Part shown: one piece after another, positions 1 through 64,000 of the stretch
Layout: each line of letters starts with the position of its first letter
Position numbering within the stretch: the first letter of the stretch is position 1
IMG/VR virus record: IMGVR_UViG_3300029915_000005
Source: a virus
Length of the DNA stretch: 64,000 bases
Direction: 5' to 3' (one strand)
Position numbers and translations under genes: made by a program
Notes under the pieces: model-generated
Told to the model about the DNA's origin: nothing
Database searches by the model: none
What the model saw: only the letters and a program-made list of their open reading frames with translations

Positions 1-2
1 AT

Positions 3-3000
3 ACTGGTGATAATTTATCAATCTATGAAATTCCAAATACCACTGGTTCTTTTATTCCTGCAACACCCACCAAACTTGGATTATCTGCTGCGTATGTTCC
101 GCAAATTTATGTAGATAATACATATCAAATTCCTCGTAATGTTTTACAAGGTCACGATGGTAGCATAACTGAATGCTTCAATGATTATCGTGATAATCTT
201 TTATTGGATTATGAAATAAGAGTTTACAATAACTTAAAGGTTAATAATCAATTATTAACTGATATCATACAAACACATGTTCCTCAAAATGGTAGATTCA
301 GAAATGAATTAGCATATGATTTTTCTCCGTATTCTCCTTCTGAACAATTAACTATTTCTCAAAGAATGTTTTTTGAATGGGCAGCACAATATAATATAAA
401 TTATACCAATTTCTACGATGCCAATAATATGTTTACTTGGAATTGGAGTAGTAGTTTAGATAAATTTTCAGATAGCCAACCATTATTGGGATACTGGCGC
501 GGAATTTATAATTGGTTTTATGATAGCGAAAATCCAAATACTCGACCATGGGAAATGTTAAACATCTCTGTAAAACCAGCTTGGTGGGATTCAATTTATG
601 GACCAGGCCCATATACTGGAGGAAACTTAATTCTATGGAACGATATTGCAAATGGAATTATAAGAAATCCATCAGGAATAACAACAAGCAGTTATGGTAT
701 TAGATATTATAATACCAATTCAGTTTTATCAGTTATACCTGTTGATTCATATGGAATTCTATTAAATCCAAATCAAAGTATTATTGGGACTTATAATGAT
801 TCTGCTGCTGAAAATAGTTTTGTTTTTGGCGACAGCGGCCCTGTCGAAACTGCTTGGAAGCGCAGCAGTATATACCCATTTTCAAAGTTAAGATCAAAAA
901 TTTTACAAAATCCTTTGTTCATGCTTGGCACTTTATGGGATACCAATAATTATCTTCCAACAGTTGAATTAAATCAATTTAGATTTCAAAATGGATTATT
1001 GGGAAGCATTAAACAAGTTGCACTTAATAGTGTAGATAATAATGGATTGGCTCAAATAAATAGTATTCTTAATTATTCAATTGAATATCTTAGAAATGAA
1101 GGAAAAGATCCTTCTTTACTAAGAACTGCCATCGATAATACTAATGTAAATCTTGTATATAATTTGGGGGGATATGCAGACGCAAATAATTTGACTGTGT
1201 TAGCAACTCCAAATAACCCAAATGACGTTGGAGCTGCTGAATTAATTTCCAATGAGGATTACTCTCTTTTCCTAAATGAAAGTTCTCCAGTTGGTGTTCT
1301 AACATATAGTGGTATAATAATTACAACGGCTGCAAATGGGCAAGGATATCAAATTTCTGGGTATGATAAGGGAAATCCATATTTTATGATATATCCTGCG
1401 CTATCATTTGTTTCTGGACCAACTATTGGCATATCTCCAAATTTATTTACTTACCCCAAACAGTTTGATTCTAACCCTAGCATAGTCTCATATAACACTA
1501 TCTTTGGGACACAACAAGAAGTAATTAATTTTATTGCTGGCTATGAACAATTTTTAATTTCCAATGGGCTAAATTTTAATACAAATCCAACTCAAGATAA
1601 AATTGATTATGCTGCTGCTGCTTTGCAATTTGTTAAGTGGAGTTTAGTAAATTGGAACAATTCTCAAAATATATCACTAATTATAAATCCAGCAGCTTCT
1701 ATCATAGAATATGATGCATTAACTGGAACATTACATGATTTAACTGATTCAACTTCTAGCTTATTATTGGATGTAAATGGAAACATTATTGATGGAAAAT
1801 ATTTAGATGTTTTTAGAGACATAAACACAGTAACTATTACTCATCAAGGTGGAGGAGTATTTTCTTGCATTCGTGCAAATATTATAAATTATGAACATAG
1901 ATTTACAATTAACAATATATCTTCGTTTAATGATACTATCTATGATCCAATAACTGGAAATAGACAATTGCGTTTGAAAATATCTGGACAAAAAACTGCA
2001 AATTGGACTGGTTCATTAGATTTTCCAGGATTTTTGATTTGCACAAATCAAGTCAATCTTTGGAATCCAAATCAAGATTATTTGATTGGGTCTATCGTTC
2101 AATGGAAAAATTCAAATTATGTAGCTACAACAAATATTATTGGATCATCAACTTTTCAATATTCACAATTTAGTTTAATAACTACAAAATTTACAAATTC
2201 TATTTTACCAAATCTCTCATTAAAAGCGACTGATTATAGTCACGCGTATGATCCAAATTACCGTCCATATATTAATGATTTGGTTTCTCTTCGCAATAAT
2301 ACTATTGGTTATATTGAGAGAGATTGGCTTAATTCTTTGAATATTGATTTGTCAGCGCAATCTAATTTTTATAGAGGATGGATTAAAGAAAAAGGAACTC
2401 TAAATTCATTGAACAGTTATAGTAGAGGATCTACTCCTGGATTAAATACGCAAGTTATTCTTAATGAAGAATACGCTATGAAAGTTGGAGAGTATGGTTC
2501 AGATAGTAGAACTGGATATGGAGAAGTGAGTTTGCCGCCTACTGTAAATTCTCAAAATCCATTAGTTATTTCTTTTGTATCTTCTCCCAATTCTGAAGAC
2601 ACTACAACAACTCAAATAGTTCCTTTTAATTTATATGAAAAATCTATAAATTGGACCAACGATTTTATTCAAAATTTTGGGAATTTAAAAGCAACCACTT
2701 CTTCATTTGAATCTGCTGGTCCTGTTATTCCTAGCAGATTAATAACTCAATCTTATCAAAATATTCCTGGTTTTGAAAAATCAGATGAAGATTCATTATT
2801 TTTTTCTAATGTGCAAACTCTGATAAACAGCACATCTCAAAATAGTATTATAAAAATAGCTGAAAATAATGGTTCTTTTTGGTTAGAAACAAACCAAATA
2901 TCTGCTGGCCCAAATCAGTGGGATATTATTACTTTTTCTCCTGCAATCACTAATATTTTATCTATAACTCAACTTAACCCACAAACATTAAGTTTTAATT

Positions 3001-6000
3001 TAACATCAAATATAAATGCGATTATTAATAGCGTTATCATTATCGATCATGTTGATCCATCTGCAAACATATCAATACAAGGATCTTTTATAGTTTCAGA
3101 TTATTTCTTGCAAAATGGTTACGCAAATTTAATTGTTGCCACTAGCAATAATATATTAAATGGAAATATTATCACTTATAATCCTGCATGGAATTCAACT
3201 TCGATCTATACAAGCAAAAGTTTGCGAAGCAATTCTATTGCAGAAAGCAATATTTCATTATCAGATACTACTCGATATGTGGATAAAGATAACATTACTT
3301 GGGCTGAATATGAATTAATTGCTCCATATACTAATCAAATAACTTATCCAGATGTTGCTTTTCAATTACCAATTACGTCTGTTGCGTATGATGATATTAA
3401 TCAACTATTATGGTCTGGAAAACCTTCAGCTATAGGAAATAATGGATTAGTAGAACTTAGACAATTGACTGAAAATATATCTTCCACTGATATTTTGGTA
3501 TCTGTTATTGGTGGAAGTGTCTATGATATTGAAACTATTAGGCCAGATACTGCTCTTCTTGGATCAGCAGTAGTGTGCGCTAACGGATTTGCTGTAGCAA
3601 CAGCAACCAGTTCTAATGCTACTGCTAATATTAATAATATTGGTCAAATATATATTATCAAAAATAATACAAATGGATTATACCCAGAAATAACTCAAAT
3701 TCTTAGCGCAGACGCTGTTCCAGCGATATATTTAAATGGTGCAAATTTTGGAAAGAATTTAGCCATAAGCGATGATGGAAATTGGCTGTATGTAGTTATT
3801 GATAATTTTGATGGTACAGGACATGGGGGAATCAATGCGTATCAATTAAAAACTAACGCTAATGCTTCTTCATATACATTGGCAGAGCCTCCAAATAATA
3901 CATTAATTAAAGTTACTACACCAATCTTTAATGCTGATTCGTACAGCATTACTGTAACAGTGTCAGTTCCAAACGAAATACCAATTATATTAATACCTCA
4001 TATGGATTATTCTGTTAATCCTTTCGACCCAACTGATATTTTCTTATTTGGAAATCCAATTCCGAATATTGTGGGTACTACTGTTTCTGTCGAAGGTCTT
4101 TCTCAATATTATGCTTGGGTTGATACATTGGTAACTCCGTTGGGATCAAATACCAATTTCGGAGCGTCAATATCTTGTGATGCAACTGGAGAAGTAATAA
4201 CAGTTGGAGCACCTGATTATAATAATGGTGCAGTTATTATATACAGAAGAATTATTGAAAACTTATATAATCCGACAACTGGTGTATACACTCAAACATT
4301 TCCATCGCTAAATTCATTAAAATTTGAGTTATCTCAAATTTTGAACGCACCAAATTCATATGATTCTCAATTTGGTGCTTCTGTTGCTATCCAAAATAAT
4401 CAATTATTGGTGGGAAGTCCTAATAGCACAATAAATAATAAACTCAATAAAGGAGTTATATATTGCTATTCATTAGACACCCAAGTTCAAACTCAAAAAA
4501 ATGTACCAGTAGCAAATTTAACTTTTCCAATTTTACCTTTTAGAATTAATAATTGGATAACAACAAATACCTCTTTGGATATTTCATCATTACTAACAAA
4601 TATAAATTCATTATCTAATTATTCTGGAGTTACAGCGACTCTAATAAATTCAAATATTATATTGACTATAAATGAGACGTTGCATACTTCAGGTTTGACT
4701 CCAGCTTTAATTTTTTGGAATATAGATTCTCCATTATTTAATAATGGACCATTATTCAGTGAATTCACATTAACAAATACTTTATATTCAAATTCAATTA
4801 ACTCCACCAATTTTGGTCAAAATATAAAATGGATTGCATCTGACTTATTCGGAGAAATTGAAAATATTGGATTTAATCAAGTAAATACCCCTGATTCCAC
4901 TGATGGCACTTACTATGATGGCGGAAATACTAATTTCAATGAAACAACCAATCAATATTCTCAGAATTTAAAAATTTATCAAGTTTTGAAATCCAATCGA
5001 TCTTGGATACATTCAAATTCTGATTTGTTGCAACCAATTGTTGTTTTTACAAAAACAATATCTGGTATAAACTATCCATCTATAATATATGCCGCAGATA
5101 TTACAAATCTGTTTGTGATAGATAGTAACAATCCAACAAAATCAGTTGAAGTATTTAACAATGAAAATTTTGCTCATGGCTGGACTGTAGCAACCGCTCA
5201 AGAATTTCCAATTGATTCTACTAGCATCAGTAGAGCATGGATTTATGATTCTATTACAAATATTAAACTTTCTGATTTAGAAATAGTTGATTTAAATGCT
5301 GGAATTTTACCAGGAGCAATTGCCAGCGATCTGGATTTTATTTGTGATAATGATCCTGCTAATTATAATACACAAAAATGGAATCCTGGAACATTATATA
5401 ATATGGGAGATAGAGTTATATACAATAACCAATTGTATGCAGCATTATTTTCTGGAAAAAGTGGCAGCATATTTAATTCTTCTTTATGGGAATTATTGAG
5501 TCTTCAAAAAACATTTGAAGCTTTTGGTCCATCTTTATGGGGATCGCACCAAAAAGGCATGACATGGTTCAAAACTAATAATTTAAAAACTGTAAATGCA
5601 CAATTGGGAAATATATCTGAACGCGCTGCAAATTGGAATACTTGGTTTCCAAATTCAAATATTGAAGTTTATGAATGGGTTACAAGCTCTGTTCCTCCCA
5701 ATTCATATATATCCAATGACACAAATGGATTCATCATAGATATTAATTGCCCATATACATTTGATAATTCAACAAAAATATATGGCTTCTGGGTTTATAA
5801 TAAATCCATACCTGGTTCTTTGCATACAGTTTCTACCAATCAGCTTATATCATCATTATCTGATATTCAAAATTCTGGAATTCCCATGATTACTGCTATT
5901 GATAATAATGTTATATCTATTTGGAATATCAATCAATTTATTTCCAATAATACAGCAATTCTCCACATAGATTATGTTGTGGCAAATGGAAATAATCAAT

Positions 6001-9000
6001 TACATAATGAATTCGCCCTTATCAGCAATGATGGGAAAAAATCTTGGTATAAAACTCCAATCTATTCTAAATTCATTGATAGTTTGAGTGGCATGACTGA
6101 TTTAAATCAATTAGTACCAGATATTACTTTACCAATAAATCAGCAAACAGGAATATTAATAAATCCTCAACAATCTATTTTTGTTGATAGAATACAAGCA
6201 GCAAATATATATTTTACTGTAATAAATCAGAACTTATCAAATTTGGCAGTCGCATCATCATCAGTTATTTCTTTATTAAGTGCATCTGATCCTATTCCAA
6301 CTACTGGATTTTTGCAACAAATTCCAGACAGAGATGTTTTGAATGAATTAAATATTAATGATTATCCAGAACATTATAAAATTTTATTGACTACTGATGA
6401 TCTTCTATCTCCTGCTGGATGGTCAATAGTAGAAGCTATTAATGGAAATTGGGAATTTTTTAAAGTACAATTATATAATTTAACCAATAACTGGAAATAT
6501 GCTGATTGGTTTTCTTCAAACTATGTAAAGTCTACTCCAATGTTTGTTTTGAATAATATTGGAGAACTACCAAGCATAGTATACAATATAAATGATATTA
6601 TTCAGATTAATACCAATGGAAATAACAATAAAATAATTTATAAAGTTCTTTCCAATGAGTTAAATCCTGATATTTTGGAGTTAAATCCTATATTTATTCA
6701 AAACGGAACCATTCAATTTTTGTCGAATATTTATGATTTTGGATTTGACATTGACGCATTTGATACTACTCCTTTTGATGATGATCCATACATTGAACTT
6801 CGTATGATTACTCAAATACTAAATGATTATATTTTAACTGGAAGCAAAGATTTAACAACAGCAGCCGACGATGCATTTTATGCAGTGTTACAATATGTCA
6901 TTCATGAAAATAAAAATCTTGATTGGTTATTTAAAACTAGTTTTATTACTGTCAATTACATTAATAGAAATTTAAATATTCAAGGATCATATGAACCTGA
7001 TAATCAATCTATTATTGAAGACTTTGTAAATGAATCTACTCCTTTTCATACTCGTATCAGAGCATTTTATGATACTTACACTGCCAATGATTATGGAAAC
7101 ATTGGAACTGTAGATTTTGATTTGCCAGCACAGTATGATGAAAATTATGCCAATATTGTATTAAATTACAGCGATAATGTAAAACCAAACGGATTATTGC
7201 AATTAAGTCAATTTGGCCAAAATGTTGGAATGGCTGCTGATTTTGATTCTTTTTATATTACATCAACTGGCATTCCTATTATTTCTCAAAGTAATGATAG
7301 TATATCACAAGATTGGATTTTTGGATTTAAACAGCATGTGTATTCTGATTCTATTAATTTTAATACTGTTCCCAATAACATTGGGCCTATTGCTTCTGCA
7401 ATAGACGGTGTGCCATTCTACAGCGCAAATAGTGGAATTATGGAAACATTATACCAAACTGGAAACTTAATAAATTCACAAACATTTACAATTAATACTG
7501 TATGGCTAGATCAACAAAATAATATAGATACTGGTATAGGGCTACCAAATGAATTGGGAATTTGCCAATATCTATCAGATCCTTATTTATTATATAATAA
7601 AAATGTTTTAACACATAGTCCATTACTAGGATATGCTTGGGACGGAGTTCCTATATATGGTCCTTATGGATATGTAGAAAATAATGGAGACGGCGGAATT
7701 TTTATTAACACTAGCAGTTATAAGTTATTAACTACTCCTAGATTAGATAAAACTGGATTTTCAATTGTTAATGGTTTGCAATTGGCAAATTATAATATGC
7801 CAACTGGAGAATATATTGAAGATTATGAATATGTTCCTGGTTTTGGTAGTCTTGATCAAAATAATGGAAGATATTGCACAACACCAGAATATCCATTAGG
7901 AACATATGCATACTTTATTTCTGTCGATTCAATTTTTCTAAAACCAGTATATCCATATGTAATTGGGCCAACTTATTACGGAATTCCTTATGGATTAAAA
8001 TATTCATATGTTAATGGTATTAGTACACCAGTTTATCAAAATGGAAAAGTTGCTCTGCCTCAAATTAATATAGCAAATAGTGCCAATTTCATTAGAACAC
8101 CAGATGGTTCTGTTAGTTCTGATTCTTTAACTTTACAGAAACCAATTTATGCTCCTTGGAATGATAATTATATTAACAATAGTCAGTTGATTAGGCATCT
8201 CAATACCACAATAAGATTTGATAGAGTTAATAAAGAAATTGAATATTTAACTGCAAACACATCTTATCCAGCCAAAGAAGTATTATTTAATTCAAATTCT
8301 GGAATATTTATGCAATCGTTAGTTGCCAATGCCAACAGCGCAAATATTATAGATGCAAATATTTGGGGAGTAGCAAATTCAATGGCAATTGCAACTTCTA
8401 CAGCAATGAACCGAATAACAGCAGAATATTCGCCGTCTTCCAACATGTTTGCCAATCAAGCAAGATTACTAATGGACGGTATTGATTATTCTGGTGTAAT
8501 AGTAAAAAATGAAAATTTTGTTGATTCATATTCTGTTCCAACAGGTTCATTGTTTGATTTAGATGATTCTTTTGCAGCAAACACTTCATTAAATATTTCT
8601 TGGAGGCCAGGATTGATTACCAGTTCTGCATTATCCAGCGAAGTTTATAGATTTGGTAACTCATCTGGAGCATTCAATACCAAAACTAAACAATATATAT
8701 CTGCAAATTTAATGAGTGATGATATTTCTGCTCTGAGTATCAATTCTAGTAATTTTACATTGGAATTTTTCGTTAACTTCAGCAATTTAAATGCTGGCAA
8801 TATCATGGTTATGGTAGATACGAGAGATTATTACTATTCCCCATCTGGCTTAGTAATATATAAAAATAATGGCAATCTTTGTTTGGGATCAAATACTTCC
8901 ATGCCATTGTTATCATATAATTTACCACCATTACCACAAAATGAATGGCAATTTATTACTGCACAAGGATATACTACTAATATTAATGGAAATCTTTCTA

Positions 9001-9443
9001 GCAATCTATACATGTATTTGAATGGGCAATTAATAAATAGTATAATGCAATATTACAATTTTTCCGATTCAAATTTAACTTTAGGTGCTGATGTTATTGG
9101 AGGGAATGTATGTTGTGGATATATGGACGAAATCAGATTAACCAAAAATATTAATCGTTATGATTATAATGCTATAAATATTAATGTTCCATCCAGTCCA
9201 TTTCCAAGAGAGAATGATCCATATCTTAATATAATAGATACTCCTTTGTTGTTTGGATTTGAATCTTTTAATAATGAAGGTCCAGCGTCAATAACATTTA
9301 ATTCAATTAATTCGCAAACATTAATTAATGATTTATCATGGAATACTAAAACTCTAGAGCTTGTAAACTATAATGCTGGAAATGTTATTGTAGATTCTTC
9401 TCTAATAAACAATCAAAATTTTTCCGTAAAACTAAATCAATAG
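3..9443 (+). CDS. Giant virion structural protein (baseplate-wedge-like), 5'-truncated by the window; FG-GAP-like repeats, YHYH-like domain, C-terminal LamG/ConA-like domain
   Basis: The frame of the 204..9443 ORF is open back to position 3, so the true start is upstream. FGASISCD/FGASVAI and VGAP/VGSP repeats; HSPLLGYAWDGVPIYGPYG...LDQNNGRYCTTPEYPLGTYAYF; FTLEFFV...GYMDEIRLTK; sits in a structural cluster. Confidence 0.75.
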   Translation, partial: TGDNLSIYEIPNTTGSFIPATPTKLGLSAAYVPQIYVDNTYQIPRNVLQGHDGSITECFNDYRDNLLLDYEIRVYNNLKVNNQLLTDIIQTHVPQNGRFRNELAYDFSPYSPSEQLTISQRMFFEWAAQYNINYTNFYDANNMFTWNWSSSLDKFSDSQPLLGYWRGIYNWFYDSENPNTRPWEMLNISVKPAWWDSIYGPGPYTGGNLILWNDIANGIIRNPSGITTSSYGIRYYNTNSVLSVIPVDSYGILLNPNQSIIGTYNDSAAENSFVFGDSGPVETAWKRSSIYPFSKLRSKILQNPLFMLGTLWDTNNYLPTVELNQFRFQNGLLGSIKQVALNSVDNNGLAQINSILNYSIEYLRNEGKDPSLLRTAIDNTNVNLVYNLGGYADANNLTVLATPNNPNDVGAAELISNEDYSLFLNESSPVGVLTYSGIIITTAANGQGYQISGYDKGNPYFMIYPALSFVSGPTIGISPNLFTYPKQFDSNPSIVSYNTIFGTQQEVINFIAGYEQFLISNGLNFNTNPTQDKIDYAAAALQFVKWSLVNWNNSQNISLIINPAASIIEYDALTGTLHDLTDSTSSLLLDVNGNIIDGKYLDVFRDINTVTITHQGGGVFSCIRANIINYEHRFTINNISSFNDTIYDPITGNRQLRLKISGQKTANWTGSLDFPGFLICTNQVNLWNPNQDYLIGSIVQWKNSNYVATTNIIGSSTFQYSQFSLITTKFTNSILPNLSLKATDYSHAYDPNYRPYINDLVSLRNNTIGYIERDWLNSLNIDLSAQSNFYRGWIKEKGTLNSLNSYSRGSTPGLNTQVILNEEYAMKVGEYGSDSRTGYGEVSLPPTVNSQNPLVISFVSSPNSEDTTTTQIVPFNLYEKSINWTNDFIQNFGNLKATTSSFESAGPVIPSRLITQSYQNIPGFEKSDEDSLFFSNVQTLINSTSQNSIIKIAENNGSFWLETNQISAGPNQWDIITFSPAITNILSITQLNPQTLSFNLTSNINAIINSVIIIDHVDPSANISIQGSFIVSDYFLQNGYANLIVATSNNILNGNIITYNPAWNSTSIYTSKSLRSNSIAESNISLSDTTRYVDKDNITWAEYELIAPYTNQITYPDVAFQLPITSVAYDDINQLLWSGKPSAIGNNGLVELRQLTENISSTDILVSVIGGSVYDIETIRPDTALLGSAVVCANGFAVATATSSNATANINNIGQIYIIKNNTNGLYPEITQILSADAVPAIYLNGANFGKNLAISDDGNWLYVVIDNFDGTGHGGINAYQLKTNANASSYTLAEPPNNTLIKVTTPIFNADSYSITVTVSVPNEIPIILIPHMDYSVNPFDPTDIFLFGNPIPNIVGTTVSVEGLSQYYAWVDTLVTPLGSNTNFGASISCDATGEVITVGAPDYNNGAVIIYRRIIENLYNPTTGVYTQTFPSLNSLKFELSQILNAPNSYDSQFGASVAIQNNQLLVGSPNSTINNKLNKGVIYCYSLDTQVQTQKNVPVANLTFPILPFRINNWITTNTSLDISSLLTNINSLSNYSGVTATLINSNIILTINETLHTSGLTPALIFWNIDSPLFNNGPLFSEFTLTNTLYSNSINSTNFGQNIKWIASDLFGEIENIGFNQVNTPDSTDGTYYDGGNTNFNETTNQYSQNLKIYQVLKSNRSWIHSNSDLLQPIVVFTKTISGINYPSIIYAADITNLFVIDSNNPTKSVEVFNNENFAHGWTVATAQEFPIDSTSISRAWIYDSITNIKLSDLEIVDLNAGILPGAIASDLDFICDNDPANYNTQKWNPGTLYNMGDRVIYNNQLYAALFSGKSGSIFNSSLWELLSLQKTFEAFGPSLWGSHQKGMTWFKTNNLKTVNAQLGNISERAANWNTWFPNSNIEVYEWVTSSVPPNSYISNDTNGFIIDINCPYTFDNSTKIYGFWVYNKSIPGSLHTVSTNQLISSLSDIQNSGIPMITAIDNNVISIWNINQFISNNTAILHIDYVVANGNNQLHNEFALISNDGKKSWYKTPIYSKFIDSLSGMTDLNQLVPDITLPINQQTGILINPQQSIFVDRIQAANIYFTVINQNLSNLAVASSSVISLLSASDPIPTTGFLQQIPDRDVLNELNINDYPEHYKILLTTDDLLSPAGWSIVEAINGNWEFFKVQLYNLTNNWKYADWFSSNYVKSTPMFVLNNIGELPSIVYNINDIIQINTNGNNNKIIYKVLSNELNPDILELNPIFIQNGTIQFLSNIYDFGFDIDAFDTTPFDDDPYIELRMITQILNDYILTGSKDLTTAADDAFYAVLQYVIHENKNLDWLFKTSFITVNYINRNLNIQGSYEPDNQSIIEDFVNESTPFHTRIRAFYDTYTANDYGNIGTVDFDLPAQYDENYANIVLNYSDNVKPNGLLQLSQFGQNVGMAADFDSFYITSTGIPIISQSNDSISQDWIFGFKQHVYSDSINFNTVPNNIGPIASAIDGVPFYSANSGIMETLYQTGNLINSQTFTINTVWLDQQNNIDTGIGLPNELGICQYLSDPYLLYNKNVLTHSPLLGYAWDGVPIYGPYGYVENNGDGGIFINTSSYKLLTTPRLDKTGFSIVNGLQLANYNMPTGEYIEDYEYVPGFGSLDQNNGRYCTTPEYPLGTYAYFISVDSIFLKPVYPYVIGPTYYGIPYGLKYSYVNGISTPVYQNGKVALPQINIANSANFIRTPDGSVSSDSLTLQKPIYAPWNDNYINNSQLIRHLNTTIRFDRVNKEIEYLTANTSYPAKEVLFNSNSGIFMQSLVANANSANIIDANIWGVANSMAIATSTAMNRITAEYSPSSNMFANQARLLMDGIDYSGVIVKNENFVDSYSVPTGSLFDLDDSFAANTSLNISWRPGLITSSALSSEVYRFGNSSGAFNTKTKQYISANLMSDDISALSINSSNFTLEFFVNFSNLNAGNIMVMVDTRDYYYSPSGLVIYKNNGNLCLGSNTSMPLLSYNLPPLPQNEWQFITAQGYTTNINGNLSSNLYMYLNGQLINSIMQYYNFSDSNLTLGADVIGGNVCCGYMDEIRLTKNINRYDYNAININVPSSPFPRENDPYLNIIDTPLLFGFESFNNEGPASITFNSINSQTLINDLSWNTKTLELVNYNAGNVIVDSSLINNQNFSVKLNQ

Positions 9444-9451
9444 GAATAAAC

Positions 9452-10903
9452 ATGAGCACACCAGGATATATTCGGGCTGCTGGGGACCAAAATTATAATT
9501 TTGGAAATAATGATTTCACTGTGGAATTTTTTGCAAGTACTATAAGCAATAACTATCCTCAGACATTATTTGAAATTTCAAATAATGAATCTTTTGCAGC
9601 CAATAATTATAATCAAACTCGTTTTATAACAGCTATAGAAAATGGCAATATCAATTCTTATGCTTTACAAACTAATAACAATTCTTTATTATTTTCCATA
9701 AATGGTAATGAATTTTCTCCAAATGTTACTCACTTTATAAGTGCAGAAAGAAAGAACAATAAATTTTATCTGTTTTTGGATGGAGTTTCTCAAAGTCAAC
9801 CCGTTAATGCTGCTATTCCAATTCCTGCACAATATATTATAAATAACTCGAATAGTATGCAATTACCAAGAATAAACAGCTCAGCATTGATTACAATAGG
9901 TGCTGATAAAAATGGGGCAAATACTTTCATTGGAAGTTTTGGAGATTTTAGAGTAACCAATGGAATTGCGCGTCATGTAAGAGAATCACAAGTACAAAAC
10001 AAAATCACCAGTGAATTTACTGATATTGTCTTAGGAACTAGAGCAGAAGATATCAATATTGCTGGAGGAAATTTTATAGATAGTATATCAAGTCATTATC
10101 CAGAAGAATTGGTGCCAGGGCAAATGTTTGATGCTTTAAACATATCTGTGTATCAAAATTCAAATTGCGCAAATTTAAGTTCCAATATAGCTAATATTCA
10201 AGCAATAACAACAAATACACCAAATCCATCATTTAATGCAAATTCAGTATTGCTTGGTTTTAGAATATTTAAAGATACAATAGAGATTGGACCAATTGGA
10301 GAATATAATTTTAACACTGAAAATTCTCTAGGAATCTTTCCAGTTCCATGGTCGTCGATATCTTCTGATTCTGGAACTGTATCAATAAATGGAAATATTA
10401 TTGATTCTTCTCTATGGAATATACAAGCCAATAAATTATATTTATATGTTACTGCTCCATTAAATAGCAATATACAAATTATTGCAACTGGACCAACTTC
10501 GTATTATAGTATTGGTGCCAATGCCATAACCACGTTATCTAAAAATTTATATTCAACTGATTCTCTAATTTCAGCGAGTAATGTGGCTGGATTTATAACT
10601 CCAAACCCTTTAACAAACACCCGCGGAAAATTGTTTATTAATGGAGAATGTATAACTTATCTATATATTGATAGAATTGGAAATACTTTATCAGGATTAA
10701 GAAGAGGAGTTAATGGAACAGGAGTTCCAAATATATACATAGCCAATGCTAATATTCAAGTTATAAGTGCATCATATGATCGGGAACTTCCTGGCAATCC
10801 AGGAGAATTTATTTGGTATAATAATTCAAATTCAAATTTGGCTGCTACCAATTCTAATATTTCAAATTTTTTAATTAATCAAGGGACTATTCCTCCAGTA
10901 TAA
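9452..10903 (+). CDS. Virion structural protein with N-terminal LamG/ConA-like domain
   Basis: DFTVEFF...FIGSFGDFRVTNGIARH LamG-type pattern; PEELVPG and GECITY...LRRGVNGT segments typical of large-phage baseplate proteins. Confidence 0.6.
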   Translation: MSTPGYIRAAGDQNYNFGNNDFTVEFFASTISNNYPQTLFEISNNESFAANNYNQTRFITAIENGNINSYALQTNNNSLLFSINGNEFSPNVTHFISAERKNNKFYLFLDGVSQSQPVNAAIPIPAQYIINNSNSMQLPRINSSALITIGADKNGANTFIGSFGDFRVTNGIARHVRESQVQNKITSEFTDIVLGTRAEDINIAGGNFIDSISSHYPEELVPGQMFDALNISVYQNSNCANLSSNIANIQAITTNTPNPSFNANSVLLGFRIFKDTIEIGPIGEYNFNTENSLGIFPVPWSSISSDSGTVSINGNIIDSSLWNIQANKLYLYVTAPLNSNIQIIATGPTSYYSIGANAITTLSKNLYSTDSLISASNVAGFITPNPLTNTRGKLFINGECITYLYIDRIGNTLSGLRRGVNGTGVPNIYIANANIQVISASYDRELPGNPGEFIWYNNSNSNLAATNSNISNFLINQGTIPPV

Positions 10904-10911
10904 ATACATAT

Positions 10912-11046
10912 ATGAATATGAAACCTGATGAATTTCCAGCAATATCTGTTACTGAACATTTAAAAATTAAAGTAACTGAAAAAAATAGTAACTCATCAAT
11001 TATAACTGAAAAAGTTTGCCTTAACAAGAGAGTGAAAAATGAATAA
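10912..11046 (+). CDS. Small structural-module protein, 44 aa (MNMKPDEF...HLKIK...LNKRVKNE), not in the ORF track
   Basis: ATG 5 nt after TAAATA (10901-10906); HLKI resembles HVKI at the N-terminus of the next gene; stop overlaps the next start. Confidence 0.55.
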   Translation: MNMKPDEFPAISVTEHLKIKVTEKNSNSSIITEKVCLNKRVKNE

Positions 11047-11644
11047 ACAAATACCAATGAGTTTTGGTCATGTTAAAATTACAGATGCAATAACTAATGA
11101 AATTTTAGTTGAAAAAACCAACGCTATAAATTTTGAAAATTTATCTGTTGCTATTGCTCAAAGTTTATTATCAGGACCATTAAATGCAACTTCTGGTCCT
11201 GGATTTATTTATACTATGGCTTTTGGAAACGGAGGAACAACAGTTAGTAATACAGGAATTATAATATATAATTCACCAAATACTATCGGAAGTTCAGCAA
11301 CGTTATATAATGAAACTTATAGCAAAGTTATCAATAATTATTTTTCATCTAATTTGGATCCTATCAATAATAACATTGTTTATAATCACATTCCTGGAAA
11401 AGCATATACTGATATTGTAGTTTCTTGTCAATTAGATTATAATGAACCATCTGGGCAAACTGCGTTTGATAATGCAAGTAGTTTAAATAGTAGTCAATTT
11501 TCTTTTGATGAAATAGGACTTGTTAGCTTTAACGGGCAACTGTTGACTCATTGCATTTATTCTCCTGTGTTAAAAAGCGCCAATAGATTATACAATATTA
11601 CTTACACACTAAGAATTTCAACATTATCTTCATTAATCGCGTAA
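11039..11644 (+). CDS. Putative baseplate/tail structural protein
   Basis: MAFGNGG and FDEIGL...PVLKSANR...ITYTLRI motifs; between structural genes. Confidence 0.55.
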   Translation: MNKQIPMSFGHVKITDAITNEILVEKTNAINFENLSVAIAQSLLSGPLNATSGPGFIYTMAFGNGGTTVSNTGIIIYNSPNTIGSSATLYNETYSKVINNYFSSNLDPINNNIVYNHIPGKAYTDIVVSCQLDYNEPSGQTAFDNASSLNSSQFSFDEIGLVSFNGQLLTHCIYSPVLKSANRLYNITYTLRISTLSSLIA

Positions 11645-11654
11645 GGATTTAAAT

Positions 11655-13253
11655 ATGGCATATGAAATTTTAAAAACTAATGGAACAGTATTAACATCAA
11701 TCCCAGATGGTCAATTGGTATCTTCTTATGGCGGATTAACTCTAATGGGCCACAAATATCCTGCCATCGGTACTATATTAAATACTGACTTGGTTCATAT
11801 TGTAGAAAATTTTGCAAGCACTACTCCTCCAACAAATCCATTAATTGGTCAATTATGGTATGATAGTGTTTCAAATACTATTAATTTTTGGAATGGTAAC
11901 GAATTTAATTCCATTAGTGTGATTACCAGCGCAGAAACCGCTCCACTAAGTCCAATAGGAGGAGATGAATGGTTTAACACTATAACTAATCAACTTTATA
12001 TTTGGTCTGGAAATCAATGGATTCTTGTCGGCCCACCAGGAGCATCTGGTGGTGGGACTGAAGGTTTGGTAGTTCAATCCATTAATGTAAATGGTAATCA
12101 AATTTATTATATTGAATTATATGCAAATAATCAATTATTAGGTATTATATCAACTGAAGAAATATTACAACCAGGAATTGATGGTTTTGGGAATATTAGA
12201 CCTGGTTTAAATTTTGTAATTTCACCAACTTTAGGATTGGCTTCTGGTGGTATTTTTAACATAAATGAACTAACTATTGGAGATTCTGATCAAATTGATA
12301 TAACTTTAGATTCTAAAGATAATTTGGTTCTTGCTTTAAATGAAAATAATAATGGTGGCAATATTCTGATTGCTGCTACAAATGGAAACACTCCTTCAGA
12401 AATTTCTTCATTAATTGGAACTGTTTATGTTAATAATTTAGTAGCAATTGGAAGTTTATCAGGGAATGTGCCTGGGGCAGACGGCCATATATTATTCAAT
12501 AACCATGGTATAACTGATGCTTTATTAAATTTATATGCTTCAACTGATCGATCCAGTATAAATATTCCAACTATATTAAATGTAAATAATATTAATGCCA
12601 ATAGCGAAATAATTAATGGTCCATTATCTGTTTCTGGTAGTTCAACAACAAATACATTGACTGTTAATCTAACTGCAAATATTTCTACTTTAGATGTTAC
12701 TGGAACTACCACAACATCAACATTAGATGTTACTGGAACCACCACAACATCAACATTAGATGTTACTGGAAATGCTACAATTGTGGGACCAGCATCTTTT
12801 CAACATCCTGTTACATTTAATTATTCATCTGCAAATGCTTTCATTCTTCCGCCATCTGCTGGTATAATTGGGCAAGCAGTTACTTCAAATGGAAACGGAA
12901 CTACTTCTTGGAGTAATATAGCTGGAGCAAAGTCTTTATCTCCATCATCAACTTCATTTACTGGAACTAATACCACTGGATCAGTGGCAGGTTACCAAAT
13001 ATTACCTGGTGGATTAATTTTGCAATGGGGGACTGTTACTGGAAGTGGCGGATTCAGCACGCCAAACGGAAGTTTTAATTATTTAATTGCTTTTCCTAAT
13101 ACAGTACTATCAGTAATTGGATCTATTTTATCAGCAAGTCAAGATGGATTTGTGATGTTTTCTTCTTATTCTTCTTCTGCGGCCAATTTTAAACTTCATT
13201 TTGACGCTGATATATCAGGATGGACTTTCAATTGGTTTGCAGTAGGATTCTAA
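11655..13253 (+). CDS. Tail fibre / receptor-binding protein
   Basis: N-terminal ENFA...PLIGQLWYD motif; TLDVTGTTTTS repeats; C-terminal GYQILPGGLILQWG...FPN...WFAVG fibre-tip domain. Confidence 0.7.
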   Translation: MAYEILKTNGTVLTSIPDGQLVSSYGGLTLMGHKYPAIGTILNTDLVHIVENFASTTPPTNPLIGQLWYDSVSNTINFWNGNEFNSISVITSAETAPLSPIGGDEWFNTITNQLYIWSGNQWILVGPPGASGGGTEGLVVQSINVNGNQIYYIELYANNQLLGIISTEEILQPGIDGFGNIRPGLNFVISPTLGLASGGIFNINELTIGDSDQIDITLDSKDNLVLALNENNNGGNILIAATNGNTPSEISSLIGTVYVNNLVAIGSLSGNVPGADGHILFNNHGITDALLNLYASTDRSSINIPTILNVNNINANSEIINGPLSVSGSSTTNTLTVNLTANISTLDVTGTTTTSTLDVTGTTTTSTLDVTGNATIVGPASFQHPVTFNYSSANAFILPPSAGIIGQAVTSNGNGTTSWSNIAGAKSLSPSSTSFTGTNTTGSVAGYQILPGGLILQWGTVTGSGGFSTPNGSFNYLIAFPNTVLSVIGSILSASQDGFVMFSSYSSSAANFKLHFDADISGWTFNWFAVGF

Positions 13254-13254
13254 A

Positions 13255-13848
13255 ATGAAAATATTTGAAGTAATTGATCCTTTAAATTTCAACTCGATAA
13301 AAGAATTTATAGAAATCAATTGCTCAGATATACTTAAATTTTATAAAGAAACTGGAAATATGCTATATCGAGGCATAAAAAACAATAAACCATATTTAAT
13401 TAACAATCCTGTTAAATATAGAACACCAGTAGATACTCCTGTGAACATTCAATATATAGTAGATGTGAAACTTGAGGCAGCAGGATTTACAGCATTAAGA
13501 TCAAACAGCATTTTTTGTTTTGGAAATTCTTATAATCCCAAATTTTATGGTAGAGTATATATGGTTTTTCCTTTCAATGGTTTTTCATATACTTGGTCTT
13601 TAAAAATTAAAGATTTATATGACGACTATGCTAGTGTATCTATGTTTTCAGGTAAAGCAATTAAAGATATGGAAAATATGTCTCCAAAAGAAGTCGTTGA
13701 TATTTTTGATTTTGTTTCAACAAATTTAAAAACTGCTTGTAATACTCCCAATGAAATACTAATTCATGGAAAATGTTTATTAGTAAACGCTGAATTATAT
13801 GAAAATAAAATAAATAAATTTATCTCTTTTTATTATTATCCCAATTAA
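13255..13848 (+). CDS. ADP-ribosyltransferase-like protein, paralogue 1 (leader MKIFEV)
   Basis: LYRG...GFTALRSNSIFC...YGRVYMVFP...NEILIHG; clearly paralogous to 29514, 30629, 31225, 32021. Fold is inferred from motifs. Confidence 0.5.
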   Translation: MKIFEVIDPLNFNSIKEFIEINCSDILKFYKETGNMLYRGIKNNKPYLINNPVKYRTPVDTPVNIQYIVDVKLEAAGFTALRSNSIFCFGNSYNPKFYGRVYMVFPFNGFSYTWSLKIKDLYDDYASVSMFSGKAIKDMENMSPKEVVDIFDFVSTNLKTACNTPNEILIHGKCLLVNAELYENKINKFISFYYYPN

Positions 13849-13853
13849 TTATC

Positions 13854-13882
13854 TTGACATCTTTATAAAAATAAACTATAAT
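13854..13882 (+). promoter_or_regulatory. sigma70-type promoter TTGACA-N17-TATAAT
   Basis: Perfect consensus; ATG at 13889 follows 6 nt after the -10 box. Confidence 0.8.
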
Positions 13883-13888
13883 TAAAGC

Positions 13889-15196
13889 ATGATTAAATTT
13901 GTATCAGCGTTGTGTGGATCAGGAAAGACAGAATTTGCATTAAATCTGTCAAAAGAACTCATTAAAAAGAAAATGAGAGTTCTTTTCGTTTGTCCATCCC
14001 TCGAATTACAAAATGAAATATCTAAAAGATTAAATAATACACCACATCGTATTATAAATTATAAAAATACGATTGCTGGCCAAGGAGTAGTAGGATCAAT
14101 TGAAAAATATCTGCGACGACCAGCAAAATATGAAATTTTAATTATTACTCATGCTTCATTTAAATCCATTTCTCATTTTCCAAATAAAAAAAATTGGACT
14201 GTATTTATAGACGAAGAGACAGAAATTTTTGATTTTATGTCTTTTAATTCTTGCGATGCAGCAAATTATGGGTATGGCAATGATCTAATTGAAGATATGT
14301 TAAAAATAAGCACATTCTCTTTAAATGAAGGCGGATTTACGTCAATACAACCCAAATCATTATCCAAATCAGATAAAGGTTATTTAAAATCAATTTCATA
14401 TGGCGGGAAAGATAGTACATATGTATATCCTCCATTTCAAAAATTTATTCAGCATTTATTAAATCCAAATATGGCACTATATGGCGATACTACAACAATG
14501 GTTGCTTTTCGTTTTGGAGACACAAATGCAGAAATGTGGGCTGAATTAGATACTAATATTTTTGAGGATTTCGCTGATTTATATTTAATGGGAGCAGAGA
14601 TTCAAAGAAGCAAATTGGCTGCATATTTAAATTTAAAAGGAATTAAAACTGAAAATTTATTAATATCAAAAAGGTTTGAAACTCACGATCAACCTATTAT
14701 AATTAAATGGATGACAACACATTCTCCATGGAGCAAAAATTATTATAATGAACCAAATAAAATTGAATCCACAGTTACTAATTTTGAATTATATGACATG
14801 TTGGTTGGTTTAACCATTGGAGAAGAAGAAATACTAGTGCAAAATAATATTGGAAATCCATTTAAGCATATAAAAAATATGATTCAAATGAATTTTGAGA
14901 TTAAGGGATTAAATAAATATAATAATTATGCTCACTATGCTGAGTCAGGTGCTTACAATGTCCCGCCAGCTTGCAATAAAAAAATGACAGATTTGGGTTT
15001 TGATATGGAAGAATTGCAGTTGCATCATGCATTATCTCACGCATATCAAGGATTTCTTAGGTCGAGTATTAGGAATAATATATTTTTAAATAATATTATG
15101 TTTCTTCCAACTGAGCAAATGGCAATGAATATGAGAAATATATATTTTCCCAATGCTGCTGTCTCACAAATAGAGGGAGCAAAATATTTTTTTTAA
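13889..15196 (+). CDS. SF2-like helicase / possible origin-binding protein
   Basis: Walker A ALCGSGKT, motif Ia FVCPSLEL, IITHA, Walker B FIDEE; adjacent to the long non-coding repeat region. Confidence 0.6.
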   Translation: MIKFVSALCGSGKTEFALNLSKELIKKKMRVLFVCPSLELQNEISKRLNNTPHRIINYKNTIAGQGVVGSIEKYLRRPAKYEILIITHASFKSISHFPNKKNWTVFIDEETEIFDFMSFNSCDAANYGYGNDLIEDMLKISTFSLNEGGFTSIQPKSLSKSDKGYLKSISYGGKDSTYVYPPFQKFIQHLLNPNMALYGDTTTMVAFRFGDTNAEMWAELDTNIFEDFADLYLMGAEIQRSKLAAYLNLKGIKTENLLISKRFETHDQPIIIKWMTTHSPWSKNYYNEPNKIESTVTNFELYDMLVGLTIGEEEILVQNNIGNPFKHIKNMIQMNFEIKGLNKYNNYAHYAESGAYNVPPACNKKMTDLGFDMEELQLHHALSHAYQGFLRSSIRNNIFLNNIMFLPTEQMAMNMRNIYFPNAAVSQIEGAKYFF

Positions 15197-15259
15197 TGTA
15201 TAGCAATTTTGATGTTTAGGTAGTATAAATAGAATTAATATGGAAGATACATGGCAAGT

Positions 15260-15367
15260 AACAATTACTTTTATGGCTTAAATTATGGTGAAGTAAACAA
15301 TTACTTTTATGGCTTAAATTATGGTGAAGTAAACAATTACTTTTATGGCTTAAATTATGGTGAAGTA
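15260..15367. repeat. Three perfect tandem copies of a 36-bp unit (aacaattacttttatggcttaaattatggtgaagta)
   Basis: Units at 15260-15295, 15296-15331, 15332-15367; no spacers. Confidence 0.95.
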
Positions 15368-15899
15368 AACATGGCGAAATAATACAATTTGAGTAATAAA
15401 AGTAATCGACTTTCAAACTATGTCTTTTTAGTTTCGATTTCAGTGGTAAAGAATTACTAGGCGGGTCCAACCTTCAATAGTAGCTATCATGGCTTGAGTA
15501 AAGTGACAGAATAGAGTGGGAAAGAACATAAGATAATCTTCAATAACCCACAAAAATATATAATGTTAATGAGAACTGTTATATATTTTGCGCTGTTAGT
15601 AAAATTATTAATATAAGTCGTAATACAGGCTTTGAGGGATACAGGATAGCCATCCCAAAATTCAAAGAAGATACGCTGGGTTTATACACAAAAAGTGTCC
15701 AGTTTATAATGCAAATAGTATTATAAGACGGTTGTAATATCAGTGATCGTTGTGGAGTTTGAAATATTAAAATTCTCATATAATATATTATTTTGATATA
15801 TTATTTTTCCGCAAAAGACGCCCAATGGCGTTCTTGTCTTTAAATAAATCTAAATTTTTAAAGCGTTTTATTAAAAAATAATCATTATTAAAAAATTAT

Positions 15900-16240
15900 T
15901 GAGTGCGTAAGCACGAAATAATTTTATTTATAATTAGTATTTTTTGTAGGCGAACAGAGCGAAGCGAATGTTCGCTCTACGACAAAATTAAATATATAAA
16001 CTCTAAAAATAAATAGTGTTCTTAAAAAGAAAGAACTGGCCATAATTATATCTCTAATTCAAGAGATTAAATATTTGTTTATATAAATGTTGGTATTATT
16101 TTTCTTGGACTTCGGCTTCGCCCTGTATTGCTTCGCAATACAGACAAAGGCTAAAGGAATTAACTCGTTTTTCCTTGGGCTCGTGTCGCTCCGCTCCACT
16201 GCGCCAGTCAAAACTCGTTTATTGGTTTGCTTCGCCCCAT
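15900..16240. other. Cluster of GC-rich palindromes and GCGAAGC-type mini-hairpins; candidate replication origin
   Basis: GTGCGTAAGCAC 15903-15914; GCGAAGC 15959-15965; GCTTCGC at 16115, 16130 (inside CTGTATTGCTTCGCAATACAG) and 16229; GCTCCGC 16188. Confidence 0.5.
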
Positions 16241-16291
16241 TTCTTTTTTTGAAGAACCAAAGGTTTATTCTTTTTTTGTATAAATACTTAT

Positions 16292-16753
16292 ATGGAAATA
16301 GATATATTAGATACTGGTCATTGGATTGCCCCATGGAAATTTGATGTAAATAAATTTGTTGGATTTCAATATAGAATTACTCAAATCTCTACAAATAGAC
16401 AATATATCGGCAAAAAATTTTTTTATTCTATAACAAGAAAAATAGTCAAAAACAAAAAAAATAGAAAAAAAATAATTAAAGAATCAAATTGGAAAAACTA
16501 TTGCGGGTCGTGTAAGTGGCTTCTATCTGAAATAGAAAAGTGTGGAAAAGAAGATTTTATATTTCAAATAGAATCATTGTGTGAATCTCGATCAAATCTT
16601 GCATGGAGAGAAGTAGAACGATTAGTTAAAGAAAATGTGTTGAGAGAGAAATTACAAGATGGGAGTCCAAAGTACTTTAACGGAATCATTCCGCCAGTAA
16701 AATTTAAAATTTGTGAAGAAACCCAAAATGAAAAGGAATATAAAATTGATTAA
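16292..16753 (+). CDS. GIY-YIG family nuclease
   Basis: GFQYRIT...RQYIGKK...ESNWKNYCGS; TAAATA 5 nt upstream. Confidence 0.7.
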   Translation: MEIDILDTGHWIAPWKFDVNKFVGFQYRITQISTNRQYIGKKFFYSITRKIVKNKKNRKKIIKESNWKNYCGSCKWLLSEIEKCGKEDFIFQIESLCESRSNLAWREVERLVKENVLREKLQDGSPKYFNGIIPPVKFKICEETQNEKEYKID

Positions 16754-16769
16754 AACGAGGTAAATTCTA

Positions 16770-17390
16770 ATGGCTATTTCAAATTCAACCCCACTATTAA
16801 ATAGCCAATTAAAAAGTGCTTATCGAATATTGGCCAAAGAATGCCATCCAGATGTTAATCCAAATGATCCTGAAGCGACTGAAAAATTTCAAAAATTACA
16901 AGAAAAATATAAAGATTGTTTGCAAGCCATTATTCAAAATAAAAAAATATATTGTGTAACAGTTATTATATCTTTACAAGATTCTATTTTGGGTTGTGAC
17001 AGATATTTTTCATCTAATGATGAAAAACGTAGATTCATATTAAAAATTCCACCTGGAATTATCAGCAATGACACTATAAAATATAGAAATATTCAGATGG
17101 AAGAAAATTCTTTAAGTGTTTTGGAAGTTAAAGTTATCGTTGACTTTCCACCAAACTACTTATATAAGAATGGAAAATTATTTAGGTCTCTATCAATTCC
17201 TTTTTGGAAATTGTTTTTCGGTGGAGAAAAAGTTTTTAATGGTCCAGATAATGCGAGAATCAGAGTCGTAATTCCACCCAAAACAAAATCTGGAACATTA
17301 TTCTATATCCCAAATGAAGGATTGCTGGATAAATTAACCAAAAAAAGAGAAATTTTATATATTAGAATTAAATCTTCAATATTTTGTTGA
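16770..17390 (+). CDS. DnaJ/CbpA-like co-chaperone
   Basis: LKSAYRILAKECHPDVN (HPD J-domain motif); C-terminal IPPG / IPPKT...GL DnaJ_C-like segments. Confidence 0.8.
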   Translation: MAISNSTPLLNSQLKSAYRILAKECHPDVNPNDPEATEKFQKLQEKYKDCLQAIIQNKKIYCVTVIISLQDSILGCDRYFSSNDEKRRFILKIPPGIISNDTIKYRNIQMEENSLSVLEVKVIVDFPPNYLYKNGKLFRSLSIPFWKLFFGGEKVFNGPDNARIRVVIPPKTKSGTLFYIPNEGLLDKLTKKREILYIRIKSSIFC

Positions 17391-17461
17391 CAATCACGCT
17401 ATATTTTGTTGACAATCGCGCCAAACAATGATAATATCTAAATATATCGAAAGGACAAAAC

Positions 17462-19714
17462 ATGCCAGAATTTAATAATCAATCATTTTTAATTAAGAAT
17501 ATCATTGATATGAGTTTTCAGTTGGCTATTGGTTTAAATCAAACCACTATCACTTCTGAACATATTTTATATATAGCAATTCAAAATTCTAAAGTAAAAG
17601 AATTTTTTAATAATCAAGGTATTGAAACTCAAAGTTTATTAAATGATATTTTTAATTACATCAAATCTCAATCCCATTTATTGAAAAATCAAATTTTTAA
17701 TGAAAATCCAGACGTTATGACTGGTCAAATTACTGCATCAGTTCAAATGATCATTGTTAATGCTGCAACTGACGCCCGAAAAAATAATCGTGAAATTTCA
17801 CATTATGATATATTTAACAATATTTTGAAAAATACTGAATCATATGCCAGTTATTTTATGACAAAATATGGAATTGATGAGGAAATGATTAAAAAAATGA
17901 ATGATGCTGTTGATATTAATAAATCAGCTTTGGATGAATTTTGTATTAATCTTAACGAAAAAGTAAAAAAGAATTATGATGTTCTTATTGGCAGAGAGAC
18001 AGAATTGTTCAGTATTGCTCATACTTTGGCAAAAAAGAAGAAGAGCAATGTTTTAATGATTGGCGATCCTGGAGTGGGAAAGTCGCAGATTGTGGAAGGT
18101 TTGGCACACAATATTAATATTGGAAAAGTACCCAAAATTCTAAAAGATAAGATTATTTTTAGTTTGGATGTGGGTGGTGTGCTGGCTGGTTGCAGATATC
18201 GCGGAGATTTTGAAGAAAAAATCAAAAATATTATTTCAGAATTAGTTGCAAATCCAAAAGCTATTTTATTTGTAGACGAAGCTCATCAGATGGATGCTGG
18301 TGAAGGAAAGAGTCAATCAGGTGTTGGTTTTTCAGCAATGTTGAAGCCAGAACTTTCTCGCGGAAACATTAAAGTTCTAGCAGCGACTACATGGGAAGGA
18401 TACCGTCAAACATTTGAAAAAGATTCTGCTTTGATGCGCAGATTTAGGGTTCTGAATATCGATGAGCCTTCTCATGAAGAAACTATTTTGATTCTTAATG
18501 GCAATAAACTTTCCATGGAGAAATTTCATCATTGCAAAATTAATCAAGATGCAATTAAAGCAGCCGTTGAATTAACTGGAAGATATCAAACTGATAGAAA
18601 ATTTCCAGATAAAGCAATTGATGTTATTGATAGCGCGTGCGCAAGAACTCAAGTTTTATCATTAAAAAATAAAATTGTTAATAGAGAATCTATAGTTGCT
18701 GAAGTTTCAGAAATCACTGGGATTCATATTAAAGATACTGATACAAAAACTTCAATGGATATTTTGACAATTGGAAGTATATTAAAAAATAAAGTATTTC
18801 ATCAAGATAACGCTATTGATTCTGTATCTGAAGGCTTGATTATTGCTCAATCTGGTCTGCGTGATCCAAATAAACCAATTGGAAGTTATGTATTTACTGG
18901 TCCTTCTGGCGTAGGAAAAACATTTCTCGCCAAGCAAATCGCTGCTCATATGAATATGTCATTACTTAAATATGATATGAGTGAATTTCAAGAAAAGCAT
19001 ACTCTTGCTCGTTTGATTGGAGCACCTCCTGGATATGTAGGGTTTGGTGATGGCGGGACAGGCGAAGGTCAACTTATTAATGATATTATCAAACATCCGA
19101 ATTCAGTAATTTTGTTCGATGAAATGGAAAAAGCACATCCTGATATTTTTACTATTCTTCTCCAATTATTAGATGATGGCAAAATTACAGGAACAACTGG
19201 AAAAGTAGCTGATTGCAGAAATTCAATTGTGGTAATGTGCAGCAATCTTGGCTCTAAAGAAAGTGAAAAATTGAATTTAGGATTCAATACCAATAATAGT
19301 GGAAAGAGTGAAACTTCAAAAGCAGTTGATTCATTTATGTTAACAGAACTTCGTGGAAGAATCACTGGTATTGTTGAATTTAACAAATTGGACGATATTA
19401 GCCTTCGTAGAATAGTTAATGAAAGAATTTTAGATATTGAATCTTTATTAAAGGATAAGAGCATTAAGCTCATCCCCAGTGAAAATTTAATAGATCATAT
19501 TCTTTCACTAAATACTGATAGTCAATATGGTGCTCGAAAGATTGCAAAAATTGTTGATTCAACAATTAAGTATCCTTTAAGCGTAAAATTATTAAATGGC
19601 GATATATCTAATAATTCAAATGTTCATTTGGATTGGTGTAATAATGTTTTAACTGTAAATCATTCTATTTCTACTGTTAAAATAATGAAAAAAGTTGCCC
19701 AACCAACAATTTAG
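17462..19714 (+). CDS. clpA: ClpA-like Hsp100 AAA+ ATPase
   Basis: Two AAA modules (GDPGVGKS/FVDEAH; GPSGVGKT/LFDEMEKAH), RLIGAPPGYVG pore loop, LGF docking loop, no ClpB middle coiled coil; TTGACA at 17409. Confidence 0.9.
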   Translation: MPEFNNQSFLIKNIIDMSFQLAIGLNQTTITSEHILYIAIQNSKVKEFFNNQGIETQSLLNDIFNYIKSQSHLLKNQIFNENPDVMTGQITASVQMIIVNAATDARKNNREISHYDIFNNILKNTESYASYFMTKYGIDEEMIKKMNDAVDINKSALDEFCINLNEKVKKNYDVLIGRETELFSIAHTLAKKKKSNVLMIGDPGVGKSQIVEGLAHNINIGKVPKILKDKIIFSLDVGGVLAGCRYRGDFEEKIKNIISELVANPKAILFVDEAHQMDAGEGKSQSGVGFSAMLKPELSRGNIKVLAATTWEGYRQTFEKDSALMRRFRVLNIDEPSHEETILILNGNKLSMEKFHHCKINQDAIKAAVELTGRYQTDRKFPDKAIDVIDSACARTQVLSLKNKIVNRESIVAEVSEITGIHIKDTDTKTSMDILTIGSILKNKVFHQDNAIDSVSEGLIIAQSGLRDPNKPIGSYVFTGPSGVGKTFLAKQIAAHMNMSLLKYDMSEFQEKHTLARLIGAPPGYVGFGDGGTGEGQLINDIIKHPNSVILFDEMEKAHPDIFTILLQLLDDGKITGTTGKVADCRNSIVVMCSNLGSKESEKLNLGFNTNNSGKSETSKAVDSFMLTELRGRITGIVEFNKLDDISLRRIVNERILDIESLLKDKSIKLIPSENLIDHILSLNTDSQYGARKIAKIVDSTIKYPLSVKLLNGDISNNSNVHLDWCNNVLTVNHSISTVKIMKKVAQPTI

Positions 19715-19722
19715 GAGAATTT

Positions 19723-19893
19723 ATGGCAAGAATACATACGACTAAAATAGTGCTATCTTTGAGTACTATTTTGAAAGATAAAGAATCAGAGCCAGAAGAA
19801 ATGATATCTGTTGGAAAATTGATAACTCTTTTGGAAGCAGTTGAAGCAATAATTGACGATCAAAAAATTATTGTGGAAATGATAGCGGAATAA
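19723..19893 (+). CDS. Hypothetical protein, 56 aa (MARIHTTKIV...), not in the ORF track
   Basis: AGGAG RBS upstream; fills the gap between clpA and the next gene. Confidence 0.6.
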   Translation: MARIHTTKIVLSLSTILKDKESEPEEMISVGKLITLLEAVEAIIDDQKIIVEMIAE

Positions 19894-19895
19894 TT

Positions 19896-20327
19896 ATGAC
19901 GGATTTTGGCAATGTGTTGATTTCAGGGTTGGATTATGATGGGGGTATTGGTACTAATACCACCAAAGTATCTAATTTTATTTCTCATCCAGTAAAAGGT
20001 GCAGGGTTAGTTAATAGATCAAATGGGCAACACACAATTCAAATTATTGCATCTAATCTTACTGCAAATGTTGCAATTGAAGCAACATTAAATAAATATC
20101 CAAATATTGGTCCTTGGATTCCAGTAGAATTGGTTAGTGGGATGGATGGAAGTTCTGTAAGTAATTTAGTATTTGATTACACTCCATTAGTTCCAGGTAT
20201 TCAAGAATCTGGCAAGCCTGTAGTCACAAATAAGTTTTTTACAATTACTGGCCAATATGCGTGGTTAAGAGCTAATGTAAGCAATATGAGTCATGGAATT
20301 ATTCAAAGCATAAAACTTAGTTTTTAG
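19896..20327 (+). CDS. Hypothetical protein
   Basis: 143-aa ORF tightly packed in the operon. Confidence 0.6.
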   Translation: MTDFGNVLISGLDYDGGIGTNTTKVSNFISHPVKGAGLVNRSNGQHTIQIIASNLTANVAIEATLNKYPNIGPWIPVELVSGMDGSSVSNLVFDYTPLVPGIQESGKPVVTNKFFTITGQYAWLRANVSNMSHGIIQSIKLSF

Positions 20328-20336
20328 TTATTTTAC

Positions 20337-20373
20337 AAAAGATAAGTTAAGAAAAATCTTGACTTATCTTTTT
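20337..20373. terminator. Putative rho-independent terminator
   Basis: aaaagataagttaaga-aaaa-tcttgacttatcttttt inverted repeat with T tail. Confidence 0.55.
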
Positions 20374-20393
20374 GTTTGTGTTTAAATAAATGT

Positions 20394-20690
20394 ATGAATG
20401 TTGATATCATACAAAAAATTTCTGAAGCAAAAAATAAATTTAGAATTTTGAAAGATTGGATTATTATTCCCAACGATGAAGGAATATATTCTGGGCAAAT
20501 TTGCATAAATGAAAAGAAAAGAGTGGCAGAATTATTTCTGTGGATTAAAGATGATAATCCACCAGATGATTTTTATATACATGAAATGCTTCATGTTGCT
20601 TTTAAAGCTTTAAAAGCATTACCTAGAAAAAACAAATATGATGCTGAAGAAGAGCTAGTGCAAGATATTTGTAAAATTATATTAACTTGA
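20394..20690 (+). CDS. Small HExxH metallopeptidase-like protein
   Basis: YIHEMLH...EE; start moved to the ATG 5 nt after TAAATA (20383-20388). Confidence 0.5.
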   Translation: MNVDIIQKISEAKNKFRILKDWIIIPNDEGIYSGQICINEKKRVAELFLWIKDDNPPDDFYIHEMLHVAFKALKALPRKNKYDAEEELVQDICKIILT

Positions 20691-20697
20691 GGAAATT

Positions 20698-21243
20698 ATG
20701 AATAAACAAGAAATTGAAGCATATAAAAATGTTAGAGAAATAGCTGTAAAATTAACCACAGGACAGTTAATTCCTAATAATTGGCGTAAAATTCTTACTT
20801 ATGCAGATGAAGTAATGAGTTGTGGAGAATTTACAACAAATGAAGATCATAAACATGTTTATCACTGTGATATAGATTCTCCAATATCAGGTATACCAGT
20901 TTGTAATTGTGGAGAAACATACAAATACTCAGTAAAAGATGAAATAGGATTGATGGAACAATCTTCAACAGAATCAGAATCATTTAATAAGCAATTATCA
21001 AGATTGCTGAATAAATTTAGTTTAGAAAATACCTCCAACACACCTGATTTTATGTTAGCTGAATATTTGATCGATTGCTTAGTAGCGTACAATAAAATAT
21101 CAGTTTGGAACTATAAATGGCATTCAGTTGATGGTGTTCCGAAGAATGAAAGAGATGAAGGGCCATGCTTAGATAGACCATATAGTTCTAAGACAAAATA
21201 TAAAGAAGCACAAGAAATTTGTGATTTCTTAGATAGAAAATAA
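20698..21243 (+). CDS. Hypothetical protein
   Basis: 181-aa ORF with GAGG RBS. Confidence 0.6.
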   Translation: MNKQEIEAYKNVREIAVKLTTGQLIPNNWRKILTYADEVMSCGEFTTNEDHKHVYHCDIDSPISGIPVCNCGETYKYSVKDEIGLMEQSSTESESFNKQLSRLLNKFSLENTSNTPDFMLAEYLIDCLVAYNKISVWNYKWHSVDGVPKNERDEGPCLDRPYSSKTKYKEAQEICDFLDRK

Positions 21244-21707
21244 TGAAAATAATATTTTTAGATATTGATGGTGTTTTGGTTATAACATCTGATTTTAAAG
21301 ATCGTGTTGGCAAATCAATGGTTGCTGACGAAAATTGCATCAAACAATTAAATAAGATAACAGAAGAAACTAAAGCAAAAATAGTTATCACTAGCTCTTG
21401 GAAATATTGTGGTCAACAAGAACTTTCTCTAATAATGAAATATTGGGGAATAACAGGTAAAGTTATTGGTTTGGCACCAGAGTTAAGTTCACATTGGGAA
21501 GAAGGAAAAGAATTTCATGCTGTTGATCGTGGTTTGGAAGTTCAACAATTTTTAGATATTAAAAAAGATGTAAAATCTTTTGTCATTATTGATGATTTTG
21601 ATATAAATCATTTAAAGTGTCATTTGATTAAAACAGAATTTAAAACAGGGCTAACAAAAGAATTGGCGAAAAAAGCAATTGAAATGTTGAAAGGAAACGA
21701 TGAATAA
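21243..21707 (+). CDS. HAD-superfamily protein (RNA-repair-type HAD domain)
   Basis: IFLDIDGVL, IVITSSW, RGLEV, FVIIDD, GLT motifs. Confidence 0.75.
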   Translation: MKIIFLDIDGVLVITSDFKDRVGKSMVADENCIKQLNKITEETKAKIVITSSWKYCGQQELSLIMKYWGITGKVIGLAPELSSHWEEGKEFHAVDRGLEVQQFLDIKKDVKSFVIIDDFDINHLKCHLIKTEFKTGLTKELAKKAIEMLKGNDE

Positions 21708-22080
21708 AGCAAGCGAGATATTTTGGGATGCTTTTGTAGATGGTGGCAGTATCGCCACTGAATGTTCTTGTGGGAGAACTCATTTTTCTTATTCAGAAGA
21801 TAATGATTGGGAAGAAAATGAATTGGAAGAACTTCTGGAAAAGCAGAAAGAATATCCAGATAAATATATTGGAACAGAAGATGATTGTGTGGCAGTCGCC
21901 ATGATTCAAGGAAATCCAGTTTGTTACAATTGCCCTTGTAATATCGCTGCAAAATATGAAAATTTTATTCTCCAACACGAAACAGAAATAATCAAATACT
22001 TTAAAATTAAAGCCTCTAAAGAATGGGCTAAAGCAACAAAATCTCAATCAGAATTGCAAAGTTTAGAATTGTTTAAGTAA
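21700..22080 (+). CDS. Hypothetical Cys-containing protein
   Basis: CSCGRTH and CYNCPC; overlaps the previous stop. Confidence 0.55.
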   Translation: MNKASEIFWDAFVDGGSIATECSCGRTHFSYSEDNDWEENELEELLEKQKEYPDKYIGTEDDCVAVAMIQGNPVCYNCPCNIAAKYENFILQHETEIIKYFKIKASKEWAKATKSQSELQSLELFK

Positions 22081-22083
22081 ATT

Positions 22084-22995
22084 ATGAAAGAAAATAATAC
22101 AAATCAATTTTATGTTTATCAATATATTAGAAAGAATGATTCTAAAAATGGATTAGCTGGAACTCCTTATTATATTGGTAAAGGAAAAAATAATAGAGCA
22201 TATCAAAGAGTGCATGGTAATAATGTTTCAGTTCCAACAGAACTATTCAGAATTCAAATAATTTCAGAAAATTTAACTGAAGAAGCAGCTTTTCAATTAG
22301 AAATTGAATTAATTAAAAAATATGGCAGGATAGATAAAAGAAATGGTTGTTTACAAAATAGAACATCTGGAGGAATGGGGTTTAAAGGAAAAATAAATTC
22401 ACCAAAATGTAGAAAGTTAATTTCAGAAAACAATTTAGGAACAATTGTAATAAGTAATGAAAAAACGAAAATATGCAAACGAATTAAACCAGAAAATTTA
22501 AAAATATATATGCAAAGAGGATTTAAACTTGGATATTTGAAAGAAAGTTCAGAAATTCGATCTAAAGCGTTAAAAGGAAAAAATATATGGACATCAAAAC
22601 AACTTTGGATTACTAATGGCTATATTGAAAAATTAATTAAATCAGAAAATAAAGAAGAATTTTTAAATAATAATTTTAAGTTGGGTAGATTGAAAAATTC
22701 AGAAGAAACTATTATTAAAAAATCAAATAATCAGAAAAATAAACGATGGGTTAGAAACGATAAAGAAGAAAAATTGGTTAATTTGGTTGAATATGAAACA
22801 TATTTATTGAATGGTTATATTAAAGGAAGATTTGCAATGAGAGAAGATACAAAGAAAAAGAAATCAATTATTACGCATACCAAACGATGGGTTAATGATG
22901 AAATTACAAATTTTTATATTAATGAATCATTAGTACCAGAATTCATTAATAAAGGATATAAATTAGGAATGATACATAAGGATAAAAATAAATGA
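22084..22995 (+). CDS. GIY-YIG homing endonuclease with repeated C-terminal DNA-binding modules
   Basis: FYVYQY...YYIGKG..RA...E..LI...N...GG; repeats of (K)RWV/ITNG...GF/YxxG. Confidence 0.8.
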   Translation: MKENNTNQFYVYQYIRKNDSKNGLAGTPYYIGKGKNNRAYQRVHGNNVSVPTELFRIQIISENLTEEAAFQLEIELIKKYGRIDKRNGCLQNRTSGGMGFKGKINSPKCRKLISENNLGTIVISNEKTKICKRIKPENLKIYMQRGFKLGYLKESSEIRSKALKGKNIWTSKQLWITNGYIEKLIKSENKEEFLNNNFKLGRLKNSEETIIKKSNNQKNKRWVRNDKEEKLVNLVEYETYLLNGYIKGRFAMREDTKKKKSIITHTKRWVNDEITNFYINESLVPEFINKGYKLGMIHKDKNK

Positions 22996-23879
22996 ATATA
23001 ACTCAAGAACAAATAGAGTTCTTACGCAAAGAACACATTCAATTTGCTATTCCATGTTTTGCGGGACTTGTTCATGAAGTAGTAATGACAAGTTTGATTA
23101 AGTTTGTAATTTATGCTCAAAGAATTGGTTTGCCGTTTAGTATTGACACAATGACAAACGAATCATTAATTACACGAGCTAGAAATCATTTGGTTGCAAA
23201 ATTTTTGGAAAATTCCGCAGCAACGAGGCTCATGTTTATTGACAGCGATATTGGGTTTGAACCAGAACATATTTTTAAATTAATATTACATGATAAAGAT
23301 TTAGTTGGAGGACTTTACCCAAAGAAAACTCTCCCCCCAGATTTTGTAGTTAACTGTAATCCAGAATGTGTGGATGAAAATGGACAAATAAAAGTGGCTG
23401 ATGGTATGATACCAGTTAGTAGATTAGGAACAGGATTCATGTTAATTAAACGAGAAGTTTTTAATAAGATGATGGTTGCATATCCACAAACAAAATTTAC
23501 CAACAATATTGGTCTTGATCCAAAGTATAACAAATATTGTTATGCTCTGTTTGATTGTGCTATTAGCCCTGATACTATGGAATATCTATCAGAGGATTGG
23601 CTTTTTTCGGCTAGGTATAGAGCAATTGGTGGTGAAATTTTTGCTGATCCAACAATTAGATTAAATCACTGTGGAACATTTACATTTCCTGGTGATCCAA
23701 CTGCTCTTTATAATTCAATGGGACTTTCAATAGAAACAAATCCACAGTTAAACCCAAAAATAGCAGTTAGGCCTGACGAAACAAAACACAAAGATTCTAT
23801 GTTAGCCATTAAACCAAATATGGAAGCATTAACTGAATATGAGGCTAAAAAGAAAGAAATTAATATTGAAATTAAATAA
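22992..23879 (+). CDS. GT-A fold glycosyltransferase-like protein
   Basis: NESLITRARN, LMFIDSD, GGLYPKK, GTGFMLIKR, YLSEDW, HCG. Confidence 0.7.
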   Translation: MNITQEQIEFLRKEHIQFAIPCFAGLVHEVVMTSLIKFVIYAQRIGLPFSIDTMTNESLITRARNHLVAKFLENSAATRLMFIDSDIGFEPEHIFKLILHDKDLVGGLYPKKTLPPDFVVNCNPECVDENGQIKVADGMIPVSRLGTGFMLIKREVFNKMMVAYPQTKFTNNIGLDPKYNKYCYALFDCAISPDTMEYLSEDWLFSARYRAIGGEIFADPTIRLNHCGTFTFPGDPTALYNSMGLSIETNPQLNPKIAVRPDETKHKDSMLAIKPNMEALTEYEAKKKEINIEIK

Positions 23880-23902
23880 TTGTATTATGAGATACATAAC
23901 TT

Positions 23903-24118
23903 ATGAATATTTGCGCTGTCAGTAATAAAATTCCATTTACTTATCTTGTAACTCAAAAATCAACAGGAAAAAGATATTATGAATCAAAATATGGAAAAAA
24001 TTGTCATCCATCTGATATTGGAACAAAATATTTTACTTCGAGTAAAGAAATTAAAAAATTTAATATTTCTCCCAAAACTGTTAGAAATATAGTTAAAATA
24101 AAAACTTGGAAATATTGA
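23903..24118 (+). pseudogene. Internally deleted GIY-YIG endonuclease remnant
   Basis: PFTYLV...KRYYES...CHPSD...YFTSSK N-terminal part joined directly to an HTH-like tail (FNISPKTVRNIVKIKTWK); only 71 aa. Confidence 0.55.
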
Positions 24119-24129
24119 TAAATATCAAT

Positions 24130-24654
24130 ATGAGACTATATGAAATTAAAGAAGATCAAAAAATATACATTGATTTGGATGGAGTGCTTGTAGATTGTGT
24201 AAAAGCTGCCTCTGATTTCAATAATATTGATGTTCAAGATTTTATAGATTCTGGATATCATAATAAGTATTGGAAAAATTTTGTGGATCATGCAGATATT
24301 AAAAAAGAATTTACTAATATGGCTTGGGAAAGCAATGGTAAAAAAATATATCATTGGTTTACTCAGAGAGACATTCCAGTTACCATCTTAACTAGACCAG
24401 TTGGAGAACCACATACTAATGATTGTATTGCAGGTAAAAAATTATGGTTGAAAAAACATAATTTGGATATTCCTGTTATTTTTGAGAGAGATAAAGAAAA
24501 ATATGCTGGTGATGGTAATATTCTTATAGATGATGATAGTAGAAATATTGATGCGTGGAATAAAGCTGGTGGGGTGGGAATTCTCTATAAAAATGACAAA
24601 TATGAAGATGTAATTAAGAAATTGAATAAATTATTACAAAGCCACCCAATTTGA
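24130..24654 (+). CDS. 5'(3')-deoxyribonucleotidase-like HAD hydrolase (leader MRLYEI)
   Basis: IYIDLDGVLVD, ILT, GKKLWL, ILIDD...W..AGG; start set at the ATG 5 nt after TAAATA. Confidence 0.75.
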   Translation: MRLYEIKEDQKIYIDLDGVLVDCVKAASDFNNIDVQDFIDSGYHNKYWKNFVDHADIKKEFTNMAWESNGKKIYHWFTQRDIPVTILTRPVGEPHTNDCIAGKKLWLKKHNLDIPVIFERDKEKYAGDGNILIDDDSRNIDAWNKAGGVGILYKNDKYEDVIKKLNKLLQSHPI

Positions 24655-24669
24655 GTGGTTTTTCTTTTT
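24638..24669 (+). terminator. Putative rho-independent terminator
   Basis: aaagccacccaatttgagtggttttt hairpin plus T run. Confidence 0.5.
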
Positions 24670-24691
24670 GAATTAAATTATAAATATAAGT

Positions 24692-25210
24692 ATGAAGATT
24701 AATGAAGTCATTATCGATAATGAAAATGGATTAGGAGGAGTTTCATATAATCAAGAAATTGATTATCTTGGTCTTAGAGTGCTAATGTATCCATCCACAT
24801 TTTTAAGCCTAGCATATTATAGAAGTCGAAACGATTTAGGAAATGTTGACTATATAAAAAATTATATTAAAAATGGTGGGACTATTGGCGCTCCATTCCT
24901 TCAAATAAGTATTCCTAATAGATGGGAGAATGATGATTATTCTATTCCATCCATAGTTATTGGTCATGAAGGAAGAAATAGAATGATGGCACTCGATGAA
25001 CTTCAAGATGAAGGATTAGAACCTGATGTGCCAGTTGAAACTCATTTATTGTTTTATAAATATAGAGCCAGGCATTTAAAACCAGAATGGATAATACAAT
25101 TAAATAAACAACTTTATAATCAAAATACAGAATATGAATATCATTCTGGAGAAGTGGCTTATACAGATAGCCCTATAACCAAAGGGCCATTGTTTAAGGT
25201 TGTAAATTAG
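24692..25210 (+). CDS. ParB/Srx-like domain protein (leader MKINEV)
   Basis: APFLQI...VIGHEGRNRMMAL resembles the ParB/Srx (D/E)GxxR motif; TAAATA 5 nt upstream. Confidence 0.45.
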   Translation: MKINEVIIDNENGLGGVSYNQEIDYLGLRVLMYPSTFLSLAYYRSRNDLGNVDYIKNYIKNGGTIGAPFLQISIPNRWENDDYSIPSIVIGHEGRNRMMALDELQDEGLEPDVPVETHLLFYKYRARHLKPEWIIQLNKQLYNQNTEYEYHSGEVAYTDSPITKGPLFKVVN

Positions 25211-26100
25211 ATATAAAAGATTTTACTAAATTATCAATATTTTCTTTATTCCAATATGGAATTATTAATAATGGAATATTATTAATATTACAATAATTAT
25301 ATTTTATATAATCATTTTTCTTAGTAGATTCAAAATATTTTTGAAAAATAGGTTCATAATGTTGTTTTCCTTGGTATTCAATTAATCCTATAATTTTATT
25401 ATTTTTAATAATCCCTATATCAAAAGGTAATGGATATTTATTTTTGCATAATGTAATTCTTATTTGTTCATCAAATTCTATTGGTAATGATTCCAACGTT
25501 TTTATAATTTTTAATTCTCCAGAACTTCTTTTACATTTTGGACATTTTCTTCCCATTAAGTGTTTATTTGGGCTTTGCCAAAAAGAGCCATGCTTCTTAC
25601 ATATTATTTCAACTTTTTGGCGTGAAGTTAAATAATTTACATTATCATAAATAAATTCATTTTTGTGTATGATAATAGCTTTTGTTATAAATTCTTTTGT
25701 ATTGCTTGTTTTTGTTTTAGAAATACTGTTAAATCCACATTGTGGACAACCAATTTTTTGTAAATGCACGCCGGGGGCTTGTTTAAAAATTCCATGTTCC
25801 TTACATTTTATATCCATTTTCTTTTTGGCGTTGTAATAAGTTTTAGAAATATAAGAATATTTAAAATTATGAATAATATTTGCAGAGTTAACAAATTCTG
25901 TAAATGTTCTATTAAATCCACAGCATTTTGGGCAACCATTTCCTGATAAATGTGCATGAGAAGATTGCAAAAATTCTCCATGAATTGGGCAAATAATTAT
26001 TAATTTGTTTTTTGCATTAATGTATATAGATTTACTATAATTATATTTAAAATTATGAATTTGATTTTGATATAAAATATGCAGTAGTATAAATAGTCAT
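25194..26100 (-). pseudogene. Zn-repeat (CxxHG...CxxC) + Vsr/PD-(D/E)XK-type endonuclease, frameshifted near its 5' end
   Basis: GGAGG RBS and ATG at 26100 (MTIYTTAYFISKSNS*); the homologous frame resumes at about 26060 (IHNFKYNYSKSIY...CPIHGEFLQ) and runs into the track ORF 25194..25970; C-terminal LPFD...IEYQGKQHY. Confidence 0.7.
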
Positions 26101-26170
26101 AGCTGAATGACCTCCAGTGGTCTTTAGAGCGAGTAGATGTCGAAATCATCGTGACTCGCATTTGTATTTA
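26088..26170 (+). ncRNA. Two-hairpin structured element, copy 1 (candidate antisense sRNA)
   Basis: TATAAATA, CTGAATGACC-loop-GGTCTTTAG, GCGAGT-A-GATG-loop-CATC-GTG-ACTCGC, opposing TATTTA; same layout at 46540 and 59093. Confidence 0.6.
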
Positions 26171-26193
26171 TATGAAAAAGAATAAATATAAGT

Positions 26194-29100
26194 ATGAGAT
26201 TACAAAATTTGTTTGAAGAAAAAATAAAACAAACAACTGCAACAATTTTTAGCGGTGGGTTTCACCCATTCCTTCCACAACATTTATATTGCTGGGAATA
26301 TTTGATTTCAAAATTTCCAAATGCACATCATTATATAGCTTCCACTAATAATATAAGTGAGCGACCATTTTCATTTAAGCAAAAACAATTTTTAGCAGTG
26401 CAAGCTGGCATACCTAAAAATGGATTTGTACAAGTAACAAGTCCTTATAAAGCATTGGAGATAACTAGTAAATATGATTCAAACAATACTATTGTTATAT
26501 TTGGTTTAAGTGAAAAAGATGCAGAAAGACTCGGACCAACGATAAAGAAAGATGGGACCCTGTCATTTTTACTACCATATCCTGGGCCTTCTACTCCACT
26601 AGAAACTTTGAATAAACATGCATATTATGTAATTATTCCTGTCCATAAGTATAGAGTTTTGGGACAAGAGATAACCTCTGCTTCTCAAATAAGAAAGATG
26701 TATACTTCTTCTAATGAAAGCGATAGATATACTATTATTCGAGAATTATATCCAAATTCTATGAAAGTTGGAGAGATTAAAAAAATATTTGATCAAGTTT
26801 TGCTTGCTCCAATAAATGAAGATATATATGACGTGATTTATAGACCAAAAAACGTTTATAATATAGAAGCGAATGAATATCCAGAATTTATGTTAGATGG
26901 GGATGTTCAACGTATGATATATGATTTGCACCAACAGGAAGAGATTGATGCTGGCTCTGATATTTGGGATAGAATGGATAGTGTCTGGTATAAGTTACAA
27001 AATGTTTCTATAAAAAAATTAGATAACATAAATGATTTAGATGAAGATGATGACCAATATTCTGATGAAATAACTCCTTTTCCTCCAATAGTATTAACAA
27101 AAAGAGGGGAAATATTAGATGGATTTCATAGGACTATTTCTGCTAAAATTCGTGGTGATAAAACAATTAGAGCATATGTTCCTTGCAAAAAACCAATTAA
27201 TGAATCTAAAGCTGGATTAGAATATAAATTAAAACTTGGAAACAAAAAATCTGTAATAGATTCAAGTGGCTGGCTATTTCCAGATAAAACTTTTGTTCCA
27301 CTTGTTCCAGGAACAACTCACGAAACAATGGCTACAAGATTGGGATATAATGGTTATGAAGGAATATATAAAATTGGATGTGTAAGAGTTTCCCGTCCAA
27401 TTTATGCTCCGGGTAAAATTTATATAGAAACAATACAAAAATTGAGTGATAGTACTTATAAGCTAATTATGAATATTATTCATAGAATAAAAGTGGATGT
27501 TAAAATAGATGTTACTGTTGGATCAGGTAATGGATATTTTCAACATTATAAATGGGATTTCAAAGATAGACAATTGCATAAAACAAATTTTTATGAGTCA
27601 GTTATAAATGAAGAACCTGATTTTAATTATACAAAATTTAATAATAGAGATGAAGAGCTTTCAAGATTAAAATTTGATTATTCAGTAATACCCAGTAATA
27701 ATGACGGAATTGGTGGATTTTGGATAATTGTAAATAACTCCTCTGGTGTTAGTGTGGCAGATATTGATTTGGTGGAAGTTAATTCAAAAACATTAGTAAT
27801 TTCTTTTATTAGAATTAATTTAAAATGGAAAGGTACTGGACTTGGGCAAATTCTGTATGACAAAGCGATTAAAAAAGCCAAACAATTAGGATATAAATAT
27901 TTTCGATCAGATACTGATAGATCAGCGGCTGCTGAAAAAGCGTGGAAAAGATTGGCAGCAAGATATACAGTTAAGTACAAAGAAGGCAAAGAATTTAATA
28001 AAGGGTATTATGAAATTGATCTAAGTAAAGTTCAATTAAAAGAATCATTTGATTATTCCTATAGAGCTAAATTATTTCAACTTAGACCACAAATGATTAA
28101 AGCTGCACAAAAAATATATGATAAATGGGAAGGAGGAGAAGTTGGTTTGTGTGATAGTATTGCAGAGTCAATTTCTGATTGTGTATTAAAAAATATAAAG
28201 AATATTGATTCATACGTGGTTGGCCATAAAAATCCAAAATTGCATGAACTTCATTTTTGGGTAAGAGTAGATTTTAATAATGGAGAAAAATATTATGATA
28301 TTGACTTACCATTTGGAAAATATGAAAGATATGATAATAAAAAACATTATTTTGTAAAAATACCAAATGTAAAATTTCAATTAAATGATTTATTAATATA
28401 TCAATCATCTTTAAATTATAATAAAGCTCCTTGGGAAATAAGAAATAGTTATACTCCACATAAATCAGATAGTTATTTTATCAGCGAATCTATTGCACAA
28501 GAAGTTATAAAAGTTGGTAAAAGCAATGATGAAATTATAAAATTAATCAAAGAAGCTACAAAATATAAATTATATGTTCCTACATTTACAGCGCAAAAAG
28601 AATTTGGTTGGATATTACAAACAGGAAATAAAGGTAAAATAAGTAAAATGGCTATGATGTATGTTAACAACATGCCTGTCGCTTGGATCATTTATTGGAA
28701 ACATGGAAGTTTTATGTCTGACTCTAATCCAAGAACAGAAAATGACAAATATTGGAGATTTACTAAAAAAGAATTTAGAAATATAGGTTATTATCATAAA
28801 TTAAAAAAAGCTTTATGGAATATAATTAATGAGGCACCAGATTTTGGCTACAAAAGTTTTAATGATAGAGATGAAGATATAAGCAAATTAAAGTGGGAAA
28901 TTGATAAAAGACCATTTAAAGATTGGAATAGTGATGAGGAACACCTAGGAATAATAATTAGGGCAAGAAATCCAGAAACTAATGAAGTAGAAGGTTTTAT
29001 AACTTCTAATGAGATAACCAAGAAAACATTAAAAATTTCAAGAAGTCAATTAACATCTAATCATAATTGGCAATCGACTGGTCTTGGACAAATGTTATAT

Positions 29101-29211
29101 GATAAACTTATTAACGTTGCAAAAGAATTAGGTTTTGATTATGTAGACAGTGATTATATTTTATCTGTGGATGCTAGAAAAGCTCTGAAAGATATCCAGT
29201 GCAAAAATTAA
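26194..29211 (+). CDS. Polyprotein 1: HIGH-type nucleotidyltransferase-like, ParB/Srx-like, unknown, GNAT, papain/transglutaminase-like, GNAT-like, GNAT
   Basis: FSGGFHPFLPQH...SASQIR; PPIVL...LDGFHR; WKGTGLGQILY; GLCD...HFWV...YDID; FRNIG; WQSTGLGQMLY; domains separated by INE/LKE/ISE; TAAATA 5 nt upstream. Confidence 0.65.
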   Translation: MRLQNLFEEKIKQTTATIFSGGFHPFLPQHLYCWEYLISKFPNAHHYIASTNNISERPFSFKQKQFLAVQAGIPKNGFVQVTSPYKALEITSKYDSNNTIVIFGLSEKDAERLGPTIKKDGTLSFLLPYPGPSTPLETLNKHAYYVIIPVHKYRVLGQEITSASQIRKMYTSSNESDRYTIIRELYPNSMKVGEIKKIFDQVLLAPINEDIYDVIYRPKNVYNIEANEYPEFMLDGDVQRMIYDLHQQEEIDAGSDIWDRMDSVWYKLQNVSIKKLDNINDLDEDDDQYSDEITPFPPIVLTKRGEILDGFHRTISAKIRGDKTIRAYVPCKKPINESKAGLEYKLKLGNKKSVIDSSGWLFPDKTFVPLVPGTTHETMATRLGYNGYEGIYKIGCVRVSRPIYAPGKIYIETIQKLSDSTYKLIMNIIHRIKVDVKIDVTVGSGNGYFQHYKWDFKDRQLHKTNFYESVINEEPDFNYTKFNNRDEELSRLKFDYSVIPSNNDGIGGFWIIVNNSSGVSVADIDLVEVNSKTLVISFIRINLKWKGTGLGQILYDKAIKKAKQLGYKYFRSDTDRSAAAEKAWKRLAARYTVKYKEGKEFNKGYYEIDLSKVQLKESFDYSYRAKLFQLRPQMIKAAQKIYDKWEGGEVGLCDSIAESISDCVLKNIKNIDSYVVGHKNPKLHELHFWVRVDFNNGEKYYDIDLPFGKYERYDNKKHYFVKIPNVKFQLNDLLIYQSSLNYNKAPWEIRNSYTPHKSDSYFISESIAQEVIKVGKSNDEIIKLIKEATKYKLYVPTFTAQKEFGWILQTGNKGKISKMAMMYVNNMPVAWIIYWKHGSFMSDSNPRTENDKYWRFTKKEFRNIGYYHKLKKALWNIINEAPDFGYKSFNDRDEDISKLKWEIDKRPFKDWNSDEEHLGIIIRARNPETNEVEGFITSNEITKKTLKISRSQLTSNHNWQSTGLGQMLYDKLINVAKELGFDYVDSDYILSVDARKALKDIQCKN

Positions 29212-29254
29212 AGCATGATGGAGAAAATTATTTAAGTATTGAATTGAGTAAAAT

Positions 29255-29524
29255 ATGAGAATAAGCGAAGTTAACAATTCGACGTTAGATATAACTAAAT
29301 TGAAGTGGAAAGGAGAACTTCAAAAGAAATCGTATCAATTGAGAGTTAGCGGAGAAGGATATGGCGAAGTTGGTATGTTTTTAACAACCAATAATAAAAA
29401 TGATTGGAAAATTTTTTATGTATTTGTAGATAATGATTGGAAGAATACAAATTTGAAACATATGATGTATGTAAAAATGAAAGAAATTGCTAAAAAATAC
29501 GGAGCAAAATTACATGCTGCTTAA
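29255..29524 (+). CDS. Short GNAT-like protein (leader MRISEV)
   Basis: DITKLKW...VFVDNDWKNTNL...MY...AKKYG matches the GNAT domains of the upstream polyprotein. Confidence 0.45.
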   Translation: MRISEVNNSTLDITKLKWKGELQKKSYQLRVSGEGYGEVGMFLTTNNKNDWKIFYVFVDNDWKNTNLKHMMYVKMKEIAKKYGAKLHAA

Positions 29525-30191
29525 TGAATTTGACAAATCGAAAGGTTTTTCAGCTTATGTAAAAGAAGATGAGACTAAAATTTTAATATTCTTAAATAAG
29601 CATTGCAGTGAAATTATGTCTTTGTATAGAGAATATGGAAAAGTATTGTATCGCGGCATCACACGATATTTTGGCAGTAATATATATAATTTCAAAGATG
29701 GAGATGTATTTTTCGGAAAATCCCCATCTGATAGACACCCAATAGATATACCATCTTCAGTACAGAAGCAAATAGATAGTAAATTACAAAAAAGTGGGTT
29801 TGAAGCATTAAGATCAAACAGCATTTTTTGTTGTTCTTCTAAACTATCAGCGCAAAAATATGGTGACCTACATATTATATTTCCATTGGATGGATTTTCA
29901 TATACATGGTGTAATACTGCTATTGATTTATATGACGAATATGTAAGAGCTTTGACTCCCACTCCTTGGGGTGAGACACCATCACAAGAAGATATTAATA
30001 AAGCAGAAATATTTAAAGAAAATTTATATAAGCTTTCTTCAACTGATTTTATTAGAGATTATGGTTTCAAGAATACAGATTTAACTCATGCAATTATTAG
30101 AAATAATGAAATTTTAATTCATGGTGACTATATCGCAATGAGCGAGAAATTAGGAAATAAAATAATATTTAGTAATAGGAGAAGTATATAA
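29514..30191 (+). CDS. ADP-ribosyltransferase-like paralogue 2 (leader MLLNEF)
   Basis: GGAG RBS at 29501; LYRG...LRSNSIFCCSS...AQKYG...NEILIHG. Confidence 0.5.
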   Translation: MLLNEFDKSKGFSAYVKEDETKILIFLNKHCSEIMSLYREYGKVLYRGITRYFGSNIYNFKDGDVFFGKSPSDRHPIDIPSSVQKQIDSKLQKSGFEALRSNSIFCCSSKLSAQKYGDLHIIFPLDGFSYTWCNTAIDLYDEYVRALTPTPWGETPSQEDINKAEIFKENLYKLSSTDFIRDYGFKNTDLTHAIIRNNEILIHGDYIAMSEKLGNKIIFSNRRSI

Positions 30192-30628
30192 TGAATAACT
30201 TAGAAATGAGTCTGAAAGTGGCGACTGCAACTGTTTTTCATTTAGGAATTAAATTTCATATTGGGCATTTTAATATAACTGGTCCAAGATTTTTCGAGTT
30301 ACATTTATTGCTTGAAAAAATATATCAAAATCTTGAAAGTAATTTTGACAGTATTGGTGAGCAACTTAGAGCATTGGATATATTTGTTCCATCGTCCGTA
30401 AATGAATTACTTAGTTTATCAGTTATAGAAGATTTTCAAGAAGTATTGCCAGCAAATGAAATGATTCATGAATTATTGATTGACAATGATAAATTATTGG
30501 AAATGCTAACTGAAGTTGATAAATTGGCAGTAAATCATATTGGTCTTCAAAATTATATTGAAGGATTAGCAGATCAACAAGAAAAGTTTGGTTGGTTTTT
30601 AAGAGCAACATTACAAGCAGTAAAATAA
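30191..30628 (+). CDS. dps: Dps-like ferritin family protein
   Basis: HFNITGPRFFELHLLLEKIY...DSIGEQLRAL...EKFGWFL Dps signature. Confidence 0.85.
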   Translation: MNNLEMSLKVATATVFHLGIKFHIGHFNITGPRFFELHLLLEKIYQNLESNFDSIGEQLRALDIFVPSSVNELLSLSVIEDFQEVLPANEMIHELLIDNDKLLEMLTEVDKLAVNHIGLQNYIEGLADQQEKFGWFLRATLQAVK

Positions 30629-31228
30629 ATGAAAATATGTGAACTACATATCGATGCTTCTGCTTTTGAACAGCAAGGATTAATTCTTAAAAAAGCTTTG
30701 GAAGAAGTGTCAGTATTATGCTCAGAATTTTTAAAATTTTATGAAGAAGCTGGACCAATGTATCATGGATTTCAATCAGCACCAAGTAATATTTTTGTAG
30801 GGGAACCACATACAGATAGAAAACCATTATCGCTTACTTATAAAGAACAATATGAGATAGATAAAAAATTATCATTGGCAGGATTTCATCAATTGCGTGG
30901 CAATAGTTTGTTCTGTATAGGAAATATTACAACAGCATCTGAGTATGGTGCAGTTTATCAAATTTTTCCAAAGAATGGTTTTAGATATACTTGGAGTGAT
31001 TTTTGCGATTTAGTTACAGATATAAGATATACAGAAATGATGTATGATCTTCATTCTTTAAGTCCCAATGATTTTGCTGATAAGTATGAATTTAGGGAAA
31101 ATATGGGATTATCATTGGCTTTACAACAAGGAAAAGAAATATATCTTGGTGGAGAATTTATTGCAATATCAGAATTAATGGTAACTAGACATTCAAATAC
31201 ATATTTACAGTGGACAAAAACTTTATGA
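30629..31228 (+). CDS. ADP-ribosyltransferase-like paralogue 3 (leader MKICEL)
   Basis: MYHG...LRGNSLFC...ASEYGAVYQIFP...KEIYLGG. Confidence 0.5.
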   Translation: MKICELHIDASAFEQQGLILKKALEEVSVLCSEFLKFYEEAGPMYHGFQSAPSNIFVGEPHTDRKPLSLTYKEQYEIDKKLSLAGFHQLRGNSLFCIGNITTASEYGAVYQIFPKNGFRYTWSDFCDLVTDIRYTEMMYDLHSLSPNDFADKYEFRENMGLSLALQQGKEIYLGGEFIAISELMVTRHSNTYLQWTKTL

Positions 31229-32040
31229 AAATAAACGAAATCAGTAAAAAAATAAAGATTGGAATGCATCCCTCAAATGAGCCAGAAGATAAAATTGTTC
31301 AGTTCATTAAGAAAAACTGTTCTCAAATTGTAAAAGTTTATGAAAACAGTCATAGTAATTTTTTATTCAGTGGGAAAGAGTCTTATAGTGATGTATTTTT
31401 TGGCAAACCTATTAATAATAGAGCACCACTGGGAACAGACCGCAAGATCAATAATAAATTAAATAGTGTTCTAAGACAAGTTGGATTTAAAGCACGACGA
31501 GATAATAGTATTTTTACTACTTCTATGGAAGTTACAGCGCAGGAATATGGCAAAGTATATATAATTTTTCCATTGAATGGTTTTGACTATTCGTGGTGTG
31601 CTCTTGCTGAAGATTTAACTATGGAGTTTGATATTGGCGAAAAAAAATATAGTGTCTCCAGAGAGAATAATGAATTTTACAATGATTTGATTACATTGCT
31701 GCCACAAGAGTTTGTTCAAAAATATCATTTTAAAAATAATGAAGGATTTGAATATGCATTGACAAATGGATTTGAAATTTTGATACACGGAAGTTATGTT
31801 GCAATTAGCGAAGAATCTTCTTTATTAGAAATAATATTACCATTTTATAGATTTAATGAAGATAACGATTTAGAAGAATCAGCATCGTGCGGATCAACTA
31901 GTTCTGGATCGATTGCAACTGTCAACGGAACAAACACTCCTCCATCTGGGCAATTTTTTGGTGGAGATCCTAATAGTTCAGTATATGGAAAAATTAAGAG
32001 AAATCGTAGGAGAAGAAAGAATGCTACTCCGAGAGTTTGA
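31225..32040 (+). CDS. ADP-ribosyltransferase-like paralogue 4 (leader MKINEI) with C-terminal Ser/Gly-rich basic tail
   Basis: LFSG...RRDNSIFTTS...AQEYG...FEILIHG, then LEE-SASCGSTSSGSIA...RNRRRRK. Confidence 0.5.
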   Translation: MKINEISKKIKIGMHPSNEPEDKIVQFIKKNCSQIVKVYENSHSNFLFSGKESYSDVFFGKPINNRAPLGTDRKINNKLNSVLRQVGFKARRDNSIFTTSMEVTAQEYGKVYIIFPLNGFDYSWCALAEDLTMEFDIGEKKYSVSRENNEFYNDLITLLPQEFVQKYHFKNNEGFEYALTNGFEILIHGSYVAISEESSLLEIILPFYRFNEDNDLEESASCGSTSSGSIATVNGTNTPPSGQFFGGDPNSSVYGKIKRNRRRRKNATPRV

Positions 32041-32908
32041 TTTGGATATGTCAAAACTAAGTTCAGGAGATGTTAAAGAAATCAATGCTAATGTTGAATC
32101 TTTATCTCTATGGATAAAAGATCATTGTTCAGAATTTTTGAAAATGAAAGGAGCAAATGATCTCGTTCGAGGTGTTAGAGAAAACTCACCAAGTATTTTT
32201 ATGGGATATCCAAGAAAAAATAGAAGAAGTATTGAAGGAGAAATATCTACTGAGCTTACTAAAATAGTAGACAAATATATGCAAATGACTGGTTTTACTG
32301 CTCTTCGAGGAAATAGTTTATTTTGTAATAGTGATCCTGAAATGGCTGAACCATGGGGTGAATTATATGTCATATTCCCTATAAATGGATTTACTTTTGC
32401 GTATAGTAAACGACATACTTGTTGTTCAGGGGCAAGTTATATATTTCCAACAGAAGCTATTGACGAAAATTTACGCACATATGTAGACCAAATTTCTGAT
32501 TTTTGGAATCGTAAAAAATACGATGTCCATGGATATTCAGAAAATATAAAAAAATTTTTAAAATATTGGTATACTCTTAATGAGTTTTATTCCAAAAAAG
32601 TAAATTATTTTAATATTACTACAGTAATAAGAAATATTATTAAGACGTACAATTCTTTTACTAACGACGAAAAGGTTATGTTATCTGGTTCAGTAGTTGA
32701 TCGTGCAATTATTGATCTTGGAAGAGAATTGAAACAGTTAGGAACAGATGAAATAATTGCTAAAAAATTCATAGTAAACAATAAATTGACCAATAAAAAT
32801 TTGAAATGGGCTTTAGAAAATAGCTATGATGTGTGGATTCACGGAGCATATATTGCCATTGACAGAGAATTATATATACATAATTTTGATTTATTTGAAA
32901 AACTATAA
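32021..32908 (+). CDS. ADP-ribosyltransferase-like paralogue 5 (leader MLLREF)
   Basis: AGGAG RBS; LVRG...LRGNSLFCNS...WGELYVIFP...YDVWIHG, with a ~100-aa insertion. Confidence 0.5.
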   Translation: MLLREFDLDMSKLSSGDVKEINANVESLSLWIKDHCSEFLKMKGANDLVRGVRENSPSIFMGYPRKNRRSIEGEISTELTKIVDKYMQMTGFTALRGNSLFCNSDPEMAEPWGELYVIFPINGFTFAYSKRHTCCSGASYIFPTEAIDENLRTYVDQISDFWNRKKYDVHGYSENIKKFLKYWYTLNEFYSKKVNYFNITTVIRNIIKTYNSFTNDEKVMLSGSVVDRAIIDLGRELKQLGTDEIIAKKFIVNNKLTNKNLKWALENSYDVWIHGAYIAIDRELYIHNFDLFEKL

Positions 32909-32941
32909 ATACTAAAGAGAATAAATTATTGGAGTAACTAT

Positions 32942-35900
32942 ATGAAAAAGAAATCATTATTGGGATCAACAAAACCATACAGAAATCCAAAGTGGCTTGG
33001 CCCACAAGATAAAGTTGACAATCTTGGCCCAATTCTTGGAGCAAAACCAAAAAAATCAAAAGTTTTGAGCACAAAATTCATGGGATGCAGCAAAAATATG
33101 ACTAATAAAAATATCATTGCGGAAAATAATAAATATTCATCAAATGAAAAAGCACAACTGGCTGCTGTTCGACGAGATGGTTATGCAATTGAATGGATTG
33201 ACAATCCAAGCGAAGCTGTGCAAATGGCTGCTGTTAAACAAAATGGTTATGCAATTGGATACATCAGCAAGCCAAGCGAAGCTGTGCAAATGGCTGCTAT
33301 TCAACGAAATTATCGTGCAATTGAATACATCGACAAACCAAGCGAAGCTGTGCAAATGGCTGCTGTTCGACAAGATGGTTGGGCAATTGAATACATCGAC
33401 AATCCAAGCGAAGCTGTGCAACTTGCTGCTGTTCAACAAAATGGTCGTGCAATTCAATTCATAAAAAAGCCAACAATTAATGTCAAATTAATGGCTAAAT
33501 CAAAAGTTTTGAGCACGAAATTTCAAGGTTGTTCCATAGATCGCTCCAATAGCAATATTATTTCTGAATATAAAGATGATTATAATCCATCCAATGAAGA
33601 ATGGCTTAAAAATGAAATTGATTACGCCTATGAAATTTTTAATAATGAGGAATTTCCAAGAGTGGACAGAGAAGAAGCTCATCGAAGAATAAAGCTTTTA
33701 AATGCTGAAGCAAAAAAGAAAGGATATATTGATAAGTGGAATAAAGAAGCGCAAGAAGAAGCAGAAAAGACTCATATTAAACCAGAACTTTTAGATGTTC
33801 TTGATGATGTACGAGGCTATATTCATCACGGGAAAACTATAAACAAAGCTGATAGTAATATGTTACATAGTATGGGAATTAGTGAAGCTGTAAACAAATA
33901 TCCAATTTCTGCCAGAATAAATCCAAGATCATTAAAAAAATTATCTTTGTTGGGGCCAGAAGATAAACTTGGATTTGGAGCAGGATTAATAACAATCACT
34001 AATAAAGTATATATTGCAGCATGGCATTCAGAAATTCGTGCAAAACGTGGTTATGATATTTGTAGATTAAGTGAAGGAGCAATTAGAATTAGACAGGGTG
34101 GTTGGGATTGCGGAGATAATACAATAATTGAGTTTGGAAAATATGATGATGACACAATTTATAGACTTAAACAAATAATTCCATATGTTACTTCTCCAAC
34201 AAATAAATTTAAATTAGAGTGTGATGCTCGTGGAATAAATAATGATCATTTATATGTGACTGGAAATAAAGAATATATTATGGCAGAATTGGAAGAATGG
34301 TTAACTCCAAGACAAAAAGTTCCACTTCCAGGAAGTGTTATGGCATTTCATATGCAAGAATCAAAAGAAACTCCAAAATTAACATATAGAGAGTTTGCAA
34401 ACGCAAGCAAAGCAAAGAATAAGAAGTGCCCAACTTGTGAAAGCGAATTTAAGAATGTTCACTCAGCGAATCAAAAATATTGTTCCTCGGATTGTGAAGT
34501 GAAAGGAGAGACAGTTAAAAAATTACAAGAAGCGTTTGATAAATCAATAATAAGAAAAGCTGGATTTATTCCTTATTATTTTGATAACTTTGGAAAACTC
34601 AGAATGATGTTTGTTATGAGCAGTGATCCAACTTATGGCGGAAGCAAGTGGATGATAGCTAAAGGGCATATCGATGGAAAAGAAACAGATTTACAAGCTG
34701 CTTTACGAGAAGGAAACGAAGAGTGTGGGGTTAAGCAGTCAAATATTAAATTTATTAAACTTGGGTGGAAAGGTTTAATAAAAGGTTACACAGAATCTTC
34801 TGAAATGACAATTTATATTGGAGAAGTTAAAGACCCAGTTGATTTTGATAAACCAGGTAACGAAATAAAAGCTGTTAAATGGATAACTCCAGAAGAATTT
34901 AATTCGATTGGAAGAAATAGTCAAAAATTTATTGTTGAAGCATGTGTAAACAAAATTGGAGATAAAATGCGATTTTCTGAAATAAAAGAATCAAGAAAAT
35001 TTACAGTTTATAAAGATGGTGGTTTTTATGGCCCAAAATATGAATATGGATACATAGGAGTTCAAGACGAAGATGGGCATGATATGACTTATATTGGAAA
35101 GAAAAGTGTTCCCAATATGAATATACAGCAAGCAATATCAGCCCTTAAACAACAATTTCCAGGATGTGAAGTGAAAATTAAACTATCAAAAATATCTGAA
35201 GGTATGCTCAATGGACTAACTGTTATGTCTCTCGATCAATTTTTGGATGGCGAAAATCCAGAAGAAACTGAATTGGAAGACGAGATGTTGGGAGAAGCTG
35301 GAGAATTTGGTCTTGGTTCTAAATATCGAAACGCAAGTCATAAAGAAATGCAGGATTATCTTGATAGAACAGTATTCAAGAAGAAAAATAAACTTGATCC
35401 ATACACTATGCCATATATTCACCCAAGCAATGTAAAAAAGAATGCAGATGGTTCAGTTCCTATTATTGATGAAAATGGCGATAAGTATGATCTTGATGCT
35501 TTAAGAGATGCTATTACTAAAAGACCTAGTGGCTTACTTAAACAGAATGAGAAGATGAAACACAGTAATGGTACTGCCACAGTTTATTATAATGTTGGTT
35601 TGCCAGCATTAAAAGGATTGTCAGTTAATGAAGAAACAGGAGAATTTGTAGTTGTTGATACTTGCCCTGGTGCAGGTATTTGCAAAAATTATTGTTTCGC
35701 AATGAAAGGAAGCTATATTATGTTTCCTGGAGTTAGCATGAAGTCTGCGCAAACATTAAATTATTTATTGAATGATCCAGAAGGATTTAAAGCAGAATTA
35801 ATTGGTGAAATTTCAAAAGCAATCGCTAAATGGGATAATTTTACAGATAAAGATTTTAATAAAGGAGATGTTGAAGTTTCAATAAGGTGGCATGATTCAG

Positions 35901-36403
35901 GAGACTTCTTCAGTCCTGAATATATGGATATGGCTTGGGATGTTGCTAGAGAATTCCCAAATAATTTGTTTTATGCTTACACCAAAATAGCTGATGTTGC
36001 AAATTCAGAGGACAAGCCAGATAATTTTGTAATTAATTTTAGTGCTGGTGCATCTTCAACGCAAAGCAATTTAGTTAATATAAGTGCAGTTAAACATAGC
36101 CAAGTAGTGCCCAAAGATTTATTCTATGATTTAATTGCACGCAAAGGTATTAAGCTTATTAAAAATGCAGCAGGAGCCACACAATTTAGAGGTCCAGAAG
36201 AATGGAATGAATTAAAAGATAGATTGGCTGAAAAATATGATATAGATGTTGATACTATTTTAAGTTATGATGAATTTGTGGAAAAGAAGATGAATAAAAC
36301 GCTCGGCACTAAACCAAAATGGAATGTTACAGTTCTTCCTGGAGAAGGAGACGTTTCAGCAACAGATCCTACAGTAAAAGGTACATACTTAATGTTTCAC
36401 TAA
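32942..36403 (+). CDS. Polyprotein 2: DUF4116-like repeats, unknown domains, Zn ribbon, Nudix hydrolase, Gp88-like Cys-cluster domain
   Basis: AAVxxNGxAIxxI repeats; CPTC...CSSDC; Nudix box KGHIDGKETDLQAALREGNEECG; TCPGAGICKNYCFA...IRWHDSGDF...FYAYTK; TATAAATA at 32904. Confidence 0.65.
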   Translation: MKKKSLLGSTKPYRNPKWLGPQDKVDNLGPILGAKPKKSKVLSTKFMGCSKNMTNKNIIAENNKYSSNEKAQLAAVRRDGYAIEWIDNPSEAVQMAAVKQNGYAIGYISKPSEAVQMAAIQRNYRAIEYIDKPSEAVQMAAVRQDGWAIEYIDNPSEAVQLAAVQQNGRAIQFIKKPTINVKLMAKSKVLSTKFQGCSIDRSNSNIISEYKDDYNPSNEEWLKNEIDYAYEIFNNEEFPRVDREEAHRRIKLLNAEAKKKGYIDKWNKEAQEEAEKTHIKPELLDVLDDVRGYIHHGKTINKADSNMLHSMGISEAVNKYPISARINPRSLKKLSLLGPEDKLGFGAGLITITNKVYIAAWHSEIRAKRGYDICRLSEGAIRIRQGGWDCGDNTIIEFGKYDDDTIYRLKQIIPYVTSPTNKFKLECDARGINNDHLYVTGNKEYIMAELEEWLTPRQKVPLPGSVMAFHMQESKETPKLTYREFANASKAKNKKCPTCESEFKNVHSANQKYCSSDCEVKGETVKKLQEAFDKSIIRKAGFIPYYFDNFGKLRMMFVMSSDPTYGGSKWMIAKGHIDGKETDLQAALREGNEECGVKQSNIKFIKLGWKGLIKGYTESSEMTIYIGEVKDPVDFDKPGNEIKAVKWITPEEFNSIGRNSQKFIVEACVNKIGDKMRFSEIKESRKFTVYKDGGFYGPKYEYGYIGVQDEDGHDMTYIGKKSVPNMNIQQAISALKQQFPGCEVKIKLSKISEGMLNGLTVMSLDQFLDGENPEETELEDEMLGEAGEFGLGSKYRNASHKEMQDYLDRTVFKKKNKLDPYTMPYIHPSNVKKNADGSVPIIDENGDKYDLDALRDAITKRPSGLLKQNEKMKHSNGTATVYYNVGLPALKGLSVNEETGEFVVVDTCPGAGICKNYCFAMKGSYIMFPGVSMKSAQTLNYLLNDPEGFKAELIGEISKAIAKWDNFTDKDFNKGDVEVSIRWHDSGDFFSPEYMDMAWDVAREFPNNLFYAYTKIADVANSEDKPDNFVINFSAGASSTQSNLVNISAVKHSQVVPKDLFYDLIARKGIKLIKNAAGATQFRGPEEWNELKDRLAEKYDIDVDTILSYDEFVEKKMNKTLGTKPKWNVTVLPGEGDVSATDPTVKGTYLMFH

Positions 36404-36411
36404 GGAAAAAT

Positions 36412-37025
36412 ATGAGACTAGATGAATATTCAAAACCAAGAGTTCCTGTAAAAGTTTTTAAAGTAGTTGATGATGAAGTTCGTACTTCATCATCTTCATT
36501 GAATATGGACCAAAAATTAGAAAAACTTGGTTGGGAATTTTTTAACGGAGGGTCTTTTGCAGCAGTATATACAAATCCTAAAAAACCATATATTCTAAAA
36601 ATCAATAAACAACCGGATAAAGCTTATGCTTATTATGTGTCAATAATAAGAAAATTGCATAATAAACATTTTCCAAAAATAAGTGATTTGAAATTTATAG
36701 AAGTTAATGGTGGTCGATATTACATATATCTTATTGAGAAATTACATAAGGCAAAATATGGAGTAGCAATAGCTAGTAGACTAGATTTTATTATGAATAA
36801 TTATGAAATTCCTCTGAAAAAATAGAGCAAGATTATTATAGATTATATGATACAAAAGCAGGATTTGAATATTTTGAAAAACATCTTGATTTATTTAAAG
36901 CTGCACAAATTATTGGAAAAAATAAAGAAACAAGTAATGTGCCAGGATTATTTTTTGATATGCATTCTGGAAATATTATGCAGAGAAAAGACGGAACAAT
37001 TGTTATAACTGATCCATACTTCTAA
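36412..37025 (+). pseudogene. T7 gp0.7-like protein kinase, paralogue A (leader MRLDEY), split by a -1 frameshift
   Basis: GGSFAAVY...YILKIN...FPKI...YLIEKL stops at TAG 36823-36825; the -1 frame from 36822 continues to DMHSGNIMQRKDGTIVITDPYF*. Confidence 0.75.
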
Positions 37026-37033
37026 GGATAACT

Positions 37034-37624
37034 ATGAATTTAAATGAATTATACAAACCGAAAATATCTAAAGATATTGATAATGAAATAAATTATCATT
37101 TCAATTATGGCGCTGGAAATACTCAGCAACTAAGAAATCGTCTTAAAAAATTTGGATGGATATATTTAGATGAAGGAGTTTATAGTTCAGTTTGGGGAAA
37201 TGTTAAAAAATCTTATATTCTTAAAATAAATAAAGTTCCTGATAGAGCATTCGATCATTATGTTAATATAATTAAGAAAAGTAAAAATCCTCATTTTCCA
37301 AAAATAAGTGATATGAGAGAAATAGCTATTGGACCTAAAATTTATTGTGCTTATTTAATTGAAAAATTATTTAAAATTCCTGGCCATTTTGTTGGTGATA
37401 ATTACTCAACTTTTTTCAATACAATTATTAATGCGGATCCAAAATATTCAATTTCTAAACTGTTTAATAACCATATTCCTACCATATTTAAAAAACAACC
37501 AAAACTAGTTGATGCATTATGCATAGTTGGTTCTGAACACAATAACTATTTTATTGATATGCATTCTGGAAATATTATGCAAAGAAAAGATGGAACAATT
37601 GTTATAACTGATCCTTATGCATAA
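37034..37624 (+). CDS. T7 gp0.7-like protein kinase, paralogue B (leader MNLNEL)
   Basis: EGVYSSVW, YILKIN, FPKI, YLIEKL, DMHSGNIM, ITDP. Confidence 0.75.
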   Translation: MNLNELYKPKISKDIDNEINYHFNYGAGNTQQLRNRLKKFGWIYLDEGVYSSVWGNVKKSYILKINKVPDRAFDHYVNIIKKSKNPHFPKISDMREIAIGPKIYCAYLIEKLFKIPGHFVGDNYSTFFNTIINADPKYSISKLFNNHIPTIFKKQPKLVDALCIVGSEHNNYFIDMHSGNIMQRKDGTIVITDPYA

Positions 37625-37673
37625 TTTTTATTAACTCTTTAATATCTTTTAACTTTCCATATAATAATCGATA

Positions 37674-37835
37674 TCAATTTTTGGTTCTATTTCGTTTATT
37701 CTCATTATTCCACCACAATGAATGATCACTCGTGTCTGGTTTACCAATGTACTCTAAATTTATTTCAACTTCTCCAGACGGTCTTTCTGGATATTCTCTA
37801 ATGAGATTCCATTTTGGAATTTCATCGATTTTCAT
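37674..37835 (-). CDS. Short leader-bearing ORF, 53 aa (MKIDEIPKW...)
   Basis: Start overlaps the end of the upstream minus-strand gene and has the same MKIDEI leader. Confidence 0.4.
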   Translation of the reverse strand: MKIDEIPKWNLIREYPERPSGEVEINLEYIGKPDTSDHSLWWNNENKRNRTKN

Positions 37836-38628
37836 TTCTTATTTTCTCCAGCCAATCCAGATAATTCATCATAGGATTTCGTATATACCATGCCAATGTT
37901 TTATAATCTCTAAATTTCGTTTTAAATAAATCCTCTTTCAAGCTTGGAAATGTATTGTTCACTTCTATATTCATTCCTGGAATTTTATGCTTTCTATAAT
38001 ACACCAATTCTTTGGCAGCTTTTCCAACATATTTTTTAAGAAAAGTTCCAATATTAATTAAATAATATTCATCACAATCAAAAATTAATTCATTTTTAGT
38101 AAAATTCTTGGGAAGTCCTTCTCTATATGTAGATGCCATAGATGCTGGAATTCTTCTATCATCTGTCATATGCCCCATATTTCCTGTAATTATCATTCCA
38201 TATTTGTCTGCATCTTCTCCAGCGACAGTATTACCACCAATATCAACCACTACTGGACTCCAAACAACTTTATAATTCTCTGTAGGAACAAAAATTCTAG
38301 CTTGGCCATGAAACAAATATAATTCGCTTGGAGTGATCATAGTACAAAAAGTTGGATTTTTTATGTCCAATTTTTTCATTATATCTGTAAGAGAACTTGC
38401 AAACATTCCTTTTGCGTTATATTCAAAATTTTTATTTTCATGATTGGTAACTTTGATAATAGGAGTTTCTGGTGTTGTAGCATTAAATGCTCTATATATT
38501 AAAGGATAATTTCCCATTCTATCGCAAAAACCTGCAACAATATTTGCACGGGCTCTAATATGCTGAATTTCAGCAGCATGTATAACAGCTTCTTCTAATT
38601 TCTCTTTTGTTATTTCATCGATTTTCAT
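37822..38628 (-). CDS. Divergent ADP-ribosyltransferase-like protein (leader MKIDEI); minus strand, mislabelled + in the track
   Basis: cat at 38626-38628 and tca at 37822-37824 show the minus strand; LIYRA...TFCT...HG..RIFVP...VVWS...NELIF parallels the ART-like family. Confidence 0.45.
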   Translation of the reverse strand: MKIDEITKEKLEEAVIHAAEIQHIRARANIVAGFCDRMGNYPLIYRAFNATTPETPIIKVTNHENKNFEYNAKGMFASSLTDIMKKLDIKNPTFCTMITPSELYLFHGQARIFVPTENYKVVWSPVVVDIGGNTVAGEDADKYGMIITGNMGHMTDDRRIPASMASTYREGLPKNFTKNELIFDCDEYYLINIGTFLKKYVGKAAKELVYYRKHKIPGMNIEVNNTFPSLKEDLFKTKFRDYKTLAWYIRNPMMNYLDWLEKIRNENR

Positions 38629-38640
38629 TATATTTTCCCA

Positions 38641-39231
38641 TCAGCTTGCATAAGGATCAGTTATAACAATTGTTCCGTCTTTTCTCTGCATAATATTGCC
38701 GCCATGCATGTCATTGGAAATATATGGATTTTTGATATTGTGTTTAAATTTTCCAATAATTCTGAGTGCTGTAACTAATTCTGGATTTTGTTTTAAATAA
38801 TCAAGTTGCGTATGAGATGTATTAAAAAATGTTAGTGATGAATATGGACAATCTATTATTTCACTAAAAACATTAGCTAAATGTTTCATTTCAGAACGTA
38901 CATCATCTAATTTCTCAATAAGATATATGTAATATCGACCACCATTAACTTCTATAAATTTCAAATCACTTATTTTTGGAAAATGTTTATTGTTATATTT
39001 CTTTATTAAAGATACATATTGTGCATACGCAGTATCTTGTCTATCATTAACTTTTAACACATAAGATTTTTTTGGATTTGAATATACTGTACTATAATAA
39101 CCAGCCCCTAGAAGAGTCCAACCCAATTTTTTTAATTTGCCTTCTATGGTATATTTATCAGTACTGCGATCAAACACAATTTTAGAAAATTTGGCTGGTA
39201 TTCTCGTTTTTGAATATTCGTCTAGTTTCAT
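38641..39231 (-). CDS. T7 gp0.7-like protein kinase, paralogue A' (leader MKLDEY)
   Basis: GAGYYSTVY, YVLKVN, FPKI, YLIEKL, DMHGGNIM, ITDP. Confidence 0.75.
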   Translation of the reverse strand: MKLDEYSKTRIPAKFSKIVFDRSTDKYTIEGKLKKLGWTLLGAGYYSTVYSNPKKSYVLKVNDRQDTAYAQYVSLIKKYNNKHFPKISDLKFIEVNGGRYYIYLIEKLDDVRSEMKHLANVFSEIIDCPYSSLTFFNTSHTQLDYLKQNPELVTALRIIGKFKHNIKNPYISNDMHGGNIMQRKDGTIVITDPYAS

Positions 39232-39841
39232 TATAACCCCCAATGTATGGATCAGTTATTACAATTGTTCCATCTTTTCTTTGCATAAAATTTTCGTCAT
39301 GCAAATCAATCCTAAAAAATGGTTTAGATTCATAGCTAACTATACGCAATGCTTTAATTAATTTTGGTTGTTTTTTGAATATTTCAGGAATTGCTCCATA
39401 CTCTTCAATTAGTGATTCTAAAGGTTTTTCTTCCATATTAAGATTAATTACAAAATTGAACATAGATGCATAATCTTCAGCAGTAGCTCTATTTGGAAAT
39501 TCCTCTAATTTTTCAATTAAATATGCATAATAACTTCTTCCTGTAATAAATATTTGTCTTCTATCACTAATTTTTGGAAAATGTGGATTTCTACTTCCTT
39601 TAATAACAGAAACATAATGATCAAATCCAGGATCTGGTATTTTATTTATTTTAAGGATATATGATTTTTTGGGATTACTCCAAACCGAACTATAAACACC
39701 GGATCCTTCCAATTTCCAACCAAATTTTTCAAGTTGATTTTTTAAATATGGAATATTAAGAGGATTATTGAAAAGATGATTCGTTATAGCATAAGTTGCG
39801 CTCTTAGATATTTTCGGTTTGTAGAATTCATTTATAAGCAT
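39182..39841 (-). CDS. T7 gp0.7-like protein kinase, paralogue B' (leader MLINEF)
   Basis: GSGVYSSVW, YILKIN, DLHDENFM, ITDP; minus-strand TAAATA (39847-39852) 5 nt before the ATG. Confidence 0.75.
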   Translation of the reverse strand: MLINEFYKPKISKSATYAITNHLFNNPLNIPYLKNQLEKFGWKLEGSGVYSSVWSNPKKSYILKINKIPDPGFDHYVSVIKGSRNPHFPKISDRRQIFITGRSYYAYLIEKLEEFPNRATAEDYASMFNFVINLNMEEKPLESLIEEYGAIPEIFKKQPKLIKALRIVSYESKPFFRIDLHDENFMQRKDGTIVITDPYIGGYNETRRIFKNENTSQIF

Positions 39842-39924
39842 ATAAGTATTTATTGCTTTAATAAATATTATTGCTATTAAACACGACTCATGATACAATT
39901 AATTATAAACAAAGGAGCATTAAT

Positions 39925-40185
39925 ATGGCATTGACACAAGCATTAGGACCAGCAGAAATTCAAAGATTGAAAGATTTGGTATATGAAGGAGTTAAAGTAA
40001 AAGAGGAAGTGGAATCATTAAATGAAGGCATGAATGAAACAGTTAAAGCCATTTCAGAGGAACTTCAGATTCCAGCGAAGCTGTTAAAGACTGCTATTAC
40101 AGTGGCTCATAAAGGTAATTTTAAAGATCACGAAGAAGATTTAAAAGATTTGGAAGCTATTCTTACAGCTATTGGACGCAAATAA
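39925..40185 (+). CDS. Small dsDNA-binding protein-like (T4 DsbA/GapR-like)
   Basis: AAGGAG RBS; 86-aa helical protein (LNEGMNETVKAISEELQIPAKLLKTAI) upstream of the polymerase. Confidence 0.5.
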   Translation: MALTQALGPAEIQRLKDLVYEGVKVKEEVESLNEGMNETVKAISEELQIPAKLLKTAITVAHKGNFKDHEEDLKDLEAILTAIGRK

Positions 40186-40200
40186 TACGGAAACTTAATA

Positions 40201-41349
40201 ATGCGGGCAAATACCACAGCGATCTTTATAAAAAAATCAAATATTGCTCATAATAGTAAATTTGGTTATCAAAAATCAGTATATATTAATAATAATACTA
40301 ATATATGCGTTATTTGCCCAATTCACGGAGATTTATTGGTTAATCCAGCAAATCATATGAAAGGTCATGACTGTTTTGAATGTTCTAAAAATAATCGTCC
40401 CAGAAAATCAGTAGACGAATTTATTACTTTTTGTAATTCTTTATATAACAATAAATATGATTATTCTAAAGTTACAGAAACATATTCTATTATTAGAAAT
40501 AAAGTATGTATAATATGCCTCATTCATGGAGAATTTTGGATTACTGCTGATAGTCATAAACATGGCCATGGTTGTATTCAATGTTCTAATAAACTTGGTG
40601 GAATTTTACGGCTAAAAACACTAGAACAATTTATTAAATATGCAAATAAAATTCACAATTTTAGATATGATTATTCAAAATCTATATATCTCGGTGATAA
40701 AGCTAATATAGAAATTATTTGTAAAACTCATGGAAGTTTCTGGCAAACTCCTAATAATCATTTAGCTGGAGAAAATTGCTTAGAGTGTGGGAGAGAATCT
40801 ACTAGTGATAAATTGAGAGGGAATATAGTTGATATTATCAATAGAGCAAATATAGTACATAATTTCAGATATCAGTATAATTTAATCAATGAATATAAAA
40901 AATTCAGTCAAAAAGTTAAAATAATATGTCCTGATCATGGAGTCTTTGTTCAAACAATTGGCAGTCATTTATCTGGAAATGGGTGCCAAAATTGTAAATT
41001 ATCTAATGGGGAATTATTGATTAGAAATTATTTAAAGACTAATAATATTAGCTTTAATTCGCAAATAAAATTTAATGATTGCAAGAATATAAAAAGTTTA
41101 CCATTTGATTTTGGTTTAAGAAATAAAGATAACAAATTAATAGCACTTATAGAATTTCAAGGTGGCCAGCATTACAAATCTATAGAATTGTTTGGTGGAG
41201 AAATAACATTTAAAAATCAACAAAGAAATGATCAAATAAAATTTGATTTTTGTTTTAATAATAAAATTCCTTTGTTATGTATTCCTTATTGGAAGCAAAA
41301 GACTATTAATAAAATACTCGACGAATTTATTCTAACTTTAAAATTTTAA
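40201..41349 (+). CDS. Zn-repeat + Vsr/PD-(D/E)XK-type free-standing endonuclease
   Basis: Four ICxxHG...HxxGxxCxxC repeats; LPFDF...IEFQGGQHY...IPLLCIPYW. Confidence 0.75.
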   Translation: MRANTTAIFIKKSNIAHNSKFGYQKSVYINNNTNICVICPIHGDLLVNPANHMKGHDCFECSKNNRPRKSVDEFITFCNSLYNNKYDYSKVTETYSIIRNKVCIICLIHGEFWITADSHKHGHGCIQCSNKLGGILRLKTLEQFIKYANKIHNFRYDYSKSIYLGDKANIEIICKTHGSFWQTPNNHLAGENCLECGRESTSDKLRGNIVDIINRANIVHNFRYQYNLINEYKKFSQKVKIICPDHGVFVQTIGSHLSGNGCQNCKLSNGELLIRNYLKTNNISFNSQIKFNDCKNIKSLPFDFGLRNKDNKLIALIEFQGGQHYKSIELFGGEITFKNQQRNDQIKFDFCFNNKIPLLCIPYWKQKTINKILDEFILTLKF

Positions 41350-41397
41350 TAATTTATTTATCTTTACTTTAAATAAAATATAAGGTATAATTTTACT

Positions 41398-44067
41398 ATG
41401 TCATATATATCAGCAATACAAAACAAAAAAACTAATTGCATAGATGTTGCGGAGAGAGTTAATGGAAAAAGGATATTTAATACATATCCTGTGGATTATT
41501 CTTTTTATATAGATGATCCAAATGGAAATCACAAAACAATTTATAATACTCCTGTAACTAAGATAATTCCGAAATCTAGTAGTGAATTTTATAAAGAACT
41601 TGCTATTTTAAAAGGAAAAAAACTTTGGGAGAGCGATCTAAATTTAGTTTTTAAATGTCTTTCTTCTAATTATAAAAGCAAACCAGCGCCAGATTTAAAT
41701 ATTTGCTTTATTGATATTGAATGCGATTTTGATCAAGAAAAAAGCGGTTATGCTCCAATTGAAGATCCTTTTAATATAATAACATCAATTACTTTGAAAT
41801 TAGAATGGTTAAATCAATTAGTTACATTGGCAGTTCCACCTAAAACAATTTCATTTGAAAAAGCACAAAAAATAGCTGAGAAATTTGAAAATACTTTTGT
41901 TTTTGAATCTGAAATTGAAATGCTCAACACAACATTGGATTTAATTCAAGATGCTGATATTTTGAGTGGTTGGAATTCTGAAGGATTTGACTTACCGTAT
42001 TTGATTAATCGAGTTGCCAGAATTATGAGCATCAACGATACGAGAAGATTTTGTTTTTGGAATGAAAAACCCAAAGCATCAAAAGTAGAAAAATATGGAA
42101 AAGAAATTAACACGTATGAGTTAGTTGGAAGAGTTCATATTGATCTTTTGGATTTATATAGAAAATATACATATGAAGAGCGCCACAGTTATAGTTTAAA
42201 TGCCATTGCTGAATATGAATTAGGAAAAAGTAAAACTGTTTATTCTGGTTCGTTGGATTCATTATATAATAATGATTTTGAAAAATTTATCGAATATAAT
42301 AGGCAAGATGTAATTCTTTTATCAGAATTAGAAGAAAAATTAAAATTCATTTTATTATTAAATGAAGTGGCGCATGACACAACAACTTTATTGCCAACTT
42401 GTTTGGGGACTGTTGCGACTTTTGATCAAGCAGTTGTTAATAGGGCTCATGAATTAGGATTGGTTGTTCCAAATAAAGGGAAATATATTGGTTCAAGTGA
42501 AGATCGTGGAATTGTTGGGGCTTATGTAGCTGATCCTAAAGTTGGAATGCACGAATGGATTGGGGTAATTGATATTAATAGTCTGTATCCCTCTGCATTG
42601 CGGGCAATGAATATGGGAATTGAAACCATTGTTGGCCAGTTACGTCCAGTTATAACAGATAATTATATTCAAGATAAATTTAAGAAAGTTTCAAATATGA
42701 CCTATGCTCATGCTTGGGAAGAACAATTTAGTTCTCTGGAATATCAAGCAGTAATGGACCAAAAATCAGGAATAGATATTACTATTGATTGGGAAGATTC
42801 AGGAAAAAGCGATACTATAACAGCAAAACAATGTTATGATTTGATTTTCAATAGTGATCAAAAATGGATGTTAAGCGCAAATGGTACAATTTTTACATAT
42901 GAAAGAGATGCTATAGTTCCAGGTCTTTTCGCTCACTGGTATAAAATTAGAAAAGAATATCAAAAAATTAAAGCAGAGTCAATCGTTCCAAGCGAAAAAA
43001 TATATTATGATAGATTGCAACATGTAAAAAAAATTCAACTTAATTCTGGATATGGGGCAATATCTAACCCAGCATCTAGATTTAGTGATAATAGGGTTGG
43101 ACAAAGTATTACGTTATCTGGTAGAACAATTTGTAAACATATGAATTCTTTTATTAATGAATGTATAACTGGAGAGTATAATTATAAAGGTGATGCAATA
43201 TGCTACGCTGATACTGATTCAAGCAATTTTTCAGCATGGCCAATAATGAAACCATTAGTTGCTGCTGGCCATACAGAGTGGAATAAAGAAATAGCAGTGC
43301 AACTTTATTTGGCAATTGGAGATAAAGTAAATGAATCATTCCAATCATTTATGGAGAAAGCATTTAATTGTCCAGAAAAATATGGGTCTTTAATTAAAGC
43401 AGTATGTGAATCTGTTGGTTATCGCGGAATTTATATGACAAAAAAACGTTATGCAATTTTAAATATGTTTAAAGATGGAAACTGGTATGATGATGACCAT
43501 CTTAAACTAAAAGCAATGGGATTGGATTTAAGACGTAGCGATACTCCAGAGATTTGCCAAAAATTTCTTACTGAAATTCTTTTAGATTTGCTGAAAGATG
43601 GCAGTGAAGAAATACTAATTCAAAAAATTAATAATTTTAGAAACAAATTTAAGAATTTGCCATTATGGGAACAAGGTACACCAAAGAGAGTCAATAATTT
43701 GACGATGTATACTGCTCAAGTTAAATCAGGAAAAGGAAGCAGAGTCCCAGGTCATGCAAGAGCAGCGATAAATTGGAATAATTTACGGGAAATGAATAAT
43801 GATAATATCCATACTCGCATAACAGATGGAATGAAATGTGTGGTAGTTCAGCTTAAAAATAATATTTTGGGGATGACTTCTGTAGCATATCCCATTGATG
43901 AAGCTCATTTGCCTGATTGGTTTACTAAACTTCCTATTGATTCTGATTCTGCGTTAGCTTCAGTGGTTGATAAAAAAATAGAAAATCTTCTTGGAAAACT
44001 ACCAAGTTGGGAAAGAATTAAAAAAGCAACTCAGCAACACACTACTTTTGAGGATTTCTTTTCATAA
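41398..44067 (+). CDS. Family B DNA polymerase (T4 gp43-like)
   Basis: Exo motifs FIDIECD, GWNSEGFD, YNRQD; pol motifs DINSLYPS, KIQLNSGYG, YADTDS, KKRYA. Confidence 0.95.
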   Translation: MSYISAIQNKKTNCIDVAERVNGKRIFNTYPVDYSFYIDDPNGNHKTIYNTPVTKIIPKSSSEFYKELAILKGKKLWESDLNLVFKCLSSNYKSKPAPDLNICFIDIECDFDQEKSGYAPIEDPFNIITSITLKLEWLNQLVTLAVPPKTISFEKAQKIAEKFENTFVFESEIEMLNTTLDLIQDADILSGWNSEGFDLPYLINRVARIMSINDTRRFCFWNEKPKASKVEKYGKEINTYELVGRVHIDLLDLYRKYTYEERHSYSLNAIAEYELGKSKTVYSGSLDSLYNNDFEKFIEYNRQDVILLSELEEKLKFILLLNEVAHDTTTLLPTCLGTVATFDQAVVNRAHELGLVVPNKGKYIGSSEDRGIVGAYVADPKVGMHEWIGVIDINSLYPSALRAMNMGIETIVGQLRPVITDNYIQDKFKKVSNMTYAHAWEEQFSSLEYQAVMDQKSGIDITIDWEDSGKSDTITAKQCYDLIFNSDQKWMLSANGTIFTYERDAIVPGLFAHWYKIRKEYQKIKAESIVPSEKIYYDRLQHVKKIQLNSGYGAISNPASRFSDNRVGQSITLSGRTICKHMNSFINECITGEYNYKGDAICYADTDSSNFSAWPIMKPLVAAGHTEWNKEIAVQLYLAIGDKVNESFQSFMEKAFNCPEKYGSLIKAVCESVGYRGIYMTKKRYAILNMFKDGNWYDDDHLKLKAMGLDLRRSDTPEICQKFLTEILLDLLKDGSEEILIQKINNFRNKFKNLPLWEQGTPKRVNNLTMYTAQVKSGKGSRVPGHARAAINWNNLREMNNDNIHTRITDGMKCVVVQLKNNILGMTSVAYPIDEAHLPDWFTKLPIDSDSALASVVDKKIENLLGKLPSWERIKKATQQHTTFEDFFS

Positions 44068-44072
44068 TTTCA

Positions 44073-44101
44073 TTGACATTTCTGCCAAATAAACATATAA
44101 T
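44073..44101 (+). promoter_or_regulatory. sigma70-type promoter TTGACA-N17-TATAAT
   Basis: Perfect consensus upstream of the 44140 gene. Confidence 0.8.
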
Positions 44102-44139
44102 TAAAACATAGAATTTATATAAATAATAAAGGAAAAATT

Positions 44140-44862
44140 ATGATTGATGCATTAAAAGAAATATTGGAATATACAAATGGTTTGGGTTTTCTCGAACTAG
44201 TTAAAGTTACAGGGACTGATACAACAACTGAATTAAATAGCATTGCTGCTGATCAATCAGTGGTTTTGAATTCACAATTTATTAAACCAGTTTCTGAATT
44301 GGAAGGTGTTTTTGGGTTGCATGACCTTGGTAGATTGAACACAATTCTATCCATTCCTGAATATAAATCAAATGCATTTATTCAGATAACTAAAACAAAT
44401 GATGTTCCAGTTGGAATTTCATTTCAAAATGCTAATCGAGATTTCAGAAATGACTATCGATTTATGAGCAAAGAAGTAATTGAAACTCAAATTCCCACAA
44501 AAATTAGAAAGAATATCAATTGGGATGTTTCTTTTGTTCCGACGCAGAATGCTATTCAGAAATTAAAATTTCAGTCGCAAGCAGCAGGTGCTACAGAAGG
44601 GACATTTAATGCTAAGGTTGACAAGAATAATTTGTATTTTTCAATTGGCGATCATAGTACTCATACTGGCGAATTTGTATTTTCTTCTGGTATTCCTGGA
44701 AAACTAAATACTCCCCGAGATTGGCCACTTTCTCACGTTCAAGGGATTTTGAATCTCACTGGCGACAAAGTTATGAAGATTTCAGATGCTGGTGCAATGC
44801 AAATTACAGTAACGAGCGGTTTGGCAGTCCATCAATACACAATTCTTGCATCTTGCAAGTAA
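44140..44862 (+). CDS. Putative sliding clamp (gp45-like)
   Basis: 240 aa, directly after the polymerase; FGLHDL..L and YRFM patterns; the polymerase ends in a clamp-binding-like FEDFF. Confidence 0.6.
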   Translation: MIDALKEILEYTNGLGFLELVKVTGTDTTTELNSIAADQSVVLNSQFIKPVSELEGVFGLHDLGRLNTILSIPEYKSNAFIQITKTNDVPVGISFQNANRDFRNDYRFMSKEVIETQIPTKIRKNINWDVSFVPTQNAIQKLKFQSQAAGATEGTFNAKVDKNNLYFSIGDHSTHTGEFVFSSGIPGKLNTPRDWPLSHVQGILNLTGDKVMKISDAGAMQITVTSGLAVHQYTILASCK

Positions 44863-44922
44863 ATGAGGTAACTATGGAACTACTTGTATTGGGATCCAAA
44901 AGATAGTAACTAGGAGAATATT

Positions 44923-46443
44923 TTGAATCAGGAAAAATTACCGCAGCATGATATGTGGCAAGAACAACTTGATTCAAATGGATTGAGTAAATGGGCAGCA
45001 TATCTTCCATCAGTGAGTAATTATTTCAGTGCATTTGTTGGACGACAAAGAGCTATGCAAAAGCACTTTGTCGATCCAGCAAGAATTCCTATTAATTTTG
45101 AAAATGGCATTGAAGGTCTTAATTGGACTAATAAGAATTTAGGATATTTTTATTATAAACCAAATCTTTTTAGTGCTGGTAATGCAAATTTAGATATTAA
45201 TAAATATGATTCTAAAGAATTAATGTTGCGAGATAGAGATAAAAAACAGAGTTTTGTTCTGGCAGATTCTGGTGGATTCCAAATAGCAAAGGGTAGTTGG
45301 GAAGCAGATTGGAAGGACATAAACTGCCCCAAAGCTAAAGAAAAGAGAGAGAAAGTTTTATCTTGGATGGAAGCTTATGCAGATTATGGTATTATTTTAG
45401 ATATTCCTTCATGGACTTGCTCTTCAGAAAAAAGCAGAAAAGCAACAGGAATTAATTCTATTAATGATGCAACTGTTGCAACTTTGATTAATAATGAGTA
45501 TTTTATAAAAAATAGGACTGGAGAATGCAAACTACTTAATGTTCTTCAAGGAAGTAATCATACTGAATCTGATAATTGGTATGGTATTATGAAGAAATTT
45601 TGCGATCCAAAACAATATAGCAATCATTTTGATGGTTGGTCGTTCGCAAGTCAAAATGCTTGGGAACCGCATTTGGCATTGAAAAGATTGGTTGATTGCC
45701 GATTTGATGGATTATTAGAACCTGGAGTTCATGATTGGGTGCATTTTCTTGGAAATTCTGATTTAGAATGGTCTTTGTTGCTGTCAGATATTCAAAGATC
45801 AATTAGAAAATATCACAATCCCAAATTAACAATTAGTTATGATTGTGCCACGCCGTTTTTAACGGCTGGATTTGGCGGAATATATTATGATACTATAGGT
45901 AAAGATAAAGATCATTGGACTTTTTCAGTTGCTAAAGGAATCGAAGGTAAAAAATATTCAACTGACTATCGATCATTAAAAGAGGTTGGAGAACAAGATG
46001 GTTATTATTCTAAGTTTGAAGATAGCCCAATTAGTGCAAGACTTAAAATTAGTGATGTGTGTTTTCACGGACCAAAATCACTAAATAAATCAGGAAAAGT
46101 ATCTAAAAATAGTTGGGACTCATTTTCATATGCTTTAATTCAAGCACACAATGTTTGGGAGCATATTGAAACTATACATTGTGCAAATAAAAAATATGAT
46201 AGTGGTATTTTTCCAGCAGTAATGACTACTTTAACCAGTAATAAAAAAAATGGGTCCATTCTTTATTATGATAAATTATTTTGTAGTGATATCATAGACA
46301 GTATTTTTCAAACAAGTCATTATGATGAAGCTATGAAATTAATAGATGATTATGATCGATATTGGATGTGCTTTCGTGGTCGTGGGAAGTGCGGATTAAA
46401 ATCTAAAAATTCACAAACTACTTTTAATAAGATATTTTATTAA
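44923..46443 (+). CDS. TGT-fold transglycosylase, DpdA-like (7-deazaguanine DNA insertion)
   Basis: LADSGGFQI, ILDIP, LNVLQG, HFLG, SYD motifs of TGT-family enzymes; between replication genes and folE/queE; GGAG RBS with TTG start. Confidence 0.75.
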   Translation: MNQEKLPQHDMWQEQLDSNGLSKWAAYLPSVSNYFSAFVGRQRAMQKHFVDPARIPINFENGIEGLNWTNKNLGYFYYKPNLFSAGNANLDINKYDSKELMLRDRDKKQSFVLADSGGFQIAKGSWEADWKDINCPKAKEKREKVLSWMEAYADYGIILDIPSWTCSSEKSRKATGINSINDATVATLINNEYFIKNRTGECKLLNVLQGSNHTESDNWYGIMKKFCDPKQYSNHFDGWSFASQNAWEPHLALKRLVDCRFDGLLEPGVHDWVHFLGNSDLEWSLLLSDIQRSIRKYHNPKLTISYDCATPFLTAGFGGIYYDTIGKDKDHWTFSVAKGIEGKKYSTDYRSLKEVGEQDGYYSKFEDSPISARLKISDVCFHGPKSLNKSGKVSKNSWDSFSYALIQAHNVWEHIETIHCANKKYDSGIFPAVMTTLTSNKKNGSILYYDKLFCSDIIDSIFQTSHYDEAMKLIDDYDRYWMCFRGRGKCGLKSKNSQTTFNKIFY

Positions 46444-46552
46444 AAAATTTCTTAATACGTTTTTCTATTTTATTTTTATTACAATAAGAAATGATTAATA
46501 TTGGAATTTTATTGGCTCTTTCTATGAAATATTCCGTTGTATAAATAAACAT
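46424..46552 (-). pseudogene. Miniature (42-aa) internally deleted Zn-repeat endonuclease
   Basis: MFIYTTEYFIERANKI joined to PILIISYCNKNKIEKRIKKFF, i.e. the N- and C-termini of the 25194/40201 family. Confidence 0.65.
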
Positions 46553-46619
46553 ATGCTGATGTTCTCCTATCGAACGTTAGAGTCAGTAGATGTTCTCGCA
46601 TCGTGGCTGGCATTATTTA
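46540..46619 (+). ncRNA. Two-hairpin structured element, copy 2
   Basis: TATAAATA; CTGATGTTC-tcctatc-GAACGTTAG; GTCAGT-A-GATG-ttctcg-CATC-GTG-GCTGGC; TATTTA. Confidence 0.6.
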
Positions 46620-46672
46620 TGCTTGACTTTGATAAGTTTCTTTGATAATATTAGATATAAGGAAAAATAATA

Positions 46673-47347
46673 ATGAGCGAAGGAAAAGCTGATCCATTGT
46701 TGGGAATGATTATTAAAAAAATTCTGCAAGAAAAAGGTGTGGAAACTCCTACGTCAGATTCTTCTATTTTTAATAGTGATTATCAAAAAATTGAATCAAT
46801 AGAAATAAATTTTCGTAATATAATGAAGATGTTGAACTTAGATTTATCTGATGATAGTTTGAAAGAAACTCCCAGAAGATTTGCTAAAATGTTAGTGTAT
46901 GAAACAATGTGGGGATTGGACTATAATAATTTTCCAAAATGTACAACTGTCGAAAATAGGATGCTATATGACGAAATGGTAACAGTAAAAGATATAACAG
47001 TTCATTCAGTTTGTGAACATCATTTCCAAAATTTTGATGGATATGCAACCATTGCTTATATACCACATAATAAGATTTTGGGATTGAGTAAATTTCCTAG
47101 AATTGTTGATTTCTTTTCTAGAAGACCACAAATTCAAGAGAGATTAACAGAACAAATATTTTATGCTCTTAACTACATTTTAGAAACAGACAATATTGCT
47201 GTAGCAATAAATGCAGAGCATTCATGTGTTCGCAATCGCGGTATTCGTGACCAAAATAGTAGTACCATTACTTCTAGACTGGGTGGAGTATTTAAAGAGA
47301 ACCCTAGCGCTAAAGCAGAATTTATGGCATTTTTTAATTCTAAATAA
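46673..47347 (+). CDS. folE: GTP cyclohydrolase I
   Basis: ETPRRFAKM, SVCEHHF, GLSKFPRIV, RPQIQERLT, HSCVRNRG. Confidence 0.95.
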   Translation: MSEGKADPLLGMIIKKILQEKGVETPTSDSSIFNSDYQKIESIEINFRNIMKMLNLDLSDDSLKETPRRFAKMLVYETMWGLDYNNFPKCTTVENRMLYDEMVTVKDITVHSVCEHHFQNFDGYATIAYIPHNKILGLSKFPRIVDFFSRRPQIQERLTEQIFYALNYILETDNIAVAINAEHSCVRNRGIRDQNSSTITSRLGGVFKENPSAKAEFMAFFNSK

Positions 47348-47411
47348 ATGCTTGACTGATAGCAAAGACTATCTGGTGGAGGCAATCACATTAAATCGTG
47401 ATGTCCTAAAT

Positions 47412-47440
47412 AAAAGGGAATGAGTAACACATTCCCTTTT
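47412..47440. terminator. Putative terminator
   Basis: aaaagggaatg-agtaaca-cattcccttttt-type inverted repeat after folE. Confidence 0.55.
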
Positions 47441-47459
47441 AATTGGAGAAAATATAGTT

Positions 47460-47624
47460 ATGTATCATACTTTGTATTATTTGTTTTCTAAACCAGCCAA
47501 AGGAGTAAGTTTATGGACTGCATTTTGGTGTCGTTTAAAAGGGCATTCGTGTGGAGTTATTTTGTTTACTAGCAATTTTGAACCAGATATGCGTTGTAAA
47601 AATTGCAATGATGATTTAGGATAA
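47460..47624 (+). CDS. Small Cys/His protein, 54 aa (WCRLKGH...CKNC), not in the ORF track
   Basis: GGAG RBS; fills the intergenic gap. Confidence 0.5.
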   Translation: MYHTLYYLFSKPAKGVSLWTAFWCRLKGHSCGVILFTSNFEPDMRCKNCNDDLG

Positions 47625-47627
47625 ATT

Positions 47628-47987
47628 ATGTTGAATGAAAAATTTAATCTAAAAAACGATCTGAAAAATAGTGCATATATAAAAGAGAAAATTAAAGATG
47701 ATAATTATGCTCAAAATTTATATGCTGCATTAATATGCAAATGGCAACCATTGGATATTGAGTCTATATTAGTTGGTGAATATTGGTCAACTTCATGGAG
47801 AGGTTCAGGATCAGTGGTTGCTGAATTGAGAGATTGCGGCGAAACTTATATAAATTATTATTGTTCTGGAATGGGTTCTGACGACATTATTAAATTACGA
47901 TATCCAAAGTTTGTTAATGAAGAAGTGGTTACTGATGAAATTAGAACTGATTTATTAAAGCTGGGATGGAAGCAACTAAAGGATTAA
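47628..47987 (+). CDS. Hypothetical phage protein
   Basis: YAQNLYAAL...SWRGSG...YYCSG...DLLKLGW; packed in the operon. Confidence 0.6.
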   Translation: MLNEKFNLKNDLKNSAYIKEKIKDDNYAQNLYAALICKWQPLDIESILVGEYWSTSWRGSGSVVAELRDCGETYINYYCSGMGSDDIIKLRYPKFVNEEVVTDEIRTDLLKLGWKQLKD

Positions 47988-47988
47988 T

Positions 47989-48387
47989 ATGACAAGTTGG
48001 CATTTTGGTGGTAATTGTTACTTTAAATATCGTTCAGGATCGATTTATTTAATTGATCGACCATGGTGGTTAGCATTGGTTGTATGGTTCAGTGATGAAA
48101 TTCTTGGAAGAATATGCGATTTATTGATGTGTATTCCTCTTCCCAAATATGGAAGAATAGTAGAGCAAGGCCAAGTTTTCACGATTAAAGAATATTATGG
48201 AACAGTTGGTGATTTATTCCATATTTATATTCATGATCCAGTATTTACTTGGTGTTGGACACATAAAAAGAAAAAAGAAATTATAGTTGACGTTGGATAT
48301 GATAAATTAAAAGAATTATTCAATGACTATGATGGCAAGTATTTTAAAGATATAGAAGATAGACATAAGGAATATGATGGCAATTAA
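47989..48387 (+). CDS. Hypothetical protein
   Basis: 132-aa ORF packed in the operon. Confidence 0.55.
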   Translation: MTSWHFGGNCYFKYRSGSIYLIDRPWWLALVVWFSDEILGRICDLLMCIPLPKYGRIVEQGQVFTIKEYYGTVGDLFHIYIHDPVFTWCWTHKKKKEIIVDVGYDKLKELFNDYDGKYFKDIEDRHKEYDGN

Positions 48388-49243
48388 AATAGCAGAAATT
48401 TTTGGTGGTAATAAAAAAGGTGGAACAATTCAAGGCGAAGGATATAGTGGAACTCCTAGTGTATTCGTTCGTGTTTTTGGGTGCAACAAAACTTGTGCTG
48501 GATTTAATATGCCACTGGGAGAAAAAAGCACAGAAAGATTTCAAGTTGATCCAACCAAATATACTGATTTTAAGCAATTACCAATATTAAATTTTGGATG
48601 CGATTCTTACAGTTCTTGGGACCCTCGTTTTAAAGATTTAAGTCCAGAACAAACCATAGAACAAATAGTTGATAGAATTCAAAATTTGCTTAGAGATGGA
48701 AAATTCAATCAGGATTGCCATTTGATTTTAACTGGCGGAGAACCCTTACTTGGATGGCAAAAGCAGTATCCAGAGTTATTAAAAGAAATTTATAATAGAA
48801 ATATGAATCTCACTGATCTTACTTTTGAAACTAACGGAACAAAGAAAATTTCCAGTGAATTAAGAAGAGGATTATGTGATTGCTATAATTTTCATCATTT
48901 AAATACATTATTTTCAGTTAGTGCAAAATTGCCTTGTTCTGGAGAAACTTGGGAATCATCTATTTTACCAGAAGTAGTGATGGATTATACAACTATTCCA
49001 GGAAGTAAAGTTTATTTGAAATTTGTGGTTTCTAATGATGAAGATTTGAATGATGTAAAACAAGCAGAAAAAGAATATAGAGATGCTGGATTCAAAGGAT
49101 CTATATATTTGATGGCAGAAGGATCAAATAATGTAAATAATTCTCATAATGCTACAAAAGTAGCAGAAATGGCAATTGAAAATGGTTATAGATATTCACC
49201 AAGATTACAATGTTCTTTGTGGAATAACAAGTGGGGATTTTGA
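48374..49243 (+). CDS. queE: 7-carboxy-7-deazaguanine synthase (radical SAM)
   Basis: EIF...TIQGEG..G.PSVFVRVFGCNKTC, GCDSY, LTGGEPLL, FETNGT, YSPRLQ. Confidence 0.9.
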   Translation: MMAIKIAEIFGGNKKGGTIQGEGYSGTPSVFVRVFGCNKTCAGFNMPLGEKSTERFQVDPTKYTDFKQLPILNFGCDSYSSWDPRFKDLSPEQTIEQIVDRIQNLLRDGKFNQDCHLILTGGEPLLGWQKQYPELLKEIYNRNMNLTDLTFETNGTKKISSELRRGLCDCYNFHHLNTLFSVSAKLPCSGETWESSILPEVVMDYTTIPGSKVYLKFVVSNDEDLNDVKQAEKEYRDAGFKGSIYLMAEGSNNVNNSHNATKVAEMAIENGYRYSPRLQCSLWNNKWGF

Positions 49244-49320
49244 TTAATGCAAACATTGTAATGAGAACACAATAAAAGATGATGGATATAATTTAATAAC
49301 TAAGGGGAAATAATAGAAAT

Positions 49321-49527
49321 ATGGACGAAATTAAATTAGTGACTCTTGAAGAATGGAACAAGATGCCCCCAAAAACACAAGGCTATGTGTTTTATATGCA
49401 AGCTGAATGGCCAGAAAGTGAATTAAAATCAAAATCTAATCCATATGAGAAAAAATCAAAAGAATTTAATTTATTTGAAGAAGGCGAAGAAAGAGCTTAT
49501 ATTGATGTATTGGATATGGAGGAATAA
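49321..49527 (+). CDS. Hypothetical protein
   Basis: 68-aa ORF abutting the next gene. Confidence 0.5.
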   Translation: MDEIKLVTLEEWNKMPPKTQGYVFYMQAEWPESELKSKSNPYEKKSKEFNLFEEGEERAYIDVLDMEE

Positions 49528-49881
49528 ATGAATTTTATAAAGAAATTTTTTGAAAGAAGAAAATCTAGAAAAGAACAAAAATCAGCGAAAGAAACTGCGA
49601 CACTAAATCATGAGCCATGGGTTGATATAATTGGATTTAATATCGATCCTAATAATTTATCGGATGGCGCATTTGATTTAGATTGGAATGATGTATTTCT
49701 GGCCAAATTAGTAAAAGCTGGATATAGGGGAAGAAACGATCATGCAATAGTAGAACAATGGTTTAATGATATTTGTAGATCAGTTATTACTGAAGAATAT
49801 GAGCAAGAAACTGCTGACCCAGATAAAAGAAAAATTATCAAAAGAAAGCAATTAGAAGATGGCAGAACTGAACATTCATAA
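49528..49881 (+). CDS. Hypothetical phage protein
   Basis: GGAGG RBS; EPWV...GAFDLDWN..F...GY...IVEQWF. Confidence 0.6.
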   Translation: MNFIKKFFERRKSRKEQKSAKETATLNHEPWVDIIGFNIDPNNLSDGAFDLDWNDVFLAKLVKAGYRGRNDHAIVEQWFNDICRSVITEEYEQETADPDKRKIIKRKQLEDGRTEHS

Positions 49882-49889
49882 AGGAAATA

Positions 49890-50339
49890 ATGAAAATAAT
49901 TATTATTGTTATGTCAATAATGTTATTCTTAGCATTGGGAATTTTCATACAATTTTATGTGGGAATTATTCCAAATAAAAAAACTGATTTATTGCCAGAT
50001 AATCCAACAATTGTAAGCATAAATGGAAAACAATGGTATATATGGAACGTAGATGATTTAGGTCAAGGATTTTTCGATCATCTAAAAGATAGAAAAGCAG
50101 TAGCAGCTACAGATTGTGAAAATTTTCAAATAATATATTCATATACTTTGGGTCATAGGGATTTGAGAAATACATTATGGCATGAAATTTTTCATGCTGG
50201 AGCTTGCCCGCATGATGCTTCTTATTGGAACAGCAAGAGTGATAAAGATGAAGAGCACGAAGGAATACAACATCTTGCAGATTTTATAGAAAATTTCACA
50301 AGAGCAAATCCAGAATTTACGAAATGGGAGATGCAATGA
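49890..50339 (+). CDS. Membrane-anchored HExxH protein
   Basis: N-terminal hydrophobic helix; TLWHEIFHA...EEHE. Confidence 0.5.
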   Translation: MKIIIIVMSIMLFLALGIFIQFYVGIIPNKKTDLLPDNPTIVSINGKQWYIWNVDDLGQGFFDHLKDRKAVAATDCENFQIIYSYTLGHRDLRNTLWHEIFHAGACPHDASYWNSKSDKDEEHEGIQHLADFIENFTRANPEFTKWEMQ

Positions 50340-50508
50340 ATACATTAAGAAATATTATTCTTATATAAGATTTGGGTGCAAAGTGCATGAACATCATTTT
50401 ATTCATGCTGGTTCTAATACTTTCAGGTGTGATATTAAATGATGTATTGCTTTGTATTGTGAGCAAAATTGGACTTAATTTCTTGACAAGGATAAAGGAT
50501 CATAGTTT

Positions 50509-51495
50509 ATGAATAAATTTTTATTGATCGATAGTAATCATCTCTTGCATCGGGTAAAACATATGATTAAAGGTACGCCAGAAGAAATAGTTGGCATGTC
50601 TTTACATATGCTATTTGCGAGTATTGGTAAAATTTGGCGGGTTCGATCTGGTACACATTTAGTGTTCTCATTTGATGGCAACAGTTGGAGAAAAAGTGTA
50701 TATCCCCCATATAAAAGAAATAGAGCAGAAGCTAAAAAAAAATGTACTCCAAAAGAGCAAGAATTAGATCAATTGTTTTTTGATGCTTTTGATATTTTTC
50801 AGAAATTTATTACAGAAAAAACCAACTGCACAGTATTATATAATCCTATTTTGGAAACAGACGATAATTTTTCAGGTTTCATTCAGGCACACCCAAATGA
50901 CTATCATATTATTGTAAGCAGCGATAAAGATTTTGAACAATTGCTTGCACCCAATGTAATTATGTATAACGGAATTGCAGACCAAACAATAACAACTCAA
51001 GGAGTGTTTGATTATAAAGGAAATGTAGTTAAAGATAAAAAGACCAATCTTCCAAAAGTTCCCCCAGACCCAGAATGGTCAGTATTTGAGAAAGCAGTTC
51101 GTGGGTGTACTACTGATAACATATTCAGTAGTTTTCCAGGAATTCGAGAAAAAGGAAGCAAAACAAAAGTTGGTTTGCGAGAAGCATTTGAAGATAGATA
51201 TAAACAAGGATTTGCATGGTCCTCAATGATGATGACGAGATGGCTAGATCATAATGGAATTGAACACAAAGTTTTGGATGATTATAATAGGAATGTTGGA
51301 TTGGTTAATCTTACTATGCAACCAGATCATATTAAAGAATTAATATTTGAGACTATTGCTGATGCGTGCGTTCCAAAGAATCGTTCGAGTATTGGAATAT
51401 TTTTTCTAAAGTTTTGCGGAAAATACGAACTAACCAAAATTAGCGATCAAGCAAATTATTTTTCGCAATTATTGAGTGCTTCATATCCAGAATAA
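50509..51495 (+). CDS. T4 RNase H-like 5'-3' exonuclease / flap endonuclease
   Basis: LLIDSN, FDGNSWRK..YPPYKRNR, ETDD, IVSSDKDFEQL, RG...DNI...PG. Confidence 0.9.
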   Translation: MNKFLLIDSNHLLHRVKHMIKGTPEEIVGMSLHMLFASIGKIWRVRSGTHLVFSFDGNSWRKSVYPPYKRNRAEAKKKCTPKEQELDQLFFDAFDIFQKFITEKTNCTVLYNPILETDDNFSGFIQAHPNDYHIIVSSDKDFEQLLAPNVIMYNGIADQTITTQGVFDYKGNVVKDKKTNLPKVPPDPEWSVFEKAVRGCTTDNIFSSFPGIREKGSKTKVGLREAFEDRYKQGFAWSSMMMTRWLDHNGIEHKVLDDYNRNVGLVNLTMQPDHIKELIFETIADACVPKNRSSIGIFFLKFCGKYELTKISDQANYFSQLLSASYPE

Positions 51496-51499
51496 ATAA

Positions 51500-51880
51500 T
51501 TGATGCTAACAAAACTACAATGGGAAGTAAAAATATATCAAGACTATCGTGATATTTATAAAATGGAACTTCCTATTTTAGATAATTTAAGTTGGTGGAT
51601 TAAAGGAAAAGGAATGCATCTAACAGCAGATGGATTTTTTAGATTTAATCAAGTAAAAATAGAATTTTATAAATTTGAAATAGATTATAATACTATATGG
51701 TCTGGATCAATAGTATTGGGATTGGCAAAAATGCCTTGCCCATATTATTGTGATCATAATAAAAATCAAAAGTCTTCTCTATTATATATAGTCGAACAAC
51801 AATATGCTGTTTTATTGAAAATGTTAGATTTGGACTTAAATACTTTTACAAAGGAATTTATTAAAAATGAAATCGTTTAG
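51500..51880 (+). CDS. Hypothetical protein
   Basis: GMHLTADGF...MPCPYY; packed in the operon. Confidence 0.55.
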   Translation: MMLTKLQWEVKIYQDYRDIYKMELPILDNLSWWIKGKGMHLTADGFFRFNQVKIEFYKFEIDYNTIWSGSIVLGLAKMPCPYYCDHNKNQKSSLLYIVEQQYAVLLKMLDLDLNTFTKEFIKNEIV

Positions 51881-52361
51881 TGATTTTTATAAAATAATGG
51901 AAGCAGCAGAAAAAAAGAAAGGAACATACTCTTCTTTCCAGTTGAATAGTGAAAGTAGAAAAAAATTGCATGATTGGTTGGAAACCAATAAAATAGAAAA
52001 TTTGGTCGATCTAGATGAATATCATGTTACAGTTACTTATTCTCGAAAAGCTGTTCCAGAAATTTATGATATAAAACCAAAATTGCCAATAAAAGTAAAA
52101 GCTATTGGTTGGGAAGTTTTTGGTGATTTGTTGGTGCTAAAATTGGAAAAAGATAAATTAATTGGAATTTATTCCCAATCTATAGAATTAGGAGCAGAAT
52201 CAGATTATGATGAATATATTCCTCATGTTTCTGTGGCCAAAAAATATACAGGAGAAGTTCCAAAGACATATCCAAAATTTTATATTACGTTGAATGAATT
52301 TAAAGTTGAAGAATTAGATTTTGATTTTAGTTATTCATTTTCAGAGGATGAAAAAGAATAA
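51867..52361 (+). CDS. 2H phosphodiesterase, Acb1 / T4 gp57B-like
   Basis: Two HxT/S motifs (YHVTVTYSR, YIPHVSVA), GTYS near the N-terminus, GAESDYDEY. Confidence 0.75.
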   Translation: MKSFSDFYKIMEAAEKKKGTYSSFQLNSESRKKLHDWLETNKIENLVDLDEYHVTVTYSRKAVPEIYDIKPKLPIKVKAIGWEVFGDLLVLKLEKDKLIGIYSQSIELGAESDYDEYIPHVSVAKKYTGEVPKTYPKFYITLNEFKVEELDFDFSYSFSEDEKE

Positions 52362-53005
52362 TGGAAGATTGGAAATCAACCCCGATTTATATAACTAATT
52401 TTAATAATCTGGAAAGAGGATTTAGAAAATTGGTTAATTGGCTTTGGGACGCAGGTATGACAAATATTGCTGTGATTGATAATGCATCAACATGGGAACC
52501 ATTGCTTTGTTATTACAAAACATCAGGATTGAATATTATCAATAGAACTTCCAATCTTGGCCATGATGCATTTTGGAAACTTAATATAGTTCAAAATACA
52601 AGATTTATAGTAACTGATCCTGATGTTGTTCCAGATGCAAATTGTCCAGCAGATTTGGTAAGAAAAATGCACGAAGTTGCTGATAGATATGCTCCTGCAA
52701 AAGTTGGCCCTGGATTACGAATAGATAATCTTCCAGATCATTATCATAGAAAACAATTAATGTTGGACAGTGAAGTAAATTATTGGACTAGAAAAACTGC
52801 TGATAATGATTCTTACTTTGCTCTTATAGATACAACTTTTGCTTTATATAATCCAGGATGGGGAATTTGGCCATCAGCGACACACATAAGGCTTGATTTT
52901 CCATATGTTATGGAGCACTTGCCATGGTATGAAGATAGCAATGCAATTAATGAAGAACGAGATTTTTATAAAAGAACAGCATTGCCAGGAATTAGCAATG
53001 CATAA
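52361..53005 (+). CDS. Glycosyltransferase family 2-like protein
   Basis: IYITNFN, VIDNAST, NLGH, VTDPDV, IDTTFALY, HLPWY. Confidence 0.7.
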   Translation: MEDWKSTPIYITNFNNLERGFRKLVNWLWDAGMTNIAVIDNASTWEPLLCYYKTSGLNIINRTSNLGHDAFWKLNIVQNTRFIVTDPDVVPDANCPADLVRKMHEVADRYAPAKVGPGLRIDNLPDHYHRKQLMLDSEVNYWTRKTADNDSYFALIDTTFALYNPGWGIWPSATHIRLDFPYVMEHLPWYEDSNAINEERDFYKRTALPGISNA

Positions 53006-53015
53006 CGGAGATTGA

Positions 53016-53510
53016 ATGAGAATCACTAAATTATTTAATTATACACAAACATCTGATCCATATGCAACACATATGAATATGTTATCTGCTATGGGAGATG
53101 ATGTAAAGAGTATTTTGGAGTTAGGCGCTGGCAGATATAGTACTGGAATGTTTTTGAATCGTGAATTATTTCCACTTTTGAAAAAATTGGTAACTGTTGA
53201 AAATGATCCAAATTGGGCTGCTGTTGCAAAAGTTGAAGATAGCAGACATACTATGATTGTAGTTCCAGAACCAATAGAAACATTTTTGGATTCTTTGGAT
53301 TTAGAATTGTTTGATCTAATTTTTGTAGATAATTCTACTTCTGGTGATCGTAGATGTGATACTATAAAATATATCTCAGAAAAAGTTAAGCAGCCATTAG
53401 TAGTAATGCACGATTTTCAAGTTCCTTCTTATGCGGCTGCTGCGAAAGCATTTAAGCATATCATTGTAGACAATCGACAAGAACCATACACAGCTTTGGG
53501 ATGGAATTAG
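53016..53510 (+). CDS. Class I SAM-dependent methyltransferase-like protein
   Basis: ILELGAGRYST, TVEND, FDLIFVD, VVMHD. Confidence 0.7.
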   Translation: MRITKLFNYTQTSDPYATHMNMLSAMGDDVKSILELGAGRYSTGMFLNRELFPLLKKLVTVENDPNWAAVAKVEDSRHTMIVVPEPIETFLDSLDLELFDLIFVDNSTSGDRRCDTIKYISEKVKQPLVVMHDFQVPSYAAAAKAFKHIIVDNRQEPYTALGWN

Positions 53511-53519
53511 GAGGAAATA

Positions 53520-54041
53520 ATGCACAGATCAGCATTGATAAGTGGAAAAAAGTTTTTTGATAAGTACGTTCAATCAGGAACCATTGTTGAAATAGGAAGC
53601 CAAGAAGTGGTTCCAGCACAAGGATCGTTACGACAAGTGGCATCTCCAAATTGCAAATATATTGGTCTTGACTGTTCTGCTGGAATTGGCGTAGATATTG
53701 TCACAGATGATTCATATGTATTGCCATTGGAAAATAATTATGCAGATGTAGTAGTGTCGTCTTCAGCATTTGAGCATATGGAACTTTTTTGGGTTATGTT
53801 TTTAGAAATGGCAAGAGTAGTAAAAAGTGGTGGATATATTTATATCAATTCGCCGAGTAATGGTTATGTTCATCGGCATCCAGTGGATTGCTGGAGATTT
53901 TATCCAGATGCAGGAAATGCATTGACCAAATGGGCTGTTAGAAATGGTTATGATCTGGAATTAGTTGAAACATATATTGGTGCTCCAGATGAAGATATCG
54001 CTCATTGGGAAGATTGGGTAAGTATTTGGAAGAAGAAATAA
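53520..54041 (+). CDS. Class I SAM-dependent methyltransferase
   Basis: VEIGS, YIGLD...GVDIV, DVVVSSSAFEH, RVVKSGG, HRHPVDCWRF. Confidence 0.8.
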   Translation: MHRSALISGKKFFDKYVQSGTIVEIGSQEVVPAQGSLRQVASPNCKYIGLDCSAGIGVDIVTDDSYVLPLENNYADVVVSSSAFEHMELFWVMFLEMARVVKSGGYIYINSPSNGYVHRHPVDCWRFYPDAGNALTKWAVRNGYDLELVETYIGAPDEDIAHWEDWVSIWKKK

Positions 54042-54070
54042 AATACCGCACAATTTGCGGTATTTTATTT
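54036..54070. terminator. Bidirectional rho-independent terminator
   Basis: aaataaaataccgca-caatt-tgcggtattttattt, 15-bp perfect stem between convergent genes. Confidence 0.8.
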
Positions 54071-54107
54071 CTTCTTCCAATTTAGTATATGTAAATTGAT
54101 TTCTCTT

Positions 54108-54383
54108 TTAATACTTCACGAAAATTGTCCAATTCTTCTGTGCCATAGCATTCCCAAGAAACAGAAAATCACATCTATTTTGTGCATCCCAACTCCATCT
54201 ATCAGCAATATATTTTGTTTCTATCAACCCATATTTGTAGTAATTATAAGTGGGTCCATCATTTTTATCAATAATTTGAGATGAACGAATTGCTTTAATT
54301 ACATTGATCTTGTTAATCATTGGAACCGTCCAACGCAACGTTACATTTAAATTATCTCTGCAAAGAATACGCATCATTGCCAT
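54108..54383 (-). CDS. Small protein with L7/L12 C-terminal-like motif (possibly truncated)
   Basis: NKINVIKAIR...GLIETKYIAD resembles KIxxIKxxR...GLxEAKxxVD. Confidence 0.35.
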   Translation of the reverse strand: MAMMRILCRDNLNVTLRWTVPMINKINVIKAIRSSQIIDKNDGPTYNYYKYGLIETKYIADRWSWDAQNRCDFLFLGNAMAQKNWTIFVKY

Positions 54384-54614
54384 TCCTGATGCATCCCCTA
54401 GACATGCATCTATATTATTGAATAATTCTGACGCAAGATTGGGTCCATATGCATTTTTAAAACAGACCTCATTTTTAAACCAGATTCAACAATACAGTTA
54501 AGCTGGCTTTCGTCAATTCTGGATGATTTTCGCGCATGTAAAAATATTATCAAACTTTGGAATAAAATCAACATAAATATTGACAAATAAATTTATTTAG
54601 GATATTCTTTATAT

Positions 54615-55382
54615 ATGAATGAAAAAGAACAACTAGCTGCTGTTCAACAAAATGGTTGGGCAATTGAATACATCAGAAATCCAAGCGAAGCTGTGCAACT
54701 GGCTGCTGTTCAACAAAATGGTTGTGCAATTTACCACATCAGCAAGCCAAGCGAAGCTGTGCAACTGGCTGCTGTTCAACAAAATGGTTGTGCAATTGAA
54801 TACATCAGAAATCCAAGCAAAGCTGTGCAACTAGCTGCTGTTCAACAAAATGGTTGGGCAATTGAATACATCAGAAATCCAAGCGAAGCTGTGCAACTAG
54901 CTGCTGTTCAACAAAATGGTTATGCAATTGAATACATCAGAAATCCAAGCGAAGCTGTGCAACTGGCTGCTGTTCAACAAAATGGTTATGCAATTCGAGG
55001 CATCAGCAAGCCAAGCGAAGCTGTGCAACTGGCTGCTGTTCAACGAAATGGTTGGGCAATTGAATACATCAGAAATCCAAGCGAAGCTGTGCAACTAGCT
55101 GCTGTTCAACAAAATGGTTGTGCAATTTACCACATCAGCAAGCCAAGCGAAGCTGTGCAACTGGCTGCTGTTCAACAAAATGGTTGTGCAATTAAATACA
55201 TCAGGAATCCAAGCGAAGCTGTGCAACTGGCTGCTGTTCAAGAAGATGGTTGGGCAATTTGCTACATCGACAAGCCAAGCGAAGCTGTGCAACTGGCTGC
55301 TATTCAACGAAATTATCAGGCAATTCAACACATAAAAAAGCCAACAATTAATGTCAAATTAATGGCTAAATTGCTGTCTTAA
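54615..55382 (+). CDS. DUF4116-like tandem-repeat protein (11 x 22 aa)
   Basis: 66-nt tandem repeats encoding QLAAVQQNGxAIxxIxxPSEAV; promoter TTGACA(54580)-N17-TATTCT, ATG 6 nt later. Confidence 0.8.
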   Translation: MNEKEQLAAVQQNGWAIEYIRNPSEAVQLAAVQQNGCAIYHISKPSEAVQLAAVQQNGCAIEYIRNPSKAVQLAAVQQNGWAIEYIRNPSEAVQLAAVQQNGYAIEYIRNPSEAVQLAAVQQNGYAIRGISKPSEAVQLAAVQRNGWAIEYIRNPSEAVQLAAVQQNGCAIYHISKPSEAVQLAAVQQNGCAIKYIRNPSEAVQLAAVQEDGWAICYIDKPSEAVQLAAIQRNYQAIQHIKKPTINVKLMAKLLS

Positions 55383-55442
55383 AATATTCAAAACAAAGCA
55401 CTTATTGTTAACAAATAAATTTATTTAGGATATTTTTTATAT

Positions 55443-55682
55443 ATGAATGAAAAAGCACAAATGGCTGCTGTTCAACAAAATGGTTATGCAATTGAATACA
55501 TCAGCAAGCCAAGCAAAGCTGTGCAAATGGCTGCTGTTCAACGAAATTATCGTGCAATTCAATACATCGACAAGCCAAGCAAAGCTGTGCAAATGGCTGC
55601 TGTTCAACAAAATGGTTGGGCAATTGAATATATAAAAAATCCAACAGAAACAGCAAAATTGGCATCAAAAAGAAACTCTTGA
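55443..55682 (+). CDS. Short DUF4116-like repeat protein (3 repeats), tandem duplicate
   Basis: Same repeats; the upstream ~35 bp is nearly identical to that of 54615. Confidence 0.7.
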   Translation: MNEKAQMAAVQQNGYAIEYISKPSKAVQMAAVQRNYRAIQYIDKPSKAVQMAAVQQNGWAIEYIKNPTETAKLASKRNS

Positions 55683-55914
55683 CAATCATCCCAAACTTTG
55701 TTATGCTATATTTGTAGTCGAAAGGACATGAAATGCGTAATCTTTACAACAGTGTTGGAGTCTGGTATTTGACAAACGTTTTTCCAACTGTTCTACAAAT
55801 CAGTCTATCCTTTTAAAATCAACAACTTAGCCTGTGGAAAAGAAAAGCTTGACAAACAACCCAAACATTGATACCATTAAAGAGTAGCAAAAATACGAAA
55901 GGATAACACAAAAA

Positions 55915-57105
55915 ATGGCAAAGATTGACACAACTGCATCGTACACGCTGAATGAATTGGTTCCTCTGATCAAGCGATGCTTGAAGAAACAGCGCCCGCT
56001 TTTTCTGTGGTCTGGTCCTGGAATTGGCAAGTCGTCAGTTATAGCGCAAATTGCCAAGCTTCTTGGTGGAATTTCTATTGATCTTCGTTTGAGTCAGATG
56101 CAGCAATCTGATCTCATTGGTATTCCATATTTAAATCCAACTGCAAATAACGGTGCTGGCGCTATGCGCTGGGCGCCTGACGAGCGTATGCCGACTGCTG
56201 AATTTGCTGCTGAGTATCCAATTGTCATTTTGTTTTTGGACGAAATGAATAGTGCTGCTCCTGCTGTGCAAGCTTCTGCATATCAGTTGGTTCAAGACCG
56301 AGCTGCTGGAACGTATAAGCTTCCTGACAATGTGGTTATTGTCGCCGCTGGAAATCGTGAGACAGACCGCGGAGTAACTTTCCGTATGCCTTCTCCGCTT
56401 GCAAATCGTTTTGTTCACTTTCAAGTTAAGCCTGATTTTGATTCTTGGTTGGATTGGGCTTTGAGCGAAAATATCAATCCTGATGTTGTTGCTTTTTTGT
56501 CAACCTTCAAAGACAAGTTGTATGAGTTTGATCCTACGAGCGCTGATAAGTCTTTTCCGACTCCGCGTAGTTGGGAATTTGTAAGCCAGCTTATCACTAC
56601 TGATAAAGATGAAGCTTCTCTGTCAGATAGTGTAATTCGAGATTTGGTTGCATCTGCTGTTGGTTCTGGTACCGCTACATCGTTCATGGCGTATATGAAG
56701 ATTGGCAAGACTCTTCCACATCCTGCTGATATTCTGTCTGGTAAAGTGACAGAGATTAAGACAACTGAAATCAGCGCACATTATCAGATCATTATGAGCA
56801 TGTTGTACGAGTTGCGTAATTTTTGGTTTGATCACAGCGATGGGACTGGTGTTATGGAAAAGGTAGCAGATCGCCAAGTTGAAAAGCGTGATTGGCGCAC
56901 GGACAAGCCATATTTGAAGACTTGGGCTACAATGCTTGAGAATTTTAACAATTTTGTTCTTACGCAAGTGAAGACTGAAGTTGGAATTATGGCAGTTCGT
57001 ATGGCTTTCAAGAATTACAATTTCATGAAGTCTATGCCAATGACCAATTTGAAGTCTTGGACCAAGATCGCAGAGCAGTGGGGAAAGTTTATCTTCTCTG
57101 CTTAA
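55915..57105 (+). CDS. MoxR-like AAA+ ATPase
   Basis: SGPGIGKS, IDLRLSQ, LFLDEMN, AAGNR, PLANRF, TPRSWE; promoter TTGACA(55849)-N17-TACCAT. Confidence 0.85.
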   Translation: MAKIDTTASYTLNELVPLIKRCLKKQRPLFLWSGPGIGKSSVIAQIAKLLGGISIDLRLSQMQQSDLIGIPYLNPTANNGAGAMRWAPDERMPTAEFAAEYPIVILFLDEMNSAAPAVQASAYQLVQDRAAGTYKLPDNVVIVAAGNRETDRGVTFRMPSPLANRFVHFQVKPDFDSWLDWALSENINPDVVAFLSTFKDKLYEFDPTSADKSFPTPRSWEFVSQLITTDKDEASLSDSVIRDLVASAVGSGTATSFMAYMKIGKTLPHPADILSGKVTEIKTTEISAHYQIIMSMLYELRNFWFDHSDGTGVMEKVADRQVEKRDWRTDKPYLKTWATMLENFNNFVLTQVKTEVGIMAVRMAFKNYNFMKSMPMTNLKSWTKIAEQWGKFIFSA

Positions 57106-57113
57106 TCAAACCA

Positions 57114-57156
57114 AAAACCAGAAATTTGACAGTCCAATAGTCAAATTTCTGGTTTT
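57114..57156 (+). terminator. Putative terminator
   Basis: aaaaccagaaatttgac-N9-gtcaaatttctggtttt inverted repeat. Confidence 0.65.
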
Positions 57157-57363
57157 TAACTTGTTGATTCTAAAGGGACAAAATTGGCTAAATTGCCCTA
57201 TAACCCGCTCTAAGCCCCTCAGACATGTCCAAGTGCCATAAAGCAAATAATATTGCTTAAAAGGCATTTTTAAGCTCTTTGTTTTGTGTTTGTTACAAAT
57301 TGTTGATTGCAAAGCACTTATTTTCTTATTGACATTTAACTTGAAAGCGAGTAATATTTAACT

Positions 57364-58740
57364 ATGGCAAACACATTAAACAAGAATCAATCTCCAGAAA
57401 AGCTTGGTCGTATTACTGATCAACCAATTCCGCATGAGTTGGCAGTTCGTGTTGCAGACAAGATCACGCAGGCTCGGGTAAGTATGTTGTTCAATCAGCA
57501 ATTTTTTGGAACAATCGCAATGCGCATGGAACTAATGCCTGCTGATAAATGGTTGCCAACCATGGCAGTTGACGGCAAGTATATGTATTATAATCATAAT
57601 TTTGTTGATGAATTGTTTCAAGACGAGCTGATTTTTGTGGTATCTCATGAAGTTCTTCATTTGGTTTATGACCATTTGGGAAGAAATGAGTTTCGTGACC
57701 GTCAGCTTTACAATATTGCTGCTGATTATGTCGTGAATGATGAATTGATCTTGGCTAAAGTTGGAAAATTTCCAACTCATAAAATCCAGAAAAAGGACTC
57801 TTATGGTTCGATGCGAACAGTCGAAGAGCCAATTGGTTTGCATGATGTAAAATATCGTGACTGGAACAGCGAGAAAGTCTATGACGATCTTTTGCAACAG
57901 CAGGAGAAAAATGGCTCTGGCAAGGGTAAAAATTCTGATGGTAGTGGAACTATGAATGGTCAGGGTTTAAGCGAATTGCTTGATAAGTTGCTGGATGAGC
58001 ATATTTCTCCTGGTGCTGGAAAAGATGGAGAACCGTCAAAGTCTGATGGAAAAGCGAGTGCAGATGGTCCTGCGACATTTGGAGATGAAGAACGCAAGCA
58101 ATTGAAAGCAGAGTTGACGGACCAGATTGTAAATTTGGCCAAGTCTTGTAATCCTGGAAATTTGCCGTCTGGTGTTCAAAGAATTATTGAACAAATGACA
58201 GCACCAAAGATGGATTGGAGAGCATTATTGCAGTCCAATCTCGATAGCATTCTTCCTATTGACTATAACTATATGAAAATTAGTAGAAAGAGTACTCATC
58301 TCAATGTAATTCTTCCTGGGATTGTCAATGATCAGTTGCTGAATATCGCAGTTGCAATTGATATGTCAGGAAGTATTGGAGAGAAAGAAGCTGCTGAATT
58401 TTTGAGTGAAATCAATGGAATTATGGGACAATACCAATCCTATGAAATTTTGGTTTTTTGTTTTGATACCAAGTGTTATAATCAACAGATATATTCTTCA
58501 GATAATGGAGAAAATATTAATACATATGTTCCAATGGGCGGCGGTGGAACTGATGGTTCCTGCATTTTTGAGTATTTGAAAAATGAAGGAATTGAGCCAA
58601 TGAAACTTGTGGTTTTCACTGATGGTTATGTTGGAAACTGGGGCGATGAATTCTATTGTCCGACAATTTGGTGCATCAAGGGAAGTAAAGAAGTTCCTCC
58701 ATTTGGACAGGTAGCTTATTTGGATGATCAAATGAACTAA
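57364..58740 (+). CDS. DUF2201-like metallopeptidase + vWA domain protein
   Basis: TMAVDG, HEVLH, NIAADYVVN; vWA AIDMSGSI, GGGGTD, VFTDGY; partner of the MoxR ATPase. Confidence 0.85.
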   Translation: MANTLNKNQSPEKLGRITDQPIPHELAVRVADKITQARVSMLFNQQFFGTIAMRMELMPADKWLPTMAVDGKYMYYNHNFVDELFQDELIFVVSHEVLHLVYDHLGRNEFRDRQLYNIAADYVVNDELILAKVGKFPTHKIQKKDSYGSMRTVEEPIGLHDVKYRDWNSEKVYDDLLQQQEKNGSGKGKNSDGSGTMNGQGLSELLDKLLDEHISPGAGKDGEPSKSDGKASADGPATFGDEERKQLKAELTDQIVNLAKSCNPGNLPSGVQRIIEQMTAPKMDWRALLQSNLDSILPIDYNYMKISRKSTHLNVILPGIVNDQLLNIAVAIDMSGSIGEKEAAEFLSEINGIMGQYQSYEILVFCFDTKCYNQQIYSSDNGENINTYVPMGGGGTDGSCIFEYLKNEGIEPMKLVVFTDGYVGNWGDEFYCPTIWCIKGSKEVPPFGQVAYLDDQMN

Positions 58741-58761
58741 TTTTTGAAATATTGAATTAGA

Positions 58762-58800
58762 AATAAAAAATCCACTCTAAATTAGAGTGGATTTTTTATT
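58762..58800. terminator. Bidirectional terminator
   Basis: aataaaaaatccactctaa-a-ttagagtggattttttatt perfect palindrome. Confidence 0.75.
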
Positions 58801-59105
58801 TCTTGGTTGTGTAATAAGGCAGAAAACATTTTAGCTTTAATTTTTCCTTCAAACATTTTGGTAAGTAGATGATGGCAAATAAAATGTTCTTTGGCAGTAA
58901 GAAAAACTTGATTTTCTTTTATTTTGGGATGTACTAATCCGAAAGATTTTGGAATTATGTGATGAGACTCGATATAGCCAAGTGTGGATTTGACAATTTT
59001 TTTATTTGTTCCACGAAAAATTGCTTTAGAACAAATATTGATATAAATTTTAGTATATTTGTTAAATATAGCAATATTTTGAATTTGAGATATATAAATA
59101 GACAT
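58782..59105 (-). pseudogene. HNH homing endonuclease, probably C-terminally truncated
   Basis: YIESHHIIPKS...ENQVFLTAKEHFICHHLL; ends inside the terminator palindrome with no DNA-binding tail. Confidence 0.65.
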
Positions 59106-59170
59106 ATGCTGGTGTCCTATGAGACATTAGAATTGGTGGGTGATCTTAACACCGCGACCAATAATATTTA
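59093..59170 (+). ncRNA. Two-hairpin structured element, copy 3
   Basis: TATAAATA; CTGGTGTC-ctatga-GACATTAG; ATTGGT-G-GGTG-loop-CACC-GCG-ACCAAT; TATTTA. Confidence 0.6.
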
Positions 59171-59254
59171 TCTTGACAAAATATAATTTATGCTCTAATA
59201 TTAAAGATATACAAGTTTAGAAAAGATAAATAAACACAGGAGAAACAAAACAAT

Positions 59255-59863
59255 ATGAGCAATAATATTTGCAAGCACGTTGGATTACATAATGCCAAGA
59301 AAATTTTAATTTTATGGAATAAAGTTCCTGGAGAATCTCATATGGCATTGGTTCTATTCGCTGATAAGATTCCCGCAGCATATTCTGAATTGGTTCATAA
59401 AACATTGGTAAGTGAAGCTGGGCAAAAAGCAAAAAATTTCGCAGATGCATTGAATGAAGTAAAGTTGCCTGACGGAAGAAATTTACTTAATGCTTTGCAC
59501 ACTGAATCGCATATTAAAAAAGTTCAAACGAATCAGACATTTGTTACACCTGACTCAATTAACAAGATTAAGTTAAATGAACTCAATGATATGATGGATA
59601 AAATTGAAGAAGGCGGGGATGCTAAGAAAAAATTAGAAGATTTAGATTTATATAAAGGAATGAATAAAAGAAAACGACGAAATGGGCTGTCAACCACTCC
59701 CAGTGATTTAGATATTTCTGATAAAAAGATGGTGGTAGCCTTGCAAGAGCAAGTCAAGCAATTGACTGGTGCTGTAGAAGCATTACTTGTTGAAGTTAGA
59801 CAATTGAAAGGGGACAGATCAGAACCTGCTTCAGTTGCTCCCAAAACACGAAAAATAATTTAA
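59255..59863 (+). CDS. Hypothetical phage protein
   Basis: AGGAG RBS; KHVG...VPGE...; C-terminal coiled coil. Confidence 0.6.
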   Translation: MSNNICKHVGLHNAKKILILWNKVPGESHMALVLFADKIPAAYSELVHKTLVSEAGQKAKNFADALNEVKLPDGRNLLNALHTESHIKKVQTNQTFVTPDSINKIKLNELNDMMDKIEEGGDAKKKLEDLDLYKGMNKRKRRNGLSTTPSDLDISDKKMVVALQEQVKQLTGAVEALLVEVRQLKGDRSEPASVAPKTRKII

Positions 59864-59873
59864 GCACAAATTA

Positions 59874-59903
59874 AAAAAGCCCAGCAAATTTGCTGGGCTT
59901 TTT
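59874..59903. terminator. Bidirectional terminator
   Basis: aaaaagcccagc-aaattt-gctgggcttttt between convergent genes. Confidence 0.85.
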
Positions 59904-59905
59904 AT

Positions 59906-60928
59906 TTAAATTATTGGCATTCCAAATTTTTTACTAGTTTCTATGTTTTCTTGAATGATTTTAGATATAGATTCCCTCTCAAAAGCTGTAAGATAATAAG
60001 CTTCAGAATATGAAATACTCCCACGCATATACCATATTAACTTTAATAACTCAGCCTTAATATTTTTTGTTTCTGAATTCATCTTTTCAAGCATTTCAAT
60101 AATTTCAGATTCAAACGCAGTGATAAGTTTATTTCTAAATTGAGTACAAAAATCTAAATCAATTGGCACTGATAATTGTTCTTGACATTTGGAACAAGTT
60201 ATTTCTACATTTGGCAAATAGCATTGCTTAATTGATTCTGCAATATAACTACTAATTTCATTTTGAGATTGAATATCAAGTTGTTTGAACCATTCTTGAA
60301 TATGATATTGAGAAGTAACTGTATTATTTGATTTAGAAATAATAATTTTATTTATAGATTGTGAATGAAATGAGTACAATAAATTTTTTTGTTGTGCAAT
60401 TAATGAAATTAATATTTCTTCATATCCTTCTATTGAATTTAATTTGGATATTTGATAAATTTGTTTTCTTAATTTAAAATCAGCAATTGAAAATATATTG
60501 AATTGTTTATATGTTGGTGGACTAAAATATATAATTAGATCATTCATTATTAATGGAGTAAACCACTTGTTGGCTGATAAAGAATTTATATATGAAGATA
60601 AATTAATTTCGTAAGGATCTTGAAAAGAACATTTGGGACAAGTAATTAATAATTCAACTTTCATACCAGTTGTTGCAATTTTTATATTTGCCAATATTTG
60701 TTGAATATCACAAATTAACAAATTTTCAGGCTCAATAATTTCAGGACAGCAATTTTTAATTATTTCTTCAGTTGCTTTTCCAGACAATAAAGCGTCTGGT
60801 GTTCTTAAAGTAAATTCATCCAATATAACCATCGAGTGAACAGAAATTTGCTTAGTGTTTCCAGTTATGGAATCACTAAGCAAATTTGTATAAAGTTTTG
60901 GTCGATTAAATGATATTTTGTTTTGCAT
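59906..60928 (-). CDS. Baseplate hub protein-like (T4 gp26-like) with C-terminal extension
   Basis: DEFTLRTPDALLSG, CCP.I, DI..IL..IKIAT.G, CPKC and CSKC; WYMRGSISY tail. Confidence 0.6.
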   Translation of the reverse strand: MQNKISFNRPKLYTNLLSDSITGNTKQISVHSMVILDEFTLRTPDALLSGKATEEIIKNCCPEIIEPENLLICDIQQILANIKIATTGMKVELLITCPKCSFQDPYEINLSSYINSLSANKWFTPLIMNDLIIYFSPPTYKQFNIFSIADFKLRKQIYQISKLNSIEGYEEILISLIAQQKNLLYSFHSQSINKIIISKSNNTVTSQYHIQEWFKQLDIQSQNEISSYIAESIKQCYLPNVEITCSKCQEQLSVPIDLDFCTQFRNKLITAFESEIIEMLEKMNSETKNIKAELLKLIWYMRGSISYSEAYYLTAFERESISKIIQENIETSKKFGMPII

Positions 60929-61862
60929 TTTGCTCTGGAAGAAATGAAGATCCCATAAATGTTATTTCAGCTTGCCATTCAGGTGGCGCACCAGCTTTTA
61001 ATTCGTCTAAGGTGCTATGTTGAAGTGGTATTGAAAAAGCATATTTTTTTCTTTGTGCTTCCAAATGATCACGAATAGCATTAAAAAATTCAATATCCAT
61101 TCCACGAATAATTTGATTAATTTGCTTTTCATCTTGAGGAGTGGAAGATGTGAGAGAAACAATTGTGTTATTATTGGAATCAATTAGTTCAAGAGTTTTA
61201 ATACTGTCACATACTAAATTTATTGCAGTATTGGATAATTGATTTATACTATCAGTGAATAATTTTTCATCTTTAATATTTTCATTTGAATCAAAATTTT
61301 TTGTTAATGCTTTTTTCTGCTGGCTAATATCTTTAGAAATATTAAATAAATATTTTAGTGAAATTGGATAAATTGTAAGTGATATTTTTTGCCCATCTTC
61401 GCTTTCTATGATAATAGAATCATCCCATTTATCTTTTCGTGATAAAAGTTCACACAAAAAAGTTGTTAATGATATTTTAAGTGTTCTTACTAATTTAGTA
61501 TTTGGTACTGAGACATTTAATTCAAAATCATCTCCATAACTGGCCAATCTTATAGCTAACAAAATAGTATCTACATCAATATTTGGTATATTTTCAGGAT
61601 TCAATATTCCAGGTAGGCATTCTTTGATTAGATCATATGTAGATTTTCCAGAAAGACTAATATCTCCTGCCCTAAATTTTATATCAGCATCAGCAGTCAT
61701 GGCAAATACTGACAAACTTCCATCTTTATCTAAAGATAGACTATTTTCTGGATACCATTGTCCTTTGCTTGGAAGAAATAATGATAATTTCTTTTTTCTA
61801 AAAAAAGAAGTAAGCGGATTTATTTCTGGAGTTTCATTATTTGATGAAGTAATTGTTTTCAT
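60906..61862 (-). CDS. Baseplate hub protein-like (T4 gp26-like)
   Basis: NPL..FFR..KL...LPSKG.WYP, VFAMTADAD, DVDTILLAIRLASYG. Confidence 0.65.
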   Translation of the reverse strand: MKTITSSNNETPEINPLTSFFRKKKLSLFLPSKGQWYPENSLSLDKDGSLSVFAMTADADIKFRAGDISLSGKSTYDLIKECLPGILNPENIPNIDVDTILLAIRLASYGDDFELNVSVPNTKLVRTLKISLTTFLCELLSRKDKWDDSIIIESEDGQKISLTIYPISLKYLFNISKDISQQKKALTKNFDSNENIKDEKLFTDSINQLSNTAINLVCDSIKTLELIDSNNNTIVSLTSSTPQDEKQINQIIRGMDIEFFNAIRDHLEAQRKKYAFSIPLQHSTLDELKAGAPPEWQAEITFMGSSFLPEQNAKQNII

Positions 61863-61877
61863 TGTAAACCTCTGAAG

Positions 61878-61896
61878 TATTTATGTGAGCTAAATA
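61878..61896. promoter_or_regulatory. Back-to-back late-type TAAATA promoters
   Basis: TATTTA at 61878-61883 and TAAATA at 61891-61896 between divergent structural genes. Confidence 0.55.
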
Positions 61897-61926
61897 CATA
61901 AGAATATAATTTTTTAATGGTGATAA

Positions 61927-64000
61927 ATGGCAACAGTAAGAATAGTTTCTAAGGGCAATACGCTGGATGGGTCAGAACTCGACAATATTGCGTCTGAGGA
62001 GACACTGTTAGCATTGCTTGAGCAATTGAAAATTATTAATGGCGGAGCTTCAGAAATTAAAAAAGAATCAACAAAAACAAAAACAAATACTGATAAGCAT
62101 TTTGACTTACTGGGGAAAGTAATTGGTAAAAATAAAGCAGATACAGTTCAACACATATTTAATGCAATTAAAGGAGTTGGGGCTGGCGAGGCTGGTAGTG
62201 CGGGTGGCTTGATAGCTAAAATTGCTCCAGAATTGGCTGTTATGACTGCTTTTATTGCTGTATTGGACGTAGCAAAAAATACATTTTTTGGATTAGTTAA
62301 TACTTCAGCATTATTGGTTAAATCATTTGTTGATGGCCAGTCATCGTTGTCTGATTATACCAAAGCTTTAGCAGCAGGAACACAGCATATTTTGATTATT
62401 GGCACATTGGTTGGTCTTTTTTCTAAAGGAATAGAAATTATTGATTCTTGGAATAATAAGTTATATGAACTTAACACTGTTGGTGCTGGATTTAATAATA
62501 GTCTTATTGAAATGAGACAGCGTGCGGCTGATGCTGGCTTATCGTTAGAAGATTACTCCAAAATAATTATCGCAAACAAAGATAATTTTGCTACTTTTGG
62601 TTCCATAATGAATGGAGTTAATACTTATAATAAAATAGCCACTATTTCTATGAGAGATTATACAGATCAATTAGCTAATATGGGTATTTCTTTATCGCAG
62701 TATCAAGAAGAGTTACCAGGGGTATTATCTCTTTTCGGGGCATCTATGAAAGCTCATGGGGCAAGTGATAAACAATTAGCTTCTAGCGCCATTGAATTGA
62801 CCAGTCAATTTGATGCAATGGCAAAATTAACAGGAAAAACTCGTGAACAGCAAGTGGCTGATATGCAAAAATTAACTGCTGACGCTGCTTGGAAATTAAA
62901 ATTATCTGAAATGAGCGATTCAGAAAGAACACAAGAACTTGCAGCATTAAATGAAGTAAATTCAACAATGGGAGCAACTGCTGCTGAATTATACAAAATG
63001 AAAGTTCTTGGTATTGTTCCATTAGGGAAAGAAATGCAAATATTAATGGCAACTGTTCCTGGATTAGATAGACAATTTACAGAAATGTCTCAATTAGCAG
63101 CACAAGGAAAACTTCTTCCTGGAGAAATGGATAGAAGAATTGCTGAAATGGTTGGTTCAGGCTTACGCGCTGGTAAAGGATTGGAACAAATTCTTAAAGC
63201 AGCCACATCAGGTATCGGAGGAACACCAGAAACTATTGCAAAGATTCAAAGTGAATTAATGGCTAATAGCCAATCATTTCTTGATAAAAATGGTGTTTTT
63301 AATGAAGAATTATTTAGACAAAATCTTGCAACTGTAAGAGCACAAGCTGATAAAGAAGATGGAATTCGCAAATCATTGGCTGAGTGGAATTCATCAGTTA
63401 AACTATTGCAAGATTTTTTCTTTCAAAAAATATTACAACCAATAATGTATAAACTTGCCCCAATTATATCGAATATAGTTAAAAAATTTGAAGCCAAGCA
63501 AGGATCTTTACAAGGATTGATAGATGGAGTAGTTAATATTGTTGTTGGATTTGTTGGTATTGTTGGAAGTATTGTATCATTCGTAATGAATAATTGGGGG
63601 TTGATTAAAATTATTTTTGATGTATTGTTGGTTTTGGGTGTAGCATTCTTAGGAGCGGTTATTGGCATAACACTGGCTGCTGTAGGATTGAGTATAGCTC
63701 TTGCGCCTGCTGCACTAATAACTGGTGCTCTTCTTGGCGGGTTAGTTGCATTAGTTGCATTGTTGGCGTCTATCGGGCTTATTAGTATGCCAACATTACC
63801 ATCAGTTGCAGGGATTACTAGCGCAAAAATTCCATCAATGCCAAAGCTATCTTCAATGGAAAATGCTACTTCAGAAAATACATCAGTTTTTCAACCACCA
63901 ACTAATGTTCAATCAATAACAAGTGAAAACTCTTCATCAACTATAGGATCAAAATTGGATGATCATTATGCCATTTTACAACAAATAAGAGATTCAATAC
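61927..64000 (+). CDS. Tape-measure-like protein, 3'-truncated by the window (not in the ORF track)
   Basis: Open frame from ATG 61927 (MATVRI...ASEETLLALL) to the window end; helical Ala/Gly-rich with a long hydrophobic stretch at about 63520-63790; next to hub genes. Confidence 0.7.
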   Translation, partial: MATVRIVSKGNTLDGSELDNIASEETLLALLEQLKIINGGASEIKKESTKTKTNTDKHFDLLGKVIGKNKADTVQHIFNAIKGVGAGEAGSAGGLIAKIAPELAVMTAFIAVLDVAKNTFFGLVNTSALLVKSFVDGQSSLSDYTKALAAGTQHILIIGTLVGLFSKGIEIIDSWNNKLYELNTVGAGFNNSLIEMRQRAADAGLSLEDYSKIIIANKDNFATFGSIMNGVNTYNKIATISMRDYTDQLANMGISLSQYQEELPGVLSLFGASMKAHGASDKQLASSAIELTSQFDAMAKLTGKTREQQVADMQKLTADAAWKLKLSEMSDSERTQELAALNEVNSTMGATAAELYKMKVLGIVPLGKEMQILMATVPGLDRQFTEMSQLAAQGKLLPGEMDRRIAEMVGSGLRAGKGLEQILKAATSGIGGTPETIAKIQSELMANSQSFLDKNGVFNEELFRQNLATVRAQADKEDGIRKSLAEWNSSVKLLQDFFFQKILQPIMYKLAPIISNIVKKFEAKQGSLQGLIDGVVNIVVGFVGIVGSIVSFVMNNWGLIKIIFDVLLVLGVAFLGAVIGITLAAVGLSIALAPAALITGALLGGLVALVALLASIGLISMPTLPSVAGITSAKIPSMPKLSSMENATSENTSVFQPPTNVQSITSENSSSTIGSKLDDHYAILQQIRDSI

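Follow-up and report, generated by a model that had tools for sequence, protein, structure and literature searches.

The 1153-aa protein P0001 (polyprotein 2) of a large uncultured T4-like phage, known from metagenomes alone, appears to be an in-frame fusion of neighbouring tagged genes, a reading that sequence comparison with relatives strongly supports. We consider it probable that this late gene yields a chain that is packaged, cut by a gp21-type protease and injected into the host in pieces. The protein is encoded by a single intact ORF at positions 32942-36403 (+ strand, as are all features below) of the window, the whole 64,000-nt stretch of DNA analysed. The identical protein is found on 9 contigs from several samples (at least four, ENA and JGI), and the idea that the long frame comes from misassembly or a frameshift error was rejected on this ground.

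The start codon at 32942 is backed by relatives beginning MKKKKTILGS or MKKSILST, and is preceded by a GGAG Shine-Dalgarno sequence (32931..32934, 7 nt before the ATG). A T4-type late-promoter motif, TATAAATA, lies 31 nt 5' of the start codon (32904..32911); it is the single copy associated with this ORF, with zero copies inside 32942-36403. The motif is only suggestive of late expression, because it is not enriched in the AT-rich window (23 found vs 16.4 expected).

Pfam scans of the protein returned four DUF4116 stretches at about residues 60-200 (PF13475, 43 bits), a NUDIX domain at 555-653 (PF00293, 41.2 bits vs a cut-off of 21.1), a GP88 domain at 867-1058 (PF17338, 101.6 bits vs a gathering cut-off of 24.4) and a weak Zn-hook-like match at residues 481-509. 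The Nudix, Zn-ribbon and Gp88-like domains of the preliminary description are thus all present, the Zn match being weak, and the DUF4116 repeats come in addition. Together with three unnamed modules these make up the chain, and the module order is shuffled among relatives P0105-P0118. The leader, modules C and D, and module G gave no match in the Pfam search. Against known phages, 10 kb of the window gave no megablast match, while the tblastn matches covered single domains only and came mostly from large or jumbo phages.

The chain opens with a Lys/Pro/Gly-rich leader (aa 1-61, 32942..33124) ending NIIAE, a putative targeting propeptide that is conserved in P0107, P0109, P0112, P0113, P0115 and gene 1 of L094, and that lies internally, not N-terminally, in P0108 and P0118. 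Its end is always hydrophobic-x-E, and the leader falls below pLDDT 50 in the AF2 model. The protein's own N-terminus is this 61-aa leader ending IIAE, not a short tag. As the leader motif occurs only once per genome in the window and its relatives, it is not a general tag; that it acts as a head-targeting signal is a guess. The DUF4116 module that follows (aa 62-185, 33125..33496), which stands as a separate gene in L086, is bordered on both sides by a duplicated half of the leader. The second copy (aa 186-209, KSKVLSTKFQGCS...NIISE, 33497..33568) forms the junction after the module. Smith-Waterman alignment of pieces identified residues 38-61 and 186-209 as a true internal repeat (score 85 vs 32.7 +/- 4.3 in shuffles), where BLAST self-comparison was uninformative; the DNA of 33497-33568 and 33053-33124 is identical at 51/72 nt. 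A matching NIISE/Y junction after DUF4116 (here and below, the slash marks the boundary) is found in L094.

Module C (aa 210-315, 33569..33886), helical in the AF2 model and ending MGISE, has homologous stretches in P0108, P0105 and L094 gene 1. Module D (aa 316-473, GAGLITITNKVY...GAIRIR..., 33887..34360) is modelled as a folded alpha/beta unit and ends FHMQE. Ten further copies occur in P0104-P0109, nine of which keep the C-terminal tail, each ending ..S.M.[YF]W[HR]..E or a close variant. An earlier suggestion that this module resembles segment 3 of polyprotein 1 was rejected: a profile of 11 module copies scored only 1.1 bits, though its alignment hit the very region indicated. The Zn-ribbon module (aa 474-530, CPTC...CSSDC, 34361..34531), recognised from Pfam/PHROG scans and from relatives, ends KKLQE and likewise precedes the Nudix module in P0105, P0112 and P0113. 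Because the two travel together in several relatives, they may remain joined, uncut from each other.

The Nudix module (aa 531-675, 34532..34966, tail ...ACVNKIGDK), assigned by Pfam and by fold, carries an intact Nudix box (GHIDGKETDLQAALREGNEECGV), reading GHIDGKE-TDLQAAL-REGNEECGV against the consensus GX5EX7REUXEEXGU. In Foldseek comparisons its model is nearest to Ap4A hydrolases (TM 0.75-0.82, E 5e-9) and RppH. Nudix is the terminal module in 8/9 relatives, and an [LIV]xE motif stands 5-10 aa before the KAG[FI]IPY core in all ten Nudix proteins, P0001 included. A free-standing Nudix gene, P0117, starts MTFNEISE/G.

The part of P0001 from the leader through DUF4116, C, D and the Zn ribbon to the Nudix module matches a polyprotein of relatives that ends just after Nudix, and the part downstream is a widespread tagged GP88 gene. 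In agreement with the preliminary description, which had proposed a fusion of tagged genes and a search for free-standing relatives, the Nudix-ending protein and GP88 are adjacent and separate in L094 and L085, and GP88 stands free in 61 distinct genes with an N-terminal tag. The start consensus of these genes is M-[KN]-[FI]-x-E-L-x-E/G, with M at position 1, L/I at position 6 in 59/61 and E at position 8 in 56/61; the L-x-E of the tag aligns with the internal sites of P0001. The internal start-tag MRFSEIKE (aa 676-683, 34967..34990), identified from the starts in L094 and L085 as the former GP88 N-terminus, fits this consensus and is in line with T4-type tags of about 8-10 residues ending L/I-x-E. 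Always full-length, collinear homologues lacking conserved x-E motifs had been named as the outcome that would speak against fusion. Among proteins of 634-2018 aa none proved to be a full-length homologue, and the x-E motifs are conserved.

At nucleotide level the joint can be followed closely. In L085, polyprotein P0105 ends GKIDK-TAA-TAA and, after a 17-nt spacer with GAGGA, the GP88 gene begins MRYWELIRE/SVLNGL. L094 has four collinear genes, of which the Nudix and GP88 genes lie in the same frame, 24 nt apart; its GP88 starts MRFSELKE/S-MLNGLTVMSL, where P0001 reads ...KIGDK-MRFSEIKE/S-[70 aa]-KISE/G-MLNGLTVMSL. Stop and spacer have been lost in the window, so that MRFSEIKE directly follows Lys675. 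Elsewhere, in L098, a gene that bears the leader shares 11 nt with a Nudix gene tagged MTFNEISE/G, and in L096 the stop codon of a polyprotein overlaps the start of the tagged gene behind it, at its ATG. Across the window and its relatives, the same modules thus form a series: tagged genes that stand apart, genes that overlap, modules fused into one chain, and a chain that has gained further modules by insertion.

The 70-aa stretch is mini-module G (aa 684-753, 34991..35200), an insertion behind the tag that L094, L085 and L001 lack in their GP88 genes and that ends in a second tag-like site, IKLSKISE. It is partly homologous to the post-Nudix stretch of P0114; a search for a free-standing version among proteins of 44-142 aa found none, the partial copy in P0114 being the only one. 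MAFFT places residues 746-753 in the columns of the free GP88 start tags, and the DNA of this site is identical to that of the start tag at 14/27 nt (p ~0.024). The rest of the GP88 propeptide follows (aa 754-785, MLNGLTVMSLDQFL, acidic linker, LGE; 35201..35296). In an alignment of 23 GP88 homologues, the motif ..GI.VMS..QF is found in nearly all and the [VL][DG]E site in 23/23; pLDDT is below 50 at 746-762 and 770-786. The GP88-like core (aa 786-1153, 35297..36400), with relatives at 80 IMG/VR loci (37-63% identity), is modelled with a pLDDT of 83 and a pTM of 0.82. Its sole match in the Atlas is the GP88 cluster, its own family (TM 0.79), while Foldseek gave weak TIM-barrel rows only and the family profile had no match among PDB sequences. 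The invariant Cys 908/914/918 are spaced CX5CX3C and do not form the radical SAM motif CX3CX2C. Alignments with at least 12 radical-SAM chains (VIA-align, Z 4.4-5.5, 146-213 residues) were not separated from unrelated rows.

Every hydrophobic-x-Glu motif listed for P0001 in the preliminary description lies at its given place: IAE (residues 59-61, nt 33116), ISE (207-209, nt 33560), ISE (313-315, nt 33878), MQE (471-473), LQE (528-530), IKE (681-683), ISE (751-753) and LGE (783-785). The bare motif [IL]xE is not enriched in P0001 (16 vs 11.5 +/- 3.0 in shuffles), and the weight of these sites thus comes from their position and conservation, not from their count. In the AF2 model all eight fall below pLDDT 50, against only 1 of the 13 further [ILVMF]xE motifs (Fisher p=4e-5; p=3e-4 without the badly modelled first 215 residues), the remaining 12 lying in folded parts; the sites ISE313 and LQE528 are within predicted helices. 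The boundary Glu is kept in relatives everywhere examined except at ISE 313-315, the weakest site, where of the two relatives holding the module P0105 keeps it and P0108 does not clearly do so. Position P3 is variable at the D-module ends of relatives (M, L, I, V, T, G, W), so not all sites fit a strict L/I-x-E.

A protease suited to such sites is encoded by the same genome. Walking from the window through exact-protein matches led to a head module on L093, into which the genome runs on with 100% identity over 3725 nt. It contains a 216-aa Peptidase_S77 (PF03420, 87 bits vs a cut-off of 27) with His and Ser motifs, which matches T4 gp21 (PDB 5JBL) at E 1.5e-14 and adjoins Portal_T4 and Gp23: a gp21-type prohead protease with its head module. 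A scaffold-like 361-aa protein has 21 [IL]xE, or 58 per 1000 residues vs 14 per 1000 in P0001, and the capsid protein starts MSTPLLE..ALLE..VLE..LSE. In T4, gp21 cleaves after L/I-x-E, and the 10-aa CTS of IPIII is enough for packaging (PMC9026906).

Taken together, we infer that P0001 is packaged and cleaved. Mechanistically, ancestral neighbouring genes, each with a putative capsid-targeting, protease-cleavable N-terminal tag, probably fused in frame, and the mini-module with its own tag-like ...KISE end was inserted behind MRFSEIKE. The leader, the tags, or both would bring the whole chain into the prohead scaffolding core, and the gp21-type serine protease would cut after Glu at exposed linker [ILVM]-x-E sites (E61, E209, E315, E473, E530, E683, E753 and E785). 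[quoted passage not shown] Such a chain could take up any tagged gene, because the tag doubles as the linker for cutting. More tentatively, T4-like phages of this group may use the tag as a universal joint, both prohead address and cut site, so that a tagged gene would keep its function when fused head-to-tail to a neighbour or placed behind another tag. This would give rise to self-dismantling polyproteins of fixed ratio, with the leader as a second, undescribed class of head-targeting propeptide.

Three other explanations were weighed against fusion followed by packaging and cutting. P0001 might be an ordinary uncut 'polyvalent' protein, in which the fusion is real, the x-E motifs are relics of N-termini and flexible linkers, and the 130-kDa chain, whether packaged or not, works as one piece. 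The chance-level count of x-E would agree with this, as would the view that phage polyvalent proteins often act or travel whole, e.g. N4 vRNAP (PMC5512222). Relics would decay, however, and the P1 Glu is kept, with Asp never seen, in the relatives' tags and leader ends, in nine D-module copies and at ten pre-Nudix sites. The leader half was duplicated along with its ...IISE end, the long GP88 relatives repeat QGVAE/G at each inserted module, up to 7 times, and the matching protease is in the genome. We therefore regard an uncut chain as unlikely.

Two further readings concern the joint itself. The preliminary description had noted an internal ATG with an intact RBS, taken as the fossil of a separate gene. 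The ATG at 34967 and an SD-like GGAG (34958..34961, 5 nt before it) are indeed there, but the fossil-RBS reading of GGAGATAAA is ambiguous, because these letters code for Gly-Asp-Lys of the Nudix tail. The same tail ends IGND or KIDK before a stop, or SIG-, in relatives, and the window has lost GAGGA, the actual intergenic RBS of L085 and L094. The fossil reading would still be allowed if the ancestor had been P0112-like, with ...KI before its stop. Should GGAG-N5-ATG (34958-34969) drive internal initiation, tagged GP88 would be made alone and the fusion would be a minor or neutral by-product of stop loss. Such a motif with an in-frame ATG is rare inside the window's long ORFs (2/172, 1.2%), the tag MRFSEIKE is intact, and the two genes of relatives are closely translationally coupled. 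Yet the Gly-Asp codons of a tail common to relatives fully account for the GGAG, the identical fused frame is kept on all nine contigs, and the full-length product would still be made alongside any product of internal initiation, with the tag as a cleavable linker in it. On balance this appears rather improbable. Least probable, and very unlikely, is the reverse course, in which the long polyprotein is ancestral and relatives broke it up, gaining start codons at old cleavage sites. Genes 1-3 of L094 are in different frames, a TTG start falling within module D, and the first D module of L085 is interrupted by a stop, both of which look like breakage; as these two relatives may carry frameshifted, perhaps decaying versions, some of the splitting may not be ancestral. 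Against this stand the 61 free GP88 genes, on very diverse contigs, whose Met-tag is well conserved and which have ribosome-binding sites of their own, the terminal place of Nudix in most relatives, and the confinement of the GP88 fusion to the window's lineage, GP88 being free-standing in its closest relatives, L094 and L001 (68% identity each).

Polyprotein 2, read as fused, packaged and cut, is a variant on two themes already known, the capsid-targeting tags of T4 and the polyvalent proteins. In T4, IPI-III and Alt bear a gp21-processed CTS, a short N-terminal tag ending L/I-x-E as here (M-[KNR]-[FI]-x-E-[LI]-x-E). The T4 tag has the sequence MKTYQEFIAE, 10 residues vs 8 in the phage described here. 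Both systems encode a gp21-type Peptidase_S77, in both the tagged proteins have only the tag in common, and delivery to the host is expected in both. In T4, however, the tagged proteins come from small genes of their own and lose the tag from the N-terminus, Alt being trimmed C-terminally as well, whereas here the units are joined, the tags are internal, the chain opens with a different 61-aa leader, and the system is known from sequence alone. The CTS has been suggested to let T4-like phages pack varied proteins (PMC9026906).

Polyvalent proteins (Iyer, Burroughs, Anand, de Souza, Aravind 2017, PMC5512222) likewise combine unrelated enzyme and binding domains in one polypeptide, lie among genes for late or injected proteins, and show extensive domain shuffling between relatives; with at least two unrelated effector-type domains and shuffled architectures in relatives, P0001 qualifies as one. 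Release is proposed for them via embedded peptidase domains, with MPTase autoproteolysis (PMC5512222). In P0001 the Pfam and PHROG scans found no embedded peptidase and none of the hallmark domains (ART-PolyVal, DarB-type helicase or methylase, ParB-like), though the three unnamed modules could hide one, and its boundaries bear the motif of a separate head-maturation protease. In the giant phages phiKZ, 201phi2-1 and SPN3US a T4-related prohead protease cuts after the Glu of a three-residue motif. Several of their head proteins receive two or more cuts, and the host receives many of them by ejection (PMC10052503; PMC9026906). The likeness to P0001 is in multiple Glu-directed cuts by a T4-related prohead protease, which for P0001 are proposed. 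Nearly all mapped cuts in SPN3US, though, remove or shred N-terminal propeptides (A/S/G-x-E), and they are not described as separating enzyme domains that are free tagged genes in relatives. Among myoviruses, Nudix domains associated with virions are found beside late or head genes or joined to head proteins, and packaging and injection are predicted for them (Iyer et al. 2022, PMC9503650). The Nudix of P0001 would resemble these in its putative late or head-gene setting; it is a module of a punctuated chain, and not a fusion to portal (as in phrog_15528), MuF or protease.

Phage proteins injected with the DNA are the first move against host defences, and their assembly and diversification are poorly known outside T4. 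The series from separate to fused modules gives one concrete route by which injected-protein repertoires grow, and the locus predicts mature protein ends that are testable by mass spectrometry. If the cuts are confirmed, a design rule for phage engineering would follow, with several cargos under one tag and the tag as cleavable linker; many very long 'hypothetical' late ORFs of large uncultured phages would have an explanation, and the T4 capsid-targeting principle would reach from single small proteins to polyproteins.

The window comes from a T4-like phage of low GC (about 30%), with a T4-type family-B DNA polymerase, homing endonucleases and T7-kinase-like genes. Its polyprotein 2, P0001 (window 32942-36403, + strand), occupies one single frame of 1153 amino acids, with a TATAAATA box 31 nt upstream of the start and GGAG 7 nt before the ATG. 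Its length does not stem from an assembly slip, since 9 contigs of ENA and JGI origin yield the protein with identical sequence; the window's contig is present in bog samples (JGI 3300029913 / 3300029922). By Pfam, DUF4116 repeats occur in it four times, alongside one Nudix and one GP88 domain, and PHROGs additionally reports Zn-ribbon plus Nudix families.

For the last 400 residues we collected the best 80 IMG/VR loci (37-63% identity; 3 of the 80 cut by a contig end). In the complete frames of these loci GP88 stands as an ORF of its own, 383-837 aa long and with its own start tag, a positive outcome of the check proposed in the preliminary description. Sixty-one distinct GP88 proteins start M-[KNR]-[FI]-x-E-L-x-E-G, with Leu or Ile at position 6 in 59/61 and Glu at position 8 in 56/61, and the window's internal M676-RFSEIKE fits this start pattern exactly. 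Another conserved site, [VL]-[DG]-E/A (the slash marks the proposed cut after Glu), ends a propeptide of 45-110 aa in every aligned homologue; its window counterpart is LGE 783-785. The homologues are thus not always full-length and collinear without conserved x-E motifs: among proteins of 634-2018 aa we found only DUF4116-sharing proteins and no full-length collinear homologue of P0001, in searches that either took their words from the first 500 residues or kept the best 80 loci and may therefore have missed GP88 domains within other long proteins.

Split relatives carry the tagged GP88 as its own gene, supporting the proposal that these polyproteins grow by fusing tagged genes. On contig L085, P0105 (three D modules, Zn ribbon, Nudix) terminates in GKIDK-TAA-TAA and is followed by a 17-nt spacer with GAGGA and by a separate 420-aa GP88 gene starting MRYWELIRE/SVLNGL. 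Contig L094 has a run of four genes collinear with P0001 (leader+Zn+C, D, Nudix+G'+Zn', GP88), the last two in a common frame and 24 nt apart; there GP88 starts MRFSELKE/S-MLNGLTVMSLKQF, where the window reads MRFSEIKE/S-[RKFTVYK...KIKLSKISE/G]-MLNGLTVMSLDQF. By this comparison, stop and spacer were lost in the window's lineage, the GP88 start codon now abutting the last Nudix codon. The bracketed 70-aa insertion right behind the tag has partial homology to the post-Nudix stretch of the relative P0114. MAFFT aligns its end, IKLSKISE, with the start-tag columns of 23 free genes, and 14 of its 27 nt match the tag (p about 0.024), so that this end may represent either a duplicated site or another tag, now decayed.

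Tight gene packing in relatives makes such fusions easy. On L096 (6003-6008) the stop of P0112, a leader-Zn-Nudix polyprotein, shares bases with the start codon of the tagged gene behind it (ATATGA; product starting MRLTEINN), and a one-base indel would fuse the two; on L098 the leader gene and a tagged Nudix gene share an 11-nt overlap. Comparison of split and fused loci shows, at the level of sequence, a fusion history for P0001, with the proviso that gene breakage may account for some of the split relatives. Irregularities are present at two loci: on L094 (3996-5786) genes 1 to 3 of the collinear set occupy frames 3/1/3, the one for module D beginning at a TTG inside the module, and on L085 (1-300) a stop at 179-181 interrupts the first D module. 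These may represent decaying polyproteins, sequencing errors or frameshift sites.

The internal start had also been described as retaining an intact ribosome-binding site and leader. GGAG-N5-ATG is indeed found at 34958-34969 and is rare (2/172 internal in-frame ATGs of the window's long ORFs), but its standing as a relic is ambiguous: GGAG-N5 codes Gly-Asp-Lys of the Nudix tail (tails of relatives read IGND-stop, KIDK-stop and SIG-), and the intergenic ribosome-binding sites of L085 and L094 (GAGGA) lie within the spacer that is absent from the window. A P0112-like ancestor, ending ...KI-stop and followed by GGAGATAAA-ATG, would fit the fossil site equally well. The ATG with its tag can safely be regarded as a fossil, and internal initiation at it is possible. 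The sole other internal in-frame ATG of these ORFs preceded by GGAG (CCTGGAGTTAGCATG, window 35726-35740) falls within the folded core of GP88, most likely by chance.

The remaining modules recur in relatives as well. An exhaustive HMMER search with residues 210-473 gave seven proteins with the same modules in other orders, and residues 474-683 gave seven more module-reusing proteins. Nudix, with an intact Nudix box and Ap4A hydrolases and RppH as nearest folds (TM 0.75-0.82), is the last module in 8/9 relatives, ending 4-12 residues past a conserved Cys; the window instead continues ...ACVNKIGDK-MRFSEIKE. All ten proteins, the window's included, have [LIV]-x-E 5-10 residues ahead of the Nudix core, and in P0117, a complete 153-aa gene at the syntenic position, this site is an 8-residue N-terminal tag, MTFNEISE/G. 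Relatives hold ten further copies of module D: the one in P0104 is cut short, and the nine with the tail kept all end in ..S.M.[YF]W[HR]..E or something close to it. The Lys/Pro/Gly-rich leader of about 60 aa (window 32942-33124; ..KPYRNPKWLGP..GPILG..KKSK.LSTKFMGCS..II.E) matches no Pfam family, occurs once per genome and ends in hydrophobic-x-E in every relative possessing it. It is also found in P0107, P0109, P0112, P0113, P0115, P0108 and P0118, N-terminal in most relatives and internal in the last two.

Long GP88 homologues were seen at L071 (8621-11131, 837 aa) and at three other IMG/VR loci (L022, L056, L019). Between start tag and core they hold 2-7 unrelated mini-modules (up to seven in L071), each ending in one recurring hexapeptide, QGVAE/G (or GVNE/A), indicating that growth by punctuated insertion is common in the group. 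In P0006 and P0004, DUF4116 proteins of other large phage contigs, the DUF4116 blocks are parted by repeated ..KPI[AT]E/SRDLNSMSE.. or L[TI]E/S.., which suggests that unrelated long phage proteins are punctuated in the same way. The GP88 core itself (window 35297-36400) gave a confident AF2 model (pLDDT 83), with three invariant cysteines (C908, C914, C918; CX5CX3C), and a dozen radical-SAM enzymes match it weakly (Z 4.4-5.5 over 146-213 aligned residues); tentatively, it could be an iron-sulfur enzyme carried in the virion.

The eight hydrophobic-x-Glu motifs previously proposed as boundaries were each found in place. The three-letter motif is not enriched ([IL]xE, n=16 versus 11.5 +/- 3.0 in shuffles), and the weight of the eight comes from three other lines: model position, duplication and conservation. 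In an AlphaFold model of P0001 made with an alignment of relatives, all 8/8 sites have pLDDT below 50 (stretches 22-215, 312-344, 456-480, 528-530, 675-684, 746-762 and 770-786), whereas of the 13 other [ILVMF]xE occurrences 12 are in folded parts, the 13th being within the tag itself (Fisher p=4e-5, or p=3e-4 if residues 1-215, which are poorly modelled, are excluded). Residues 38-61 and 186-209 form a real duplication, the ...II(A/S)E end included (score 85 versus 32.7 +/- 4.3 for shuffled sequence); at the nucleotide level 51/72 positions agree, among them all of the first 20. Relatives keep the boundary Glu everywhere but at ISE 313-315, where it is present in P0105 and not clearly so in P0108. 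No Asp was seen at P1 among the sites examined in them, although the linkers around these sites are acidic and, if unconstrained, should show Asp/Glu exchange.

T4 gp21 cuts after Glu in L/I-x-E, and Asp at P1 prevents processing (PMC9026906). Exact-protein look-ups from the window's last genes led to L093, which continues the genome (100% identity over window 60276-64000) and encodes an intein-bearing Portal_T4, a 216-aa Peptidase_S77 (L093 11819-12469), a scaffold-like 361-aa protein and Gp23. The peptidase (87 bits versus a cut-off of 27; E 1.5e-14 to T4 gp21, 5JBL) has the GDHP and SSRG motifs and is also present in two relatives with more complete genomes. As predicted for gp21-like specificity, the scaffold-like protein (L093 14140-15225, about 12 kb past the window's end) carries 21 [IL]xE, or 58 per 1000 residues versus 14 in P0001, and the Gp23-like capsid protein (15241-16425, only 394 aa) begins MSTPLLE..ALLE..VLE..LSE, with L-x-E four times within residues 1-42. 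Six further window ORFs (13255, 24130, 24692, 30629, 31225 and, on the - strand, 38628) start with a tag of the same type, M-[KR]-[IL]-x-E-[IVL], in keeping with a genome that encodes a broader group of head-targeted proteins.

We infer that P0001 is packaged and cleaved, drawing on the T4 precedent, on the protease found in the genome and on where the sites lie and how well they are conserved. The chain would be made late and be taken into the prohead core by its leader, by its tags or by both. There the exposed sites would be cut by the head protease, and the resulting fragments would go in together with the DNA. In T4, the first 10 residues of IPIII are enough to bring foreign proteins into the head (PMC9026906), and packaged Nudix proteins of myoviruses have been predicted earlier (PMC9503650). 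The tag-and-protease system of P0001 is that of T4, and like the polyvalent proteins, for which embedded peptidases were proposed for release (PMC5512222), P0001 is a long multi-domain phage protein; in giant phages several Glu cuts in head proteins mostly remove propeptides (PMC10052503). Our literature search returned no chain in which former capsid-targeting tags mark the domain boundaries and in which split as well as fused relatives document this. While the T4 tag and protease and the polyvalent proteins are already known, what appears to be new here is that the boundaries of the chain would be former capsid-targeting tags.

Follow-up and report, generated by a model that had tools for sequence, protein, structure and literature searches.

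Copying of a free-standing DUF4116 gene body into a leader-bearing polyprotein of an uncultured T4-related phage, between two copies of a linker

A DUF4116 gene body within polyprotein 2

The gene for polyprotein 2 (P0001; 1153 aa, 32942..36403, plus strand) was found to carry, in frame behind its N-terminal leader, nearly the whole body of a free-standing DUF4116 gene, flanked on either side by one copy of a short linker. The comparisons presented here establish the insertion, the donor family, the direction of copying, the single-linker state of relatives and the retention of invariant residues in both linker copies. They make it likely that the body of a free-standing gene was copied in frame behind the leader, with duplication of a linker that is putatively cut by a protease. 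An earlier note on this DNA had proposed the copying of a DUF4116 gene into polyprotein 2 between duplicated linkers, and the block (33143-33500, here resolved into five units) and both linkers (here K38-E61 and K186-E209) were recovered as it described.

The window (the whole stretch of 64 kb that was analysed) is phage DNA of ~30 % G+C. Its B-family DNA polymerase shared 40-45 % identity with the enzymes of Phosso, Atu_ph07 and 121Q, which are jumbo phages related to T4, and further genes encoded a ClpB-like ATPase, homing endonucleases and many ART-like paralogues. Pfam recognized three domains in P0001 (DUF4116, NUDIX and GP88). The modules follow in the order leader, linker 1, five DUF4116 units, linker 2, unknown modules, zinc ribbon, NUDIX, an internal MRFSEI tag (ATG at 34967) and the GP88 domain. 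The exact protein of 1153 residues was recorded from six contigs of JGI and ENA origin. No match was returned by blastn of the ORF against cultured phages, nor did word patterns taken from the leader or from residues 186-527 hit anything in viral_contigs.

The leader (residues 1-37; 32942..33052, plus strand) starts with KPYRNPKWLGPQDKVDNLGPILG and was 77-78 % identical in P0057 and P0058; it was also recognizable in P0061, P0064, P0068, P0070, P0071, P0074, P0075, L090 and L092. The P0001 ORF is best explained as the local version of a leader-bearing zinc-ribbon/NUDIX gene whose position in the genome is conserved among related uncultured phages of the T4 superfamily. A box resembling T4-type late promoters, TATAAATA (32904..32911, plus strand), lies 31 nt before its ATG; with 23 occurrences in the whole window versus 16 expected, the motif showed no significant enrichment, and the box is regarded as a consensus match only.

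Captured block, donor genes and junctions

DUF4116 repeats occurred at only three places of the window: the captured block (33143..33500) and two free-standing genes, A (54615..55382; 255 aa, 11 units) and B (55443..55682; 79 aa, three units), all on the plus strand. Each scored above the cut-off of 24.9 bits of Pfam DUF4116 (PF13475), with 43.1 for P0001, 108.1 for gene A and 42.9 for gene B. Both genes stand upstream of a MoxR-like ATPase gene, at 54.6-55.7 kb. Each is preceded by a motif match of sigma-70 type, TTGACA-17-TATTCT before gene A (54580-54608) and TTAACA-17-TATTTT before gene B (55408-55436). Promoter-like motifs are the sole basis for the labels 'early' for the donor and 'late' for the recipient. 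The cultured relatives Atu_ph07 and SCTP-2 contain many DUF4116 copies, all of them annotated as hypothetical.

DNA comparison resolved the captured block into an N-cap (NEKAQ), five units of 66 nt and a C-cap (IKKPTINVKLMAK), colinear with a whole free-standing gene minus the ATG and minus the last three codons and the stop. Its 5' end, AATGAAAAAGCACAA, equals codons 2-6 of gene B, which has the same N-cap, and over its last 40 nt it matches gene A exactly, as far as ATGGCTAAAT, which stands three codons short of the gene A stop; the block thus begins like gene B from codon 2 onward and ends like the 3' end of gene A, as had been claimed from the letters. The alignment of 33143-33500 with 54615-55682, proposed as a check in the same place, was run and gave 86-93 % identity to genes A and B, versus 70-77 % to the DUF4116 genes of relatives. 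The donor was therefore the phage's own free-standing gene. Gene B matched block units 2-4 with 93 % identity over 187 nt. Taken singly, the units form a mosaic (unit 2 versus B1, 63/66; unit 3 versus B2, 62/66; unit 5 versus A11, 58/66), which points either to exchange among the three loci after the capture or to a donor that was an earlier version of A/B.

Past the 3' junction, gene A continues with TGCTGTCTTAA and the P0001 ORF with CAAAAG; an AAAT at this junction is common to the sequence before linker 1. The AATGAA of the 5' junction is also present in the native continuation of the recipient (P-S-N-E-E after linker 2), which gives this junction a microhomology of up to 6 nt. The 5' junction was seen independently in P0056, on another ENA contig. 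A protein search with the 3' junction matched P0001 alone.

Direct repeat and linkers

The block is bracketed by a direct repeat of 20 nt, AAATCAAAAGTTTTGAGCAC, at 33053-33072 and 33497-33516; the spacing of 444 nt equals 148 codons and the insert is therefore in frame. The repeat was as exact as first reported, with no third copy in the window even at three mismatches, for which dinucleotide shuffles gave a mean of 0.03 matches. DNA scans with the exact 20-mer and with back-translated KSKVLSTKF found no true copy in two collections to which the contig of the window does not belong: viral_contigs yielded 0 and 2 chance matches, and metagenome_contigs five, all out of frame or in unrelated ORFs.

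The 20-mer opens a longer duplication of 77 nt with 71 % identity, which could be extended to 33053-33148 (96 nt) versus 33497-33598 (102 nt) with 72 % identity. Even without its first 26 nt the duplication outscored 933/933 control windows from the same ORF; the similarity past the linker Glu (24-30 nt) is too short for significance alone. Alignment of the copies placed linker 1 at 33053..33124 (K38-E61, ending N-I-I-A-E; duplication possibly to 33148) and linker 2 at 33497..33568 (K186-E209, ending N-I-I-S-E; duplication possibly to 33598), both on the plus strand. Directly after linker 2 the native body starts with YKDDYNPSNEEWL. Over their 24 residues the two linkers have in common the pattern KSKVLSTKF-x-GCS-x4-N-x-NII-x-E. 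The residues invariant in the family (L, S, K, F, G, C, S and the final Glu) were all kept in both copies, while variable positions differed; linker 2 is thus under constraint although it is detached from the leader. This survival is indirect but specific evidence for a functional linker.

With copies only 72 % identical, the linker duplication is old or composite and not a fresh event. The exact 20 nt were considered as a fresh recombination scar and rejected as such, being largely conserved codons; synonymous differences affected two of nine sites there and four of eight at conserved residues further on (manual reading), a contrast that was not significant. A target-site duplication of transposon type was also rejected, given that 32900-33700 held no inverted repeats, that the insert is purely DUF4116 coding sequence and that the duplication is 72-100 nt long and diverged; no transposase-like features were found at the insert.

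Distribution among relatives

The leader family was collected by a word search with the 67-residue leader (three other proteins), by exhaustive phmmer with residues 186-560 and by a pattern scan. Ten leader-bearing proteins displayed a single linker and no DUF4116: P0057, P0058, P0061, P0064, P0068, P0070, P0071, P0074, L090 and L092. An empty allele with one linker, for which a search had been suggested, hence exists in relatives, including the syntenic L088. P0057, from a 1.6-kb JGI contig, and P0058 were 78 % and 77 % identical; in both, a single linker leads straight into the zinc-ribbon/NUDIX part, with no DUF4116 in between. L088 and L089 encode P0058 at a syntenic position, downstream of ART-like paralogues and upstream of the DNA polymerase.

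Single linkers of relatives consist of LSxKFxGCS, 8-13 variable residues and then [ILVM][ASGD]E, the latter ending 13/13 linkers of the family. Between linker and zinc ribbon the family was hypervariable, the spacer measuring 0 or 85 residues or else consisting of an unnamed domain present once to three times. P0075 displayed the same leader and linker, with an unrelated zinc-finger module (CxxCxGxG) in the slot; behind it came a second linker in decayed form (KFKNLSIKENIISE), with a second N-I-I-S-E, and the same body start as in P0001. Judged by these two architectures, DUF4116 in P0001 and a zinc finger in P0075, the slot behind the leader has been used more than once.

Structure and putative cutting of the linkers

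An alpha-solenoid of short helical units has been predicted for the DUF4116 family (PMC8078820). The AlphaFold model of residues 62-209 agreed with this, displaying two helices per 22-residue unit at a pLDDT of 85, a value obtained with a shallow alignment of in-window repeat windows (single-sequence pLDDT, 35). Against the PDB the model gave only generic helical-repeat matches (Foldseek E >=0.7; VIA Z <=5.6), from which no function of DUF4116 follows. In the model the last solenoid helix runs into KSKVLSTKF and the GCS...NIISE tail is disordered, so that the tail would be accessible.

In T4, gp21 cuts after Glu in ITE/LTE-type (I/L-x-E) motifs, thereby removing the leaders of internal proteins and of Alt; for foreign proteins, too, fusion to a leader peptide is enough for loading into heads, packaging and delivery (PMC5694885, PMC9026906, PMC3012670). 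The N-terminal peptide of P0001 likewise ends in a hydrophobic-x-Glu motif, I-A-E at residue 61, and a second one, I-S-E, stands at residue 209. It is plausible that this linker motif is cut by a T4-type head protease, which would free the DUF4116 solenoid as a putative release product, N62-E209, of 148 residues and 16 kDa with a pI of 9.0. Peptidase_S77 was encoded in three of five related contigs.

The protein may instead be left whole, the linker then serving as a structural tether or binding motif and DUF4116 remaining the N-terminal domain of a large 'polyvalent' enzyme. We hold this to be a serious, if lesser, possibility. It would fit the frequency of [IL]xE sites, which are not enriched over the P0001 ORF (16 versus ~11.5 expected), the result that no S77 protease gene was found within the 64-kb window, and the modelled extension of the last helix into the linker. 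Speaking for a cut are the conservation of the hydrophobic-small-Glu end in every family linker while the 8-13 residues before it vary freely, its renewed presence after each of the two inserts, that of P0001 and that of P0075, and the S77 protease of relatives.

More tentatively still, the leader-adjacent linker might act as an autonomous, portable 'load and cut here' cassette. In such a scheme, which we consider less likely than not, the slot would be reused repeatedly, each insertion re-creating a cutting site; early host-takeover genes would become ready-made virion cargo and polyproteins would grow by one releasable module at a time.

Origin of the arrangement

The copying of the gene body behind the leader can be pictured as follows. 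The copied stretch would have run from codon 2-3 to the fourth-last codon of the phage's own DUF4116 gene, whose ancestral home would be upstream of the MoxR-like ATPase at 54.6-55.7 kb. Short microhomologies lie at both junctions (5', AATGAA; 3', AAAT), which would have formed by two-switch template switching or illegitimate recombination. Re-entry into the recipient may have occurred ~100 nt upstream of the point of exit, and the linker, with its LSxKFxGCS core and hydrophobic-small-Glu end, would for that reason stand on both sides of the insert. The resulting chain would be loaded via the leader and cut after E61 and E209 by an S77 head protease, as are the T4 internal proteins and Alt. 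A 16-kDa DUF4116 protein would then be set free in the head as a separate capsid-packed protein, and an otherwise early-expressed protein would be delivered ready-made with the DNA.

The affinities of the linkers complicate this picture. Linker 1 was nearest to the linker of P0058 (19/25 residues), with a common stretch of 17 nt, AATATGACTAATAAAAA, in L088, and linker 2 was nearest to the leader-attached linker of P0075 (19/24, FQGCSID in common), compared with 17/24 residues between linkers 1 and 2. Each copy is thus slightly nearer to a linker of another phage, which counts against a simple duplication in situ. The margins are small, yet the linkers might derive from two diverged alleles, or the 5' part might have been converted later by a relative. 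In its full form, which we rate as rather unlikely, such an origin from two parents would place the DUF4116 capture in an earlier step and take the linkers from two diverged alleles or genes. Either a P0056-like leader-linker-DUF4116 gene would have been fused by an AAAT deletion to a leader-linker-body gene, with loss of the second leader, or the 5' part would have undergone gene conversion by a related phage.

P0056 also fits this idea. Encoded on a 3.7-kb ENA contig, this near-identical variant matches P0001 at each of its first 118 residues, carries three units and then ends ...KLVAKLLS like a free gene. It could represent a real split form or else a path that the assembly took through repeats at the contig end; its native stop hints at a split form or a different route. 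Protein searches for a companion with linker 2 and the body found none, which favours the assembly path, and no second leader- or body-bearing protein of a P0056-like strain was found. The linker differences further amount to two residues in 24, VLST and N-x-NII-x-E are unique to the two P0001 copies, and in no relative do two leader genes stand side by side. Duplication of the linker upon copying of the free-standing gene body remains our preferred reading.

That an assembler stitched the block into the ORF through common repeats is very improbable: the repeats and genes A and B do have k-mers of 18-40 nt in common, and P0056 may be such an artefact, but overlap with the donor at the junctions is limited to 4-6 nt, less than an assembler could bridge, the insert keeps the reading frame and contains no stops, the exact protein occurs on six contigs from two sources and the 5' junction is found again in P0056.

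Direction of copying

Free-standing DUF4116 genes were also found in the relatives G004 and G005, where they start with MNEK and end in KKPTISVQMMAKLLS and a stop (KKPT..AKLLS). The one in G004 directly precedes a MoxR-like ATPase gene, as do genes A and B in the window, and G004 moreover holds the single-linker leader gene L092 and a gene for Peptidase_S77, the T4-type head protease. G004 thus shows the configuration expected before the capture. Since ten relatives lack DUF4116 in the slot and related contigs keep it free-standing, in one case beside the same ATPase, the copy went from the free gene to the polyprotein. The opposite course, with DUF4116 ancestral in the polyprotein and the free-standing genes derived from it, would account for the shared sequence as such and is the least credible of all, in view of ten leader-family relatives without DUF4116, free genes with the same caps and the same neighbour in diverged relatives, and a start and a stop in the free genes that the captured block lacks.

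Relation to known systems

Multi-module proteins are common in uncultured T4-related phages, and we know of no account of the route by which they are built. P0001 is an unusually complete case in that the donor gene, the recipient, the empty state of relatives and both junctions can all be read, and it shows how 'cargo polyproteins' gain modules. If correct, the proposed copying suggests that phages can turn an early-expressed function into one that arrives with the DNA. Cargo directed by a leader, cuts behind Glu and phage proteins of several domains all have precedents; what P0001 adds is a documented growth step, with donor, recipient, empty relatives, junction microhomologies, a linker on both sides and a second module in the slot of P0075.

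As in P0001, an N-terminal peptide ending in hydrophobic-x-Glu precedes T4 IPI, IPII, IPIII and Alt, which place unrelated bodies behind a conserved leader, and Alt is trimmed at both ends, at ITE-6 and LTE-619 (PMC9026906, PMC5694885, PMC3012670). P0001 differs from these internal proteins in its 61-residue leader and in the recurrence of the motif inside one chain. We take the I-A-E end to be all that its leader has in common with the 10-residue capsid-targeting peptide of T4. The internal-protein loci of T-even phages are reportedly polymorphic (Repoila et al. 1994, cited in PMC9026906, are said to have described this), with differing cargo genes behind a conserved targeting leader, which would suggest cassette turnover at the leader. 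There, cargo proteins are separate genes of unknown source, whereas P0001 has its donor in the same genome, both its junctions can be read and a single ORF holds the duplicated linker.

In FoSTeS/MMBIR and in insertions of exon-shuffling type, as defined in eukaryotic and bacterial chromosomes, the insert is templated from a distant locus, the junctions display microhomology and flanking target is duplicated. The P0001 insert resembles these in its distant-locus template, its microhomologies of 4-6 nt and its flank duplication, and the junction anatomy would be consistent with a mechanism of this kind.

The ejection proteins of phiKZ and SPN3US are head proteins whose propeptides contain several short motifs with a cut behind Glu, as proposed for P0001; they differ by their A/S/G-x-E motif, their S80 protease and their separate genes (PMC5694885). 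The protease in the phage group of P0001 is of S77 type. Polyvalent proteins likewise unite several unrelated domains in a single phage chain, and their architectures differ from one relative to the next; their description covers architectures, without a specific capture event involving a duplicated protease-type linker (Iyer et al. 2017, PMC5512222). Defined by at least two unrelated domains in one phage polypeptide, this class includes P0001 with its DUF4116, NUDIX, GP88 and zinc ribbon. In relatives, GP88 and the leader-NUDIX part were encoded by separate genes.

Modular organization of the polyprotein and its relatives

The conserved leader of polyprotein P0001 (residues 1-37 of 1153) was followed by different modules in different relatives. 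Protein P0075 (220 aa) displayed the same leader; the slot taken in P0001 by five captured DUF4116 units (33143-33500) was occupied there by a CxxCxGxG zinc-finger module, after which came another NIISE motif, the second in the protein, and then a body start as in P0001. An unnamed domain of ~130 residues (...ALI.P.N.VY.G..H..LR...G.VRIR..G...IEF...), without any Pfam match, was encoded at 33900-34330 and also encountered in P0059, P0061, P0062 and the related phage loci L090 and L092; relatives carried one to three copies of it between leader and zinc ribbon. The leader itself was sometimes internal, being preceded in P0070 and P0074 by another tagged module (MRLSDIKE...GATGAGSI...FFGGDP...). 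As this module formed a small ORF of its own or another fusion elsewhere among the relatives (L088, 4185-4409; L092, 4835-5335), modules appear to be widely shuffled within this phage group.

Growth at the C-terminal side seems to have taken a further route. Orthologues P0058, P0064 and P0059 stopped at ACDGKI-stop or a similar end; P0001 extended beyond this point and entered the sequence MRFSEIKE... (34967, residue 676), apparently the N-terminal tag with which, in relatives, the following gene begins (MRLTEI... at 7005-7580 of L088, the syntenic locus encoding P0058). Passage through the orthologue end into such a tag suggests that the polyprotein also grew by read-through fusion to a tagged downstream gene. 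The GP88 domain (PF17338) lay in the C-terminal part of P0001 (35540-36115), and in its closest relative this part was a separate gene of 410 aa displaying 63% identity (L001, 6010-7242). GP88 proteins of other phages bore N-terminal extensions of many kinds, for total sizes of 634-1058 aa.

Diversity of DUF4116 units and their genes

The free-standing gene A (54615-55382, 11 units) contained an internal duplication of six units (54636-55361): units A2 and A8 were exactly identical, and A1, A4 and A7 almost so. At all three DUF4116 loci, variation between units was concentrated in a small set of codons (unit positions 4-5, 8, 11-12 and 14-15). Where captured units departed from their best donors, the encoded amino acid was mostly altered as well (six out of seven differences for units 2-3), a pattern resembling that expected on a variable binding surface. 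Out-of-frame ORFs of more than 100 codons overlapped the repeats at 33117-33464 (+) and 33140-33457 (-); these are most likely by-products of a stop-free repeat and no genes.

Approximately 37 nt upstream of gene A and of the second free-standing gene, B (55443-55682, three units), were almost identical (54580-54616 versus 55408-55444) and contained a sigma-70-like promoter. Since its -10 hexamer ended only 7 nt from the ATG, leaderless transcripts may result; alternatively, the ribosome site may be AGGA, 12 nt upstream.

Follow-up and report, generated by a model that had tools for sequence, protein, structure and literature searches.

The closest described relative of the proteins discussed here is gp0.7 of phage T7 (T7K; PHROG 2828 / 15752, Autographiviridae), a class I early gene product of 359 aa that carries a shut-off/DNA-binding domain at its C-terminus. 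A 2026 study describes T7K as a hyperpromiscuous kinase which broadly disarms DNA-targeting defences (PMC13645617). In that study homologues were taken at a PHROG cut-off of 1e-10 and were found almost only in T7-like phages plus two jumbo-phage clusters (PMC13645617). They are defined by a D-P-V motif that replaces DFG, the third residue being something other than V in homologues outside the Autographiviridae (PMC13645617). The C-terminal shut-off domain is also missing from the jumbo-phage homologues, so it marks the Autographiviridae branch and not the whole family.

The second system that matters here is the set of head-carried proteins of T4. Alt and IPI-III are known as basic proteins or host-modifying enzymes that travel in the head and are injected, and their repertoire varies among relatives. 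They have a short N-terminal propeptide ending in [LI]-x-E, which in IPIII is a CTS of 10 residues, and they are made from the late promoter TATAAATA; Alt itself begins MELITE|LF downstream of this box. The T4 CTS and the gp21 cleavage rule [LI]-x-E are given in PMC9026906, as is the range of propeptide lengths, 7 to 65 residues from Alt to gp23. The same source makes the point that T4-type head proteases act only inside proheads (PMC9026906).

The window is the whole stretch of 64,000 nucleotides of viral DNA analysed here, IMG/VR record IMGVR_UViG_3300029915_000005, from a T4-type phage that is uncultured. A preliminary description placed four T7 gp0.7-like kinases in it at 36412-39841, as two convergent pairs. 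Four paralogues (K1-K4) do lie there, 37-56% identical to one another (pairwise BLASTP E 1e-27 to 1e-68), but only three of them are intact. On the plus strand are K1 (36412-37025, tag MRLDEY), which is frameshifted, and K2 (37034-37624, tag MNLNEL). On the minus strand are K4 (39841-39182, tag MLINEF, catalytic loop DLHDEN) and K3 (39231-38641, tag MKLDEY). The intact copies are 196-219 aa long, K2 and K3 being 196 aa and K4 219 aa; K4 has a C-terminal extension of 20 aa, which runs 50 nt into the beginning of K3. The paralogues pair by type across the strands, K1 with K3 (type A) and K2 with K4 (type B). A blastn search with the locus against cultured phages gave no match.

The arrangement of two kinases per strand stands, but neither unit is simply a pair because both also hold other genes. 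The plus-strand unit runs from a 1153-aa polyprotein (32942-36403) to K1 and then K2. These three are probably co-transcribed since they point in the same direction with gaps of only 9 nt (polyprotein to K1) and 8 nt (K1 to K2); no terminator-like site was predicted on the plus strand from 36403 to 37624. The minus-strand unit begins with K4 and K3, followed by a tagged 268-aa ORF (38628-37822, MKIDEI) and, as its last gene, a tagged 53-aa ORF (37835-37674, MKIDEIPKWN) of repeat family D3. For the 268-aa ORF only 2 homologues were found, and its AF2 model (pLDDT 33) is unusable. We considered whether it is kin to the ART-like paralogues of the window, and this is unsupported, the hhalign probability being only 11%.

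That these are kinases of the T7 gp0.7 type, as first proposed, is borne out by sequence, profile and predicted-structure comparison alike. The Gly-rich loop, lysine, D[ML]HxxN loop and ITDP that had been reported are present in all four copies, more exactly as a Gly-rich loop, an [IV]LK[IV]N lysine and D[ML]Hx[GE]N, with ITDP at the C-terminal end. T7K has the same series: a G-x-G-x-[FY]-S loop, a V-[IL]-K-V lysine, D-M-H-S-G-N-I-M, and I-T-D-P for DFG. K3 is 30% identical to T7 gp0.7 over 162 aa (BLASTP E 1e-12), and hhalign of the family profile against T7K gives 97.5% probability (E 8e-12) with the G-loop, Lys, DMHxGN and ITDP aligned. All four match phrog_15752, at E 2.5e-16 (K3), 1.5e-12 (K4), 4.7e-9 (K2) and 7e-4 (N-terminal part of K1). 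The match to phrog_2828 is for K3 only, at 2.4e-10, so most copies would miss the cut-off used in PMC13645617. With tblastn we found 106 phage records, nearly all T7-like and annotated "serine-threonine kinase". The local copy of Pfam returned no family match with the kinases; their precomputed family is PF27024, and we found no paper naming it.

Predicted structure leads to the same place. The AF2 model of the kinase (pLDDT 89) finds T7-like phage kinases as its best structural matches in BFVD (E 1e-10, TM 0.55-0.65), and among the top representatives in the PDB 48 of 50 are protein kinases. By sequence the PDB gave nothing below E 0.03, and thus no solved structure of the family turned up. 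The bilobal protein-kinase fold and the catalytic residues are also those of Hanks-type Ser/Thr kinases such as M. tuberculosis PknB and B. subtilis YabT. In K3 the key residues are Lys60, Asp174, Asn179 and Asp192-Pro193; they are invariant in 53 homologues, and Lys60, Asp174, Asn179 and Asp192 are at least 85% conserved in 140. Like T7K, these proteins lack a canonical activation segment and belong to a group almost exclusive to phages (PMC13645617). We conclude that K1-K4 are very probably protein kinases of the T7K family, and phosphorylation is predicted.

The differences from T7K are just as clear. The window kinases are ~200 aa and have no C-terminal shut-off/DNA-binding domain. The tag takes up 5 residues and is followed by a variable linker of ~25 residues and a core that ends 2-3 residues past D-P. 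Such proteins would offer a naturally occurring minimal kinase scaffold, about 170 residues in size. The chain stops 1-3 residues after D-P-Y, K4 with its extra 20 aa being the exception. The residue after D-P is Tyr or Phe in K1-K4, not V, where T7K has Val-Ser. Unlike T7K they carry an M-x-[LI]-x-E tag, a genome can hold several diverged copies, and they are also fused into multi-kinase polyproteins.

The kinases of the jumbo phages Escherichia phage G17 / 121Q and Salmonella phage Munch are instructive in this respect. By DNA polymerase (40% identity) these phages are the closest cultured relatives, and their kinases are likewise stand-alone domains of ~210 aa without shut-off. However, the G17 kinase is single-copy and untagged (MTKQEI), it lies among small early-type genes behind a sigma70-like promoter (TTGACT-N17-TATGAT), and a very long branch separates it from the window clade. 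Packaging is therefore no property of the wider family.

What is new here is the size of the ~200-aa subfamily, the tag, the arrays and polyproteins, and the late-box layout. At E<=1e-10 the subfamily has 3239 representatives, and the known T7K-type range is widened by a much larger metagenomic branch of thousands of 50%-identity clusters. The genes are laid out as tandem arrays of 2-7, or are joined as polyproteins of 2-5 kinases with the tag motif repeated at the joints. Of 43 post-kinase tails in such polyproteins, 28 contain [LIVM]-x-E-[LM...], and the residues that come next are mostly identical to those behind the N-terminal motif. The family shows lineage-specific expansion to 2-7 diverged copies, and birth-and-death evolution.

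All four copies carry the leader tag that the preliminary description had assigned to them. Among single-domain relatives 120 of 153 (78%) start M-x-[LI]-x-E; conservation at M1 and E5 is 85-90% or higher, and residues 11-30 are the most variable. The tag is not confined to kinases: 16 ORFs of the window bear it, representing no fewer than 7 protein families unrelated to each other, and it is common to unrelated enzymes clustered with late polyproteins. Residues 1-27 of the AF2 model have low confidence, as expected for a flexible leader. At the level of the sequence motif the tag resembles the [LI]-x-E site of the T4 gp21 head protease and the Alt propeptide, although at 5 residues it is shorter than any proven T4 propeptide. 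A candidate protease, Peptidase_S77, is present in all four of the closest cultured relatives by PolB, G17 / 121Q and Munch included. Of 5 related contigs 2 encode it, the remaining three being fragments. In one relative the protease and the capsid protein themselves have LIE/LFE near their N-termini. The mature kinases are basic, with a pI of about 9.2-9.7 (family median 9.2).

A late-type promoter had been noted directly ahead of one copy, and there is indeed a late-promoter-like box, AATAAATA, at 39854-39847 on the minus strand, which matches 7 of 8 positions of the T4 box and stands 5 nt before the ATG of K4 with no Shine-Dalgarno. The box TATAAATA, an 8/8 match, lies at 32904-32911 on the plus strand, 30 nt before the ATG of the polyprotein. 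The layout of box, five nucleotides and ATG occurs also at 16292, 24692 and 26194, making four such gene starts in the window. The layout recurs in many related phages: boxes 4-8 nt before the ATG head the kinase arrays of the related loci L001, L006, L009, L011 and L012, and L008, L013 and L034 have such boxes at other genes that are tagged or encode kinases. Over the window as a whole TATAAATA is not enriched (23 found, 16.4 expected). At the motif level K1-K4 do not match the early, class I expression pattern of T7K, with a box at K4 and with K1 and K2 behind the polyprotein.

We believe the best overall explanation is that these are T7K-type kinases made late, packaged by their tag and injected to act on host proteins, and we give this a probability of roughly 0.5. 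Judging from the motifs, K4, K3 and the two tagged genes behind them would be transcribed late from the T4-type box at the start of K4, and K1 and K2 would be transcribed behind the late polyprotein gene. M-x-[LI]-x-E would serve as a T4-like capsid-targeting propeptide bringing the protein into the prohead core, where a T4-type S77 head protease would cut after the Glu. The basic mature kinases would then be kept in the head with the DNA and would enter the next host together with it. There they may phosphorylate host proteins ahead of all phage gene expression and, if homology to T7K is a guide, disarm DNA-targeting defences in the way T7K does. Virion delivery is plausible because the tag agrees with both the cleavage site of the T4 head protease and the propeptide of Alt, and we put packaging and injection at a little short of an even chance. 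An anti-defence role with diversified targets, as the preliminary description had suggested, is a more tentative proposal, drawn from the divergence between the paralogue sequences and from analogy with T7K.

The arrangement would also depart from that of T4 Alt and the internal proteins: the cargo would be a protein kinase, the tag has only 5 residues, the late box lies right against the start codon, and the cargo genes are set in arrays and fused as polyproteins. In the literature we found no relevant report of phage kinases that are packaged or injected, and if the present ones do ride in the head, no phage protein kinase would have been known to be injected before them. This would explain in general terms how the DNA of large phages is protected during the first seconds of an infection, and the T4 "internal protein" idea would grow from a few proteins to whole arsenals of enzymes. 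More speculatively, a large and as yet undescribed class of T4-type and jumbo phages may pre-load capsids with diversified mini-kinases, made late as single tagged proteins or as polyproteins cut by the head protease, phosphorylating host defences before expression begins and shuffling cassettes between inverted paralogues so that the variable surfaces of the kinases are renewed; we consider this broader scheme less likely than not.

The strongest competing explanation is that the kinases are active and T7K-like, but stay unpackaged and act in the cytoplasm at a late stage of the infection that produced them, perhaps by blunting defences that sense late structural proteins or by retuning host metabolism ahead of lysis. 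The motif would then be a protease tag, an expression start or a docking helix. The late-promoter-like boxes fit this equally well, and the phage has its own ATP-dependent protease (17462-19714, 750 aa, phrog_4871 E 1.9e-199) that could read a tag. The cultured Vibrio phage R16F adds to the case: its homologue starts MRLNELF, with a normal Shine-Dalgarno and untagged early-type neighbours, and PF03420 (Peptidase_S77) had no match in its genome. Either the motif can therefore be retained where the proposed machinery is absent, or it belongs in part to the kinase itself. Against this, the motif fits the [LI]-x-E rule by which T4-type head proteases cut (PMC9026906), and unrelated enzymes near late polyproteins bear the same tag. 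A role in starting expression is hard to square with the internal motifs at polyprotein joints, which lack Met, so a cutting site is favoured there. On balance we consider late cytoplasmic action unlikely.

Much less probable is that the kinases are packaged but aimed at the phage's own scaffold, internal or DNA-bound proteins, in the head or during assembly. Basic kinases would sit with the DNA, and T7K is described as phosphorylating phage as well as host proteins (PMC13645617). However, the supply of ATP in a sealed head is doubtful, and 2-7 diverged copies under birth-and-death evolution fit an arms race against variable targets in the host better than a conserved role in assembly.

It is more improbable still that they are protein-kinase-like superfamily members of the small-molecule kind, whose substrate would be a sugar, lipid, nucleotide or antibiotic. 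A closer match to such enzymes was to be taken as refuting the kinase proposal, and when looked for it did not appear. T7K, whose protein kinase activity is proven by experiment, is matched more strongly by many orders of magnitude, the Pfam APH, choline-kinase and Kdo-kinase families give no match even at E<=1, and the structural neighbours in the PDB are overwhelmingly protein kinases. The T7K core likewise ends shortly past its D-P motif. Weakest of all is the idea of catalytically dead, kinase-shaped head proteins that condense DNA or serve as structural cargo, which are basic, small, tagged and multi-copy as the T4 internal proteins are, but whose catalytic residues would hardly be held as they are in the 53 and 140 homologues; to our knowledge pseudokinases do not show such invariance.

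K1 deserves separate comment. Its first frame (36412-36825, 137 aa) encodes the N-lobe and ends at a TAG stop at 36823-36825, directly after an A6 run at 36817-36822 on the plus strand; the catalytic C-terminus (FDMHSGNIMQRKDGTIVITDPYF) resumes in the -1 frame at 36822-37025. The truncated 137-aa product is found on 12+1 contigs (JGI and ENA), so the break is not a one-off assembly error. We rejected a programmed -1 frameshift as the preferred reading. There is no notable RNA structure downstream of the A6 run (z -1.3), A6 runs are common within the window, close relatives such as P0005 and P0006 are single-frame, and a strain variant has Pro>Ser in the conserved HFPKI motif. Low-level slippage at the run may occur.

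K1 and K3 share a perfect 84-bp inverted repeat (36661-36744 with 38908-38991) and a perfect 44-bp inverted repeat at their catalytic ends (36972-37015 with 38654-38697), and elsewhere their DNA identity is about 50-80%. The two tracts flank the variable middle of both genes. The 84-bp repeat is a gene-conversion or recombination tract, and recombination tracts between inverted copies show a kinase set that is being reshuffled. The differences between paralogues fall mostly in the linker and in C-lobe residues 111-150. Synonymous sites between the paralogues are saturated, at about 50% protein identity.

We believe the assignment of the four paralogues at 36412-39841 (K1-K4) to the T7 gp0.7 type of protein kinase (T7K) is solid, on sequence comparison and on the predicted fold. 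All copies match PHROG 15752, which carries the annotation T7 gp0.7 kinase (K3 at E 2.5e-16), and K3 aligns directly with T7 gp0.7 at 30% identity across 162 aa (E 1e-12). A tblastn search of 50,697 phage records found 106 at about 30% identity, almost all of them a T7-like 'serine-threonine kinase'. Aligning a 53-sequence profile with T7K by hhalign gives a probability of 97.5% and pairs GFKMLGNGHFSAAY/VIKV with GWTLLGAGYYSTVY/VLKV and FDMHSGNIMF...ITDPV with NDMHGGNIMQ...ITDPY. The D-P motif is the hallmark of T7K homologues, which one study detected in Autographiviridae, two jumbo-phage clusters (Munch and G17) and a few prophages (PMC13645617). The AlphaFold model of K3 is confident (pLDDT 89, pTM 0.83) and ill-defined in residues 1-27 alone. 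Compared with predicted viral structures, it comes closest to the kinases of T7-like phages (E 1e-10, TM 0.55-0.65); the solved structures that it resembles are Hanks-type kinases (Foldseek E about 4e-5). The preliminary description proposed this family and named small-molecule kinases as the alternative. That alternative is unlikely, since small-molecule kinases match no better than protein kinases: their Pfam families gave zero matches even at E<=1, and the best hit, RfaY, scores 17 bits where the cut-off is 248. The subfamily is large: when 1.84 billion representatives were searched with its profile, 6577 proteins matched at E<=1e-3, of which 3239 reach E<=1e-10 and 264 reach E<=1e-30.

The four paralogues are real and lie where they were first described, but K1 is broken by a frameshift. 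K1 (36412-37025) and K2 (37034-37624, 196 aa) are on the plus strand; K3 (39231-38641, 196 aa) and K4 (39841-39182, 219 aa, with a 20-aa tail and a 50-nt overlap with the start of K3) are on the minus strand. The minus-strand unit is longer than first described: downstream of K4 and K3 it adds a 268-aa ORF (38628-37822, MKIDEI...) and a 53-aa ORF (37835-37674, MKIDEIPKWN...) overlapping its end by 14 nt, both with the N-terminal tag M-x-[LI]-x-E. The first 30 nt of the shorter ORF repeat the starts of the longer one and of K3. The longer has only two database relatives, with invariant LIYRAFN, FCTM and NELIFDC motifs; its kinship to the ART-like family of the window is below significance, and no usable fold was predicted. 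Identity is 51% for K1/K3 and 56% for K2/K4, against 37-43% for the cross pairs. A maximum-likelihood tree joins K1 with K3 (SH-aLRT 97) and K2 with K4 (98) in two separate sub-clades, each including kinases of other phages, so two older lineages each underwent a further duplication, with the copies inverted.

Frame 1 of K1 ends at a TAG (36823-36825) immediately 3' of an A6 run (36817-36822), and the catalytic end (FDMHSGNIMQRKDGTIVITDPYF) continues in the -1 frame. The truncated 137-aa product is on 12 contigs from JGI and ENA, with a one-residue variant on 1 more (Pro>Ser within the HFPKI motif, which is conserved elsewhere); the break is thus a genuine feature of the population. Programmed frameshifting is disfavoured, since no mark of it was found in K1, downstream structure is absent, A6 runs are common in the window, and close relatives, P0005 and P0006 among them, have one unbroken frame. 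We read K1 as a copy that was inactivated recently.

The kinases are conserved at the G-loop and Lys (41-60), NKHFPKI (81-90), the hinge YLIEKL (101-110) and the catalytic end (171-196). The variable blocks (11-30, 111-150 and 161-170) correspond in the model to the leader-linker and to helices in the small C-lobe. K1 and K3 share two perfect inverted repeats, one of 84 bp (36661-36744 with 38908-38991) and one of 44 bp (36972-37015 with 38654-38697). As adjoining windows of both genes reach only ~50-80% identity, the tracts show recent gene conversion or recombination between the two genes. The tracts flank the variable middle of K1 and K3, so crossing-over would exchange their variable halves and flip the intervening 2-kb segment. 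It is plausible that the paralogues have different targets.

We examined the tag among 153 single-domain relatives of <300 aa, comprising the best-scoring matches and earlier homologues. M-x-[LIVM]-x-E followed by a hydrophobic residue is present from residue 1 in 120, and the exceptions mostly look truncated or have mis-called starts. Aligning 140 sequences shows M1 and E5 conserved at 85% or more, although the stretch 11-30 belongs to the most variable parts of the protein. The tag also heads 16 ORFs of the window in at least seven unrelated families, with five ART-like paralogues, one HAD-like protein and a number of orphans among them; from residue frequencies we estimate a chance expectation of ~0.5 tagged starts per ~75 genes.

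Related viral contigs carry 2-7 tandem kinase genes (seven consecutive in L011, six and a fragment in L009, 2+2 in L001), and many proteins are single chains of 2-5 T7K-like domains, such as P0063, P0064, P0066 and P0094. At the joints the tag recurs minus its Met, at most joints with the same following residues as at the N-terminus: ...DPIFDPKGMNEEQ-LNEL-KGYK; ...SDPIAGPLNES-LDEL-TTLNK; ...DPFWDEHH...-LKEM-MTFNKHP. A joint-type motif is present in 28 of 43 post-kinase tails. Because the same signal occurs at the N-terminus and between domains, the tag is best read as a probable protease site rather than a translation-start effect. The multi-kinase chains (P0062-P0070, P0094, P0101, P0118, P0120) reach 1769 aa, and their joint tag, [LIVM]-x-E-[LM], sometimes precedes a non-kinase domain.

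The T4 head protease gp21, like its relatives in jumbo phages, cleaves by rule after [LI]-x-E; 10 N-terminal residues of IPIII are enough for foreign proteins to be taken into T4 heads, the shortest propeptides have 7 residues (Alt), and related phages carry varied CTS-like proteins (CTS, capsid-targeting sequence) (PMC9026906). In the T4 record Alt begins ~30 nt downstream of TATAAATA with MELITELF..., which is close to M-K-L-D-E-Y of the window. The proven targeting sequences are all longer than the window tag. Another possible reader is a phage-encoded 750-aa ATP-dependent protease (17462-19714, plus strand; phrog_4871, E 1.9e-199). The nearest relatives of the window polymerase are in the jumbo myoviruses Phosso, Atu_ph07 and 121Q/G17 (40-45% identity), all of which encode a T4-type Peptidase_S77 prohead protease. 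In G005, a related phage with a nearly complete 389-kb genome, MTKLAVLIEN is the start of the S77 protease and MKELFEN that of the capsid protein, and LLES occurs in the scaffold; the type of cleavage site is therefore conserved in this phage group. The scaffold-like protein of G005 (L046 8001-8918) ends ...LARIKKLAGLSR.

The ATG of K4 lies 5 nt downstream of AATAAATA, with no Shine-Dalgarno. The same layout recurs before 16292, 24692 and 26194, the four sites (16279-16294, 24679-24694, 26181-26196 and 39854-39839 on the minus strand) having a spacing of exactly 5 nt. The T4-type late box, (T/A)ATAAATA, stands 4-8 nt before the ATG, leaving no space for a Shine-Dalgarno; it does so before the first array kinase in L001, L006, L009, L011 and L012, and likewise before further genes, tagged or kinase, in L008, L013 and L034. 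Positions with this layout are L001 9917, L006 8690 and 9869, L009 7165, L011 2360, and L012 4656 and 5543. If the T4 spacing rule holds, late mRNAs from abutting boxes would be leaderless or nearly so. K1 and K2 follow a 1153-aa polyprotein (32942-36403, plus strand) whose ATG is 30 nt past a perfect TATAAATA. Across the whole window the T4 box is not over-represented.

The best-supported model, from these comparisons, is that the kinases, whose homology, conserved catalytic residues, conserved motif and gene layout are plain, would be synthesised late in infection, loaded into the prohead by the tag, and trimmed after Glu5 or excised from polyproteins. They would then be retained with the DNA and injected, acting on their targets as T7K does but ahead of any phage transcription. 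The virion delivery suggested in the preliminary description is thus a coherent hypothesis, to which we give slightly less than an even chance (about 0.45) on comparative evidence. It would combine two known things, T7K kinases and T4 capsid-targeted cargo; our searches of the open-access literature turned up no account of a phage kinase being packaged. The kinases are basic (pI 9.2-9.7; family median 9.2), as are T4 internal proteins. The G17 homologue, unlike those of the window, is single-copy and untagged, with a sigma70-type promoter. A caveat to packaging comes from Vibrio phage vB_VpaM_R16F (cultured, 139 kb), whose 167-aa subfamily member (OP793884.1 133981-134484; L038 3920-4423) starts MRLNELF. 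It is annotated as hypothetical and has an ordinary ribosome-binding site among untagged small genes, an early-type cluster; PF03420 (Peptidase_S77) gave zero matches in that genome.

The window is AT-rich (GC ~30%) and comes from an uncultured phage; the kinases are recorded on contigs up to 161,839 bp. Elsewhere in the window are genes for tail fibre and baseplate, for a virion protein of >3000 aa, for a family-B DNA polymerase, for homing endonucleases and for the queuosine pathway.
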